Origin: Podarcis liolepis
Lineage: Eukaryota
Direction: 5' to 3' (one strand)
Length of the DNA stretch: 64,000 bases
NCBI GenBank assembly: GCA_965112155.1
Contig: OZ218098.1
Below are positions 1 through 64,000 of the stretch, one piece after another. The notes under the pieces are model-generated. The model had not been told where the DNA came from. It ran no database searches and saw only the letters and a list, made by a program, of their open reading frames with translations. Position 1 is the stretch's first letter. Every line of letters starts with the position of its first letter. Both the position numbers and the translations under genes were made by a program.

Positions 1-431
1 AGCCAAAAGCCTTACTTTAAAAAAAAGAAGAAGAAAAAAAGAATTCACTCAATTTAAAATTGCACTGAAATCCTAGGTTAATGGAAAGGCGAAATCTGTT
101 GCTTTATCTGGTCACGAAAGCCTTCCATCAGAAGTAATGCCACTTAATACCTCTTAGATTTTGCAGTGTGTTTCATCTCGAAGATGAAACAAAGCTGAAT
201 GGGAAAACTGTTGGTGGGGCTGTAGATCCCTCTGTTGTAGCGAACATTTATCTCTCTCTGTTCAATCCTTTGGGAGCCAGACAGGGTGCCTGTGCTTCAT
301 AGACGAGGAGCGCCTGTGAGAACGCTGCCCTCAAGGCAGGGCTGCTGGGACTTGCCTACAGATATATCACACAAGGGTTTGTGTGTAACTGATGAGCATG
401 TGACAATATACTGCCTCTTTACTGCTTCTAG

Positions 432-606
432 GCGCCTTCATCTGATTTTTGGAAGGAACTGTGCCTCGCCCTGCCACGAAAAGTGTCCTATCAAGGCCTC
501 AGGGGAGACCCCCAGACCAGTTTCCAGGAAGACAAGGACCCTATGCTGATCCTCAACAGCAATTACTTGGATTTCCGGGGGGATTCGCACCCTGAAGGAG
601 ACTCTG
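432..606 (+). CDS. SIGIRR: SIGIRR (IL-1R8) penultimate coding exon, end of TIR domain and start of C-terminal tail
   Basis: ttctag|GCG...TCT G|gtaac. Translates [58 protein letters not shown](G), matching recalled human [26 protein letters not shown]...[17 protein letters not shown]. 175 nt, phase 0 to 1. Earlier exons lie left of the window. Confidence 0.95.
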
Positions 607-1405
607 GTAACAGCACTGTTTAATCTTCACTCTGTCACCATAGCATGCCAACAGGAGAACACACAGTTGCTCTTGATCCTGCTCTGTGGTTTTTTGTTTT
701 TTTGAGTGTTAGTCCACAGTTAGCCAGAAAGATTCTCAAGTGAGGCTCACAATTAAGTTTGAAAGAAAAAACCCCATTAAAAAATCACTTGATAGAAGAA
801 CACTGCACTTGCTAAAATTAGCAAAAGTATAGCCCAGCAGCTTTATTAATCAGTCAGCCAGGTGCCTTTCTACACACTGCCATGAGCTAACTGTGTGCTT
901 CCTGCCTGTATTATTACAGCTATTTTAGTATGGTATGCCAAAACCCTATGTACACTTACTTTAATGTAAGTTCCATTGAACTCAATCCTTTAGAGTGGAT
1001 ATATGTAGGATCAGGCCTCACTTTTGATTAGAAAAGCTAAGGCTAGTCAGATGATAACCGCCCCCCCTCCCCGAATTAAAGATGCTTTGGAATATGTGAT
1101 CAAATTGTGCTATGTATTCTCATCTTAGTTTCACCTCTAGGAAATAGGTTTCTTCTTTATTTCAGAATTATCAAAACCTGTTCAGCCAAAGGTGACAGTG
1201 GAGACCAATGGAAGTGAAGCCTCTGCACCCACTTTCAGATTCCTTAAAATTTATTTTCTCCACTTTAAGCCTGTGTAGTGTAGTCAGATCACAAGCAGTA
1301 GTATTTATTTAAGGCCTTTATATACCATCTGACTTGGCAGAATGTGTCTACTTTGGTTGATCACCAGGCTTGGTCACCATTGTATGCTGTGTCTGTGGCT
1401 TCCAA

Positions 1406-1617
1406 NNNNNNNNNNNNNNNNNNNNNNNNNNNNNNNNNNNNNNNNNNNNNNNNNNNNNNNNNNNNNNNNNNNNNNNNNNNNNNNNNNNNNNNNNNNNNNN
1501 NNNNNNNNNNNNNNNNNNNNNNNNNNNNNNNNNNNNNNNNNNNNNNNNNNNNNNNNNNNNNNNNNNNNNNNNNNNNNNNNNNNNNNNNNNNNNNNNNNNN
1601 NNNNNNNNNNNNNNNNN
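1406..1617. other. Assembly gap (212 N) in the last SIGIRR intron
   Basis: Run of N. ORFs crossing it are artefacts. Confidence 1.
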
Positions 1618-2591
1618 ACACCTAATTAGCTGATCCTTCATCAGTTAAACAACCATTGCCTCAATCCAAATGAAATGATCTTCCCTGTCATGCAGCAGTC
1701 CACGCATACATACTGTGGCACATTTTGTAGCAGAAGAATTAATTCATCTGTTTTTCCCATTCACTGCTAACATTGGATAGGGAGCAGGGCAACATGTTTT
1801 CATAGAGAACATGTTATTTTGGCTATGAATCCATTTGTGTGTTTGTAGAGGAAGAAAGGAAATAATAGTGTCGTTATCACTACATGCTTCCTTAGAGTAG
1901 CAATACCAAGGAGCGGAAATTTACGTAATTTACCACCTCCATCTATCATTTACGTGCAAACATACCCAAGAGTTCATAAAAGAAATGGGTTTTATATCCA
2001 CCAAAGGGCAGTTTTCCATTCTCGGAGCCTGAGACTACAGAGAGCTTGGTGGTTTAGTCCTGACATCCTTTTTCCTAGGCCTTTGGGACTATGGCTGTAC
2101 AATGGATCAATGAGTAGGAAGCGCACCTGAGGCATCGGTTCCAGAGGTTGTGAAGAACAAGCTCTGGCCCTAGGGATTTGTTAACACAGGCTGAGCACTT
2201 GCAAAGCAATACATTTTAATTTTAGTAACAGGAGCAAAATAAGTTCAGTGGTCATAAAAGATTTACGAGCGACTGGCAAGAGCAAGCCCAGCTCGCTTGT
2301 ACACGGTGATTTTATTGTCAAGAGAAGAACAGAGAAAATAATGGGTTTGGCTGGGCTTTTCTTTTAGTTGAGACAGCAGCGTTGGGCTTATTTTGCTGAG
2401 GGTGTTGCGTTCACCGTCATTAATAGGCCTTGTTTCTTGTGTGGCGCGGCTGTGCACCTTGTTGGAAGCTTTCCTCATTAGTCTAGTTGCTCCATACAAC
2501 AGCATGCCAGGATGCTTGAGGCTCCTCAATCTCTCGCTTGCAAAGGGAATTGTTGCTTGGAAGACATTTCATTCTCACTAGGAGCGCCTGA

Positions 2592-2596
<5 letters not shown>

Positions 2597-2640
<44 letters not shown>
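2597..2640. repeat. (CA)n microsatellite
   Basis: About 22 perfect AC units. Confidence 0.98.
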
Positions 2641-2642
<2 letters not shown>

Positions 2643-3314
2643 CTGCTTGAGAGAAAGTGATGTACATTAAATGTATTTCATGAGGCTTACAAAGGTGTTA
2701 CCGGTTTCTCTTCCCAGCTCCCCTCCTGAGGTCATTGAAATGCTGCCTGTTAGTGCTAAGGGAAAGAGCAGCTTCTCTCAGACCCTGGGGATTGGCGAAA
2801 GGCGGGACTGAAGCCTCCTCCAGATTCCCTAGGTGTTGAAATATTCAGGCCCCTTACTCTTGTCTGACATGTCAAGGCATGCTCTAAAATAAAACATTTA
2901 AATTAAGTTTAAAACTGCCAACTGACTCCCAAGCTGCATGAGATGCAGGAGGTCTATAATTAGATCTCCTGACATTTCTGCTTTTAGTTAAAAGTAGCCA
3001 GAGGCTCCAGCTTTGATTAGAGCAGTGACCCTGAGCCTCAGGCCTGAGGAAAAAAATTTTGAACTCTATTTCCCTGTGCCATTACCCCAATCTGTACTGT
3101 CTCCTAGTTATAGATCTCCTGCATCTCACACAACTTGATACTTAAATTGGTTTAATAGTTCTTCCTTCTCTCCGGCTAGCCTTAGCAACTAGTTCTTTGA
3201 GGAAGGATAGCAATCTCACTGAAGTACTATTCGCAGAAATGTTGGTGGGAAGCAATGATACTTAAACGGGTGTTTAAATGAGCTTGAACTGTATATATGT
3301 CCTCCTTGTAAATA

Positions 3315-3540
3315 CAGTGGTACTTCGGGTTAAGTACTTAATTCCTTTCGGAGGTCCGTTCTTAACCTGAAACTGTTCTTAACCTGAAGCACCACTTTAG
3401 CTAATGGGGTCTCCTGCTGCTGCTGCGCCTCCGGAGCACGATTTCTGTTCTCAGCCTGAAGCAAAGTTCTTAACCCGAGGTAATATTTCTGGGTTAACGG
3501 AGTCTGTAACCTGAAGTGTCTGTAACCCGAGGTACCACTG
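3315..3540 (+). mobile_element. Tc1/mariner (pogo/Tigger-like) MITE, copy 1
   Basis: TIRs CAGTGGTAC(T/C)TCGGGTTA...TAACCCGAGGTACCACTG with TA on both sides. 226 bp; three more copies in the window. Strand is relative to the other copies. Confidence 0.9.
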
Positions 3541-3654
3541 TACTTGCAGAAAGTGTAGTGGCACCAGTCATTTTAAAGCACTGCAACTTGTCTCATTCTG
3601 TCTTGCCATCCCTTCCTCTCTGCTAACTGCTACCTTCTCCTTCCCATCCTACAG

Positions 3655-3848
3655 GTGGCAGGGGGTCCATTTTCAAAGGCGCACCGCCTCCTCCCATTAG
3701 TGGCCCTGATGGTCCTCCACTTGGTGCTTTGGAAGAAATACAGCTTGGGGAAAACCAAAGGAGTGAGATTGACATCTCTGATTTGGGATCTCGGAACTAT
3801 GGAGCAAGGACAGATTTCTACTGCCTGGTGACAGAGGATGATATCTAA
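3655..3848 (+). CDS. SIGIRR: SIGIRR last coding exon
   Basis: Polypyrimidine tract plus tacag|GT. Translates [64 protein letters not shown], matching the recalled human C-terminus [28 protein letters not shown]. Phase 1 joins the 432-606 exon. Confidence 0.96.
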
Positions 3849-3944
3849 GAGATGCTGGAATTTTCCTTGGTGAAACTGATTATCATGATGTGCCTTGACA
3901 ATGACAATCGGCTTGGGTAGTTTCTCTGATCTGTAACAACCAAA

Positions 3945-4360
3945 TTGAGTGCTGTAGGGCTCTCTCCTGGGCCCCACACTCTTCATAATATTAATCAATT
4001 ACTTGGCAGAAGGGGTGGAGGGGAATCCTTAGCACATCTATGGAGGACATGGAAATGGGAGGGATCACTAACATCTCAGAAGACAGGAATAAAATTCAAC
4101 ATGATCTCAGTGGGTTGGAAACTAGGCTGATTAACACATGAAGTTCAACAGAGACCAATGCAAAATTCAAATGCACAGGTTTGGTTGGTGGGAATACCTA
4201 GGTTGGCATGGCAATAGTATACGTGAGAAGGATTTTAGCATTGTGTTTGATCACAAGCTTGACTATGTATGAGTCAGTGGTGTTAGATGACTGCAAAAAC
4301 AGACTAATAAGATTTTTTTGCAGCATTACTAGAACCATGGTTTCCAAGTCACCAGAAGTG
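3945..4360 (+). mobile_element. Degenerate CR1 LINE ORF2 (RT) fragment
   Basis: Decayed CR1 motifs: GSLLGPTLF..INxL, GGITNISEDRNKIQHDL, MKFNRDxCK, EKDxxIVFDHKL. Boundaries approximate. Confidence 0.75.
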
Positions 4361-7107
4361 GAACTGTGGCAGTGGACCCGGTTACCTAGAGGGCAGGTGG
4401 TTTCCTGCTCTGGAAGTCTACATGAAGAGGCTGGACCTGAATTGATATAGTCCACAATATGGGTATCTAACCTGAGTTCATGTGGGCCCCCACCTAACTT
4501 TGTCTCATCCCCCAACACCTCAGCACTTTGGTGGCAGCAACAAGAAGAAACAAAATCAAAATTGACAGTGTTTGAACGCGACCAGCTGCATACCTGTGCA
4601 TGCAGTGCATGTGCATACCTGCAGGAGTTAAGGTTAGTCAAGAGTAAATGCAGCCTTTGGGCCCAAAATTTTAGCCACTCCTTCTCTACAGTATCCCTTC
4701 CAACTCTTTGGTTTTATATCACTTCAGCACTGTAATTGTTGGGGGGGGGAGTTCTGTTAATCCTGAAATGTGCAAGACTTTGTTAGTGCCTTATACTTTG
4801 ATTATCTTTAGTTTGTATAACTACTCAGGATCAAGGGAAGTTGTTAGGAACGAATGACCCTATTGTATGTTCTTGGGTGAAGATCTTGCACTAGGTCACT
4901 ATGCTGAGATCCCAACGTCTGTCAGACTCCTTTGTTTTTGCTAACATCTCTGGATAGCCCTTGCTATTTCAGAAATGGGCACTGATGACTGGCCAACATT
5001 AAGGTAATAGAACAAAGGAAAATAACAGCAATTTGGCCTGGCACTGCTGAGACCCTGTTGTGGCTGGAAACGTATCAGTCAAAAGCAGTGTAATGGAAGC
5101 AATGTCTTGGACAAAACAGATTAGATTAGCCATTTGGTTTCCGAATGAAAATCACATTGACAGCTGCAGCCCTTGGGTAAGTAGCACTTTCTAAGAGCTT
5201 TACAGCCTGATCCTAGCCACATTTACTTGGAAAATTTGCTTTAAGTTAGTTACGGTAGTTTGTGAGTACAGCCTTAGCAATACATTGTTGCCACTAAGTG
5301 CAGATCAATGCCTAGGATGGAAAGAGAAGGGCTATAATGTTGATGGAACATCTGCCTGAACTTCAAGAAAAGCATAGCTTTTGGGGGAGGCAGGATTTGA
5401 AAAGTAATGACACTGAAAGTTCAGAATGAAAAGGTCAAGTTTTACTTACGTTCCAGCTAACATATTGTCACAGCAAGTCTTAGAAAAGGTTGGCACATGG
5501 TCCTTTGTCCTCTGCTTCTTTGTTTTCTTCTGGCAAAGCTCTGAGTAAGTCGCCCACCAAAAGGCCTAATTGCAATAATGGCACCTCAAAAAGTGTTTCT
5601 TAGGCTGTATTTAGCTACTAATGTTGTTTGCTGCCTAAACAGTTCACTGGGCAGGTGTTCTTGCTTTAAAAAAGATTGTATGCACACCAGAAAGCTAAAT
5701 AAATAAATAAATATTTTAAGCTAGCTGTTTTGTGGCATAAGTAGTCACTGGGCTGTCAACTTCAGCCTCTAGAAAGCCGATGTCTTCAAGTTAACTGGCA
5801 TCTAAAGGGTTAAGCCCTGACTTGGGAAAAACTGGAGCTTCTGCATATCAGGGTTGAGTTGTGTCAGGACTAAATGGGCACTACTAACTTGGTCCAGCAG
5901 CTAAAAACAATGAAAATGGAATTGACATTCTCATGGTCTTTATACGCACCAAAATTTCTTCCCAACCATGAACACTAGCACTGTCTAGTCCATTGGTGCT
6001 TAATCTTGAGGCCAAACTGGAAATATCACTTTATCTGGATACAATTCCTCTGAATGTGCTAATGACTGTTGCCCCTCGCTTTCCTCCAGCCACAAAGAGG
6101 TCTAGTTTAGTGAACGTCTGCATGGGGACTCCTCTTGCTTCCAGTTCAGCTCTTTAGGTCACAGTGAAAGTGGTAGTTGTGTCCTGAGAAAAGAAATACA
6201 ATGCACCATAAGGCTGCTGATAACACTTTGTTTGCACGGCTCCTAGGTTACACAGATGAACAGGACTGCCCCGCATAGGTTGAAGGCTCATAAGCATTAT
6301 CTACTGAAGGCATTAGATGTATTCATGAACGTGTTTGGTCACGGAAGAAAGGCATACGCACTAGTCATATTTAATGGGATAGTAACTAGGAGACAGGAGG
6401 CAGCCTTATTCCTTTCAAAATCATTAGCTAGCAGGAGAGGAAACCTCTTCAGTTACACTCTAATCAGCATACGTCTGAAATACTGCTTTCATTTTTAAGG
6501 GCTTTTCTGAGGTTAGTTTTTTAAAGGTTTTTTCATTTTGCTATATTTGTGCTAGTCCCAATTTAGTGCCAGAAGCATGATATTTTGTTTGCATGCAAAA
6601 AAATAAAATAAAATGGTATTTTTGAGGGCTGGGGATTTTGGTGTACGTTGCCTAATAATAATAATAATGCATTAGATAAGTTAATGCTGTTAAAAGCATT
6701 AGTTACCAATGTGAAAGCTGGCAAAGAGGCGGCACTATTTCATAGTGTTTTTATAGTTATAAGTTGACAACAAAGCAAGTGTCAAAAGAATTTGAAGAGC
6801 ATTTTACTAAGAACATTTTAAAAATCTAAAACTTAAATACATAAGAAGCAGGAAACCAGCCAATGAGGCAGTTGTATCTGTAGACAACTATGGAGTGGTA
6901 AGATTGCTAAAGAGGGGGAGAGAGAAATTGTAGAAAAGTATAATCCTTTGCATTGAACTAAACTACTTTTTTAGTTCATGCGGCGTAAGGTATGAGGGCT
7001 AAAATTAACAATCCCTCATATACAGTTGAAATGCGCCCAAGATGCATTAAATAATAAAAATATGCAATCTGTCACTATAACTGGGCTAACTAAAGGATAG
7101 CCAGTCC

Positions 7108-7109
<2 letters not shown>

Positions 7110-7155
<46 letters not shown>
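7110..7155. repeat. (GT)n microsatellite
   Basis: About 23 GT units. Confidence 0.98.
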
Positions 7156-7157
<2 letters not shown>

Positions 7158-7189
7158 GGAAGCCCTTTTAAAAGATATCTTCCAGTAAA

Positions 7190-7385
7190 ATCATGAAAAG
7201 GATGTTAAATAGAGAATTGTTACAGCTACTGAAGACAAGCCTTTTTGAGGAATAGTCAACATGGTTTCTGAATGCAAAAAAGTCCTGTATCATAAGTCTT
7301 TTGTAGTTCTTTGAGCATGCCAGCTGCCATTTTCTATGTGGATACAGGTAATCCTCTGGGCATTTTCAGTTTTTCAAGGTGTTAC
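7190..7385 (+). mobile_element. Degenerate CR1 LINE RT fragment
   Basis: Decayed LRNSQHGF..KKSC..xLLxFFE..VDxGxP motif typical of CR1 RT. Confidence 0.65.
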
Positions 7386-7589
7386 ATATTCTCTCCATGA
7401 TAGATATTCATTACAGTTGTGCCTTCCCTCAAAGAATCCTGGGAATTGTATTTTGACGATGGTGTTGAGGATTCTGTTCTAGAGCCTTTCTCCAGTTCAT
7501 GGAATCACAGTTCCCAGAGTTCTCCGGAGACAGAATGGTAAGCCCGTGTGGTAAACTCAAAGTATACATGCCACTGACACATGTAGAAT

Positions 7590-7642
7590 ATAGCATAACA
7601 AGAAAAAGTAACAGCAATAAATGGTCAAAGCCTTTATTTATT
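7590..7642 (-). terminator. Probable PKP3 polyadenylation site
   Basis: Overlapping AATAAA hexamers on the minus strand (7633-7642) followed by a U/GU-rich element (gctgttactttttcttgttatgc). First canonical AATAAA found downstream of the PKP3 stop; implies a 3'UTR of about 3 kb. Confidence 0.55.
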
Positions 7643-10600
7643 TAGCAACATCAGTGAGTCTGCTCAGAATTAGAGAGCATGCACTGAGCATGCTCAAAAG
7701 TGTGCAAAAGATTGTCAGATTCAGAGGAAGACCAGGTTCTTAATAGTTGTACAGGAAACAGAATTTTTGCAGGTGCAACATGTATGTCATACAGGGGTGA
7801 GAAACGCTGTACTGGATGGAATTCCTTTTATACTGCACCACTAAGGCTGATCACCTGATGGGTCAGTAAGCTGTCTTGCCAGTTGTGGTATATTTTTCTT
7901 TAGCAGAAGCACTGAAGAAGACCTAGTCCTTTCACCCACATGTTCTTTGATGTAGCATTTAACATGCCTATCTTTCAGTGCTTCAGGTTCTCATAAAACA
8001 AACAAAAATATTTCAATATTATATATTTCTATTTCAGAAGTTAGAGAAGAGCCTAAGAGCTCATTTAGTTCCTAAGAGATAATCCGAGGGTATAGTTATT
8101 ACTTGCCATGTTCATTACAATTTAAACTTTAACCAGGTGTATTTTACCTGGGCCAAATGGGCCAAAGGCTGTGGCCATCTTCACAAAATGACTTGTCTTC
8201 CCACTTTTCTCCTTGTGTTCATGGCTAAGGTTTTCAATCCTGCATCCAGGCTTCTCATTTGACAAACAAAATAGGGATGATTGTGCCTCTTTGTGGAGAG
8301 CAGAGGCAGGTCTTTGGCGAACAACATTAGTAGAAGCAGCAGACTGGCAAATTAGCAAGTTTTAATTACCTGCTTAACTTGCTGAGCTATGTGCATTTGT
8401 TGATACTTTTGGCTCCTCCCCTCTCCCATACAGTTGTTAAGAGATAACAGCTCTACTTCTATGCTTGAGTGTACGTGTTCCAAAGGGATAGTTCTACAAT
8501 AACATCCATCCTTACTTGGAAATTAGGGGAGCTGTTTCCTCAATGTTTATATACAGATGATCACCTCTGAAAATAGGAAGAGTGTCAGATGTTGGAGGAA
8601 CTGATGAGTGGTGCATCATTATGCACCGTGCAAAGGTAGCTATTTTACTAAAACAAAATGCCAGCTGCTTAATTCACTTTCTTAAGGTGACTTCAGCTTT
8701 TCAGTTGCACAGTTGTGATTTCCAAGGAAGCATACATAATGCTGTCAAAGTTAATGAATTGTTAAAAGCAGCAATTTTACAAGATAATAGCCTATCCACT
8801 ATACTGAGTAAAAACAAAAGCATTTATACAGTATGTACAGGAGAAACTTATTCCCTCTTATTGCCCCTCGAGTCCATCTTGGCATCCTGTTGTGGCTGAG
8901 CAGAGTCTGGTCTCATATCTATGCCGGGTACAAATTTTAACAATTACAGCAAGAACGTCAGAGAGATGATGCTGGGGTAGTTACTTTCCTCCCAAATACT
9001 GAAATCAGCTGCCATTCCAACAGCAGCTTGTCTCTTAAAGTAAATGAACATGGCTAAATTAGGCCAAGTATTTTAATAGGTCTACTCTTGAGTAAAAATT
9101 AGTTGAATACCACCCATAGTATTTGCATGACTTACTTTGATAATGACAGCTATCGAGAGCTGCTGCTGGTTTATGTGAAAGGTAGTGCAGTTAACAGCAC
9201 AACTACTCCAATAAGAGAAACCTTCTCAATCAATGGCTTTCAGTTAGGCAGTGAAAAAAAGCCTGTCAGATTGGTGGACATAGCATGTAGTGGGACTAGT
9301 ACTAGATCCTACAGCCTCCAGCTTCCCCATTGGCCTAAACAGGTACCAGATGACAGCCATAACCGATGTTTGTCTGCCATCACAGCCTCTGTAGTAACTT
9401 CCCCTTTAGCCAACATTCTGATAGGACATTCCAGTAATCTGCCATTTGACTGCAGGAAGGATGTACCCCTGAGTGAAAGCTACTGTGAATTAGTTGTTAT
9501 GTAACCTGCTTCATATAGAATACTGGCACACAAAAGACAGCTTAATTTTACTAAAACTTTAATCCGGTCATCTTGTGCCTTAACATAGTCTATCCCAGCC
9601 ATTGTTGGCTCATTTGACAGGGTCCTGGCACTTTAAATCAAGGCTGTTGGTTTTACCCTATAATCAAATACAGTTCAGTGGGCCAGTACCTGGCACTTTA
9701 TAGCCACCAAGGCATTCCTGCCAGCATAGAGCCAAAGTAACATTTTGCACAAACCACAGCAAAGCTGGCCAGAGACCAGCCCAAGGAACTCTTTTCCCCC
9801 AGCAGGTTCTAAGCCAGCCAGCACCCTTTTTGCATAATCCCACCCACCTCTTACTTTACCAGCGCTATCACCCAAACAGAAACAGTACACATATACAGTG
9901 TGTGTAGCTTCAGAAAATCCTGTCTTCAGGATTCCTGCTATTGACCATACAAACTAATTAAAATGAAAGGATCCGCCACCCAATTCCACCATAAAACTAT
10001 ATGCCAAAGCATTCTTGCCCTACTTTTTGGCCAGTGCTAACTTTAAACATTGCATTTATCCCTCAAAATTCCATTAACAGGTTCAATACCACCAGAAACA
10101 AGTGGTTTTCTGGTGTCATATGTGTAGAGCTTATAGTTCTCATTAAAATTGATCCATGCCACTTTAAAAGTGAAAAGGAAGCCCATCATTTTAGGGGTTC
10201 AGAGAAGATGGTGGGGAGTGACCTACAAACAGCAAGACTTTTAGGAGGGGGAAGGAAGGCCCCTCAGCATCCTTCCCAAGACTGGAGGTCCTGCTATGAC
10301 ATGAGTGTTTGTGAATTTCAAATAATGATGGGGGATCCAAGGGCATCCAGTACAAGATGTGAAGGAGAAGGAGAGTCCTGAGAATTTGCCTGGATGCTGA
10401 CTCACGTCTTTACAGTTAAGATTTGTTTTTATGGAGATAAGATGGCCAGCAGAAGATGATGAGTTTCCAGCAGGCTTGAAAAAGAAACACTAATGAATAA
10501 TTAAAAAATAAGGCACACCAGCCAAATTGGCCTGAGATCTATAAAAAGGAAGGAAGCTGCAGAGGGCAAGCTTCATGCAGCGACGCCACAGTCCATGATG

Positions 10601-10665
10601 GTGATTCACGTACAAATTTCATGAAGAGTTAGGGCTGGACAGTCCATTTCTGCATTCCCTTTTCT

Positions 10666-10701
10666 TTACAGGCCAACAAAGTCTTCTTTTCGATAGCCCT
10701 T
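10666..10701 (-). CDS. PKP3: PKP3 exon 13 (last coding)
   Basis: ttttacag|AAG...TAA; KGYRKEDFVGL* (human KGYRKEDFLGP*). Confidence 0.95.
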   Translation of the reverse strand, partial: KGYRKEDFVGL

Positions 10702-13700
10702 CTGTAAAACACAGAAGAAGAAAAATATCACAAGGGCACATCATTCCACCCACCCAGTGCCCTATTGATATAAGACCCAAGATGGCACAGATTCTCAAAA
10801 GAACTGCAAATCTAGAATTCATATCTGTGATACTGCAGAAGAGAATGACCTGCAGGAGGGGGTGCCCCTTCCTCATAAGAGAAGTTTGTACCTGATGGCT
10901 GAAATGGAAGCCCCCCACCATGGGAAGTAAGGGTGATGTGTTATGTTCTATTAGTGTGCTAAAATGCTCGAACATTTAAAATAAGGGGGAGCCCTAAAAA
11001 CAAGTGGCACTTACCAAACCCTTGGAGGACACACATTCCCGACACCTTAGATAAGTGTCATGATTCCTGGACTAAAACTATAGGTTATTGATCTATTTGG
11101 GGCAATATCCTCAGCTAAGGCCAAAATGGCAGCTGAACAAACAGCACATCTCTGTCACTTTCCTATTCAGTACTATAGGGCTAAACCCAAAGCACAGCAG
11201 GTACCCACTAAGCATCCCTTGTTAAAGTTAGATGCAAAAGGGTATAGGGTGGGCTCCCATACTGTTAATAGTGGTTCAAAATAGGGGCGTAGAGCAGGTA
11301 TATGTTTTCTTATGCCTCCATGACAAACTATACTTACTGAAATTCATTCTTCCAGAAAACTACTAATAATACAGGTGTGCTGGCCTTTGTAGCGGCTCAT
11401 ATCTAGAAGATACCTCTTCTCCCTCTTCTAGAATCAGAAATCTACTCATGCATATTGCAGCACAGGCACCCTATGAAGTCATTTCTCTTGTGATGTGTTA
11501 TGTCCAGGAGTGCAAGCTTTCACACTGCAGGACTTGAAGGAGCAACCATACTTCCCCCTCTAGACTGGGCAGGAAGTCAGTTCTTCCCCTGTAAGCTCAC
11601 TGAGGAGTGGAGAGACAGCAATTGGGAGGAAGGAACATACCGTCTTATAGTCCCGATGAAGCTTGCTGTACTGCCACATGTTGGTCAGGAGGCTGGAAGC
11701 AGCTCTCGACGACTTCTCACTGTCTGAGCTGGAGAGTAAAGACAGACACAACACATTGCAAGTGCACTTTAAGACACAGACTCTCTTCCTTCATAAACTA
11801 TTGGTGGATTTTATACTAGGTTACATCATGTCTATTAGTGAACCACTGAGAATTAAGGTAGCAAGCCTTAGACACATAGTGAGGAATTCCACATAACGCT
11901 AAGTGGGGTATGGACACAAGGAACAAGGTCTGCTTGTGCAGTGGGATTTAGCTACTCTCCTCCCCCCCTTGTGCCCCCCTGAATCTGTTCTGGGGGGCTC
12001 CCCCCATCTTCCAGAACAAATTTAAGGGCATAGAGGAAGAGAGGGGGGACAACTCAGCTGAATTCCTCCCACGTACTTATAACTAAGCCCTACTAAATTC
12101 AGTGATACATCCAATAGGCTTGGGCTACATTTCTGAGTCGGTCACAACTGGACCTAATGGTCAGGGGTCCCTTTACGTTTAGCTTTACACTTCTGGAAGA
12201 AAATGGGTCTGTCTTAACAAATGGGCATGGTCTGTAGGAACAGACTCACAGCTTTGCAAATCCACAAACACTCCCCTTAATAGAAATTTAGACAGGAGGA
12301 CATACTGTTTAGCAGCAGGTGGACTAATTTCACACCCTTGCAATTGGTATAAAGCAGCCAGATGGCCTAAAATGTGACTGAATATGGAGTTCTTGGAATT
12401 CAACTGGTGGTTTCAGCATATGGAATTGGAGGAGGAATCCCCAGGTCTTCCCCACCTGTCCCTTTTCTTCTTGATGTAGAATAGCTTCCGCAGGCCATCG
12501 AAGTAGACAATGTCACGTGCAGCAACAGGGCTTTCCACAACCAAGTTGTTCAGCACAGCAATAATGTTGACAACCACGTCTGTTGGAGGCCACTTCTCTC
12601 CAGAGCTGCCCGGAAGCTTCTCGATCAAATGACTCACCACCTTGGTTGCTGCAAATCAAAAACAAAACTGATCAGTGATGCAGGTGGCTACAGGTGAAGC
12701 CCCAAGGAATGGGACATGCCCCAGAAACACTGTGTGGATGGAGTAGGCAAGGTCATTCTGCATGGAGGACAGCGCCTCCCAGCTTTCTTCCAGGTCCTGG
12801 AATGGTGACCTTTGCTATATTTTCCAATTGGAATGACACTCACACATCTCATCCTTATTGCGCGCATTCCGGGAGAGATTCCGAATAAGTCCCGTCAGTG
12901 AACGAAGTTGGTGATGGTCAGCTGTGCGGACTCTGTCCAGCACTGGGTTCAGGATCCTCTCTTGTTCCAAAGCCACTCTGCTGAGCACACCAGCCCACTA
13001 CAATGAAACAGGAGCCAGCAAGAGGATGAGTTGTCAGCCAAGTCAATAAAGCATCTGAGCTCAAGTTGCAGATGTGGGGAGAGAGATTCCCATATCCCCT
13101 CTGATTATTGCTGTAACATTGTTTATCAAAAACCCTTGTGTTTAAGATGACTCCATGGCAGGTTTGCACAGCAATTTAGTGCTACAGCACAGAAAGCATC
13201 AGGCTATTCTTCAGGGGTAAGGGGGAAAGAGAACAGGAAGCTTTCTTCCCAACTGTGAATTGGGGAGAGCTGGTTATGACAAATGACAGAACTGGCGCTG
13301 ATATTTGGCTATTCCTTCTCCTTCAAAGTACACTTCCAAAACTATTTAAATATTTTCACTGGCCTACATTAGGGATTCTTAACCAAAGGTCCATGGATGG
13401 GCTTCAGGAAGTCTGTGAACAAAGGGAGGGGGGGAACCCTCCATTGCAACAAACGTTTGTGTGCATGTGTGTGTGTTTATGTGCATTTTTCTGGGAAGGA
13501 AGTCTATAGCTTTCAGCAAATCCTCAAAAGGGCCTGTGGGCCAAAACAGGTTAAGAACTATTGACCTATATACCTACAACAAGTATTGGGATACTGCAAA
13601 CAGAGAAGTCCGTCTGGCCTTCCCCTTCATCTACTCCCAGTGCTGTATGATCTATTGGTTCTTAGTCTTTTCTGTCCTAGCCATGTTTGGATTCAAGCAG

Positions 13701-16700
13701 GTAAGGGAGGCCTTGTCATCTCTTTTCAAATTTTGCACAAGCCACCTATGAATGCCTTTCTTCTCATCATCTGTGACATGGAGGGTGAATTCTCACTGCA
13801 GTGCCTGTTCAGGTCTAAGGAAGGTAAGGCAGGCACAGCCTGCAAGGGAAGTTCCTTCACAGGCACCTTCTCTTCATGTTTGCAATCTTAAAAAAACAAC
13901 CCTCTAAGTGATAGGCTGAGAACACATTGTGAGCCGCATTCACCCTGCTTAATTTCACACCATTTTATCCCAGTGTACCCAACAAGACTCTTGGTGGGAT
14001 GTTTCAAGCTGTTAACCTTACCCTCCGGTCTCCTGCTGTGATGTTCTGAAGAGCCCCAGAGGCTGCCTCCGTGGTGTGCTTGTTTAGCTCACATCTCTGT
14101 AGCAGCCTGTTGTACACTCCTATAATTTGAGGGTTCCACAGCCACTCCATCCCTTTGGGATCCTTCGAGACCTCTGTGAAAGTCACAATGTCTGAGTTCA
14201 TGTGGAGCTTGGGAGGGAAAGAGAGAGAATGTTCAATGACCATTCTATGGGGGTCTAGAGAACTGTTTTCTACCATATCACCCCCTTCATACCTTGCCCA
14301 GACCTCAGCTCATGCACTGTTTCCATCATGGCTGTCATCCATTTTTATGGACAAAGCTTCTCACGCCTTAAATCCACTTCAATCTCTTTTGGGATCTTAC
14401 TCGCTTCTTAATTGCTTCTCATGTGTTCACTTCACTGTATCATTAATTCCCAGCATTCAATGTGAAAATACTGGGAGGAGCTTACACCCCCACTGATAAC
14501 GCTCTGGATCTCCTTGGGGATGTCACCCTCCCACCCTGAAAAGCAACTTCTATTCTAGTGCTTAGATCAAGCAACAGGCATGATGAGGATCAAGGCAACA
14601 ACCACTGATCTGAAAGTTCTTCCCACTCATCTCAGAAATTGGGGGTTTCATTGTAGTTACTCAGAACCAAGCAAAATGTCTTCACATTTTCAGGGATACT
14701 TTAACAAACTCTTACTTCATATTCTGAGGATGGGGGATGAGCGCCAACAATAAAAACACATGTTTGGGCAGAGCCCCGGCACAAATTAAGCTATGCAGAC
14801 TTCAGATGCACAGACCCCTTCATAGGCTCACTTCACCATCTCTTAACATAATAACAACAACAATTTATTATTTATACCCCGCCCATCTGGCTGGGTTTCC
14901 TCAGCCACTCTGAGCAGCTCCCGACCGAATATTAAAAAGACAGACAATGCAGCAATTCCTTACCTTATGCAACATTTGCTGCCAGGCCCTTCTTTCTATC
15001 CCCCATAATAATACCATTTGCCCTCTCACCTCTCGAGCTCTCCTGCCCTGTGGGCTGAAGCATCCAACCAGCTCGCTAGTCATGTTTGGCCCCTCGCCCC
15101 TCCTTTGGCCTTCCAGTCTCTGGAGTGCAGAAGGAGGCATCTCATCATAGAGACGGTAGGAGAGGTTGCGCAGTACACAGACGGCATTCTCTACACTCTG
15201 TAGGGACAACAAAAGCGGGGGATGCTTTTAAACGAACCATTTACAGGAAATTTTCCAATGCAAAGTATTTCTTTTTCTTTCTTTTGGCAAGCCCTTAAGG
15301 AATTATGTTTTTAAGTGGTTGCTGTGGATTGTATTATAAGATGCTGTTCTGTGTAGATTTCAGTATTTTATGTATTTTTGTTTGTGTTTGATTCTTCTCG
15401 TCAGCTGCCTAAGGCAAAAATTTGGAGAAGCCCCAAATGTAAAATATTATGCATACACACACACATAATTTATATTTTGCCTTTCCAGTTTTTTACTGGA
15501 AGCAGCTTACAAGAAGACTCTTCCCTGGCTTTGGAGTCAGGATAAGGGATATGGGCTACATCTGTGCTTGGAGACATCTGCACTCCACTTCTGCCAAGAA
15601 TGAGAAAGGCTAGGAATGGAGATTCCCAGGCAGCTCTGACCCAAGGAGCAACCAAGCATATTTGATTGTATTGAACCAGTGCAGCCCAGGCACAGAAAAA
15701 TGCATTATTTCATGGTCTACAGAAAACTTAGATTATTTTACTTAGATGTATAGAAATAGTCAAATTCAAGTCTTTTTAAACCCACAAATCACATTTTAGC
15801 TGACTTGTTTGCTGCAGATACCCTGAATTTTAATGGAAGAATTCAATATACTCTTATCTGACCACTTACAAGCTAATACGACTTTTATTCTTTCTTGTAT
15901 TTTATGTTGCCCTTCCTCCAAGGTGCTCATTATAGCATACATGGTCTTCTGTGATGTAGGTTAGCCAAGTATCAGTGCTTGGCTGAAGATCATCCTGCAA
16001 GTTTCATTGCTAAGGGCAGATCTGAACCAAGGACATTCGAGCCCTAGTCTGATGCTCTGTTCACTACACTACATGAATAAGGGTTGCTTTACACTTTCCA
16101 TTTTTGGGTGTACACCAAAAATTCTATATGTATGTCTAAACTGAAAAGTGTAAAAAACACATTTAACACAGACACACACACACGCCTTGTGATTGGCTGT
16201 AGCACCAATCTGAGTGTACACTTGTTGGCAGACCTTGCTTTGTCTACGTGTAATGTGTGAAGTGGCTTGCCGTGTCTTTGGACAGCTTCCCAAAGTCTGT
16301 CTCAAAAGCTCATGTCAGGAAAAGTAACAAAGGAAGTTTTGACTTATGGCAAGGGTGGAGAACCTTGGGTCCTCCAGAAGTTGCTGAACTACAACTCCCA
16401 CCAGCCCTAGCAAGCAAAGCCAGTGGGCCAGTGATGATGACAGCTGTTATACAGTAATATATGGGGGGAGGGGGCAAAGGTTCTCCCCACCGACTTAGGG
16501 GGAGGTCTCCTACTTGAGGCAGACTATCAACCTACTCTTGGCTCTCTCAGAGAAAACATGCATGAGGCAGTCATACCAGAGAATAATACTCTGAAAGCCA
16601 GCAGTATCCATAGATAATTGATGCATGTTTTGCCCTTCCTGTATTATGATTAAGATGGCTTAAGAAACAGATGCCTTCTGCATGCTCTCTTTAAAAACAG

Positions 16701-19700
16701 AGTAATTTCCAAAACAGAATTACTCTTGACTAGAACATGAGCTGGGATCTAGAAGTCTGCTGCTTCTCTGCCACCACCTGACAAGAACAGATCTGGTGGA
16801 TGTAAGGAACAAAAGCATTGCCCAGCTTGGTACAGAAGAATGAAACTACAACCTCGGCTTAAGAAGATGGCCCCTCAATGATTTAGGGAGAAATCATTCC
16901 ATATCACAATTGTTTACATGTACAAGAATAACCACAGAGAACTTGGCCTTGGAATAAAGATCTCTTGGCCTTGTGTAGATAATGGTTCAGCCACAACTGC
17001 AGCACATTACAAGGCAACCAGCTAACAAGGGGAGGACTCACCTTGTCCTCTGACTTCCCTACTTCTAGTGAGCTATTAATGTAATTGACCATGGAGTCTA
17101 CCAGCCCATGGCATTCACGCATTTTCTGACGAGTTTGCTGGCTGGCAGAGCTAAGATTCCTAGAAGGGAAACACAAAAGCATGTCATCGCAAGGAATAAT
17201 ATTCCTGTCACCTGAGACCTGCCACCACATCTTAAAAGGTCAAATTAATTAATATACTAAATACAGAAAGCAGGAGATTCTGCCAGGTACATATCAGAGG
17301 GAAGCAGCATCTCTCGGGTAAATTATTCTGCTTGACCTGGCAGCTGCATATATATAAGGCAGAGAAAGAACATGATCTTGACAATGGAACCCCAAAAGTA
17401 GACTGCAGACCTAACCCTACTTACCTGAGAGCAAGGCCTGTTGAATTCAATAGAAATTGTCTCTGAGTAAAGATAGTTAGGACTGCACTTTGAGTCTCAC
17501 TGTCAGGGGCAGCCAAATGAGATCCATGCAAAGAGAAATGGGCAGGGCTGCACTGTCAGTCAAACTGGCCCATTTTACAGTCCACGACAGAGCCCCATAA
17601 GCTATTCATAGACACCGCTAATAAGTGTGACGTTCTTGGCTTTAAAAATCAAAAGTGCCGTTTCATTGTGTGCATTGTTTAACAGTTAAACATTGCTTAA
17701 CTGAAGTGCATTGTTTAACAGTCCCCTCCCAACCCCTTGCTTCTGTCCTGGATGGTGCACCAATTGATTGTTCATGCCATCTTAGTCAGCAGCAATGTAC
17801 TAAGAGAAGGGCAGAGTGCGAATGGCAACATTGGTGCCAGCTTACACTATGGACCACTTTGGCCTGCCATGGAAGCTTTTACAGTGTAAAAGCAGCACTG
17901 CCTCTGTTTCTTTAATATTGCTTCACCAAGGATATTGAAATATTGCCACATCATGCATAGCTTTCCCAAGTTGGTCTTATAAGGATCCAATAGCCATGGA
18001 ATATGTCTTTCCTTTAGTAAGGAGAAATACCTGAGGAAGCCAGTTGCATTGTAGAAGATTTCTGCCTCTGAGGCATTTTGCTGGATAAGAGCAGCATTGC
18101 CTGTCCCAGACAGGGGAATCAAGACCAGGTCTGTGAGCTTCTCCAGGGTGTCACGGGCCAGGCGGTCCTTGAGGTTATCGCTGGAAGACAGATTCCAGAG
18201 GATTCCTGCAGAGCAATGAGACAAGCATGTGTAAGGAAACTTCACTACAGAAACCACTGCTCCACAAGATGGGGAAACTCACAGCTTCCTGAGGAACTAA
18301 GCAGGAAGTAGTGTGTTTTTTTCATGCCTAGGTGGCTCCCATGTCCTATTAAATCATCATCACTGTGCAAAATGCTTCACAGTCTTTACACCCTTGTCGT
18401 CAGGATAAACCTGCACGTTAGGCCACTCATACTTTAGATTCACAGATAAGCAACTGAGGCCCAGTTTACAGGAACATTTCCTGACATGTGCCAGCAAAAC
18501 AGCAGGTTGCGGAGATCAGTCCTATGAAGGCCCTGACATCCCTTGACTTGGCCTGCTATTTCCTAGGACAACCCAGACCTAAAAGGTGTTTCAAAGCATT
18601 CCCACAAATACAGTGGTACCTTGGCTTAAGTACTTAATTCATTCCGGAGGTCTGTTCTTAACCTGAAACTGTTCTTAATCTGAAGCACCACTTTAGCTAA
18701 TGGGGCCTCCTGCTGCCGCCGTGCCACCGGAGCACAATTTCTGTTCTCATCCTGAAGCAAAGTTCTTAACCTGAAGCACTATTTCTGGGTTAGTGGAGTC
18801 TGTAACCTGAAGCGTATGTAACCTGAAGCATATGTAACCCAAGGTACCACTGTACTTGTCATGTGGAAACATGGCAATCTGCCACAGTGGCTTCCCCTTG
18901 TCACCAGCCTGGCACAGGGCAACTTTCTCAAGGTCACCCAGCACACCTATTCTCTGAACAGGGCTGTGAAACAAGGTACCTCAAGCCCCAGGCAGACCCT
19001 TATTTTCTTCAGTTCTTCATAAAGGGAAGAACTTTAGCTTAGGGGCAGAGCATCTGCTTTGCATGCAGAAAGGTCCCAGGGTTCAATTCCCAGCATCTCC
19101 AGGTAGAGCTGGAAATCTCCCCCATATGAAACCCTTGGGAGCTGCTGCCAGTCAGTGAAGACAACACTGAGCTATACAGACCAGTGTTCTGACTTGATAT
19201 AAGGCAGCTTGCTATATGTTCCTTTCCTATGAATAGCACATGGCTTGCTATCTGCTGAATGGTTTTACTGGAACTCATCATACTTCATTTGATTTGGGGT
19301 TCTATGTACAGTGGTACCTCAGGTTACATACACTTCAGGTTACATACGCTTCAGGTTACATACTCCACTAACCCAGAAATAGTACTTTGCTTCAGGATGC
19401 GAACAAAAATCATGCTTCGGCGGCGCGGCAGCAGCAGGAGGCCCCATTAGCTAAAGTGGTACCTCAGGTTAACAACAATTTCAGGTTAAGAACGGACCTC
19501 CGGAACGAATTAAGTACTTAACCCGAGGTACCACTGTATTGGGTGTTTCCTTGAAGTTGGTCATGACATCTCCAGACAGCTATCCCTTTAAACATTAAGA
19601 GTAGCTAGGAAGCAGCCTCCCACACTATGCTATTTAAAGTACAGTTGAAGTGAATTGGAAAATCAATGTAAAAAAGCAAATATCAATCAACCATGTTCAA

Positions 19701-21249
19701 AACCTTCTTATAAACCCTGCAAAGCAATTAACCAGTTCCAAAGGGATAAAATAACAAAGCACTGAAAATCCAAGTATCTGCTCTGCAAATTTTGCAAGAA
19801 GCAATTTCAAAAGAATAGCTATATTTGCCACTCAGTTGTATGCTTTTGTTCAATGGGCAAGGTGGCCTCAGGATTCCAATATACAAACACGAAACTCTTT
19901 GGACTGATATCCTGGAATAAGTAAGAAGACGTTACTTTCCTACTTATCAAATGAAACTAAGAAAATTTTCTATCTACATTAGTATTGTGAAAATGATGTA
20001 CCACATGATGCTGTGGTTGTTTAAATATATAAAATGATGGGTGGGTTGTTGTTGTTTTTTAAAGAGTAGATCTATTTGCTCCAGCACATTTTCAAAGCTC
20101 AAATCCACAACTACAGAAATTTCAAAATGAACAAAAATGCACCGTTCAAAAAGGGGGACATATTCTGTATTCTGATCTCCTTGTGGTGGCAGCACATCCT
20201 TCTATTCATATGGTTTCCAAGGGTATACCTAATTATTTTGGAACGGGTGCTTGAAGTGTTGATTCCTTGTGGCAAATGGATCATTTGAAGGTTCCATCCC
20301 AGTACAAATATCAACGTGTGTGTGTGTGTGTGTGTGTGTAAGATAACTGCTAATTTCAGTGGGGCCGCCATAGATGAAAATATTAGAATGTTGAGCTGTT
20401 ATCTCTGTTATCTGCTAACCACGCAAATCAGCCTGAGTGACAGGATGAGACCAAACAGCAGCCCCAGCAACTCCTCCAAGAAATGACAGCAAGAGAAAGA
20501 TGCAGACAGACGCCATGTAGAAACTTGTATGGATCCAAGCCCTGTAAGACTGTCAACATTACTGGGATGCTTTACTACAAAGACAAGAATGGTTGAGTCA
20601 CACGAACTTGTTGGAGCAAGACAGCCCTGCAGGCTCTGCCATGTGTCAATCGTGTTCTTCCAGGAACTCATCTAACCTCTTCCCTGTTGCAGTTCCTCAA
20701 ACCTGAGATCTTTCCTGCAGTACTGAAAGGATAATGTTTGACTTGCTCAGCTTTGTCCAGACCAGCTTGCTCTTTTTTCTTTACCTCTACTGGGACGCTC
20801 TACATCAACAAACAGACCAGATCCTCAGCCAGGCCCAGCACCATCTTTTGGAGGGGAGTGCTGGGCCATCTGCCCTCAGTGCCCCCCAGCACAAACCAGC
20901 CCCCCAATACCCACCATCACTTAGTTCCTTGGGCTGCAACCACTGGGCTCCCTCTTCCCCTAGCTCTGACATGGGCTCATCAGCCACTGCTCCGATTGGG
21001 TAAGCTGAATGGCAAATGCAACCATGAGCTCCCCCCTTGAATTCACAGGTGAGTAGGGTTACTCTATGCCAACACTGGCAGGAGGACTGTAAAGGGCTGA
21101 ATCAGAGCAGCCACCAGGCTCCCAGCACATTAAGGTGCTGCTGAGATAAGGGGCAGGGCAAGAAAAGTGTCAGTGCTGGTGTGCATGGACCCCTGGTTCC
21201 ACTATGTTAGTAGGATCAACAGATATTCTGGATACAATTTTCAAGGAAG

Positions 21250-21288
<39 letters not shown>

Positions 21289-22127
21289 TATTAAAATATG
21301 CCCCAGAGAAAAAATGCATAGTCATTTTGAGAAACAGAGTAACATAATAGGCAATGGGGAGAAATCAAAATTTTACTGGGGAAGCTCTATTTAATGGAGA
21401 AACGAGATCAATCAGGATAAGTGAGAGCTTGGTTCTCACAGAGTTTGCATTGCTGTGGAAGCAGAGTAGGAATGAGAGTTCAGCCCACAAGAGTGCTTCC
21501 AAGAGCCAATATTCATTCACACATGAAACAAAGCTAACTGTATACACCTCATGTTGGGATTGGATGGGGAGCACTAAGACATAAACCAGGGGAAAAGATG
21601 TTGCAGTTCTGGAGGAAGAAATCTGTATACAGATTTTAGTATGAAAGGGCTAAGTAAGTAATTGGGTGAGAGAAGATAAAGAAGATGAGGGAGGAAATTC
21701 CCATAGAAGAGTGAGTGGCAGGCATGATAAAAGGAGTCTTTTAACCTGCTTCAGGAGAAAACTAAAGGCATGGTGCAGATTTGGATGGGATTTATCCAGA
21801 CTGAGATTGTGCACTGGTGATGATGAAGGATTTGGATTATAGGGAAGGGAACTATTACATAAAAGCTAGCAAAGTGGACAAGTTTGTTTGATTTAGAAAG
21901 TGAGCCTTGCACAGCACAGCAATTCACCCTGTCCGACTGGGACAAGTGGAACAACAAATCAATAAATGCATCAGTGCTATGTTTGCTTTAAATGTTTTCA
22001 GATTACTGATTTGCCTATGACATGTCTCAGTAGGATACCCTGTATACAGGAAAGGTAAGGAAACATGCCCACAAAACATATTATAAATTTTGCCATGTCG
22101 GTTGCAAAAAGTGGGAGATCAGCATGT

Positions 22128-22159
<32 letters not shown>

Positions 22160-24456
22160 AGCTACAGGCAGGCAAGAATGCAGTTGTCTTGTCTCCTCCC
22201 CACCCCCAATCCATATATACCAGCAGCAAAAGGCTAATCTCATGCACAGAACGAGGTATGCCCTGGGCTGTGATATCTGGGGATTACTCTTTCCATCCTC
22301 TGATTGTATTCAGCTAAAGCCACTTTCACAGACTCCACCATGCTTGTAATAAGCGTTAAAGCTCATTGCATCATAGCTCCTAGACCTAACTTTCCCATTA
22401 GCCTGGTATTAGATTAGACAATCAGAGCCTGTTGGGCAGGATTAGGAAGGCCCTTTTGTAAGAGAAGCAAATGTAATCTCTCCTGTTGGCTGGACCTCTA
22501 TATTCAGTGCCCTTGCTCTCTCCCAGCGCAAAAGACAGTTGCAGACAGGCTGGAGTCAGGTCCCAACCCACACCCTGGCCCTCCCTACCACCTATATTTA
22601 TCACCTTCCTTTGCACACCATGACATACAGAGCAACTAGAGTGCGTAATCTGAGGATTTGGAACTCCCTCCCCCAGCCCACGAAGCGCTGTGGATTCTGG
22701 CAGGTTTTATGTTTTCCTCTATGAGGATTTGCTGGTGCTTATCCCAGTTCTCTTTGGGAATGGGCACGGGTGCCAATCTGAGCTCACAGAGTGTTTCAAT
22801 AAACTGGGAATTGCTAGTGTCCTGCTGATTTCTTCTGTTCACAGATTAGTGTGCCTTCAAGCTTTCTGTGAATTGAGAAATGAGACACCTGGAAAATTTG
22901 AGCTGAGTTGCAGGGGGTGGGGGTGGGGGGAGGAGAGTGGCTAGTTCTGAAGGGGACCTGGGACAAAAGGGAGGGGAGCAGCATAGAGAAAAAAGCTCTG
23001 GATGTGAATGTATCGAGTGCAGTGCAAAAGATGATGCAGGTGCAGGCAAGGTGATTCATGGGCCAAATGCAATTAAGGTGCATGGAAAAAGACCAAAGTT
23101 GTTCTTCATATACAAATTCAAATACATGCAGGTGTGGGCTAATCTAGTTTATTTGAAGGTGGGGTGGGGTGTGGATTTATTAACAGCAAAATACTGCTCA
23201 AAAGTAGGCAAGCCCTTACTTTGCATGCAGAAGGTCCCAGGTTCAATTCCTGGCACCTCCAGGAGAGCTGGAAAATTTGTATTGTATTGTATTGTCTCAG
23301 GGCAGTTCACAGTATTTCCATGTTCTTGCAGTTTTTGGCCCTGGTTCATAGTCAGTTGCATGTGTTAGTAATGCCGACCTTTTTGGACACAGGAGTTAAG
23401 AGCCCGGTTCTATAGTCCACTTGCTTGGGGATGCCACCAAAAATAGTTTCCCCAAGACATGTTGTCTCCCTCCTGCTGGAATATCTGACCACTACCACAA
23501 GGATCAGGGCCATCATGTTTCTGCTCTCCTAACAGTGGTAGCCAAACCCATGGAGTACAGGCAGACAGAATCCAAGCTGCAGCAAGCACTCCTAGGAGTG
23601 ACAGTAGGGCAGGGGCTACTCATGGGGAGACTATTTGGGGCAGCAGCTCTGTGGCAAATATAATGCGCAGCTCTAAGCACTAGAGAGCTTGCCTCATCAT
23701 AACTTGCCCGATGCAAACTTCTCTCACCTGTGACATTCTTGCGCAACTCATCATCTTGCTCGCATAAAGTGCGCATCAGCTCATAGATCCCGTTTTCTTC
23801 CACCAGGGCCAGCTTGTTTTCAGCATTGTCATAGATGAGGTTGCGCATGGCTCCAGTGGCATGGCGCTGCACCTCATGGTTGGAGTTGTTGAAGAGCTTC
23901 ACTAGTTTGGGCACGGCTTGGAGGCTGCGAGCCTGTTGAGGCAGAGAGACAGGGGCAGAAAGAGTAGTACACTTGTCAGAGAGAAACAAGAAAGCAGGTG
24001 GAACTTTTCAGTATGCCATGCCACCTAAGGTTGCCTGCTCTGTTCTCATTCCAGATAACTTACTCATCCCCACAGGCAAGAGCCCAATGCATCAGAATGA
24101 GTGCTGTTGCAGGCTTTTCAATGAGATGTATCAGTGACTAAACCTGTAGTCCACATTGGTCCCCCTGGGAAACAAGCTCAGGCCCTTGGCATGGCACGTT
24201 CCCAGTATCACCTTGGGATATGCCTCTGCTGCCTCACCTGTTTCTTGGCATCATTGTCGCTATAGCATTTGTGCTGGATGTAGGCAGCTCCAAGCACCTG
24301 TAGGTTGGGGTCACTGGCCATCAGGTATTTCACCGCAGAAGGGAGATCAATGTCATCAAACCTGAAAACCAAGGCCTAGTTAGAGGGGATAGTGTGCATT
24401 TTCCCATCTTCACCTCATTCACATAGAGCTCTAATAAATGTCCTCTGAATACTGTG

Positions 24457-24515
<59 letters not shown>

Positions 24516-24931
24516 TTTCGTAGATTTTCACGGGTACAGGAATGCAGGTTTTGGTGTCTTCGGGTGTCTTCCCGTGTAAGAGTTGGGGTGTCTAGGCGAC
24601 GTTTCGACGAGGTCTCACTCGTCATCTTCAGGCTGGTGCTTTCGGCTTCTTGTTACTGGAACAGAGCAGGATCTCAGTGTTTGAGTTCCTATAAATACTG
24701 TTGAGGGGGTGTGGTGTATAGCCTCCAACGTTCTGGGCAGAGAGGAAGTTCCCAGGTTAGTGTGCCTTTTCTTCTTTTGTTCCTTAATTACTTGAGGGAT
24801 ATCTTGAGTGATTTCTTGAGTGATATTCTGAGTACCACTTAGGTGGGTCATTAAGTGTGGATTAGTTGCTAAAGCTTTCGTGTCTTGACCTCTTGAGCTT
24901 GTGAAGAGTTTTTCTGAGAAGATGGCTGTAC

Positions 24932-24977
<46 letters not shown>

Positions 24978-27900
24978 CAAATGTATATTAAGCAAATCTT
25001 AATATCTTTATTTTATCATGTTTGCAGATTGGAGGTATACAAAGGGTTTTTCTTTTCTTTTCTTTTTTGCAAAACCAAAAGTATTTTGTAAAAAAGAGGG
25101 CGGGATAGAGGGGTTTGGAATTGAGAATTAGATGGCAAAGGAGAAGACTGCAAACAGGCATGAAGGACAGGAGGGCCCAGCGCAGCAGAAAAGCACACTG
25201 AGTAACAACTGCAACCTTTGGTCAGGCTTACTCTGTTTTCTGAACCCTTACTATTTGGTTCTCGCAGTTCTGTGCCTTTCTTCCTAACTGCAATGGCTAG
25301 AAGCATGCTTTGTTATTCAAAATTATGAGACTGGAGAGTCTCAGAATGAAAGATACCAGAATGGATTCCAGGTTCTGTGCTTCCACAATGGATATGCTGA
25401 AAACAGAAAGCTAAGTATAGTATTCCACCCCACACCCACCAAGGGAATTACAGAATGGGTTTCTGGGTTTTTCACCCCTGTTGTTATTCTGTCTCTCACA
25501 GCTACAAAAAACCTACCATTAAAATTATGGACTGGTCAGAGGGCAAACAGGCAAACTTAGCAGGGGATCAAATACTCCCCCCCCTCACTGTAAGTCAACA
25601 CCCTACTAGCCATAAAGTGGATTGACAAGAGGCTGTCACATCGCCTTGGCCAGGGGTAGGCAACCTAAGGACGGATGCGTCTCAATTGCCTTCTCAATCT
25701 GGCCCGCGGACAGTCCAGAAATCAGCGTGTTTTTACATGAGTAGAATGTGTCCTTTTATTTAAAACGCATCTTTGGGTTATTTGTGGGACCTGCCTGGTG
25801 TTTTTACATGAGTAGAATGTGTCCTTTTATTTAAAATGCATCTTTGGGTTATTTGTGGGACCTGCCTGGTGTTTTTACATGAGTAGAATGTGTGCTTTTA
25901 TTTAAAACGCATCTTTGGGTTATTTGTGGGACCTGCCTGGTGTTTTTACATGAGTAGAATGTGTCCTTTTATTTAAAACGCATCTTTGGGTTATTTGTGG
26001 GGCCTGCCTGGTGTTTTTACATGAGTAGAATGTGTGCTTTTATTTAAAACGCATCTTTGGGTTATTTGTGGGACCTGCCTGGTGTTTTTACATGAGTAGA
26101 ATGTGTGCTTTTATTTAAAATGCATCTCTGGGTTATTTGTGGGGCATAGGAATTTGTTCATTTTCCCCCCCAAAATATAGTCTGGCCCACCACATGGTCT
26201 GAGGGACGGTGGACCGGCCCACAACTGAAAAAGGTTGCTGACCCCTGGCCTTGGCTTTGGCTTCAGGATGTTACATTCAAAGCACCCTAACATGAAGTTT
26301 CGGAATTATGGGGGAAAGAAGAGTAGAAGTCCTATCATCTTCTTTGAAGCACCATAAGTTGTACTTTGCTGCTAGAGTAAAGGCATACTTCCAGAGAGGG
26401 ACAACATTCATATGACTCACTGAGCAGCATTAAACAAGTGATGATCAAGTACTTCAATAAAAAAAAATATCACCAAGGGAGGAAGAACACTATGCTCTGT
26501 GTCCCTGATTGTTCCTCTTTTTTTAGACCACCTCCGCTGGGAACAGAGTGCCCCATACCCTGCAAGTAAACCGCAGGACACTCACCCTCCAGAGAAGGAC
26601 TGCTGAGACATCAGTGTGTTGTGACCGTCGTACATGTCAATGGCACGCAGGTCTTGCAAATGGTGGTTGGAGTCAGCCAAGCTGCGCACAGAGGGGGCAC
26701 GGGAACTGCGTTCCATCATTCCTGCATAGGAGTTCCCGGCCTGAGAAGCCTGGACTGTGCCATAGGTGCCAGTGCTAAGGCGGGAGCGGTTGTTGCTCTG
26801 GAAGCGCTGCAAGGTGCGCATGGCCGGCGCGCGGATGACAGGCCTGTTCTGCGGTGCCTCCACACCATCCATCCAGTCGATGGGCCCCTTCATGCCTGCG
26901 TTGGAGCCGGCGCTCATCTGCCTTTCAAAGGTGTAGGATCTGCTGAAGCCGCCACCTGCCCGGTTTTTGTAGAGCGCTGCCTGGGCCAGTGGATCCAGCT
27001 GCTCAGACACAATGCTGTAGTGGTCATCCACACCCCCAGGACTGCCTGGCCCATCCGCCAGGCGCAGGGAGCGCAGGGACATGGTGTCATAGTTCTGATG
27101 CCCCCGGTAGTTCCGCTCGTGAAAAGACCTGGGGCGGGGGGCAGTGCCGGCAGACTGAGACAGCGTGTAATTTGGGCTATAAGCCAGGCCCTTTGGCCCA
27201 ACGCCATTGCTGATGGAGGCCATTCTCTTGTTGGGTCTGAGGTCCACCGCTGAGCGAGAGGACCAGCTAGTAGTTTTCATGGTGCTGTAACCTTTCTTTC
27301 CAGCTGGTGGTTGGTACAGCTACAATGGGAGGAAAGAAGGGAGTGCAATGTTTATTTTCAAAAGGAGATAGACTCTTCTATCAAATGAAATAATGCAGAG
27401 TATTTGGTTTGTCCTGCAAATGCCACACCCCAGCTGCAAGGTCAAGTGGGGTCTTTCCATACCACCCATTTATTTGCCCTTGATGGGCACCCTGCTCAGT
27501 GAACTGGCAGGCCACATTCTGCTCTCAGTTAACAGCCATGCTGCTCTGCACAGAATCTTAAAAGCTGGCAGAGCTGGCTCTGACACCGTCACTGGGATAT
27601 TTTACTGAAACAATCGCTGCAAGATTGCATAGTACCATGGGGACTAGTTTTACAAAAGCAGGGAGGGCAAAAGTGGGAATTAGATTCCTTTAACACTGGT
27701 GGTAATCATCACGACAGTCATCATCACCCACAATCGCAGTTCATTAGCAATCAATAGGCAGCAGAAAGAGCTGGGTTTTTGAACTTACAGAGCTTTTGGG
27801 GGCTGTGCCATTTGTCTGGGATCTGGAGCTGTAGTGCTGCTGCAGAGTGCTGCATTGGCCATTGGTGGAGTTTCCGCCTGCAGGACAAGAATACATTGAG

Positions 27901-30900
27901 CTCACTTAGCAAGGACAGTATCGCTTTGTTTGGCAAACAGTCCAACAGTTGGGGCAGCAGGACAGCAACTGGCTGGAGTTGACTAAACTTGGAAGGAGAA
28001 ATACAATATGCATGAAAATATCAGACTTTACCCTTCAAATTCTAGAGGTCTGGATTCTGGGTCCATGGCAGACCTCAATTTCTATGTTAATCAAAACAAG
28101 TGTCTTGGCTTCAATTACTCCCATGTTATGTTTCCCAGTTAATCCTGGAAACTAGTTTATACTGTTACGGTTGGTTGTTCTAGCCTAATATTGTCCCCTC
28201 AGACTGGAAACAGTTCTCCAGGGTCCCAGGCACAGGTCCTTCTCAGCCCTGAAATGAGAGATCCTGTTAACGGGAGATGCCACAGGCTGACCCTGGGTGT
28301 CATGATTCCAGAGTGACCAGGACACAAAAATAGAGACTATAGCATCACCGGCCTAGGAGCTACATCAGGTTCCTGACTCTGTCTCCAATGTTGGTTCAGG
28401 GAACCACTGAAGCCCATCTCATACAACATGAGATGCAGCCACAAATGGAATCTTCCCCAGGGCCCATGGAACTGAGTGCCTCTCATACTAGCTTGCCAGT
28501 CTAATGGCAAAGAGAGTGTGTGCCAGGTAGGAAGCTATAGAGTGCAGGAGAAGTCCCAGTCCTCAGGCCAGGGGGTGGGCCTTCAAGGGACTCTAGCAGG
28601 AGGAGCCTAGGAGAGGTGATTGGAGGCAGAGGCTCAAATTTTCAATTCCAGCTCTGGTTTGAGCAAGTTGCTCAACTAAGAGCTCTTCTTGCTACATGGG
28701 CTCCTCCATGGGACCAGAAGAGGACAGTAGTGGACACTGCACATAGAAGTTGTAGTTCCTGGAAATAAAGGCAGAGGTACATCAAGAAGAATCCACCTAA
28801 TCCAGCATTCTTTTTCTAGCTGAAAACTTGTAAAGCAAGACATAGCATGATGTCTATGCTATTTGTCCACCAGAAACCACTATCCTCCATCTATATTTGG
28901 GAGATTCAATGTCACTGTCATGACTTCCTGCAATATATATCTTAGACCATGCAGCCTGTGTGATGAAAGACCATGGTGGCTGTCTATGACACAGTTCCAT
29001 ACCTTATGGCAGCCCAGGGAATTCAGAGAAGTGGAAGCCACCAGACCTTTGACCTTATGAATCCTCCACCACACAGGGACTGGCCTTACTCAGGATTTTA
29101 TTTACCTTCAGAACCCTGTACTAACTTCTTAAGCAATGTCACCTCTTTAGTCCTAGGTATTCTGGTTGGGAAACAGTTGATTATGTGTGTGGATTACCTT
29201 ATCTTTTTTCTCACCTACCCAGGCCTTTGACAAGTGACATTTTATACACCAAATTGTTCTTTCCTGGGTGCTTTTGGGATTGCATCCTTGGTTTATCTAA
29301 CCAATGTTCTTTAAGGACCTTGCTCTCACTATGATCTATATTTCATTCCTATTGATAACTCATTTCTGGGGACACTACAGTTACTCAGAAGTGTGGAATA
29401 TGTTTTCTGCAGTTACACAGAGGAACTTTTGGCCAACCTAACTTTGTATATCTCAGGGATGAACCCTGTCATTAGAAACAGATCCTAGGAATGAACCCTG
29501 GCAGAAATTAAATCCTAGTACTAACTTGAGCATTGATAAATGCTGAGTAGCACAGGGCTATTTACTGCTTGATAGATTCCTGGATATGAAAGCTTCTGTT
29601 AATTCAGTCTAAAATTACACTGGCCTCCATTTCACTCCACTGCATGAAACTGTTGACTCAGTTGGTTATCTATTATCACCCTTAAATGCTTGTTGGCATC
29701 ATGACTGCATAGCCAATTATCCAATAACTTGTCAAGGGTCTCTGACCTGAACCTAATTTTAAAGCTATCCCTCATTGCCCTTGCAATGTCCCTCTTGTCC
29801 ACCATATGTTCCTAGTCATTTGGATTTGCCTGCAGCCAAACCTTATATAGCTCGGAGAGGCCATCCATTGTAGCGCCTGCCAAAACCATAGCAAAAAGCT
29901 CGCAAACACATCGAGGTGTCCCACACTTTCTGGAGCGTAAATTACTGTTACAAAAATGTCCTTTATTTCAGAACCTCCTTGTTTTCCACAAGACAACTGT
30001 CTAGCTTCCACTCTTTGAGCTTGTCAGTTCTTCCAAAGACACCTTCATCCTCTACAAAGGCTCAAAGCTTTTCACAAAGAACACAAGGGCATAATAAGTA
30101 CCTTGCTGGTTCAGATCAAAGGTTTACCTAGCCAGTCCATCATTCTGCCTCAGAATGTGGGCAGCCAGGTGTCTCTGACAAACTCACTAGACAAAAAAAT
30201 GGCAACAATCATACCCTTCAGTTCGTTTCCAAACAGCTGGTATTCACTTAAACTAGGGATGCAGCCTCAAAACATGGGAATGTTTGCAATCATGGGTAAC
30301 ATCTATCAAAAGTAAGCTAAGCTTGAACTCATCACCATACTTGTGGTAATTCACACCATTAGTTAATGAACCACTCTATGAATAACTAATTTTTCTTCAT
30401 CCTAGACCAAATATTTCCTTGAGCAACTTTGTGTTCTGTTCTTATGGGAGAAGGTGGACAATTTCTCTCTCTCCATTCTCTTCACATCATTCATGATTGT
30501 ATAAACTTTAGCTTATGCCCTCTGAGTTGTCTATTTTCTAAGCCAAGTAAAGTATTATTTCATTTTTATAGGAATCTTGACTTCCCCAATTATCTCTCTC
30601 ATGTCAGGTTGTTTTGTCTTTGCTTGACCCTCATTTAGAGGCTTCCATCTTCCATTTTAAATTCATAAGACTGAGATATGAGTTATCCTCCATCTTACTG
30701 CATTTGGCTCTTCCCTTTCCTGTCATCCATTTATTTGTGGTGGTTTTCTGATGCTCTTTTAATCAGATTGTAATAGCATGGTGGTTCACATTCCACCTAC
30801 GCATGAATTCCTGGATAATATCCCAGAACACACTGTATTGGGATCTGGCACAGTGCCTTCTGGGTGATGACACCTCCAGTCACTTTTTGGGAAGAAAGTG

Positions 30901-33105
30901 GAAATGGCTACACATTTTGGAAAGATGATCTATTCATCCATTATGATTAAAAATCATTAGCGTGGTGATTATTAAAGGTGCCCTTGTTCAGAGGTGCTTG
31001 CCTCCTAGGGCTACTGCAAGGTAGAAGGGGGAAATGAAAATGGCAGGGAATCGTACTGGCTTTGCACTTGTCAGAGGCCCAGATGGGACATAACACTAAG
31101 CCAAACCATGACTTAGAGCAGGTATCCCCAACCTTCGGCCCTCCAGATGTTTTGGACTACAATTCCCACCATCCCTGACCACTGGTCCTGTTAGCTAGGG
31201 ATCATGGGAGTTGTAGGCCAAAGCATCTGGAGGGCCTCAGGTTGGGGATGCCTGACTTAGAGTGAATAACCAAACGTGCAGGTTCCCAGAGAGAAGACTG
31301 GCCACTTTGCTTTTTCTCTGGTCCTGCTGCTGCCATGCTGCTGTGAGCTGAGCATGGCAAACCATAGAACAAACCTTGGCTACAGCTCACAGTTTGTCTG
31401 GAGCAAGATAAACCATGAGCCCAGGTTTGGACACAACACTAAGCCAAATCACGGCACGGTGCTGTATGTTCTTCTCCCAGCTGTGTCACACACAATCCTT
31501 GATCACAGGTCATATTGTGGGTGAGAGAAAAGGAAAGACCAGGACATTAGCACTGAACAAGTTTGCATCGGCAGTGTTAGTAGAGGAAACCTCCAAAGCA
31601 AAGGCACTTGCTTCCTGTGCCCTTCGCAAAAGGGACCCTATAGTCATAGTTTACAACTCAAGTGCCAAAGAACAGTGTGGGAAATGGCTTTGGAGCTGTC
31701 CTCTCACTTTCTTATCTGCAAAATGCCTGGTTTTTCTTCTTGCTTGGCTGCACTGGTTCTCCTTTCTGACAAACAGAAATGCAAGACAATCCCACAGAGG
31801 GGCTAGCTAATAAGCTTCATCTCCTTCTGTTCCCTCTCCATTAACTTTCTCCACTCCTTCTTTCCCAGGCATCCTTTCATTTTGTATAAATATTAAAACA
31901 CTTTTTAAATGGTTGCTTAACAAAGGCCCTTTTTAGAAAGCTGTAACCTGGCACAGTTCCTGGATAGCTGAAGGGAGTTGACCAGCTATCAGCGCAGCCA
32001 TAATGCTACTGAGTGATTGTATTTCAGAAGCTGCAGAGTCATCGGGAGAGACCCGAGCCAAAATCCAGCAAGTAGAATGTTTTTGGTGGGCTCAGATTTT
32101 GTTCTGAGCCAATGTTTAATGTTTTTTCTCAGAACCATCTGACTGCTTTTGCGGCTGTGAGGGAGGAGATACGTACAGCAGTATCCCATATCCACTTTAG
32201 AAGAATCTGTAGAAGATAACAACTTAACTCAGAAGAAGTGTAAAACATGGTTTACCACTAAACTTGAATGAACAAAACCTTATTTTGAATGATGTTCAAG
32301 CCAGACCAAGAAACAAGTCTTAACCCCTATGGGCAAGTTTACACTAGCAGTTTTTTGGATGATACCATATGAGATGCACCCCTAAGACTGGAAATATTGT
32401 GCATTCCCCAGAGACAGAACACCATTGGTGTGCCTGGTTTTTTTTGTTTGTGTGTGCATGTGTTTTAAAGCTGGGGAACAGTTTTTGCTCCTAAGACATG
32501 CTGTACTCTTAAGCGCTTGGCACAGAACACGCTAACTAGCTAGCTACACTATTGCAACATCAAGTTATAATGACATAGCAAATATGCTAGTGCACAAGCT
32601 TAGAGAAGTAGTATTATTTAATGCTTAAAAACAGCACCATGGACTGGTTTAAAAGATCTATGGTAGTTCAAAACATCAAAAGAAAATCTATACAAATGGT
32701 CACTAAGCACAGCTCAGAAGAGGGAGGAAAAAGTTGCTACTACCAAGCAAGAAACACCATTTATGTGAAGCCTGTCACTTAACTCAGAGGTCACAAACAC
32801 AATGCCCATGAGAACCAATATGCCCACCAGTTCCTTCTATGACACCCTCAAAAGGTATCAGTAAATATCCCCTCAAAAACCCATAATGTATGAGGGACTA
32901 TTTGCTCTTACTGCTCACTTCCTGATTGCACCAGCTTGGTCTGTCCTATATTCTCCCATAGGAGCCATTTTATGTTCTGCCACACCCCCATGGCAGCCAT
33001 TTTGTGACTGGCACCCACAGCCTTAAACCCTTTGTTCTTTTTAAAGAATACCATTTTCATACATTAATCCCTTATTACGCTTTCCTTTCTCTCTGTGTGT
33101 TCTCC

Positions 33106-33140
<35 letters not shown>

Positions 33141-33155
33141 GCACGCACGCACATG

Positions 33156-33187
<32 letters not shown>

Positions 33188-36100
33188 ATGTTTAGTGTAT
33201 ATGAGATAATAATATGGACAATTTCCTCAATCAAGGAACAGCTGCTAGAATGGGACTCCTAAAACCAGTGGGAGAAACAAAAGGGGTGTCTAGAATTCAG
33301 GTCCATTAAAATGGTGTGAATAATGTTTTAAGGCCTGGTGTCAAATCATATAGCATACAAAACACCACAAAGAATCACCATTTATTTACACTACAAAGGG
33401 GAAATGGAGGTGGAAAGGATAAAGAAACACTGCATAATTAAGGAAACTACCACGCCTATCTTGTGTAATGCACCAATGTTTAAAGGTCTAGATTTTGTAA
33501 AAGCTTAATGAAGCTGCAGTGAGAGAAAAATACAGTGGTACCTCAGGTTAAGTACTTAATTCGTAACGGAGGTCTGTACTTAACCTGAAACTGTTCTTAA
33601 CCTGAAGCACCACTTTAGCTAATGGGGCCTGCTGCTGCTGCCACGCCACCGGAGCACGATTTCTGTTCTCATCCTGAGGCAAAGTTTTTAATCCGAGGTA
33701 ATATTTCTGGGTTAGCGGAGTCTGTAACCTGAAGTGTATGTAACCTGAAGTGTATGTAACCTGAGGTACCACTGTATGCACCTGCAACACTAGAGGACCT
33801 TCTCCTGAAAGAGACAGGAACCAAAGTATTTTCCAAATAGGATACTTTAGTATCTAGCAAATACCTTTGACAAACTAGACTGCTACACTGACTAGATTTA
33901 TCACACCCTTTGGGAGATTTTGTTTTCAGCGCTTACCATTTGGAATTGCAAGTGCTTCCTAGATTTTTTAAACAAAGATGACAGAAGTCCTGAGAGAGAT
34001 AAAAGGAGTAATTGTCTTCCTGAATGACATTCTAATACAGAGTACATCAGTGGAAGAAAGACCATGACAAAACACTGGTCACTGTCAGGAATAAGATCCA
34101 TTAATCTGGACTCAATATAAACAAGGAGAAATGCATTTTTCATCAAGGTGAAGTTGAATTACTTGGACAACTAATCACACAACATGGGACAAAGCCATGC
34201 CTAGAGATGGTAAATGCCATCAAAGAACTGAAAGCACTGAAGGCTACAGAACTGAGACAATTTCTGGGAATGCTGAACTATCTTTCTATGATGATATTTG
34301 TACAATACTTCAAAAGATAAACAACCACTACACCGATTATTGAAATCCACTACTTCCTGGTTTTGTGGATCAATTCTGTGGGCTATCTTTAAAAATATAA
34401 ATGAGATGTTCGCCAATCTTAGTTTTAGGATGCCACAAGCCTACAATGGGTAGCACTGATGCAAGAAACTGCAGATTTAGAAGGCGTGCTATTACAATTG
34501 CATGGTTCAGAATGGATGCCAGTCACATTCTGCTCTAGAACTCTAACCAGAGCAGAAAAAAATATTATGAAAAAATTGAGAATTTTTTTTGCTAGTGATT
34601 GGTCATGCAAAAACTTTTACAGATACCTATGTGATCTGTCTTATTTCAGATTCGCAGACCATAATCCCTTTGTGACCTTGATTAAAGAAAAAAACATGTA
34701 GCAGAATATATTACAAGAAAACAATTGATCATAGCAGACACCTTGTCACAAAGTCCCACAAGAGCCTGATTATATTCTGCTGAGAGTGAACATGGAATAC
34801 TTAACAAAAACTGATGATATCTTCTTCCTATCACTGAGAAGGTGCAATCACCAAAAGCAAACTCTCGGGCTTGCATAGTAGAACTAACAGCAATGTTACT
34901 GTCACGACTAATACTTACTCTGAGTTATTTGGAAGCTGTCAAGGTAAATGACCGAAGACCTGAACTATCAAGTAGTTTAACAGCACTGATGTACTGGTTG
35001 TTTATTTAAATAAGGAAGGGATGTTGTGTGGATAGTGTCATTCTCTGGTTTGGTCAGTAGGTGGCATTGTACTTAGTTAAATCTAAATGGCTTCAAGAGT
35101 TTCCTTTGTTGGTTCTTTCTTGTTGGAGACAATGATGTTCTTATCTAGCTGCCTGACTGGGATTCCCTCTAAGCCTTCCATGACATGTGATAACAAATCT
35201 ATTTAGAGTAATGCTTATACAAATCAAAACTAATTATTATGTGCAAAGACGAAACCAAACCAAAGGAGTTGCTATGGGAGTGAAAAAAGGGTTGTGCAAA
35301 CTAACCTTGCATGTCTCCATGTTATACTAATTAATTCATTACTTAGAAACGTATGAGGTCAGCACTTAAAGAATGTGTGAACCTTCCTAAGTGTTGCACC
35401 ACAATAAAGACACCCTCAGTTTTTCCTCCTCTGAAAGAAATTGTCCTCTTACCGTAAAATGTAAGTAAAGTGGGGGAATCTCTCTTCATACCAGAAGATT
35501 AGGAAACTAGGTCTGTTTCTGCAGAGGCTTTCAACTTATTAAGCTAAACAAGATAAGCTTTATAGAGGAAATGCAGCGGTCAGAGTGAAAATTCCTCCCA
35601 TTTTACTGAACAGCTGCATGTGTAGTTATCAAACATGACCCTAAGTTAAAAGAATAATCATTTAGGAGCTGTTTGCCAAATAAATCCAATGACAGATGAG
35701 GCTGATTTCCCAGCAGTGGAGGAGACACAAACCAGGCTCAAAGCCGCAAATAAAATCTGAGCATTTCTCATTAATGCAGGCACACCTCATTTATTGTGCT
35801 TTGCTTTATTGTGCTTCACAGATATTGCTCCTTACAAGGATGCAGGTGCAGCTGCAGGCAGCCCAGCCACATCCAAGGGAAGGAAGCGCCCTGCTACCAC
35901 CCTGCTTCTGGCTACAGGAGTGGAGCTGGCTAGTGCTGGACTTGGGCTTTCCCCCTCCTGCCCCTGATGACGGGGGGGGGGGGCTGGCTTAGTAGCCTAC
36001 AGCATAGAGAAAACATAACTTTTATATGCACTAGGAAACAAAAACAAAAAATGTGTGACTTGCTTTAATGCAATATTTGCTTTATTGTGCTGGCCTAGAA

Positions 36101-39100
36101 CCAAATCCATAATATCTCCGAGGTACACCTCCTTCCTTCTCTGTGGCATTCTTTGTTTTGCAGCTACTTTTTAGCTCAAGGGGCTGGCTTAGAGCAGGAT
36201 GGGAAACCTGTGGCCCTCCAGATATTGTTTGACTGTGTAGCAAGACACCCCACTGTATACTTTATATATGGAGGACCAGATTTTATTTCTCACTTATTCA
36301 CTTTCTAACCACCAAATATTAGCATTAGTAATATAGTTCTGATAACTATATTCCAGAAGCTATGGTATGATAGATGTGGTGCAAAACCATCTAGACACTC
36401 TTTTATAATTAAATATATTTATTTATTATAAAATAGAGGTATAATAAGGCGAGTTTTATACTTCAGTTTGTTACTATTGTTTTAAGACATACTTATATTT
36501 GCTCTAATAAGGTTCCTGTATCTTTAAATGACAGTTATAAAGGTTTACATAAGGCTGGCTGGTAAAACTTAGTTCGTAACCCTATTTAACTTAATACCGC
36601 TTAGTCTTTCTTCCCAGTCAATCTCACTACCAAGTCCTTTGAGACAGGCTTGCAGGCAGTTCTCACTCTGGACAGCTCCAGAAGCTCCTTGCCGAATTCC
36701 CCTCATTCCTTAATGCCCTTATACGTCCTCATTGCCAATCTTCAGCTTATTCAGTGATCCAGCTCTTTGGGGGCAGACTATCTTTCCAGCTTGGATAGCC
36801 TCTAGCCTGTCTTCCACCTGCTTCAACTCCTTCCTCTCCCTCTCCCTATCTTTGCCCCCTGTTCTTCACCCCTCATCATTTGTCAGCTTCAACAGTAGTA
36901 GAATAGACCTATTTATGTCCCAGCCAGCCTATTCTTCAATGAATCAGATTTGATTCATTAAATCCCTCCCTCCTCATCAGCCCACTTTCCCCATCCAATA
37001 AGTGACCAATAAATTCTGCCCAATATGCCAATCAGAAATGTAGTTTTCCAGTTGCAGGAAAATGGGATGGCTTATTCCTCAGTAATGACCATATCTTTCT
37101 TGTTTTACTTGAATATTTTTATTTGTTATGTCTGCGTCTCATTCTTCCTCCAAGCTGCTCAAGGAAGTATACTTGGGAGGTTGTCTGGTTTATCCTTGGA
37201 TCACCACTGTGAGGAAGGTTAAGTCCATGCATAATGGCTAAGCAGTGATGTAAACCCAGATGTCCCCAGTCACAAAGGTCAGCTACGTATTATGTGCATA
37301 ATCTGCTATTGGATCACTTGTTATTTAAAAGGCAAAATGTAGATGGGGGAGGGCTGTCAATTTATTTGAAGCAGAGTATATGCATACGACTTTCCTCCTG
37401 CACTGTTTTCCTGAAATTATCTCCCCAAGCAAGACGGAAAGTGCCTATATTTTTCCCCATGCAGGGCAAATGCAGCTGTGTGAAAGATTTTGATCAGGAA
37501 AACAGTGTAAGGAGAGACGTATAAAAATACACATCTCATGTACTGCTCCAAAGAAATAGGCAACCTTCCCCACCCACACCCCTTGTTCCTCCGCCCCCAT
37601 TTAAAAAAATGGGGAGATCATGATAGCTGGCTCCAAGCCTAGAGATCGATCTAGCCACACTACACCACACTGGTTCTGACTGGTGTTAACAACTTTTTTT
37701 CTTCTCATTGAACATCCTTTCCAAAGCAACCTTCTGTACTGAAGAAGTTGTCTTATGCCTAATATACAAGATACAGATACAGCAGAGATGGAGGTAGTTG
37801 AGAGTACTATGGATCAACACGGGGGCAGATTTTATGTTATGAAGGAGCCCAGAACTGAAATGGCACAACGCAGGCTAGCGTTTCCCCGCAAATCTGAAAA
37901 TTTTATTTTAGAAATCTGTAAGAAAAAATGGAGTATGTTTACTATTTTTTATGTTATCATGATTTTTAAAGGATTTGTTGCAACACAATATTTTAATTTA
38001 TAAACCACTCTGTATAACTTATATAAAGGTAGGGAATAGATAGGGGGGAAAGTTAATAAACAAATGAACAAAAGAGCCCTTGTGAGAATATGTAGGCTTG
38101 GCAGTGGGGAGGGCGAACTAATTATGTAAGCAAATATTCCACCTACAAGTTAGTGTAGAACTCACTATATGATTGATTAGAGCAGGCTGAGCACCATTTG
38201 GATAAGCCAACAATTTGTGCTACCAAAAACTAAAAGGAATTTAGTACAACAGGGGGGAAATCAGATACACTTGCAGGCCCAAGCAGGATTCAACATGTTG
38301 TGAAACTTTCGGCTGACAAAGGAGAAGCAGCATGGGATGACAGGTCAGAAACTACTATATGGAGAGAGTCTCCTAGCTTGTGGGAGGTGGGAATAAGAGA
38401 AGAAGTTGTATCACATTATGGCTTCACAGCATGGTGTGTTTGTGGCTCCCACAAACAGGGTAGCTGAAAAAACAATCCGGCAGACGTATTTGACTCAGTT
38501 TCCAGTAAAAGCCTTACCTATTGTTCTTGAACATACGTGATAACTTTAAAGCACATTCAAAGCACATTCTTTCTCTCAAACAGTTCTGGGCACTGTAGTC
38601 GACCCCTCACAAAATCACAGAATTACAATTCCCAGCAGCCCTTAAAAACCCACAGTGCACAGAATTAATCAAGCTGGCGGTGGGTGGGGGATGTGCTTCA
38701 AATGTAGTATCCACTCTTTGCATTCTGAAATCCTGTACTGGATAGTGGAGCAGCTGCTTTCACAGATTTTGTTTTTATACATTTATTTACTTCCGTAGCA
38801 TACTCATAGAAATAACAATGACAACAAGTATTTAGCAACACTGTGTCCCTGGCGCTCAGGTATCCTTTACAATCCTGTCACCCTTGTTGTAAGTGACTTC
38901 CTAATGAAAAGTTAATGTGGAGATGTGAGGAGATAATTCATTCGGGCCAAAACAGGTGGAATTCCCACTTATCATCAGTAAGTACACACTGTCACACAAA
39001 TGATAACACCAGGGGCAAAGTATAATTTACACAGCCCTCAGAGGGAGAGTTTGAGTTTCAGCCCACTCTTGCTAGTGCTATTTGGTGTGTCCACCTGCCT

Positions 39101-42100
39101 GAAGAGACTGAGAGAGCAAATCCCATCACAGAAGCTGCATTCCCCTTAGAGGCCATTCATATACGGTATGTTATTTCCCCCAGCTCTCATGGTCATTTTT
39201 ATTGCTCAAACAAGTGACCTTGAAAATAAATCAACTGCCATGTAGTAAAGGATTTGGAAGGTTGAATCCATCCAAACAAGTCATTCCACAGTCACTGAAA
39301 AGCCCCAAGTGAGTTTATGGCATTTGTTGGATGATGGCGCCCATCACCTGCAACTTTTCCATGCCTTTCACTAAGCATGAATGAAGAGCAAGGCTAGTTT
39401 GTGACTGCCTTGCAGTGGAAGTATAGTCGTGGGGTGGTGCAGAATTCTGAATACCTTTGCAATGCTTTGTTTACTTCACCAAGTACAAGTCATTTTATTA
39501 TGGTCAATTACCAGTATCAAGACAAAACCACAAATATTCAGAGATAGTGAGTTGTTCTGGGTCAAATCCGATATGCCCGCTGAGGGTTCTGCAATTGGTT
39601 CAGAAAGTCTGCCTCTGTATTCTTCCTCTGCCCTATCCTCTGCCAACCCCCAGGCAAAGAACAGCTCCAGCTGCCAACAAATACTTGGGTCATGCACTTA
39701 AAATTATCATCACCCCAAAATGTACCACAGCATCAGCACATGACCAGTATTGTTGTTAGTAGAATTTGGCAGGATGCAAGGAATTTTGCAGTGATGTGAT
39801 AAACGAGCTGGCATTTTTTTATTATTTTGAATTTTCTTTATTTATCATATGTTTCACTATATTTGCATATAGTGTGGCATGCCGCCTTGACATTTTATAT
39901 GTGTGGGCGGTATATTTTTTTTTTCAAAATGCGTAAATAAACTCTATCCTTCCATCTGCTGGGTCCAAGTTCCCTGGGATTTTAATTTTAGCTCCATCGT
40001 GCAACAAAGCCTAGGCATTGCCTCATCTTGCCGTACTTCAAAAAGCCTGTTTGGATCAGCTCACACAAAGCACACACATGCTAAATTAACTAGGAGTGGA
40101 GATAGGAGAAACATTTTTAGAGCAGTTGGGTTAGTTTGGAAATGCCCTCACTGCTCTCAGCCCCATCTCTCTCCTCTCCAAGGTCAAGCACTTTATTTTT
40201 TTTATTAAAAAAAACTAGTTCTGCTAGTTTGCAGCAGAAGCCAACGGCATACGGTGTTAAGCGGACAGCACCCATGACAACACCAAAAGCAAAACAAAAC
40301 CCTATCCCCCAGAGCAGCATTATGCATCTTCTTTTAAAGTTTCCTTTCTTCTTTTAATGAATACATCAAAGATTATGGATAAACATACATGTATGACGCT
40401 TTGGAAATTAGAAAAAAGGGGAGAGTCCAGATGACACACAGAGAAGGGAAGGGACAAAACTGAGAACCAAGACAGCACTTGATGTTGTAAGTTTACCCAC
40501 CAGCCATTTCAGTAGCAAAGCCAGGAGACACTGGACTCGTCCTTTGGCGGAGGAACCTGACCATGTAATCTGCTGTGAAACCTGTTTTAATAAAGCACCC
40601 ACCTTCCACTTCAGTGTCACCCTTTAGTTACCCTGGAGTCTATACATGACGCCCAGCACTTCCTTTGCCCTGTAACAGTGGTGTAAAAATCAGTCCTACT
40701 GGGTAAAGTGCCCCACTCCAACTGAAGTGAGAGGCTGCTGCATTGCTTTCACAGAACGGATAGCTTTTCCAGAATGAATGACTATGAAGCTGCTTTATTT
40801 AATATACCTTAAGAATATACGGCCCTAGCTCTGAATCCCCCAGGAGTTGCAGCTATATGGGTTTTAAACTGACCCACTTGTTAAGCAGTTGGACACATTG
40901 AGATATGGTCTTGTGTTCACCCTCCCCACTTCTTTCAGCCAGCCAAAGATTCAGATAACAGAGGTAAATTGTTCTTGAAGTGTCTGCCTTTGATCTGCAG
41001 ACTTAATCTGTTGCAGAGGAGAAGAGAGCACTTATTCGTGTGTGTGTGTGCAGTGAGTGTGTAGAGCTTACAATTTTTTCATCTGCCAGGTTTGAACTCT
41101 CTCACCACTTATTGCTAACTATGGATAGAATTCTTAATTTGGAACTGAATCTAAGACTGTGCACATATTACAGGCTTAAAACACAGCTATGGTGTTATTT
41201 TTCTTCAATTAAGTTTGGAGCCAGTTCCGGGGGGGGGCGGGGCACAGAATACATGGAATACTTCATAAGAGAGGTACAGGAGAGATCTGGATTGTGGCTA
41301 ATATCGTGTGTCCACTGTTTCTCAAACCAGCGGTGGGAGCACACTGGATGCAGAGCAAAAGGGAGTATGTACACAGCCAAAAATCTCTGCTCAGCATATA
41401 CTTGAGCAAATCACTGTTTTTCAAGCTTCAGTTCCCCCATCTGCAACAAGGCCACAGTAAGAACCTACCCTTTAGGACTGTTGTGAGGGCAAAGCAACAA
41501 CAGAGCTAAAATAAGGACAGATTATAATTGCTTCCAGGCATTGCCACATTACGATAAGTGTTGAACTGTGTGAAAAGTGGTCGCTATGCTGTACATCCCT
41601 CTCTTTCATATTCCTTTTAAGACTTCTAGAGCTACTTGTGCTTTAATGCAAAAAGAGTTCTTCTGTGTTGGGAGTACAAGGACAGGAGCCAAGGGTTCTT
41701 ACATATGTAATCACCCCCGGATGTTTTATTTATTTATTATGCACTTCGAAAGGCAAGCTATGCCTCTTTAGATGTAAATTGTACTGAAATCAACACAGCT
41801 TAGTTTTTGAATGATGTGTTGGATCAGGATGTAGAAGCATTACATAATTTATACATTTGTAAGGCTAACAAACAATAGCAGCACTAGCAAAAGCCAAGCC
41901 CTTTTCCCTCTTGGGGAGGAGTCATTGGTAGATTCAGATAATTAACCCTGGATGAATCTCATGCTAGGGTTCTCCTCGTTGTTTCAAGGGAGACTTGAGG
42001 CAACACAAAACTAGACTTCTTCTGATCTCAGCTGTTAAATGAAGCAGGTGTAAACATTCAGATGCCACTACTGCCCCTCTCCTTGTAGCAGCTACTATGC

Positions 42101-45100
42101 CACCATGCATGCTATCACTTTGGAAAATAAAATGTCAGGTGTTAGGAAGTACTGAAGAAGAGGCCACCAATCATAAATTTTAGAATTGGGGATGGGTGTC
42201 ATGGTCATCTCCGGCTGAAAAAAAAGCCCTGCATACTACACACATTACAGATGTTTGGGATGAGGGTGCTTTGGCTAAAAGCAAGTGGCTTGTCTAAGGT
42301 CACCTAATGAGTTTGAGGCAAATAATATTAATATTAATATTAATAATAATAATAATTTATTATTTATACCCCGCCCATCTGGCTGGGCTTCCCCAGCCAC
42401 TCTGGGCGGCTTCCAAAAGAATATTAAAATACTATGATACATCAAACATTAAAAGCTTCCCTAAACAGGGCTGCCTTCAGATGTCTTTTAAAAGTCTGGT
42501 AGTTGTTGTTCTCTTTGACATCTGGTGGGAGGGCGTTCCACAGGGAGGGTGCCACTACCGAGAAGGCCCTCTGCATGGTTCCCTGCAACTTGGCTTCTCG
42601 CAGTGAGGGAACTGCCAGAAGGCCCTCGGTGCTGGACCTCAGTGATCAGATTTAACTGCGGAGTCTACAATGTAGACTTCTTCGGTCTGCAATGCTACCC
42701 CAGCTCTCATATCTGTGTGTACACACAGTCCTGCAATCCATCCGTCATGAGGAACTTGGGTGCAGATGTCTCCACAGCCACTTTCAGTTCAGTCTTGTAC
42801 ATTGTGGTCCCCATTGTCCCATTGGACACTTACAGCAGCTTGCCCAAGACAGTACTCAGATGCATTGTCAAATGTGTTGGCAGGGGGAACCCTAGAGCTA
42901 ACAGAACATGGATGTTGTGGGTCAGAGGGGCTGAAATGTACATAGGAGAAATACAAATCTGTGTTATACCTGCCTCTGGCTACAGCAGACATTTTTATGA
43001 GCATTCCAGCAACCATAATGATGCATATCTGTATGTAGTTCTCTCCCTCCCTTTCCTATTCTGCTGCTTTCTTTATCGTGTATGGTGTCTGACTAAAAAG
43101 GAAGTATGAATTATGTACAGCTGTCACTCTTCCTCTGTCTGGAATGCATCCCACCATTGCCCCTCCTAGTGTCTCCAGCTCAGAAACAGGCTGAAGCGGT
43201 TCTCAACAAGCTCGAGTGGTTGACTTTGCAAGCAAACAGCGCTTGGACCTTCACCTGACATACCCTCTTATAGCCTCCAATGCCTTAACCACCACCGCAA
43301 TCCAGAAACTGCCCACCGGCAGGCCTACATTTGAACTCCTGAATGCATGAAAAGGGAGCTTTGGAATGTTGCACATGGGTGGAGAGAGGTACGCAAAAGC
43401 AAGAGGTAGGGGCCCCTCTGTCACTTGCCCACAGTTTACAATACCATTGCAGGCCACCATCGCAGAAAAAAAAGCAGTTTTCTTCCCAAGTTAAAATTTT
43501 GTAACATTCAGTGAATTGTATAATAACTCGAGAGCTGCCATGGAACCTCCACTCACAAAGGTGGTTGTTGCCATGGGGAAAGTGAGGTGGTGTCACTTTT
43601 TGCTCAGGCTATTTCCAATGAAAAAAAATTTGGCACCAATGGGAGATTTTTTTCTTATTATAAAAAAGTCAAAGGGGTTGCCGTGTTAAGTCTCTTGCAG
43701 TGAAAACAAATACTGGTAATCTTGAGGCACCTTAAAGATGAGTAACATTTATAATGGCTTTTGTAGACATAAGCTTGCATCTTCAGATGCATTTAATGAA
43801 GTGGCCTTGGGTCAGTGGAAGCCTCTGCCACAACCACAAGACTCTCTGATTGTTTTTCATTGGGCATGGAATGCTGTTGGACAGGGCTGGGGGACAGGAT
43901 GGGAAAGCCCATTGGTGGGGAATTAAGTCAAGTATTTCAAGGAGCATGGCTGCCTGCCTAGAACACTGAAGGAGGAGCACTCCATACTGCAACATTTTGT
44001 TCTAGGTCCAAAACATTTTCCAGCCATTTAATGGTGCCCACTAAATCCTCGTGGAATGCCTCAAAGAAAGAAACGATGTGTTGGAAATACATTGTTTTGT
44101 TACACTGAAAAGAGGGCGGAAAATGAGATCATATGAAAATGAAATGCAATATGTACAGACTGTGAGAACTGCATTAAAATTTTAAATCAGGCATAGGCAA
44201 ACTCGGCTCTCCAGGACCAGTGGTCAGGGATGATGGGAATTGTAGTCTCAAAACAACTCGAGGACCGAGTTTGCCTACGCCTGATTTAAATGAATCTAAA
44301 ATAACAACAGTGACAATTCAACAAGTAGTGTTAATGATATACAAACATGCTAGCATTGGTAAGTCAATTATCCACCTACATGTGTTAAGACTACGTTCAG
44401 GACACAGATGATAGAAATGAATTTCTGGGTGTTATGCACACCAAATTGGTTATATTTCTCAGTTTTAAAAAACCCAGAAGTTTGGCTATGTGTTCATTCT
44501 GCAGGTCTTCCAAACATTTTTTAAAAACCCAATAATAAAGCAAAAGCTTCATATAAAAGGGCATGGCTTTGATGTGAAAACAAGGAGCTGTTTGCCACTT
44601 ATTATCTGGGTTTAAAAAAAAACTGACTAGAGGTGTGCTTTTGTACAGGCATTGCAAGGCAAGGGAGCATTCAGTCTATAAAGGCTAGGGGAAGACGGCA
44701 ACAAAGCCAATCAGCCCAAGAAGCAGACACTTGAAAAAAGAAGTAGCAGACTCAGAATAATGATCGCTATGACCAGGGCGAGGCCCCGCTGTTGCAGGAG
44801 GAGAGGCGGCAGCACGCACATGAGACAGCACACAATGAAAAGAGTCACAGCAGGAGGGACGATCATAATCTGTCCTAAAAGCAATTTTTAAAAAGGGACT
44901 GCCAATTTTATTTTGCCATTGCAAAGATCTGAAGATTGCTGAGGAAAGACTTATGTGGTAAAAATGTAAGTGCCTATTATTAACTTTTATATATTCCACA
45001 TCTCTAAAATTGTGCTAGATTATGACGTAACCAGAGGCATATGTGCTGAAGAAGAAAAACGCCACCATGAATAACAAGGTGCCATATTTGAACAAAGGGA

Positions 45101-48100
45101 GAAGGCCAGGAGAGTTCACTTCCCTTTGTCCATATGAGCCCCCTAGGGTAGCTTTTTGCCAACCTTCTGCCCTCCGTATGGTGTTCGGACCACAACTCCC
45201 ATCATCCCCAGCCGGCACAGCTGGGAGTTGGAGTCCGACAAAATCTGGAGGGCGCCAGATTGGCACAGGCTGCCCTAGGATGAGGCATGTTTTCGCCATT
45301 GTTATTCAGTAGCTTCTTGCCTGTGAAATTTGATAGGCATGGCCGGGGGAGCTGGCAGGATGTTCCAGTTCTGATTACAGTCATGCCTCTTCTACTGCAC
45401 CTCTCATCGTCTCCCCTGCAGCAGCTTCTACCCCACTTTGCTCAGCCCCTTCTCCTGTCTCTATCACTGTTGCCACCACCGCCAGGCTTCAAGGTTTCTA
45501 CAGATGCACACAACATCTGCTCTCACTTCCCTAGGGCAGGTACACCATGGTCAGGCTGTGCTTCTCCCTAAATAGATTGGATCAGCTCTAGAGAGTGCCA
45601 GTGCCACCTTCTACCTGAAGGAGGGGAAGAGATGGGAAAGGGCAGAGGAGGGGAGGGGAGAGAAACCACCCCCAGTTACCCCACATCTTCTGCACAAGAA
45701 TCAGGGCACCTCAACTCCATCACTGATGAGAGGAGGGAAGAGGATGTTTTGCAGGACTTCAGCTTTCCATTCTGGGTATGGTAAAATTTGCAATAGCTCA
45801 TTCAGACCTGTAGGATCGGTGTAACTGAGGGCACATCTGCGCTCAAGTTACAAAGATCCTATAGATCTGGATGAGACACTTCAAATTTCACCATACCCAG
45901 ATTGGATGTCCAAGAGCACTTCAGTTTACTGTGTCCACAAGAAATGCATATGCACCCTGCACCTTGTTTTAAGGTACTTCTGTTTGATGCTGTTGTTTCT
46001 CAAACCTACTCCACACTGATTGGGGTCCTTAAGCTGTCCCTAATTTGTTTCTAGCCAAGGTGTGAGCACCTTTTAATGTGAACACACCCTTACAGCACAG
46101 GTTTAACCAGGTTTACTCAGAAGGAAGTCCCAATGATTTGAATGGGATACACTTGAGGGGTGTACGCTCTGAATGATGGCTTTCCTTCTCTTGGATATAA
46201 GACCACATCACACGGTAAAGCACGTGCATTATTAAAGCTGTGGAAAGCAAGTTTTCAGAAGCCACAGCACAATATTCCAACCACTAGGAAGTTACATTGT
46301 TGACCTAAATTAACTCCCCACCACACAAAATAAAGCTGCTCCTATTGGATTTCTGCCTGTTCTATAGCTCTTAACGACACACCACTCTATCAGGCTCAGG
46401 GCAGTGACTAAAAGCACATGTAGAAGAAGCCTTGTCTGGATGCAGGAACCAGTGTCTGCCACCTTGAATATCTATTTTAGGTCCATCAAAATCCTAACAA
46501 TGGGAGGGTGGAATGGAGGACTTTAGCAGTATAATTCCCCAAACTCAAAATCGAAGTGTTTCATGCCTTCATTGAATTAACAAGGTTTCAAACCTGTTTA
46601 GGATCCATGGGTTGCACTGAGACATGTAGGATTGTGGGAATACAGGCAGGAACTGGGATCTCCTTTCAGGTAGGCCCATCCTTCTCCTGTCAGCCCAAAG
46701 GACAGCATTGCATAGGACAGGACAGACATACCAGTGCAGGGTGTGGGACTAGACTCCACAATTAGAACGAGAGTGACAGATCAAAGGGTGGGTGCAGTCA
46801 TCAAGAAAGTGAGCTCCAGGTGTGTCCAAGAGCTTCCTACCCTCTGGTGTTCTATCATTAATCTCAGCGTAGTTCAAAGGCTATATGGTAACACCATCCA
46901 GTGTTGTTGATCTGCCACTATTCAGCAATCTCATATTGCAGAGATAGTAATCTCTGAGTATTGCAGAGATAGTTAAGCAGGTTAGCTGCTAATTGAGCCT
47001 TTGATTCCAGGAACTGTTCTTGTTCCCATTTCACGGGATGTCAAACAATGACAAGACTGAAACTAGCTCATGAGGGAGAAACCATTGAGATCAGCACCAA
47101 ATGTAACCCAAGGTCTTAACTGAACAGTTCTATCCCACTCTTCACTGCAGCACTGCCAAGGCTGGAGAACAGTAAACGGTGCCTTTGACTTTACATACGG
47201 GATCCACCATCACACCCTGATAAAGCAGGGGTGGCTAACCTGTGACCCTCCAGGCATTGCTGGACTCTAACCCCATCAGCATGGCCAAAGGTCAGGGGTA
47301 ATGGGAGTTGTAGTCCAGCAACACCTGGAAGGCCACAAGTTCTCCAGGTGTATACAATGCCCCTGCCCCTGCGTAGATGCACTACTGAGAAGTTAAATTA
47401 TTACTATTGGTGCACATGATTCTACTCTGCACAATTTAATCCTCACAACATCCCTAAGAGTTAGATTAGGCTAAGAGATAGCGATTTGCCTTAAGCTGCC
47501 CAGTGAGCTTTATGACTGAGTGGAGGTTTAAACTCTGGCCTCCCAGTTGCATTTAGCTGCATTTTGACATAGGCAATGAACTGAGAATTATTTCCAACTG
47601 GTAAAACACACCGAGGCCGTTGAGGCAGAATCACAAGAAACGTAAGGAAGAAAATCCCAAACTAAGACCCTGATGTTGGGAAAGATTGAGGGCACAAGGA
47701 GAAAGGGATGACAGAGGACGAGATGATTGGACAGTGTTCTCAAAGCTACCAGCATGAGTTTGACCAAACTGCGGGAGGCAGTGGAAGACAGGAGTGCCTG
47801 GCGTGCTCTGGTTCATGGGGTCATGAAGAGTTGGACACGACTGAACGACTAAACAACAAACTCTCAGGTTCTTGTGAGAAACTTTCTACCTCTATTGTTT
47901 AGCCAGCACCTGAAAGAGGAAACAGTCTGACTCTGCAAGCAAAGGAAACTTTGTACCGTACTGGAACCCTGCCCTGGCGTTTGTGGCAGGGCGTTTACAT
48001 GAATGGAATACATCAACCTGATAGGGGGTCATAAATTACAAGTGACCTCTCCTAATCTCTGGATTGCAATCTAGGTTTCCAAATGCAGCGGTGAAAAACA

Positions 48101-50551
48101 AGCAGTGGGAGCAGAACTAAAATATGTCCAACTTCCATGTAAAGAGACCCACTTGGTTCCTTCCAAAACACTTTTCTGGGTGTGGCAGATGAGAGCCTAG
48201 TAATTAAATGCAGCATAATTGTCACTGGTGCCATCAAGGAAACTGGAAGGATTTCAAGACTATAATTCTACTGAAGAGAGGTGACATCTCCCCATCTCCA
48301 GCAGAAGCCTTCTGTTAGCTACTCAACTAGCAGGCATTACAGCAGCGCAAGCGTCTTCGGTTTAGTGGTGCTGTGGGTGGTGAAAACTGCATCAGATGAA
48401 TTTTTGCCTGTCACACAGCTGTTGTAGATGCAGCACCTTTCTCAGGATGACTCAGGAAATTCAGAGTGTGAACCCTACTGTTGAAAGACGCTTGCTCCAT
48501 CTCTCCTCTAACTCAGTGTGAGGAAATGGATAGTTATCAGTAGAGCATGGAAAGCTCAAGTTCAAATCCATATCCTGCTCAGCCATCAAGCTCACTGGAG
48601 CTGCCAGTGAACTACTCCTATGCACCTGGGTGTAAATCCCACGACACCGAGGACTCACCCACAACTTCCCTTTGTCCCATAATAACTGAGTAGCTAGGAC
48701 AGAGTGGCAAATAAAACCCACAGTGTTAACATTTAAGCAATCCCTCCTGCTTCCTCAACATAGTGCTAGGTTTTGATCGGAGCTGAGGAACCAGTGGCTC
48801 CCTAGATGCTGCTGGACTCCAGCTGCCATCATTCCTGATCATTGGTCATGCTGACTGGGGCAGATGGGAGTTGGGAATCTGCTGGGCCAGAGATTCCCTA
48901 GCCCTGCTGTACATAAATTGTGTGGATGGGAGAATTAAAGAAGGTGCACCTACTATTGTCCCTGACAGTATTATGCCCTAAGGGGCAGCTTGGGAGAGGC
49001 GAGGGTGGTTTATTCCCTCAGGTTAAGCCAATTATTTAAGTGAGACAATTGTCCACAGAACCAGGGTTGCTTCCTTGTGTGGTGCAGTGGTTAGAGTGTT
49101 GGACGAGGACCTGGGAGGCCTGAGTTCAAATCCCCACTCAGCCATGAAGCTCACTGTGTAACCATAGGCCAGTCACTCTCTCTCAGCCTAACCTACCCCA
49201 CAGGGTTGTTGCGAGGTAAAATGGGGAAGAGGAGAACCACACCACACACCTTGAGATCCTTGGCTGGAATATAAATGTAAAATAAACAACATAAAAGCTG
49301 CAAAGTAGTAGTCCAAACTAGGTTGGCAAGGTTAGCATAATGTTACCATAGGCACAGTGGCTCCAGGAAGAATGATTGTTTTGCAGACAGCAGCAGGAGG
49401 CAAAGAACCAGTAGAAATTACTTGCATAATAAACAGCTGGAGAAACCGAGAGCAGTTTAAGTGCAAGGTATGGGGGATATTTGACCGAATCTCATGTTTG
49501 ATTAAATCTGTGAGGCAAGGCAAATTGCTGGAGAGGAGAATTCTTCTGCTATCTCACTTAGTCATTCTCAGTTGTGACTAACCTTTGTCTGGCCTGCGTA
49601 TCTTGAGTGTGACCCAGACTAAACCTTTGAGAGGGTCCACGCCACCTTCCCAGAGAGGAAGCTGTCTTGGTAACACAGCCCTATTATTATCATAAAAACT
49701 ATTGGCGACAGTTTCTCCTTCTGTCTATGATAGTTAGCATATAAACCTACGACATTGGCTGGCTGACTAAGCCCACAACCACCTCAACAAGGGCATATTC
49801 CTGGTTGAAGCATCTGAATCAACAACACAGCTGGGCTAACTCCTCCACTGCACTTTTTTGCCCGGTGCCATTTTATCACACAGTTTGATTAATGCAGCTG
49901 CACCGCCAGAGTTAGAAGAGTTCGCACAACAAACAGGAGAGAGGGTTAGGAGTGGCGAGCTTTGAGCTGGGAGGCCCTGGAGTTCCCATCTCACCTCACC
50001 CTTGAACTCCCCAGGGGTGGCCTCCACCAAGCAACTGTTTTCTCAGGCTAATGAGAGTAGCAAGGCTGACTTACCTCGCCAGAACATTGCAACAATTTCC
50101 TAGATAATGGGTGGCATCCAACTAATTTTTACTCACAGCAGACCTACTGAAATCAATGAGCCTGAGTCATGTGCATTCATTTCTGTGGGTCTACTCTGAG
50201 TCAAACGTAGTTTAATACCGACCCTTCACAATTCCCACACAATCGACCCAAAGGTTTCTTTCTACCACCTGACGCCCCCCTGCAACGAACAACCTTTGCC
50301 CAGTTTCATTTCTCCCCTCGCCTACCTTTCAGCTCCGCGTAGTCCAGCATCGCTCCGTTGGTCCTGGGGGTCGAGTGGCTCTTCTGCAACATCCTCATGC
50401 GGACCTGCTCCTGCACCCGGGCGCTCTTGAACCCCTCGGCGGCGTCGGGGGCCTCGCTCTTCCTGTCCAGCTGCTTGTCCGAGGGCAGCGCCAAGGAGCA
50501 CACGCCATCCTCCGGCTGCAGAGCCGACAAGAAGAAGTTATTCTCCTGCAT
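10666..50551 (-). CDS. PKP3: Plakophilin-3, complete 13-exon gene model (span; 2496 nt CDS, 831 aa)
   Basis: Exons 50326-50551, 27789-27877, 26586-27319, 24238-24361, 23728-23932, 18031-18205, 17042-17159, 15030-15197, 14022-14207, 12844-12997, 12456-12648, 11641-11728, 10666-10701. All GT-AG, phases consistent, no stops. Armadillo repeats closely match recalled human PKP3. Confidence 0.97.
11641..11728 (-). CDS. PKP3: PKP3 exon 12
   Basis: ctctccag|C...ACG|gtatgt; SDSEKSSRAASSLLTNMWQYSKLHRDYKT; 88 nt. Confidence 0.96.
12456..12648 (-). CDS. PKP3: PKP3 exon 11
   Basis: tttgcag|CA...AG|gtgggg; TKVVSHLIEKLPGSSGEKWPPTDVVVNIIAVLNNLVVESPVAARDIVYFDGLRKLFYIKKKRD; 193 nt. Confidence 0.96.
12844..12997 (-). 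CDS. PKP3: PKP3 exon 10
   Basis: cattgtag|TGG...ATG T|gtgagt; WAGVLSRVALEQERILNPVLDRVRTADHHQLRSLTGLIRNLSRNARNKDEM; 154 nt; not shown in this frame by the ORF track. Confidence 0.96.
13370..13563. mobile_element. Old hAT (Charlie/MER5-like) non-autonomous element
   Basis: Ends resemble CAGGGGTTCTTAACC...GGTTAAGAACCACTG (tagggattcttaacc / aggttaagaactattg). Confidence 0.55.
14022..14207 (-). CDS. PKP3: PKP3 exon 9
   Basis: ttccctcccaag|CTC...AGG|gtaagg (AAG acceptor); LHMNSDIVTFTEVSKDPKGMEWLWNPQIIGVYNRLLQRCELNKHTTEAASGALQNITAGDRR; 186 nt. Confidence 0.94.
14855..14945 (-). mobile_element. Short 3' end of an L2-type LINE
   Basis: tttattatttataccccgcccatctggctgggtttcc...; near-identical to the start of the 42345-42645 copy. 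Confidence 0.7.
15030..15197 (-). CDS. PKP3: PKP3 exon 8
   Basis: ccctacag|AGT...GAG|gtgaga; SVENAVCVLRNLSYRLYDEMPPSALQRLEGQRRGEGPNMTSELVGCFSPQGRRARE; 168 nt. Confidence 0.96.
17042..17159 (-). CDS. PKP3: PKP3 exon 7
   Basis: ccttctag|G...AAG|gtgagt; NLSSASQQTRQKMRECHGLVDSMVNYINSSLEVGKSEDK; 118 nt. Confidence 0.96.
18031..18205 (-). CDS. PKP3: PKP3 exon 6
   Basis: ctctgcag|GA...AG|gtattt; ILWNLSSSDNLKDRLARDTLEKLTDLVLIPLSGTGNAALIQQNASEAEIFYNATGFL; 175 nt. Confidence 0.96.
18611..18852 (+). mobile_element. Tc1/mariner MITE, copy 2
   Basis: TA|CAGTGGTACCTTGG...CCAAGGTACCACTG|TA; 242 bp. Confidence 0.9.
19040..19230 (+). mobile_element. Squamate tRNA-derived SINE
   Basis: tRNA-like head (gcagagcatctgctttgcatgcagaa..ggttcaattccc, B-box) and tail ataaggcagctt..tatgttcct; related copies at about 23205 and 51650. 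Confidence 0.75.
19309..19536 (-). mobile_element. Tc1/mariner MITE, copy 3 (inverted relative to the others)
   Basis: TA|CAGTGGTACCTCAGGTTAC...TAACCCGAGGTACCACTG|TA; reverse complement of copies 1, 2 and 4. Confidence 0.9.
23205..23272 (+). mobile_element. Head fragment of the same tRNA-derived SINE
   Basis: ctttgcatgcagaaggtcccaggttcaattcctggcacctccagg matches the 19040 copy. Confidence 0.65.
23728..23932 (-). CDS. PKP3: PKP3 exon 5
   Basis: ctcaacag|GCT...ACA G|gtgaga; ARSLQAVPKLVKLFNNSNHEVQRHATGAMRNLIYDNAENKLALVEENGIYELMRTLCEQDDELRKNVT; 205 nt. Confidence 0.97.
24238..24361 (-). CDS. PKP3: PKP3 exon 4
   Basis: gttttcag|G...CAG|gtgagg; FDDIDLPSAVKYLMASDPNLQVLGAAYIQHKCYSDNDAKKQ; 124 nt. 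Confidence 0.97.
24459..24974 (-). mobile_element. Penelope-like element (pseudo-LTR/3' end, about 420 bp at 24514-24934) inserted in a (TA)n microsatellite
   Basis: (TA)n at 24459-24512 and 24935-24974 flank a distinct insert. It carries a CUGAAGAUG-stem-GAAACGUC hammerhead motif and an open frame ending ...QPEDDE* inside that motif, a layout typical of Penelope-like ends. Confidence 0.7.
24590..24640 (-). ncRNA. Minimal type-I hammerhead ribozyme motif
   Basis: Minus strand reads CCAGC CUGAAGA U GACGAG-UGAGAC-CUCGUC GAAAC GUC^GCCUAG: core CUGANGA, perfect 6-bp stem II, GAAA and a GUC cleavage triplet. Stem III has no loop and stem I is weak. Confidence 0.65.
25651..26247. mobile_element. 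hAT non-autonomous transposon with internal minisatellite
   Basis: TIRs CAGGGGTAGGCAACCT and (reverse complement) CAGGGGTCAGCAACCT; perfect 8-bp TSD GCCTTGGC at 25643-25650 and 26248-26255. Confidence 0.92.
25727..26143. repeat. 71-bp tandem repeat, about 5.9 copies
   Basis: Unit gtgtttttacatgagtagaatgtgt(c/g)cttttatttaaaa(c/t)gcatctttgggttatttgtgggacctgcctg starts at 25727, 25798, 25869, 25940, 26011 and 26082. Confidence 0.97.
26586..27319 (-). CDS. PKP3: PKP3 exon 3 (head domain)
   Basis: cattgtag|CTG...GG|gtgagt; LYQPPAGKKGYSTMKTTSWSSRSAVDL...RSFHER...YDTMSLRSLRL...IRAPAMRTLQRFQS...RAPSVRSLADS; 734 nt. Confidence 0.96.
27789..27877 (-). CDS. PKP3: PKP3 exon 2
   Basis: gtcctgcag|GC...TCT|gtaagt; (G)GNSTNGQCSTLQQHYSSRSQTNGTAPKSS, compared with human GQYHTLQAGFSSRSQ. 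89 nt bridges phase 1 to phase 0. Confidence 0.9.
31119..31254. mobile_element. 136-bp palindromic hAT MITE
   Basis: TIRs CAGGTATCCCCAACCT / AGGTTGGGGATGCCTG and perfect 8-bp TSD ACTTAGAG. Internal ctacaattccc/gggagttgtag arms. Decayed relatives near 16360, 36195, 45130, 47227, 48780, 54010, 54917 and 59990. Confidence 0.88.
33200..35021 (+). mobile_element. Degenerate Ty3/Gypsy LTR-retrotransposon pol (RT and RNase H)
   Basis: Across frameshifts: TLEDLL..KVFSK, ITPFGRFCFQRLPFGIASA, EKCIF, LRQFLGMLNYL, GVLLQLHGSEWMPVTFCSRTLTRAEKN, DHNPFV, IADTLS. A polypurine tract AAGGAAGGGA followed by TG at 35022 may mark a 3' LTR start. Left boundary approximate. Confidence 0.85.
33533..33774 (+). mobile_element. 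Tc1/mariner MITE, copy 4, nested in the Gypsy RT
   Basis: TA|CAGTGGTACCTCAGGTTA...TAACCTGAGGTACCACTG|TA; 242 bp. Confidence 0.92.
42345..42645 (-). mobile_element. L2-type LINE 3' fragment with (TAA)n-like tail
   Basis: Reverse-oriented L2 3' sequence (gggagggcgttccacagg..gccactaccgagaaggccct) next to (TAA)n/(TTA)n. Confidence 0.75.
44188..44283. mobile_element. Internally deleted hAT MITE
   Basis: TIRs CAGGCATAGGCAAACTCGG / CCGAGTTTGCCTACGCCTG; TSD ttttaaat / atttaaat. Confidence 0.8.
47664..47860 (+). mobile_element. 5'-truncated BovB/RTE LINE 3' end
   Basis: Near-identical to 57073-57270; ends gactaaacaac; short flanking duplication (c)aaact. Confidence 0.88.
49077..49290 (+). mobile_element. 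MIR/Ther1-derived squamate SINE (Squam3-like)
   Basis: A-box tggtgcagtgg, B-box gagttcaaatcc, core ..ggccagtcactctctctcagcctaacctac..cacagggttgttg, A-rich tail. Confidence 0.8.
50326..50551 (-). CDS. PKP3: PKP3 exon 1 (coding part)
   Basis: agcATG; MQENNFFLSALQPEDGVCSLALPSDKQLDRK...ARVQEQVR (conserved plakophilin N-terminal motif); donor AAA G|gtaggc; 226 nt. Confidence 0.96.
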
Positions 50552-51060
50552 GCTGGCTGCTGGGCCAGGCGCGCACGTGAAAAACAGCCCGGCTCTTCCT
50601 CCGGGTCAACCCGCCCCTTCCCCGCGCCTGCCAGGAACTCTGTGTGGGCTGAGGGGAAGTTCCTCGCGAGGGCTTGGAGCAGCCCTTCCGCTCCTCCTGC
50701 GCCCTCTTCTCTGCGCCCAAATGGCGCTTTGACGCGCCAGGTAAGTTGCGCGCTTATTCACAGGTGAGTCTGTCGGGCCCTCCCTCTGACTTTAGTATAC
50801 AAAAAAAAAAGTTTCTTCATTCAGGGAGCGCGCCCACACATACACCCGCCTCCTCCTCCACGCCATCCCCGGTCTTCTTGCAAGCGTCGTTTGGTTTCCT
50901 GGGACTTTCCTTTCCTTCTCTGCGCTGGTGGTGACACACCTACGTGATTCCACCCCTCTCTCTCCCTAGCAACTGAGATCAGCCGGGAGGCAGAGCAACA
51001 GGTCGGCCGCTTCCACCTTAAGCAGGTGAGGCGCTGGGCAAAGCGATGCCTTTAAGGTGG
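50330..51060 (-). promoter_or_regulatory. CpG island / PKP3 promoter and 5'UTR
   Basis: The most CpG-dense non-repeat stretch outside exon 3. GC box ccgcccc at 50611, CACGTG at 50574, CAGGTA at 50738, CAGGTG at 50761 and 51023. TSS not determinable. Confidence 0.8.
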
Positions 51061-51649
51061 AATTCCAAAGATGCACGAACTGGCCTGGCCTTGGCCCTGC
51101 CCTGCCCCACACCTCGCCCTCAGCTGTGTAAACTGGCAAAAGCGGTTATGGGTGCGGTGCCTCCAGGGTTCTTGAAGGGTGTGCGTTTGTGTGCCTAGAG
51201 ATAGAGGGCTGTAGGCCGTGGTGCCATCCCGCTCTCCTCTCTTTTTGTTACACCTTCTCCATTCCGCGAAAACAGAGCTCCCCCGGGTCTGGCAGAGCCC
51301 CGTGTCAACAAAAGTGCAGCAAAACAAGGAGCGAACACGCCTCGGCCGAACCTAGCTTTGTTCCCTCCCAGCTTGTGAAGTAACTTAACAGCCTGTACAT
51401 TCCAAACACTGAGCTGCTGCCTTGGGAGCTGAGCGGGAGAAGGGATAGAGGCAGGCCAAAGTCCAGGAGTTCAATCCAGGCTCCTCCTCCTGCTCACCCA
51501 GAGTCCCAGGAGGCACCTCTAGAGCATTCAGAGTGTGAGGCTCAGCTACACAGGCACATTCTGTGCCATGGCTGCAGCCAGGGAGAGACAGTGGGTGAGC
51601 AAGTCATGCCAGCTGTGGCCTTTCCTCCCCCGTCATTTTCTTCACCAGA

Positions 51650-51836
51650 GTATATAGGTAGCTGCCTTATACAGAGTCAGACCACTGGTCCATCTAGCTC
51701 AGTATTGTCTACACTGACTGGCAGCAGCTCTCTGGCAGGGTTTTGGGCAAGTCTTCCCAGTCCTACCTGGAGATCAAAACTAGGACCTTCTTTGTATAAG
51801 GCAGATGCTGTACCACTGAGCTTCGACCCTTCCCCA
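51650..51836 (-). mobile_element. tRNA-derived SINE (same family as 19040)
   Basis: ataggtagctgccttatacagagtcagacc..ggtccatctagctcagtattgtctacactgactggcagcagctctc is the reverse complement of the 19040 tail. Confidence 0.78.
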
Positions 51837-54749
51837 AGTATCTTCTGGATGTTACAAGCAACAGACATTGCTGATTGGCTGGAAGGAATGTGGGAGGGGT
51901 TCCCCATTCACCACTCAGGGTCATAGATCACTGCTGAATCATACAGTTCCAGGGCTGCTCGCCCTACTATTAGCCAGGGTGTGGCACCTGCTTCAGGCAG
52001 CTAATTTAAGGTGTCGTCAAATGGCAGCAAATAGCCAGTTCCTTAAATTATTACTATTATAATATTTTTACTCTCAGGGAGAGGCATTTGGTGATTTTAT
52101 GTCTCAGGTGCAAAAACAATGTAGTTAGTCTTGGACGCTGTGTGCCTTTGCGAGGAGACACCATTTGCTGCAAAATACATTTGGACTAGCCTTGTAGACT
52201 GCAATACTAATGAAGGGGGAAGAGCCATTTCCTTGCTTCTTAGGAGGGTATACAGCACTTGCTCAGTGTTGGAAGACTCTGGGGCGAAGCAAGTGTAGAG
52301 AGAAACAACACCATTGTGGCAGAAATGGTCTTCTACGATGGGCAGAATCCTAAAACTGCACACACACTGCTGTCATCACCATTCCACTGTGGCCTTGCCA
52401 TCTGCCAAATCCCAGCATGTCCTTCATACAGATCCATGTACCTTCCATAACCACCCCATAATGGGTTCTTGATTCCTGTTCTTCCCACCATTAGGTTGCT
52501 ACTTCTTGCCCTACAACTCCAAGCTCACTAGACTCTTTCCTTATCCCTCTACTACTGTTGGTGAGATTCTTTTTCTGTTACTGGACCTCTTCGCCCTGTC
52601 CACCACCTGTATAGCATTATGTCTGTTCCTTTCTACTTTAACGGGATAGCAAGTGAAATAGATGCAGACTGTGCTCGCAAGGGAAAGTCTTATCCATTCC
52701 TCAAAACTGTTGAAGCCTTAAGAAAAAAGATGCCCAACTCTTTAAAAAAGAATGCTCTATAGACCTTAGCAGTACGCAGAATATACCATGTGAGAGCAAA
52801 TGGGTTTAAGTATAGCCCATACTTTTACTCTCTGTATATGCCAATCAATCAAGGTAATTGGTCATTGCTAGCATCAGCACTTCCATAGGCTTGGTAGACT
52901 TGAAAAAGACTTTCGGCTTATTATTACAGCCTTTTAATGGGCTAGATCAGGAGGGCCAAGTTTGCCTATGCTTGGGCTTGATGCGCCAGGAACTAAAGAG
53001 ACTGTCTTTATTTTGCATATGAAGGACAGCAAGTGCAGTGAGACTTTCGGACATGAGGATGGCCCAAATGCTAACAATACTATCTGACTACCAGTTAATA
53101 GAAACAACCCATTCACTCTCCTCTTGCACAGTCCTCAGCTGGCTTATTTATCTCTCAGGGAAGCAGCATATTCCTCTTGGAAGTACGCCTGCCTTGAGGC
53201 TTGCAGGGGACAATAATCAAGACACACAGCGTTCCATATGATGGTTTTCCCTTGGGTGGTCTCTCACCAAATAATAATTAACTAGCGTTTGTGAAGCTCT
53301 GTCAGATGTCCAGATGAAAGACTCTCTGGACGTGTGTAGCGTTAATCATTGTAATAGCCCAGCCCAGCCCAGCTTAGCTTTTAAAATTCTGCACAGCCCA
53401 GCATAGGCGATGCTGAATTTCCAGCTAATAAATGCTCTGTGACTAAAGTATGAATAATCCTCTGAGTTAAAAAAGCACTCCCAAATTAAGGAGACCTCAT
53501 TAAGAAGAAGTGTCCCTCTGTTAACTAGTGGGAAACTGAGGCACGCAATGTGGAGCAATTCATCAGTCGGAAGCGGAGCAAGGATTAATACTCAGCAGTT
53601 CCCAGGACTGTGCTAAAGGCTAATTGGGCATTTCCCTTCTTGTGCACTTTCATGAGAACATTAATTGCCACTGATATCCCCATTGATGTTCAGCAGCAAC
53701 AATGCCCCAGGTAGAGGAATCTGGGGGAGGGGCAGGAGTGTGTATTTTTATTATTTCTTATTATGTTTGGCCAAGAAGATTATTCATGCTAGAAGTTCAA
53801 AATTCCTGGCAGGTGTCAGATTTTGGGGGAACTAGTGATACAATGCTTTTTAACAGCCTGAGGGCTAACAGTGTACCTACCTCACTGACCTGGAGTAAAG
53901 GAATCCTATGAAGTAATTTGCTTTTGACCAGTCACAAAAAATTGACATTGGGAGAAGTTGTTTCTCATAGAAGGTCATCCTATGGGGACCGCTGCATGAG
54001 CATCCCTGACTGGGCAACCTGTGACCCTCCAAATACTGCTGAACTACACTTCCCATCATCCCTGACCACTGACTGAGACTGATGGGAGTTGGACTCCAGT
54101 AACATCTGAAGGGCCACAGGTTGCTTACCCTTGCATATATCAAGCATTAATCTCAGAGTATAAATTTCATCTGTGACTCATGTCAGGCTGTTTCCAAACA
54201 AAACCCAATTGTGGTGTCGTCATGTCCCGATTCAGGGTACCTTACAAATCTAAGCTACACACAGATTGTGATGATCCTTGTGATGGTTTTCCCCTGATCA
54301 ATTGGTGGACCAGGGCCTCACTGGATCAGTGGCGGCATCACAGTCCAACTTGTATTGGGCCACCTTTGTCCACACTTCTGACTAAACACTGTAGCACTGA
54401 ACAAGCCACCAGGGATGGTGCTTTGAGGACATTTCCCCAACACCTTCTGTTTCCTTTAGAGGTGATGGGGAGACAGAGCAGAACGGGCCCAATCTGAAGC
54501 AGTGAATTTTAGTAAAGTGGCAGAAAATCCTTTCCCCTTCTGCCATCCATATTGTGGCCTTTGCTCTTTTCCTTCTCTGATGAAATCTCCAAGATAGCAT
54601 CAGGAAGCAGGAGGTGTGTGGGGTGTGTGGGTCAAGGGTGGGTCATCTGGATAGAGATGGGCCTGGACTTATCCTTCCCATGTCAGCTGGCTACAAGACT
54701 AAAGATACTTCTGGATGTGATTTTGAGCACAAAGGAAATACAAAGATGG

Positions 54750-54752
<3 letters not shown>

Positions 54753-54800
<48 letters not shown>
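54753..54800. repeat. (TC)n plus (TATC)n microsatellite
   Basis: Seen directly. Confidence 0.95.
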
Positions 54801-55596
54801 ATCTCTCCCCACTTCCCATTGTGTGAATACTTCAGTATGAACTTTCCTTTATGTACTGATGCTCTTGACATTAGAAAATGTGAGTCTGCCAGCCTTTAAA
54901 TGAAGTATAAAACCAGACAGCCTTCCTCAATTTGGTGCCCTCTCCATATATTACTGGACTACAACTCCCATCTACCCCAATCAGGGATAATGGGAGCTGT
55001 AGTCCAACACTTCTGAAGGGCACCAAACTGGGGAAGGTTGAAACAAAGAATCTTGTGGCAGCTTAAAGACTAACACTATGGCATAAGCTTTCAAGGAGTT
55101 AGTCTACTTTACCAGACACATGAATTAAGACAATGTCTGTGCAAGGCCATTTTGTGTGATCTATCATTGAAAATAACATGAGGATGTGCTGTTGTTTTTC
55201 TGTAACCTATTGCTGCCATTCCTCTTCCTGGTTGTAATGCCAAACCAGAATTCCTGGAAAATGTAACTCAGCCGAACTAATTAGAGTCTGTACTAATTAG
55301 TGTGAGGGCATAGTGGTATAGGCACTAATTTGGTTTGTGCCACTGGCACTGATCCTGCTAGTCCATTTGAGTTAGCAACAATCAGCACAGGGATCACCAT
55401 CAGTCCTGGAATCATTACACCAGAAACTCATGAAACTCTTGATCTGAGAGTGCCCTTAGTAAGCGAAAGACACCTTTCCCACAATTAATCTGCACAAGTG
55501 CTTCACAATGTGCATCTTCCTGGTTATTGCTCTACCCCACCCCTCACTCATATACTGATTTGGTCTAGCCCGTCTATCTACCTCACTAATTTCTTC

Positions 55597-57274
55597 GTAC
55601 AAAGATTACCATAATAAAGGACAAAAGTGGTAAGGACCTAACAGAAGCAGAAGACATCAAGAAGAGGTGGCAAGAATACACAGAGGAATTATACCAGAAA
55701 GATATGCATGGCTCGTACACCCCAGGTAGTGTGGTTGCTGACCTTGAGCCAGACACCCTGGAGAGTGAAGTCAAATGGGCCTTAGAAAGCACTGCAAATA
55801 ACAAGGCCAGTGGAAGTGATGGTATTCCAACTGAACTATTTAAAATTTTAAAAGATGATGCTGTTAAGGTGCTACACTCAATATGCCAACAAGTTTGGAA
55901 AACTCAGTAGTGGCCAAAGGATTGGAGAAGATCAGTCTACATCCCAATCCCAAAGAAGGGCAGTGCCAAAGAATGCTCCAACTACCGCACAATTGCACTC
56001 ATTTCACACGCTAGCAAAGTTATGCTTAAAATTCTACAAGGTAGGCTCAAGCAGTATGTGGACTGAGAACTCCCAGAAGTGCAAGCTGGATTTAGAAGAG
56101 GCAGAGGAACCAGAGACCAAATTGCAAACATGCGCTGGGTTATGGAGAAAGCTAGAGAGTTCCAGAAAGACATCTACTTCTGCTTCATTGACTATGCAAA
56201 AGCCTTTGACTGTGTCGACCACAGCAAACAATGGCAAGTTCTTAAAGAAATGGGAGTGCCTGATCACCTCATCTGTCTCCTGAGAAATCTCTATGTGGGA
56301 CAAGAAGCTACAGTTGGAACTGAATATGGAACAACAGATTGGTTCAAAATTGGGAAAGGAGTACGACAAGGCTGTATATTGTCTCCCTGCTTATTTAACT
56401 TATATGCAGAATTCATCATGTGAAAGGCTGGGCTGGATGAATCTCTAGCCGGAATTAAGATTGCCGGAAGAAATATCAACAACCTCAGATATGCAGATGA
56501 CACAACCTTGATGGCAGAAAGTGAGGAGGAATTAAAGAACCTTTTAATGAGGGTGAAAAAGGAGAGCGCAAAATATGGTTTGAAGCTCAACATCAAAAAA
56601 ACGAAGATCATGGCCACTGGTCCCATCACCTCCTGGCAAATAGAAGGGGAAGAAATGGAGGCAGTGAGAGATTTTACTTTCTTGGGCTCCATGATCACTG
56701 CAGATGGTGACAGCAGCCACAAAATTAAAATATGCCTGCTTCTTGGGAGAAAAGCAATGACAAACCTAGACAGTATCTTAAAAAGCAGAGACATCACCTT
56801 GCTGACAAAGGTCCGCATAGTTAAAGTGATGGTTTTCCCAGTAGTGATGTATGGAAGTGAGAGCTGGACCATAAAGAAGGCTGATTGCCGAAGAATTGAT
56901 GCTTTTGAATTATGGTGCTGGAGGAGACTCTTGAGAGTCCCATGGACTGCAAGAAGATCAAACCTAACCATTCTTAAGGAAATCAGCCCTGAATGCTCAG
57001 TGGAAAGACAGATCGTGAAGCTGAGGCTCCAATACTTTGGCCACCTCCTGAGAAGAGAAGACTCCCTGGAAAAGACCCTGATGTTGGGAAAGATTGAGGG
57101 CACAAGGAGAAGGGGACGACAGAGGACGAGATGGTTGGACAGTGTTCTCGAAGGTACCAGCATGAGTTTGACCAAGCTGCGGGAGGCAGTGGAAGACAGG
57201 AGTGCCTGGCATGCTCTGGTCTGTGGGGTCACGAAGAGTCAGACACGACTAAACGACTAAACAACAACAACAAC
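55597..57274 (+). mobile_element. 5'-truncated BovB (RTE clade) LINE, RT domain pseudogenised
   Basis: One reading frame: NKASGSDGIP, NYRTIALISH, QAGFRRGRGTRDQI, FIDYAKAFDCVDH, GVRQGCILSPCLFNLY, YADD (56490-56501). Three nonsense codons. (CAA)n tail; probable TSD ttcttc. Confidence 0.95.
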
Positions 57275-59505
57275 TTCTTCTTCTGGAAAATGTAACTTCT
57301 GACTTTGTGCGCTACCATGGCTGTTGAATAGTCTCGTCACAAGTTCTCTCCCCCCTCCCAATTTTTTATATTTTGCACAGCAAAGCAAAAATCTGTTTTC
57401 TCGGAAGCTTCACATGTTGTATTGCACAACACAGCATTATTTTAGAAAATCCTGCAATCTCAAGAGAATATACCCCCCCCCCCACACACACTGAAAATGT
57501 TTGAAAACTACACCTGCAGTGATGCCAGGTGTGAGTTCAACTTACTGAACTCACAGTACACACAGAACCCCCTTGCCAGCACTGATGCAGCTGATTGACA
57601 GTACTGGTTCACTGAAAACCAGAGCTGCCTTGGGGTGAGACATGGGAGACCAGATGAAAGGAGGACAGGGCTCCTGTTCCTTGGGCAGTTTTGCAGGGGA
57701 ATTAATTCTGATAGGTTTTGATTTTGATTAATTTTCACCTATGACTGAAAGCTTGCCAATATTCCCTCTTCTGTGCAACCATAAAGGGAGAGGAGTCTGC
57801 CTCACCTGTTGTCCTTTGCATTCAGTCACCCCAAGTAAAACTGTCATGAGAACTGGCCCTTTCACAGAGAAGGTGCTCCATCACTACCCTAAAATTCCCT
57901 TACCTGACTTTGGTATCAGACACAGAGACTGCATGACCGTTAGCCCCATGCACAAGGGAGGCTACCGATATTTTACATATCTCTACAATAGGAGAAGATG
58001 GCAAACTTCTCATATAATTGGAAACTGTTCCCACAGTTTCAGCTGTGAATTTAAAGAGTCCAGCATGGGCAGCGCACACAGGCATTCTCAGATAATTGAT
58101 TGCACTATGCTAGTTTCTGCCTGCAAGAAACCATTTCCGCTTCGACTTTTCTGCCAAAACCCTTTTCTGCACATCTGCTATGGAATCTTGTGTGTTCCGG
58201 AGCAGAAATCCAGAGCATCAGGCCTAGTGGCCAAATGTCGCCCTCCAGCCCATCTCACCCTTCAGCCACACCCACTCTCCAGCCATATCCCTTCTCCCTA
58301 GGTCACAGCTCTCACCAGCCTTGCTTAATACCCTCCTTGAGTGTTTCTGCCTGGCTGGAATGTCTCCTTGATCTCTGGGCACTTTCAGGCTGTCATTAAT
58401 TTCAGGCAGCATTCAATCACGTTTCAACAAATTCAGGTTGCACAATTAAAGTGAATTAGAGCTCTTGCACAACAAACTTACCTTCCCCCCACAACAAAAC
58501 CCAGACATTTTGCAATAAGGAAAGCTGACCTCCCTGCATACTTCCTGCAAACTAATTAGGATGAATGTTCAATACACAGGTCATCTGAATGTGACTTGTG
58601 ACAATTACTGTTGGATGGAGGAGTGTGTGTGTGTGTGTGTGTGTGCGCGTGTGGAAGCTAGCCTGCTGTAGAAATTGCATCTCTGCTGCCCAGTATGTTG
58701 ATGATGGATTTACACAAGCTGTTGTCATGAAGAATTTAATATTTTTATATACATGGGGCTCCCCAAAATGCACTCAGGGTTGATTTCTGCTTTTCAGTGG
58801 GATGGCCCAGAAATGACCTCTTTCAATATGTCCATGCACAGATAGCATCAAACATACCATACAACGCTGACAATAGTGTAGCAAAGGTACATGCAAAATA
58901 AATCAACCTGTATCTTGCTCTTAGCTGATGAAAGAGAACTGCAGGGCAGCCCCGGACAACTGGTTAAACTGGAGACATTGAGACAAGCAGCCAGACCCTC
59001 CACATAAAAGTGCCCATGCCACCATAAGTCAATGGCAACTTCTTGAAACCCACCTGCCAGCCTTTCCAGCTGCTGTGGTTTAAGTTCCCTCTCGACTCAA
59101 ATTTCTCTCCCACAGTCAGTGACAAAAGCATTGAAATCTACCCTTGCAGAGCAATCAATAAACTTTTGTCCCCACCTAAGGGCCAAATCAGCCTTGTAAT
59201 GAAAGGGAAAGAGAAGGAGGGAAAGCGTGAGAGCTGCTTCCAATGAAAAGCTGTGAACCGTCAGCAACAGAGAAGGCTTAATGCATAAGTGCCAAAAAAT
59301 AAAAATAAAAATTACCAGGAGGTAACTGAAGCTGCAGGTGGAAGACGTTTCGAACAAATATTATGCATGTTGAGGACTGGTTGTTAAATGTTTTTATAGC
59401 ACTTACAACATATAAAGTAAGTTTTAGCTAGATCATGTTCACAAGGAATCAGGAAAGTAGGTAATGAATTAGATGCTTTGACTGTGTACACATTACCGGC
59501 TTAAA

Positions 59506-59775
59506 ATGCATCTAGGTATAAAAGAGCCTTTCCTAAAAACCCAGAAGCTTTTCAAAAAACAAGTGAGTCTGTTGATGTATGCGACCACGGCTGCGCGGAT
59601 TTTACTTGCACAAAAGTGGAGAACAGACGTAGTTACAACAAAAGAGGAGTGGCGTCATAAACTGCTGGAATACGTGGAACTAGTGGGTATGACTAATAGA
59701 ATAAGAAACAGAGATGAAAAAGAACTTGAAGAGGATTGGATGCTATATATAGAATATATGAAAAAATTATTATAA
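59506..59775 (+). mobile_element. L1-type LINE ORF2 C-terminal fragment
   Basis: LLMYATTAARILLAQKWR...KEEWRHKLLEYVEL resembles the recalled C-terminus of reptile/fish L1 ORF2. Confidence 0.7.
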
Positions 59776-62700
59776 TAAGACAACCTAGCAGGATGAGCAT
59801 AATTCAGCAGCGTAAGTTATAACATGAGATAAAGAGAAGGAGAGAGGAAAATTTGGAAGAACAAAAAGATGAGATAGGTTGGGAACAGAGAGGAAACGAG
59901 GGAAGGAGTGGAAGGAGAGGACATAGATCAGGGACAGAGAACCTTTGACTGTGAAGAAACTGTTCAACTCAATTCTCATCACCATGCTGCCCAGGGCTGA
60001 TGGGAGTCCAGGAGGATCTGGAAGATCACAACTCCCATCAGCCCTGGTCAATGGTCAGGGATGATAGGTGTTGTAGTCCAGCAACATCTGCAGCTTGGGC
60101 TATAACATCAACAAGATGTAGTGCCAATGCACATCCTTTTAAATAAAGATTCACATCATAATGATGGAGTGAGCTGTAAGGGCAGACTAGAGGGTCTGCA
60201 CAATTATTTGCTACCTACAAAACCAGTAGCCACATACTACCACTCACCCCCTACCTCAGTAATGCTGAATTTGAGGTGATGGGCCCATTCTCTGTGGCAT
60301 ACTAAGAGCTCCAACACTTGCTGGAAGACCAGTGCAACTCCAAAGGTTCTTCCTCACTCATTAAGTGCAGGATGATGTAATAGCTGAAGCAGGCGTGAGC
60401 CAACTGCTTTACTGCCCGAGGTATGATGTCTGTAGGATCAAGCTGCCTGGCAAGTTAATGTAGCCGTATCTCATCAACTATCTGATATGCAGCTGTAATA
60501 AGCAAGTCCTAATCTCTCAATCACATGTGTAAATTAAAGGAATGGTGTCGACCCACCTCTGCAAACTGCTTTGAGACCTGCAGATGAAAGTTGCCAGATA
60601 CCGGGAGAGAGTTATTAGTTTTGTTATTTCTCCCTATCTTGCTCTGTGCACTTTACTCCACCTCAGCTTCTAGCCTAACTCTGCTGTCTATTCCATTCAT
60701 CCATCACTCTGATTATCACTGCTTCATTTCCTCATAAACAATGTACGCTGACTATCCAGCCACTTCAAATCCTTCCAGAGAAGAATTTTAATCAAACCTT
60801 CCTTACACATTGATTTCTTCTGTCATAAGCTCTTTGGAGCATGAATCTTAACGACCTTGCACAGTTAATCAAGTGCATACTGTGCTATCGACATCTACCC
60901 AATATGCCATTAAGAAGATGCTTTTGACTGAATATATCCTCCTGACTGGCTTAAGGCACGGATATGAGACAAAGGTGTACTGTTCTGAGATCCATGCTTC
61001 CCAGGGTTATATGATGGGGTCAAGCTGCAGGGACAGTGATAACTAGCAAAAAAACCCAAAACAAATGTAACTTGATTCAGTGATGATTGCCTGAGTTTTA
61101 TAGGTAGCCTCCTGGAGGTGGAGGAACTGCAGCTACTGAGTTGTTTCCAGGGCTTCCACCCATCAGGAAGTGAATGTAGATCTCTGTACTGAGCCCCAGG
61201 AGCACAGCATCTCCCCTTATTTCATGAATCGCCTCTCATGCCCAGAGAAATCAGGGGCGGAAAATGAGTTCTGCAAGCCCAAATAGTATTTTAATTCCAT
61301 CCCGGTTGCCAGGTGAATGCAATATTGCTTATAATAAGTGGATCTCCTTTATGTTTCGTTCCAGAATATAGCAGCTTTGCACATAATGCTTTCTTCACAT
61401 TTCAGGAACTACTGCTTGTCCTCCCACCCCCGGATTTATTTATGTGATCATCAGGCATCATCACAAGTAAGTTGTCCCTAGCAGCAAATCTTTTGCACTT
61501 ACTCCTGTATTTAGACTTGTGGGGGAAAATATAGACAACAACTTTATAAAACACTAGAACATGTCATGTAATCATATGCTCTTTACTTTGAAAAGTTCCT
61601 TCCATTTCTTAATTTTGCCTGAACAGATGGTTTAGTAGATACTTGAAATCATATAGGCCTACTTCCAACATTACTTTTAAAAGACACAGAATATTTTTTA
61701 CTCTTACCACATAAGATACAACCTATCATTTTGTAGGGAAATATATATTGTGCATCCGTTTCCCAGAAAATTTGAACGTGGAACAAAACTCCAGCATCTC
61801 ATCAGTTTACGAATGACTTTGTCAGAGAGTAGATGTATGAGTAACCTTATGGGGCGTTTACCTGGATCTTCAGGTATACTCAAGTCTTAAGGAACTAATC
61901 CCAAAAGAAGCACTCATTTTTACTGCTTACATCAGTTGTTCTTAAATGGTGTGGCATGCTGGGAAGATTCAAGAACAATGAAAGAAACATTTAAATATTT
62001 CAATGTAGTACAGTTGAGTAGTGTAGCAATATAATATTTTTATGGATAGATATGTATATGGAACAGGGATTTTCAACTCTGACAAATGTGAAAGACCAGA
62101 AAAGAGAAAGGCTTTTTGGTGCTGATGAGGATATGAGGGTTTGTCTGTCTCAAATTAGACCTAATATAAATGAGATTACCTGGCAAAAGTAAGCTCATAC
62201 CTTTCACTGAGTTTGTATACATACTACATATATAAGAGGCTCATTTATATTTTGGGAATGATTCATGTACTTATGTAGCTACATTGTTTTATTCTTTTCG
62301 AATGTCTCATGATCATATTATAAAGTAGTTGTGTTTCTGTGTAATAAATCAAGCACTGTTATGAGTTGTTTCTCTCTCCCCCCCCCCCCATGTATTTCTT
62401 ATCAATAACAACTTCAGTATGGTGCAAGCAATTTTTTATTCTGAAAGTTTGGCCCAGAGAGAAAAGTTTGAGAACCACTGGGTAAGATGGTAGCAAATAA
62501 AACTGTCTTAACTGACCAGCAATAGTTGTTGTCATAGGTTACAAAACAAATTAAATAAGTACTGTAAAGCATTTATTTATTTTTTCCTCCATTGCTATCA
62601 TGGAGCCACTCAGAAATTTTGATAATGAGGGAATAAAGGAGGCAGGAAGGATAACCCTATGATAAAATGGCTTCCTCTGCAGGATAGAAAACCTCACACA

Positions 62701-64000
62701 GGAACTCACATGCCTCTGTTCAAATTGTCCAGAGCTCCTTGTCTTTTAATTTTTACATAATTGTTTCCCAATGCAGTTGACAGCCCTTTCCCCAATACAT
62801 ATATGTTTACCCTACAAAAATCCTTCGACAAAAAGGTGCTTTTATTCTTCAGATTAATCCCTAAATAAATGCCAACAACTGCACGCATCCTTGAGCAGGT
62901 GGTTAATCCTCAAGGAAAATAATTGACAAGGCTGCCTCTGGGATATCCCAGAGCTTCTCTACTGAAACACTTCTTGAAATGCTTAACTGAGAGCCACCAT
63001 TCTGGTTTGCTTCTTTTTTGAGGTCTACCATATTTTCTCACATGAGGGCAGCCATTTTGAAGTCATTGCATAACTCACAAATTAAAAGTCATCTTCTTCT
63101 GGCAGGTAGAAATATTGTTATGAGTTTTGAGGGGAGGAAGTAGGCTGTATGTAAGATTCTTCTAGTGTTAAAATATGAGTCAGGCTAGCTTTCTGTGTTG
63201 AGGTGACAGCCTGGGCGATGGGCCATTAAGGGAAACAAATGAAAGGGGCTCTGTGTGAGACGGCGCATGGGTGGTGCCCTCAACTCAGAGATAGTTAGAA
63301 GGACAAAGCCAGAAGGGTCAGCAGTAGGTAGGGCCAAGCCCATCACCCATTCTCCATACCTAGGCAAGTCACACAAGCTCTTGTGTGTGTGAGAAGGATG
63401 AAAGGAATCTGCCTTTTTTCAGGAAGAGATGGTGGAATAAAGCAGTAGTGAGGCAGTAAGGAAAGGAGGAGCTCTGGTGTTCTGAACATCTTTTCTAGTT
63501 CTCACTTTGTTTGACAGACTCACTCCTTCACACACAGTTCCGTGCTTCAGGTGAACAAAACAAAATAGCTTGTGCTGAGAGAAAAGCGACTGCCTGCCAA
63601 ATAAAGGGCGAGTTTGCCAGTTTTAGTAGAAAGCAGGCAACACGTTTGTGTCTCTTATCCTGGCCTAGCTCTTACAAGGCCTACGATGGGGTGTGCGTGT
63701 AACTCTAGTCTCAGCCTCCCCCTCAGGAGAGGGTGGTGACGTGAGTTGCCTGGTGGAGGAAAACTGTCACAATACAAGTCAGCACTTGCCCGGTATTGCT
63801 TGCTGCTGCCGCTGCTGGAAACAGACATTACTATCCCAGCTACCTTGACTGTCTGGTAATCGACTGGATTCCTCCTCAGGTGAAAAAAGCAAGGGCCGAA
63901 CCAGATGCATATGTTTTGAAATGCGCACTTGCTGGCTTGGCTATAGAGCAGGGAGGTATCTACTTTTATTACTAAATGCACCATGGGGAGGGGGGCAATG

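What the first reader, a model, noticed from the sequence alone, without database searches (positions are those of the whole stretch)
24459..24974. Intronic hammerhead ribozyme motif in a (TA)n-embedded Penelope-like insert, sense to the PKP3 pre-mRNA
Seen: the minus strand reads CUGAAGA-U-[GACGAG/UGAGAC/CUCGUC]-GAAAC-GUC^G (24631 to 24597). All hammerhead core residues are present, stem II is a perfect 6 bp, there is one extra U after A9, and the stem III region is a loopless palindrome (ACGU). The motif lies about 240 nt upstream of the exon 4 acceptor and is transcribed with PKP3. The 420-bp insert is bracketed by two long (TA)n tracts, and an open frame ends (PEDDE*) inside stem II. Established: Penelope-like retroelements carry minimal type-I hammerheads that cleave poorly as monomers and better as dimers, and some amniote introns hold domesticated hammerheads. 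Inference: this could be a self-cleaving RNA in a desmosomal gene's intron that affects exon 3-4 splicing. Caveat: stem I has only 2-3 bp here (CCAGC vs GCCUAG, possibly CpG decay of CCGGC), so it may be inactive.
Basis: partly seen in the sequence, partly recalled or inferred. Interest (0 to 1): 0.8.

Follow-up and report, generated by a model that had tools for sequence, protein, structure and literature searches.

The report
Truncated Penelope retroelement with its hammerhead
The hammerhead motif is real, but it is the standard small ribozyme at the end of a very abundant lizard jumping gene (Penelope/Poseidon type) that landed in a TA repeat inside a plakophilin-3-like intron, and nothing suggests it cuts or regulates the host RNA.

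Summary
It has the core CUGAAGA, a bulged U, a 6-bp helix II, GAAA, a loopless ACGU helix III and C17. Chance expectation is 0.01 per window.

It is the ordinary minimal hammerhead of a Penelope-like element of the Poseidon type. The "extra U" makes the element's own start codon (A9-U-G10.1), as published for Anolis Poseidon (PMC11167929). The ORF from that AUG is 68% identical to the N-terminus of a Poseidon-like protein. The copy ends 112 nt into the ORF, at the published reverse-transcription start site, and carries the typical 28-30-nt "tail". Both flanks are (TA)n, a known target of these elements.

Reads show a very high-copy, young family. About half the pieces in the best run are at least 99% alike, so the weak helix I and the bulged U are family features, not decay.

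RNA reads of the family show no ends at the cleavage site. The monomer cannot form helix III, and there is no second copy in the window. A role in PKP3 splicing is unsupported.

This scan already holds 110 hammerhead/Penelope notes on other DNA of this genome. The finding is ordinary and of low interest.

The parts
24935..24974 (.). (AT)20 microsatellite on the 5' side of the element (element read on the minus strand); one half of the split (TA)n target
   Evidence: TRF, 100% matches; junction TATATAT|GCAGTACAGC
24514..24934 (-). 5'-truncated copy (421 nt) of a Poseidon-type Penelope-like element. It holds the end of the ORF (tentative), the pLTR/UTR, the hammerhead, the first 37 codons and the tail.
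   Evidence: Very high-copy family: 4124 and 34145 contig pieces laid in two DNA runs, 2020 of 4124 at least 99% alike in X1. N-terminal ORF match. Architecture as in Poseidon_Ac.
24869..24934 (-). Tentative last 21 codons plus TAG of the element's ORF (AVQPSSQKNSSQAQEVKTRKL*)
   Evidence: Frame 0 of the insert. Weak by-eye likeness to the C-terminus and stop context of Poseidon_Ac. Not computed by a tool.
24596..24633 (-). Minimal type-I hammerhead. Helix I: GC 24633-24632 with GC 24597-24596. Core CUGAAGA: 24631-24625. Bulged U: 24624. Helix II: 24623-24618 with 24611-24606. Loop II: 24617-24612. G12 A13 A14: 24605-24603. Palindromic helix III ACGU: 24602-24599. C17: 24598. Predicted cleavage between 24598 and 24597.
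   Evidence: The features match the published PLE min-HHR description.
24515..24625 (-). First 37 codons of the element's ORF. The AUG 24625-24623 is A9, the bulged U and G10.1 of the ribozyme.
   Evidence: 68% identity, residues 1-37 to 1-37, to P0001; E 6.2e-4 against 1.84 billion proteins; BLASTP 25/37. Same layout as Poseidon_Ac.
24514..24543 (-). The 28-30-nt 'tail' beyond the more common 3' end of family copies
   Evidence: In three runs many copies stop at 24542 and continue as (TA)n (table 7). The tail of 30-40 bp between two RT start sites is described in PMC11167929 and PMC8557442.
24459..24513 (.). (TA)27.5 microsatellite on the 3' side of the element; the other half of the target
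   Evidence: TRF; junction CGAAAGC|ATATATA
26586..27319 (-). Head-domain exon of the plakophilin-3-like host gene (upper limit is the open stretch, not a mapped acceptor); donor GT at 26585-26584
24238..24361 (-). Next exon of the host gene (G|FDDIDLPSAVKYL...KKQ). Acceptor AG at 24363-24362, donor GT at 24237-24236.

Best explanation
What it is. A young, 5'-truncated copy of a Poseidon-type Penelope-like retroelement (PLE). It inserted by target-primed reverse transcription into a (TA)n microsatellite in the 2.2-kb intron between the head-domain exon and the first armadillo exon of a plakophilin-3-like gene, in sense orientation.

The hammerhead. It is the element's own minimal type-I ribozyme and lies at the junction of pLTR and ORF. 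Its bulged U, together with A9 and G10.1, forms the element's start codon.

The 3' end. It lies 112 nt into the ORF because PLE reverse transcription starts inside the template RNA, at one of two adjacent sites. This copy used the distal site and so carries the 28-30-nt tail.

Expected activity. As a lone monomer in the intron the motif cannot form helix III, and its helix I has only 2 bp. It is most likely inert for the host transcript and is a neutral passenger.

Shown here: the motif, the flanks, the copy number, the N-terminal ORF match, the alternative 3' ends, and the absence of read ends at the cleavage site.
Inferred: the insertion mechanism, taken from the Anolis in-vitro work, and neutrality.
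For: - Motif and chance.
- Published PLE min-HHR features (PMC4209133) are a long helix II of 6-8 bp, a short helix I (2 bp in D. virilis), an unpaired base at the 5' end of helix II, and a minimal palindromic helix III. All four are present here.
- Poseidon_Ac consensus, read across its tandem junction, gives CUGAGGA-U-G..., a 6-bp helix II, then GAAACGUC. [quoted passage not shown] Here it is 25 nt.
- ORF from this AUG: 68% identical over residues 1-37 to the N-terminus of P0001.
- The continuation of P0001 aligns without gaps with Poseidon_Ac_1p residues 34-94 at 30 of 61 identities. This was counted by eye, not by a tool.
- 3' end at +112 against the published RT starts at +111-118. The alternative family end at about +82-84 is followed by (TA)n in three runs. 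This gives a 28-30-nt tail against the published 30-40 bp.
- (TA)n is a listed preferred target of PLEs.
- High copy number and youth: 4124 and 34145 pieces, mostly at least 95% alike; 12 CpG kept in 421 nt.
- No cleavage signal: table 6 lists no such place, and depth is 81.7 / 85.8 / 81.1 across the site. The same negative result is published for Anolis.
Against: - Homology to a reverse transcriptase / GIY-YIG ORF therefore rests on 37 residues plus a by-eye alignment of P0001 with the published Poseidon_Ac protein.
- P0001 has no Pfam family and no Atlas neighbour.
- The E-value of the single library hit is modest (6.2e-4).
- Reads cannot separate this locus from its thousands of paralogues, so nothing was measured on the PKP3 intron itself.
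- Standard RNA-seq is a weak detector of 5'-OH and cyclic-phosphate ends.
Confidence: 0.86

Rival explanations
1. It is a monomer of a non-autonomous, pLTR-derived element (a non-LTR retrozyme or a SINE-like derivative of a PLE), not a truncated autonomous PLE.
For: The short 3' part has a huge copy number. Li et al. 2026 show that vertebrate non-LTR retrozymes derive from PLE pLTRs and often occur as dispersed monomers, about 43% of them intronic in Xenopus.
Against: The copy keeps 37 stop-free codons that match a PLE N-terminus. It ends at the PLE RT start site. Depth falls gradually towards the 5' end, as variable 5' truncation would give (table 2). There is no tandem arrangement in the window. 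One search lists no back-joint of the kind a circular RNA would give: table 5 has only one 70-nt skip and table 5c two small backward joints in DNA contigs of X1, none in the RNA runs.
Confidence: 0.09
2. It is a working or domesticated intronic ribozyme that cleaves the PKP3-like pre-mRNA and modulates joining of the flanking exons.
For: The orientation is sense and the catalytic core is intact, 236 nt upstream of the acceptor. The Anolis Poseidon hammerhead cleaves when the element's protein is added. Family transcripts are expressed in a related species.
Against: It is a single copy. The loopless helix III needs a dimer. Helix I is 2 bp. The hammerhead fold is 3 kcal/mol above the monomer minimum, and the dimer form 9 kcal/mol above the dimer minimum. 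There is no end pile-up or depth dip at the site in family RNA. The copy is nearly identical to thousands of paralogues, so it is recent rather than conserved. No Rfam hammerhead model matches, including HH9 and HH10. About a third of sense reads carry A-to-G changes at A14 and A15.1.
Confidence: 0.03
3. It is a chance match to the hammerhead consensus in unrelated sequence.
For: No Rfam model reports it.
Against: Expected 0.01 per window. The perfect 6-bp helix II, the family context and the start-codon layout are all shared with a published active element.
Confidence: 0.005

Closest known systems
Poseidon_Ac (PAc), the Penelope/Poseidon-clade element of Anolis carolinensis (Frangieh et al. 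2024, Mob DNA 15:12, PMC11167929)
   Same: - Hammerhead at the pLTR-ORF junction, with core CUGA(A/G)GA, a bulged U, a 6-bp helix II and GAAACGUC.
- Start codon made of A9, U and G10.1.
- Cut site 25 nt (here) against 26 nt after the AUG.
- Copy end at +112, within the mapped RT start window +111-118.
- An optional tail of about 30 nt, preceded by an AC-rich stretch.
- No read ends at the cleavage site in RNA-seq.
   Different: - A different family: the N-terminal peptide before the conserved E-x-L-R block is not alignable with PAc.
- Loop II has 6 nt, not 7.
- Helix II is all Watson-Crick here, against two G-U pairs in PAc.
- Helix I has 2 bp against 3 bp.
- This copy lies in (TA)n, whereas PAc was reported to cut at ATT.
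- It is only a 421-nt fragment.
Minimal hammerheads of metazoan PLEs (Cervera & De la Pena 2014, PMC4209133)
   Same: Long helix II, short helix I, an unpaired base 5' of helix II, and a minimal palindromic helix III that implies action as a dimer. Expected activity is low or absent as a monomer.
   Different: Nothing of substance. This is one more genomic instance.
Conserved intronic hammerheads of amniotes (Rfam HH9 and HH10)
   Same: A type-I hammerhead core in an intron, sense to the host gene.
   Different: No match to those models. It has no stable helix III or helix I, belongs to a young high-copy repeat, and shows no sign of conservation at the locus.
Non-LTR retrozymes (Cervera & De la Pena 2020, PMC7229834; Li et al. 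2026 preprint)
   Same: A PLE-type hammerhead on a short dispersed unit of a few hundred nt, with family transcripts present.
   Different: It is not tandem, RNA reads show no circular joints, and it retains PLE coding sequence at its 3' end.

Membership tests
Hammerhead ribozyme (catalytic core) | Conserved core C3 U4 G5 A6 N7 G8 A9 ... G12 A13 A14, an A15.1-U16.1 pair, and H17 (not G) at the cleavage site | tested here: met
   CUGAAGA at 24631-24625, GAA at 24605-24603, A15.1 at 24602, U16.1 at 24599, C17 at 24598. One extra U after A9, a published tolerated variant.
Hammerhead ribozyme (catalytic core) | Three helices around the core that can form in the molecule | tested here: not met
   Helix II is a perfect 6 bp. 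Helix I is 2 bp. Helix III (ACGU with no loop) cannot close in a monomer. The hammerhead-like fold scores -8.5 against a minimum of -11.6 kcal/mol. It could only be met as a dimer.
Hammerhead ribozyme (catalytic core) | Self-cleavage at H17 | tested here: inconclusive
   Bench cleavage cannot be tested with these tools. Family RNA reads show no ends at 24598/24597 and flat depth, but the library type is a weak detector and the reads are not locus-specific.
Rfam hammerhead families (Hammerhead_1, _3, _II, HH9, HH10) | Covariance-model score at or near the gathering score | tested here: not met
   No hit at gathering score on the window. None at E<=10 on 651 bases or on 81 bases.
PLE minimal hammerhead (Cervera & De la Pena 2014) | Helix II of 6-8 bp, short helix I, an unpaired base at the 5' end of helix II, a minimal palindromic helix III, and a location in a PLE terminal repeat | tested here: met
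   All five are read against the description.
Penelope-like element, Penelope/Poseidon clade | [quoted passage not shown] | tested here: inconclusive
   The fragment holds only 37 N-terminal codons and perhaps 21 C-terminal ones. P0001 (189 aa) aligns by eye with the Poseidon_Ac N-terminal domain at 30/61.
Penelope-like element, Penelope/Poseidon clade | ORF starts inside the hammerhead; copies end at internal RT start sites, with an optional 30-40-bp tail | tested here: met
   AUG at 24625-24623. This copy ends at +112. Other copies end at about +82-84 and are followed by (TA)n.
Penelope-like element, Penelope/Poseidon clade | Insertion bias for microsatellites, with (TA)n listed as a preferred target | tested here: met
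   (TA)n lies on both sides here and at the ends of other copies in three runs. Literature.
Non-LTR retrozyme | Tandem units each with a hammerhead, and circular RNA products | tested here: not met
   One unit and one hammerhead in the window. No backward joints in the RNA runs (tables 5 and 5c).

The most novel reading that the evidence does not exclude
In cells where the PLE family's protein is made, or through pairing with abundant family transcripts, the sense-strand hammerhead could cut the PKP3-like pre-mRNA 236 nt before the acceptor. The published Anolis protein switches on cleavage of the Anolis hammerhead. This would tie output of a desmosomal gene to retroelement activity.
Probability: 0.03. 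Interest if true: 0.5.

Novelty: new member of a known kind. Interest (0 to 1): 0.1.

Why it matters
It matters little as a discovery. Minimal hammerheads of Penelope-like elements are known to be massively dispersed in metazoan genomes, and this genome alone has 110 earlier notes of them in this scan.

The case is useful as a calibration. The features that looked like defects, namely the extra U, the weak helix I and the loopless helix III, are the published hallmarks of the family. The extra U is the element's start codon.

This copy also independently reproduces, in another lizard lineage, the two 3' ends and the tail that were mapped in vitro for the Anolis element. The match is at the homologous codon.

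Tried and rejected
- Rfam scans at three scopes gave no hammerhead hit. Only (TA)n artefacts appeared, such as mir-297-like matches.
- Protein Atlas on the PKP3-like head exon and on P0001 gave nothing usable.
- Pfam on P0001, on the PEDDE* frame and on the host exons found only an Arm repeat in one host exon.
- The search of earlier findings by place and by sequence returned nothing.
- A tool alignment of this copy or of P0001 with the published Poseidon_Ac consensus was left out. It was compared by eye and is marked so.
- The spliced PKP3 model was not joined. Exons were searched one by one by reference.
- Covariation in helix II could not be tested. The family is too uniform, with no listed variant at 10% or more in the motif.
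- Orthologous presence or absence in related species could not be judged. All contig pieces are short repeat pieces and none reaches unique flanks.

Full report
**Observation**

The minus strand between 24633 and 24596 reads GC CUGAAGA U GACGAG UGAGAC CUCGUC GAA ACGU C | GC.
- A descriptor (CTGANGA, 12-38 free bases, GAAACGTC) hits once in the 64-kb window, against 0.01 expected from shuffles.
- The exact string has no second copy within 3 mismatches.
- A looser descriptor adds two hits at chance level, neither with a helix II.
- The tracts (TA)27.5 at 24459-24513 and (AT)20 at 24935-24974 bracket a 421-bp insert.

Helix I is 2 bp: G1.1-C2.1 and C1.2-G2.2.

**Host gene**

Stop-free stretches on the minus strand give a plakophilin-type gene.
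- One exon has an Arm repeat (Pfam) and matches plakophilin-2, plakophilin-1 and delta-catenin structures.
- The head-domain exon's best relatives are squamate proteins at 78-82% identity.
- Its only named relative is 'plakophilin-3-like', at 46% identity.
- The upstream exon ends at 26586 (donor GTGAGT). The next exon starts at 24361 after an AG, and the frame joins as GG|G.

The insert therefore lies in a 2.2-kb intron, sense to the gene, with the predicted cleavage site 236 nt before the exon. The exon number was not checked. The exons were searched one by one and were not joined.

**What the insert is**

Reads and contigs were laid from four public runs of two species labels closely related to the source.
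- 4124 and 34145 contig pieces were laid from the two DNA runs. In the best run 2020 of 4124 are at least 99% alike.
- The listed variants at 10% or more in DNA all lie outside the motif.
- In three runs many copies stop at 24542 and continue as (TA)n.

The insert is thus a member of a very abundant, young family. The family habitually abuts (TA)n and has two alternative 3' ends, 28-30 nt apart.

For the Anolis Poseidon element it reports:
- The cut site lies 26 nt after the start codon.
- Reverse transcription starts internally at two adjacent sites, 111-118 nt into the ORF.
- The optional 30-40-bp 'tail' of genomic copies is the stretch between those sites.
- The hammerhead does not cleave without the element's protein.
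- No RNA-seq reads begin or end at the cleavage site.

The consensus in its supplement, read across the tandem junction, gives CUGAGGA-U-GCCUGC...GUGGGC-GAAACGUC.

The copy here has the same layout.
- A9, the 'extra' U and G10.1 form an AUG at 24625-24623.
- The cut site is 25 nt after that AUG.
- The copy ends 112 nt into that frame.

The 37 codons from this AUG were searched against 1.84 billion proteins. They gave one hit, P0001, with residues 1-37 matching 1-37 at 68% identity, E 6.2e-4; BLASTP gives 25/37. Read by eye against the published Poseidon_Ac protein, the continuation of P0001 aligns without gaps at 30 of 61 positions (ExLRxxIxxLYGExxFQxTRxxEKL...CRDxxxIP...KTP). This count is mine, not a tool result, because the published sequence has no reference here. 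In that alignment the last codon of this copy falls on codon 38 of the Anolis ORF, inside the mapped reverse-transcription start window.

**The 'defects' are family features**

Cervera and De la Pena 2014 describe PLE minimal hammerheads as having:
- a long helix II of 6-8 bp,
- a short helix I (2 bp in Drosophila virilis),
- an unpaired base at the 5' end of helix II,
- a minimal palindromic helix III that implies dimers,
- no detectable activity as single motifs and low activity as dimers.

All of these apply here. Craig et al. 2021 list (TA)n as a preferred PLE target, note that target duplications cannot be seen in microsatellites, and mention the 30-40-bp tail.

**Function for the host**

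A lone monomer cannot close a loopless ACGU helix.
- The hammerhead-like fold (helices I and II) scores -8.5 kcal/mol against a minimum of -11.6.
- The dimer with an intermolecular helix III scores -20.3 against -29.4.
- The local fold is not unusual: z = -1.2.
- There is no partner motif in the window.

In stranded RNA reads of the family the depth across the site is flat (81.7, 85.8, 81.1). No place qualifies as a pile of ends, and the RNA runs show no backward joints. These reads come from all copies, so they say nothing direct about this intron. They do agree with the published negative result.

Intronic location is not unusual. About 43% of related Xenopus elements are intronic. The branch-point region is untouched, because the (TA)n tract ends 98 nt before the exon.

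I conclude that this is a neutral passenger (confidence 0.86).

**The PEDDE* frame**

It has no family match. It runs through what is UTR in the Poseidon layout. A different frame (AVQPSS...KL*, stop at 24871-24869) resembles the Poseidon_Ac C-terminus and stop context by eye, but weakly.

**Novelty**

This is an ordinary instance of a known kind. This scan already holds 110 notes with hammerhead and Penelope on other DNA of this genome, including a followed-up one on the start codon inside the ribozyme.

Noticed in passing
window 24559-24841, family-wide (runs X23 and X16): In stranded RNA reads, T>C appears almost only in first-mate-on-plus reads and A>G almost only in first-mate-on-minus reads (e.g. 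24569 23/81 against 2/32; 24594 1/80 against 18/37). This holds at dozens of places, while DNA contigs of the same species label barely show these changes. Counts by kind of change are A>G 31 and T>C 17 against C>T 3 and G>A 3. This looks like ADAR-type hyper-editing of family transcripts from both strands. On the sense RNA it hits A14 and A15.1 of the hammerhead core (24603, 24602) in about 35% of reads, which would disable the ribozyme. DNA and RNA are not from one individual.
   Followed up: partly
window 24460-24515 and 24933-24988: The two flanking (TA)n tracts are mutually complementary (56-nt arms, 89%). In the pre-mRNA they could pair and loop out the 421-nt insert (I8).
   Followed up: no
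window 25656-26214: A 71-bp tandem repeat of about 8 units, the core copies 98% alike, lies in the same intron upstream of the insert.
   Followed up: no
window 19028-19099 (+), with repeats at 3310-3558, 18606-18854, 33528-33776 and inverted at 19381-19540: A tRNA-like match just above Rfam's gathering score (33.1 bits) lies between copies of a dispersed repeat of about 250 bp present four times in the window (nearest copies 18606-18854 and inverted 19381-19540). It is probably a tRNA-derived SINE, not a tRNA gene.
   Followed up: no
window 34429-34698 (+): A stop-free stretch matches the RNase H-like domain of reverse transcriptases (PF17917, E 2.9e-8). It is a decayed LTR-type retroelement remnant on the strand opposite to the host gene.
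   Followed up: partly
window 1406-1617: A run of 212 N (gap or masked).
   Followed up: no
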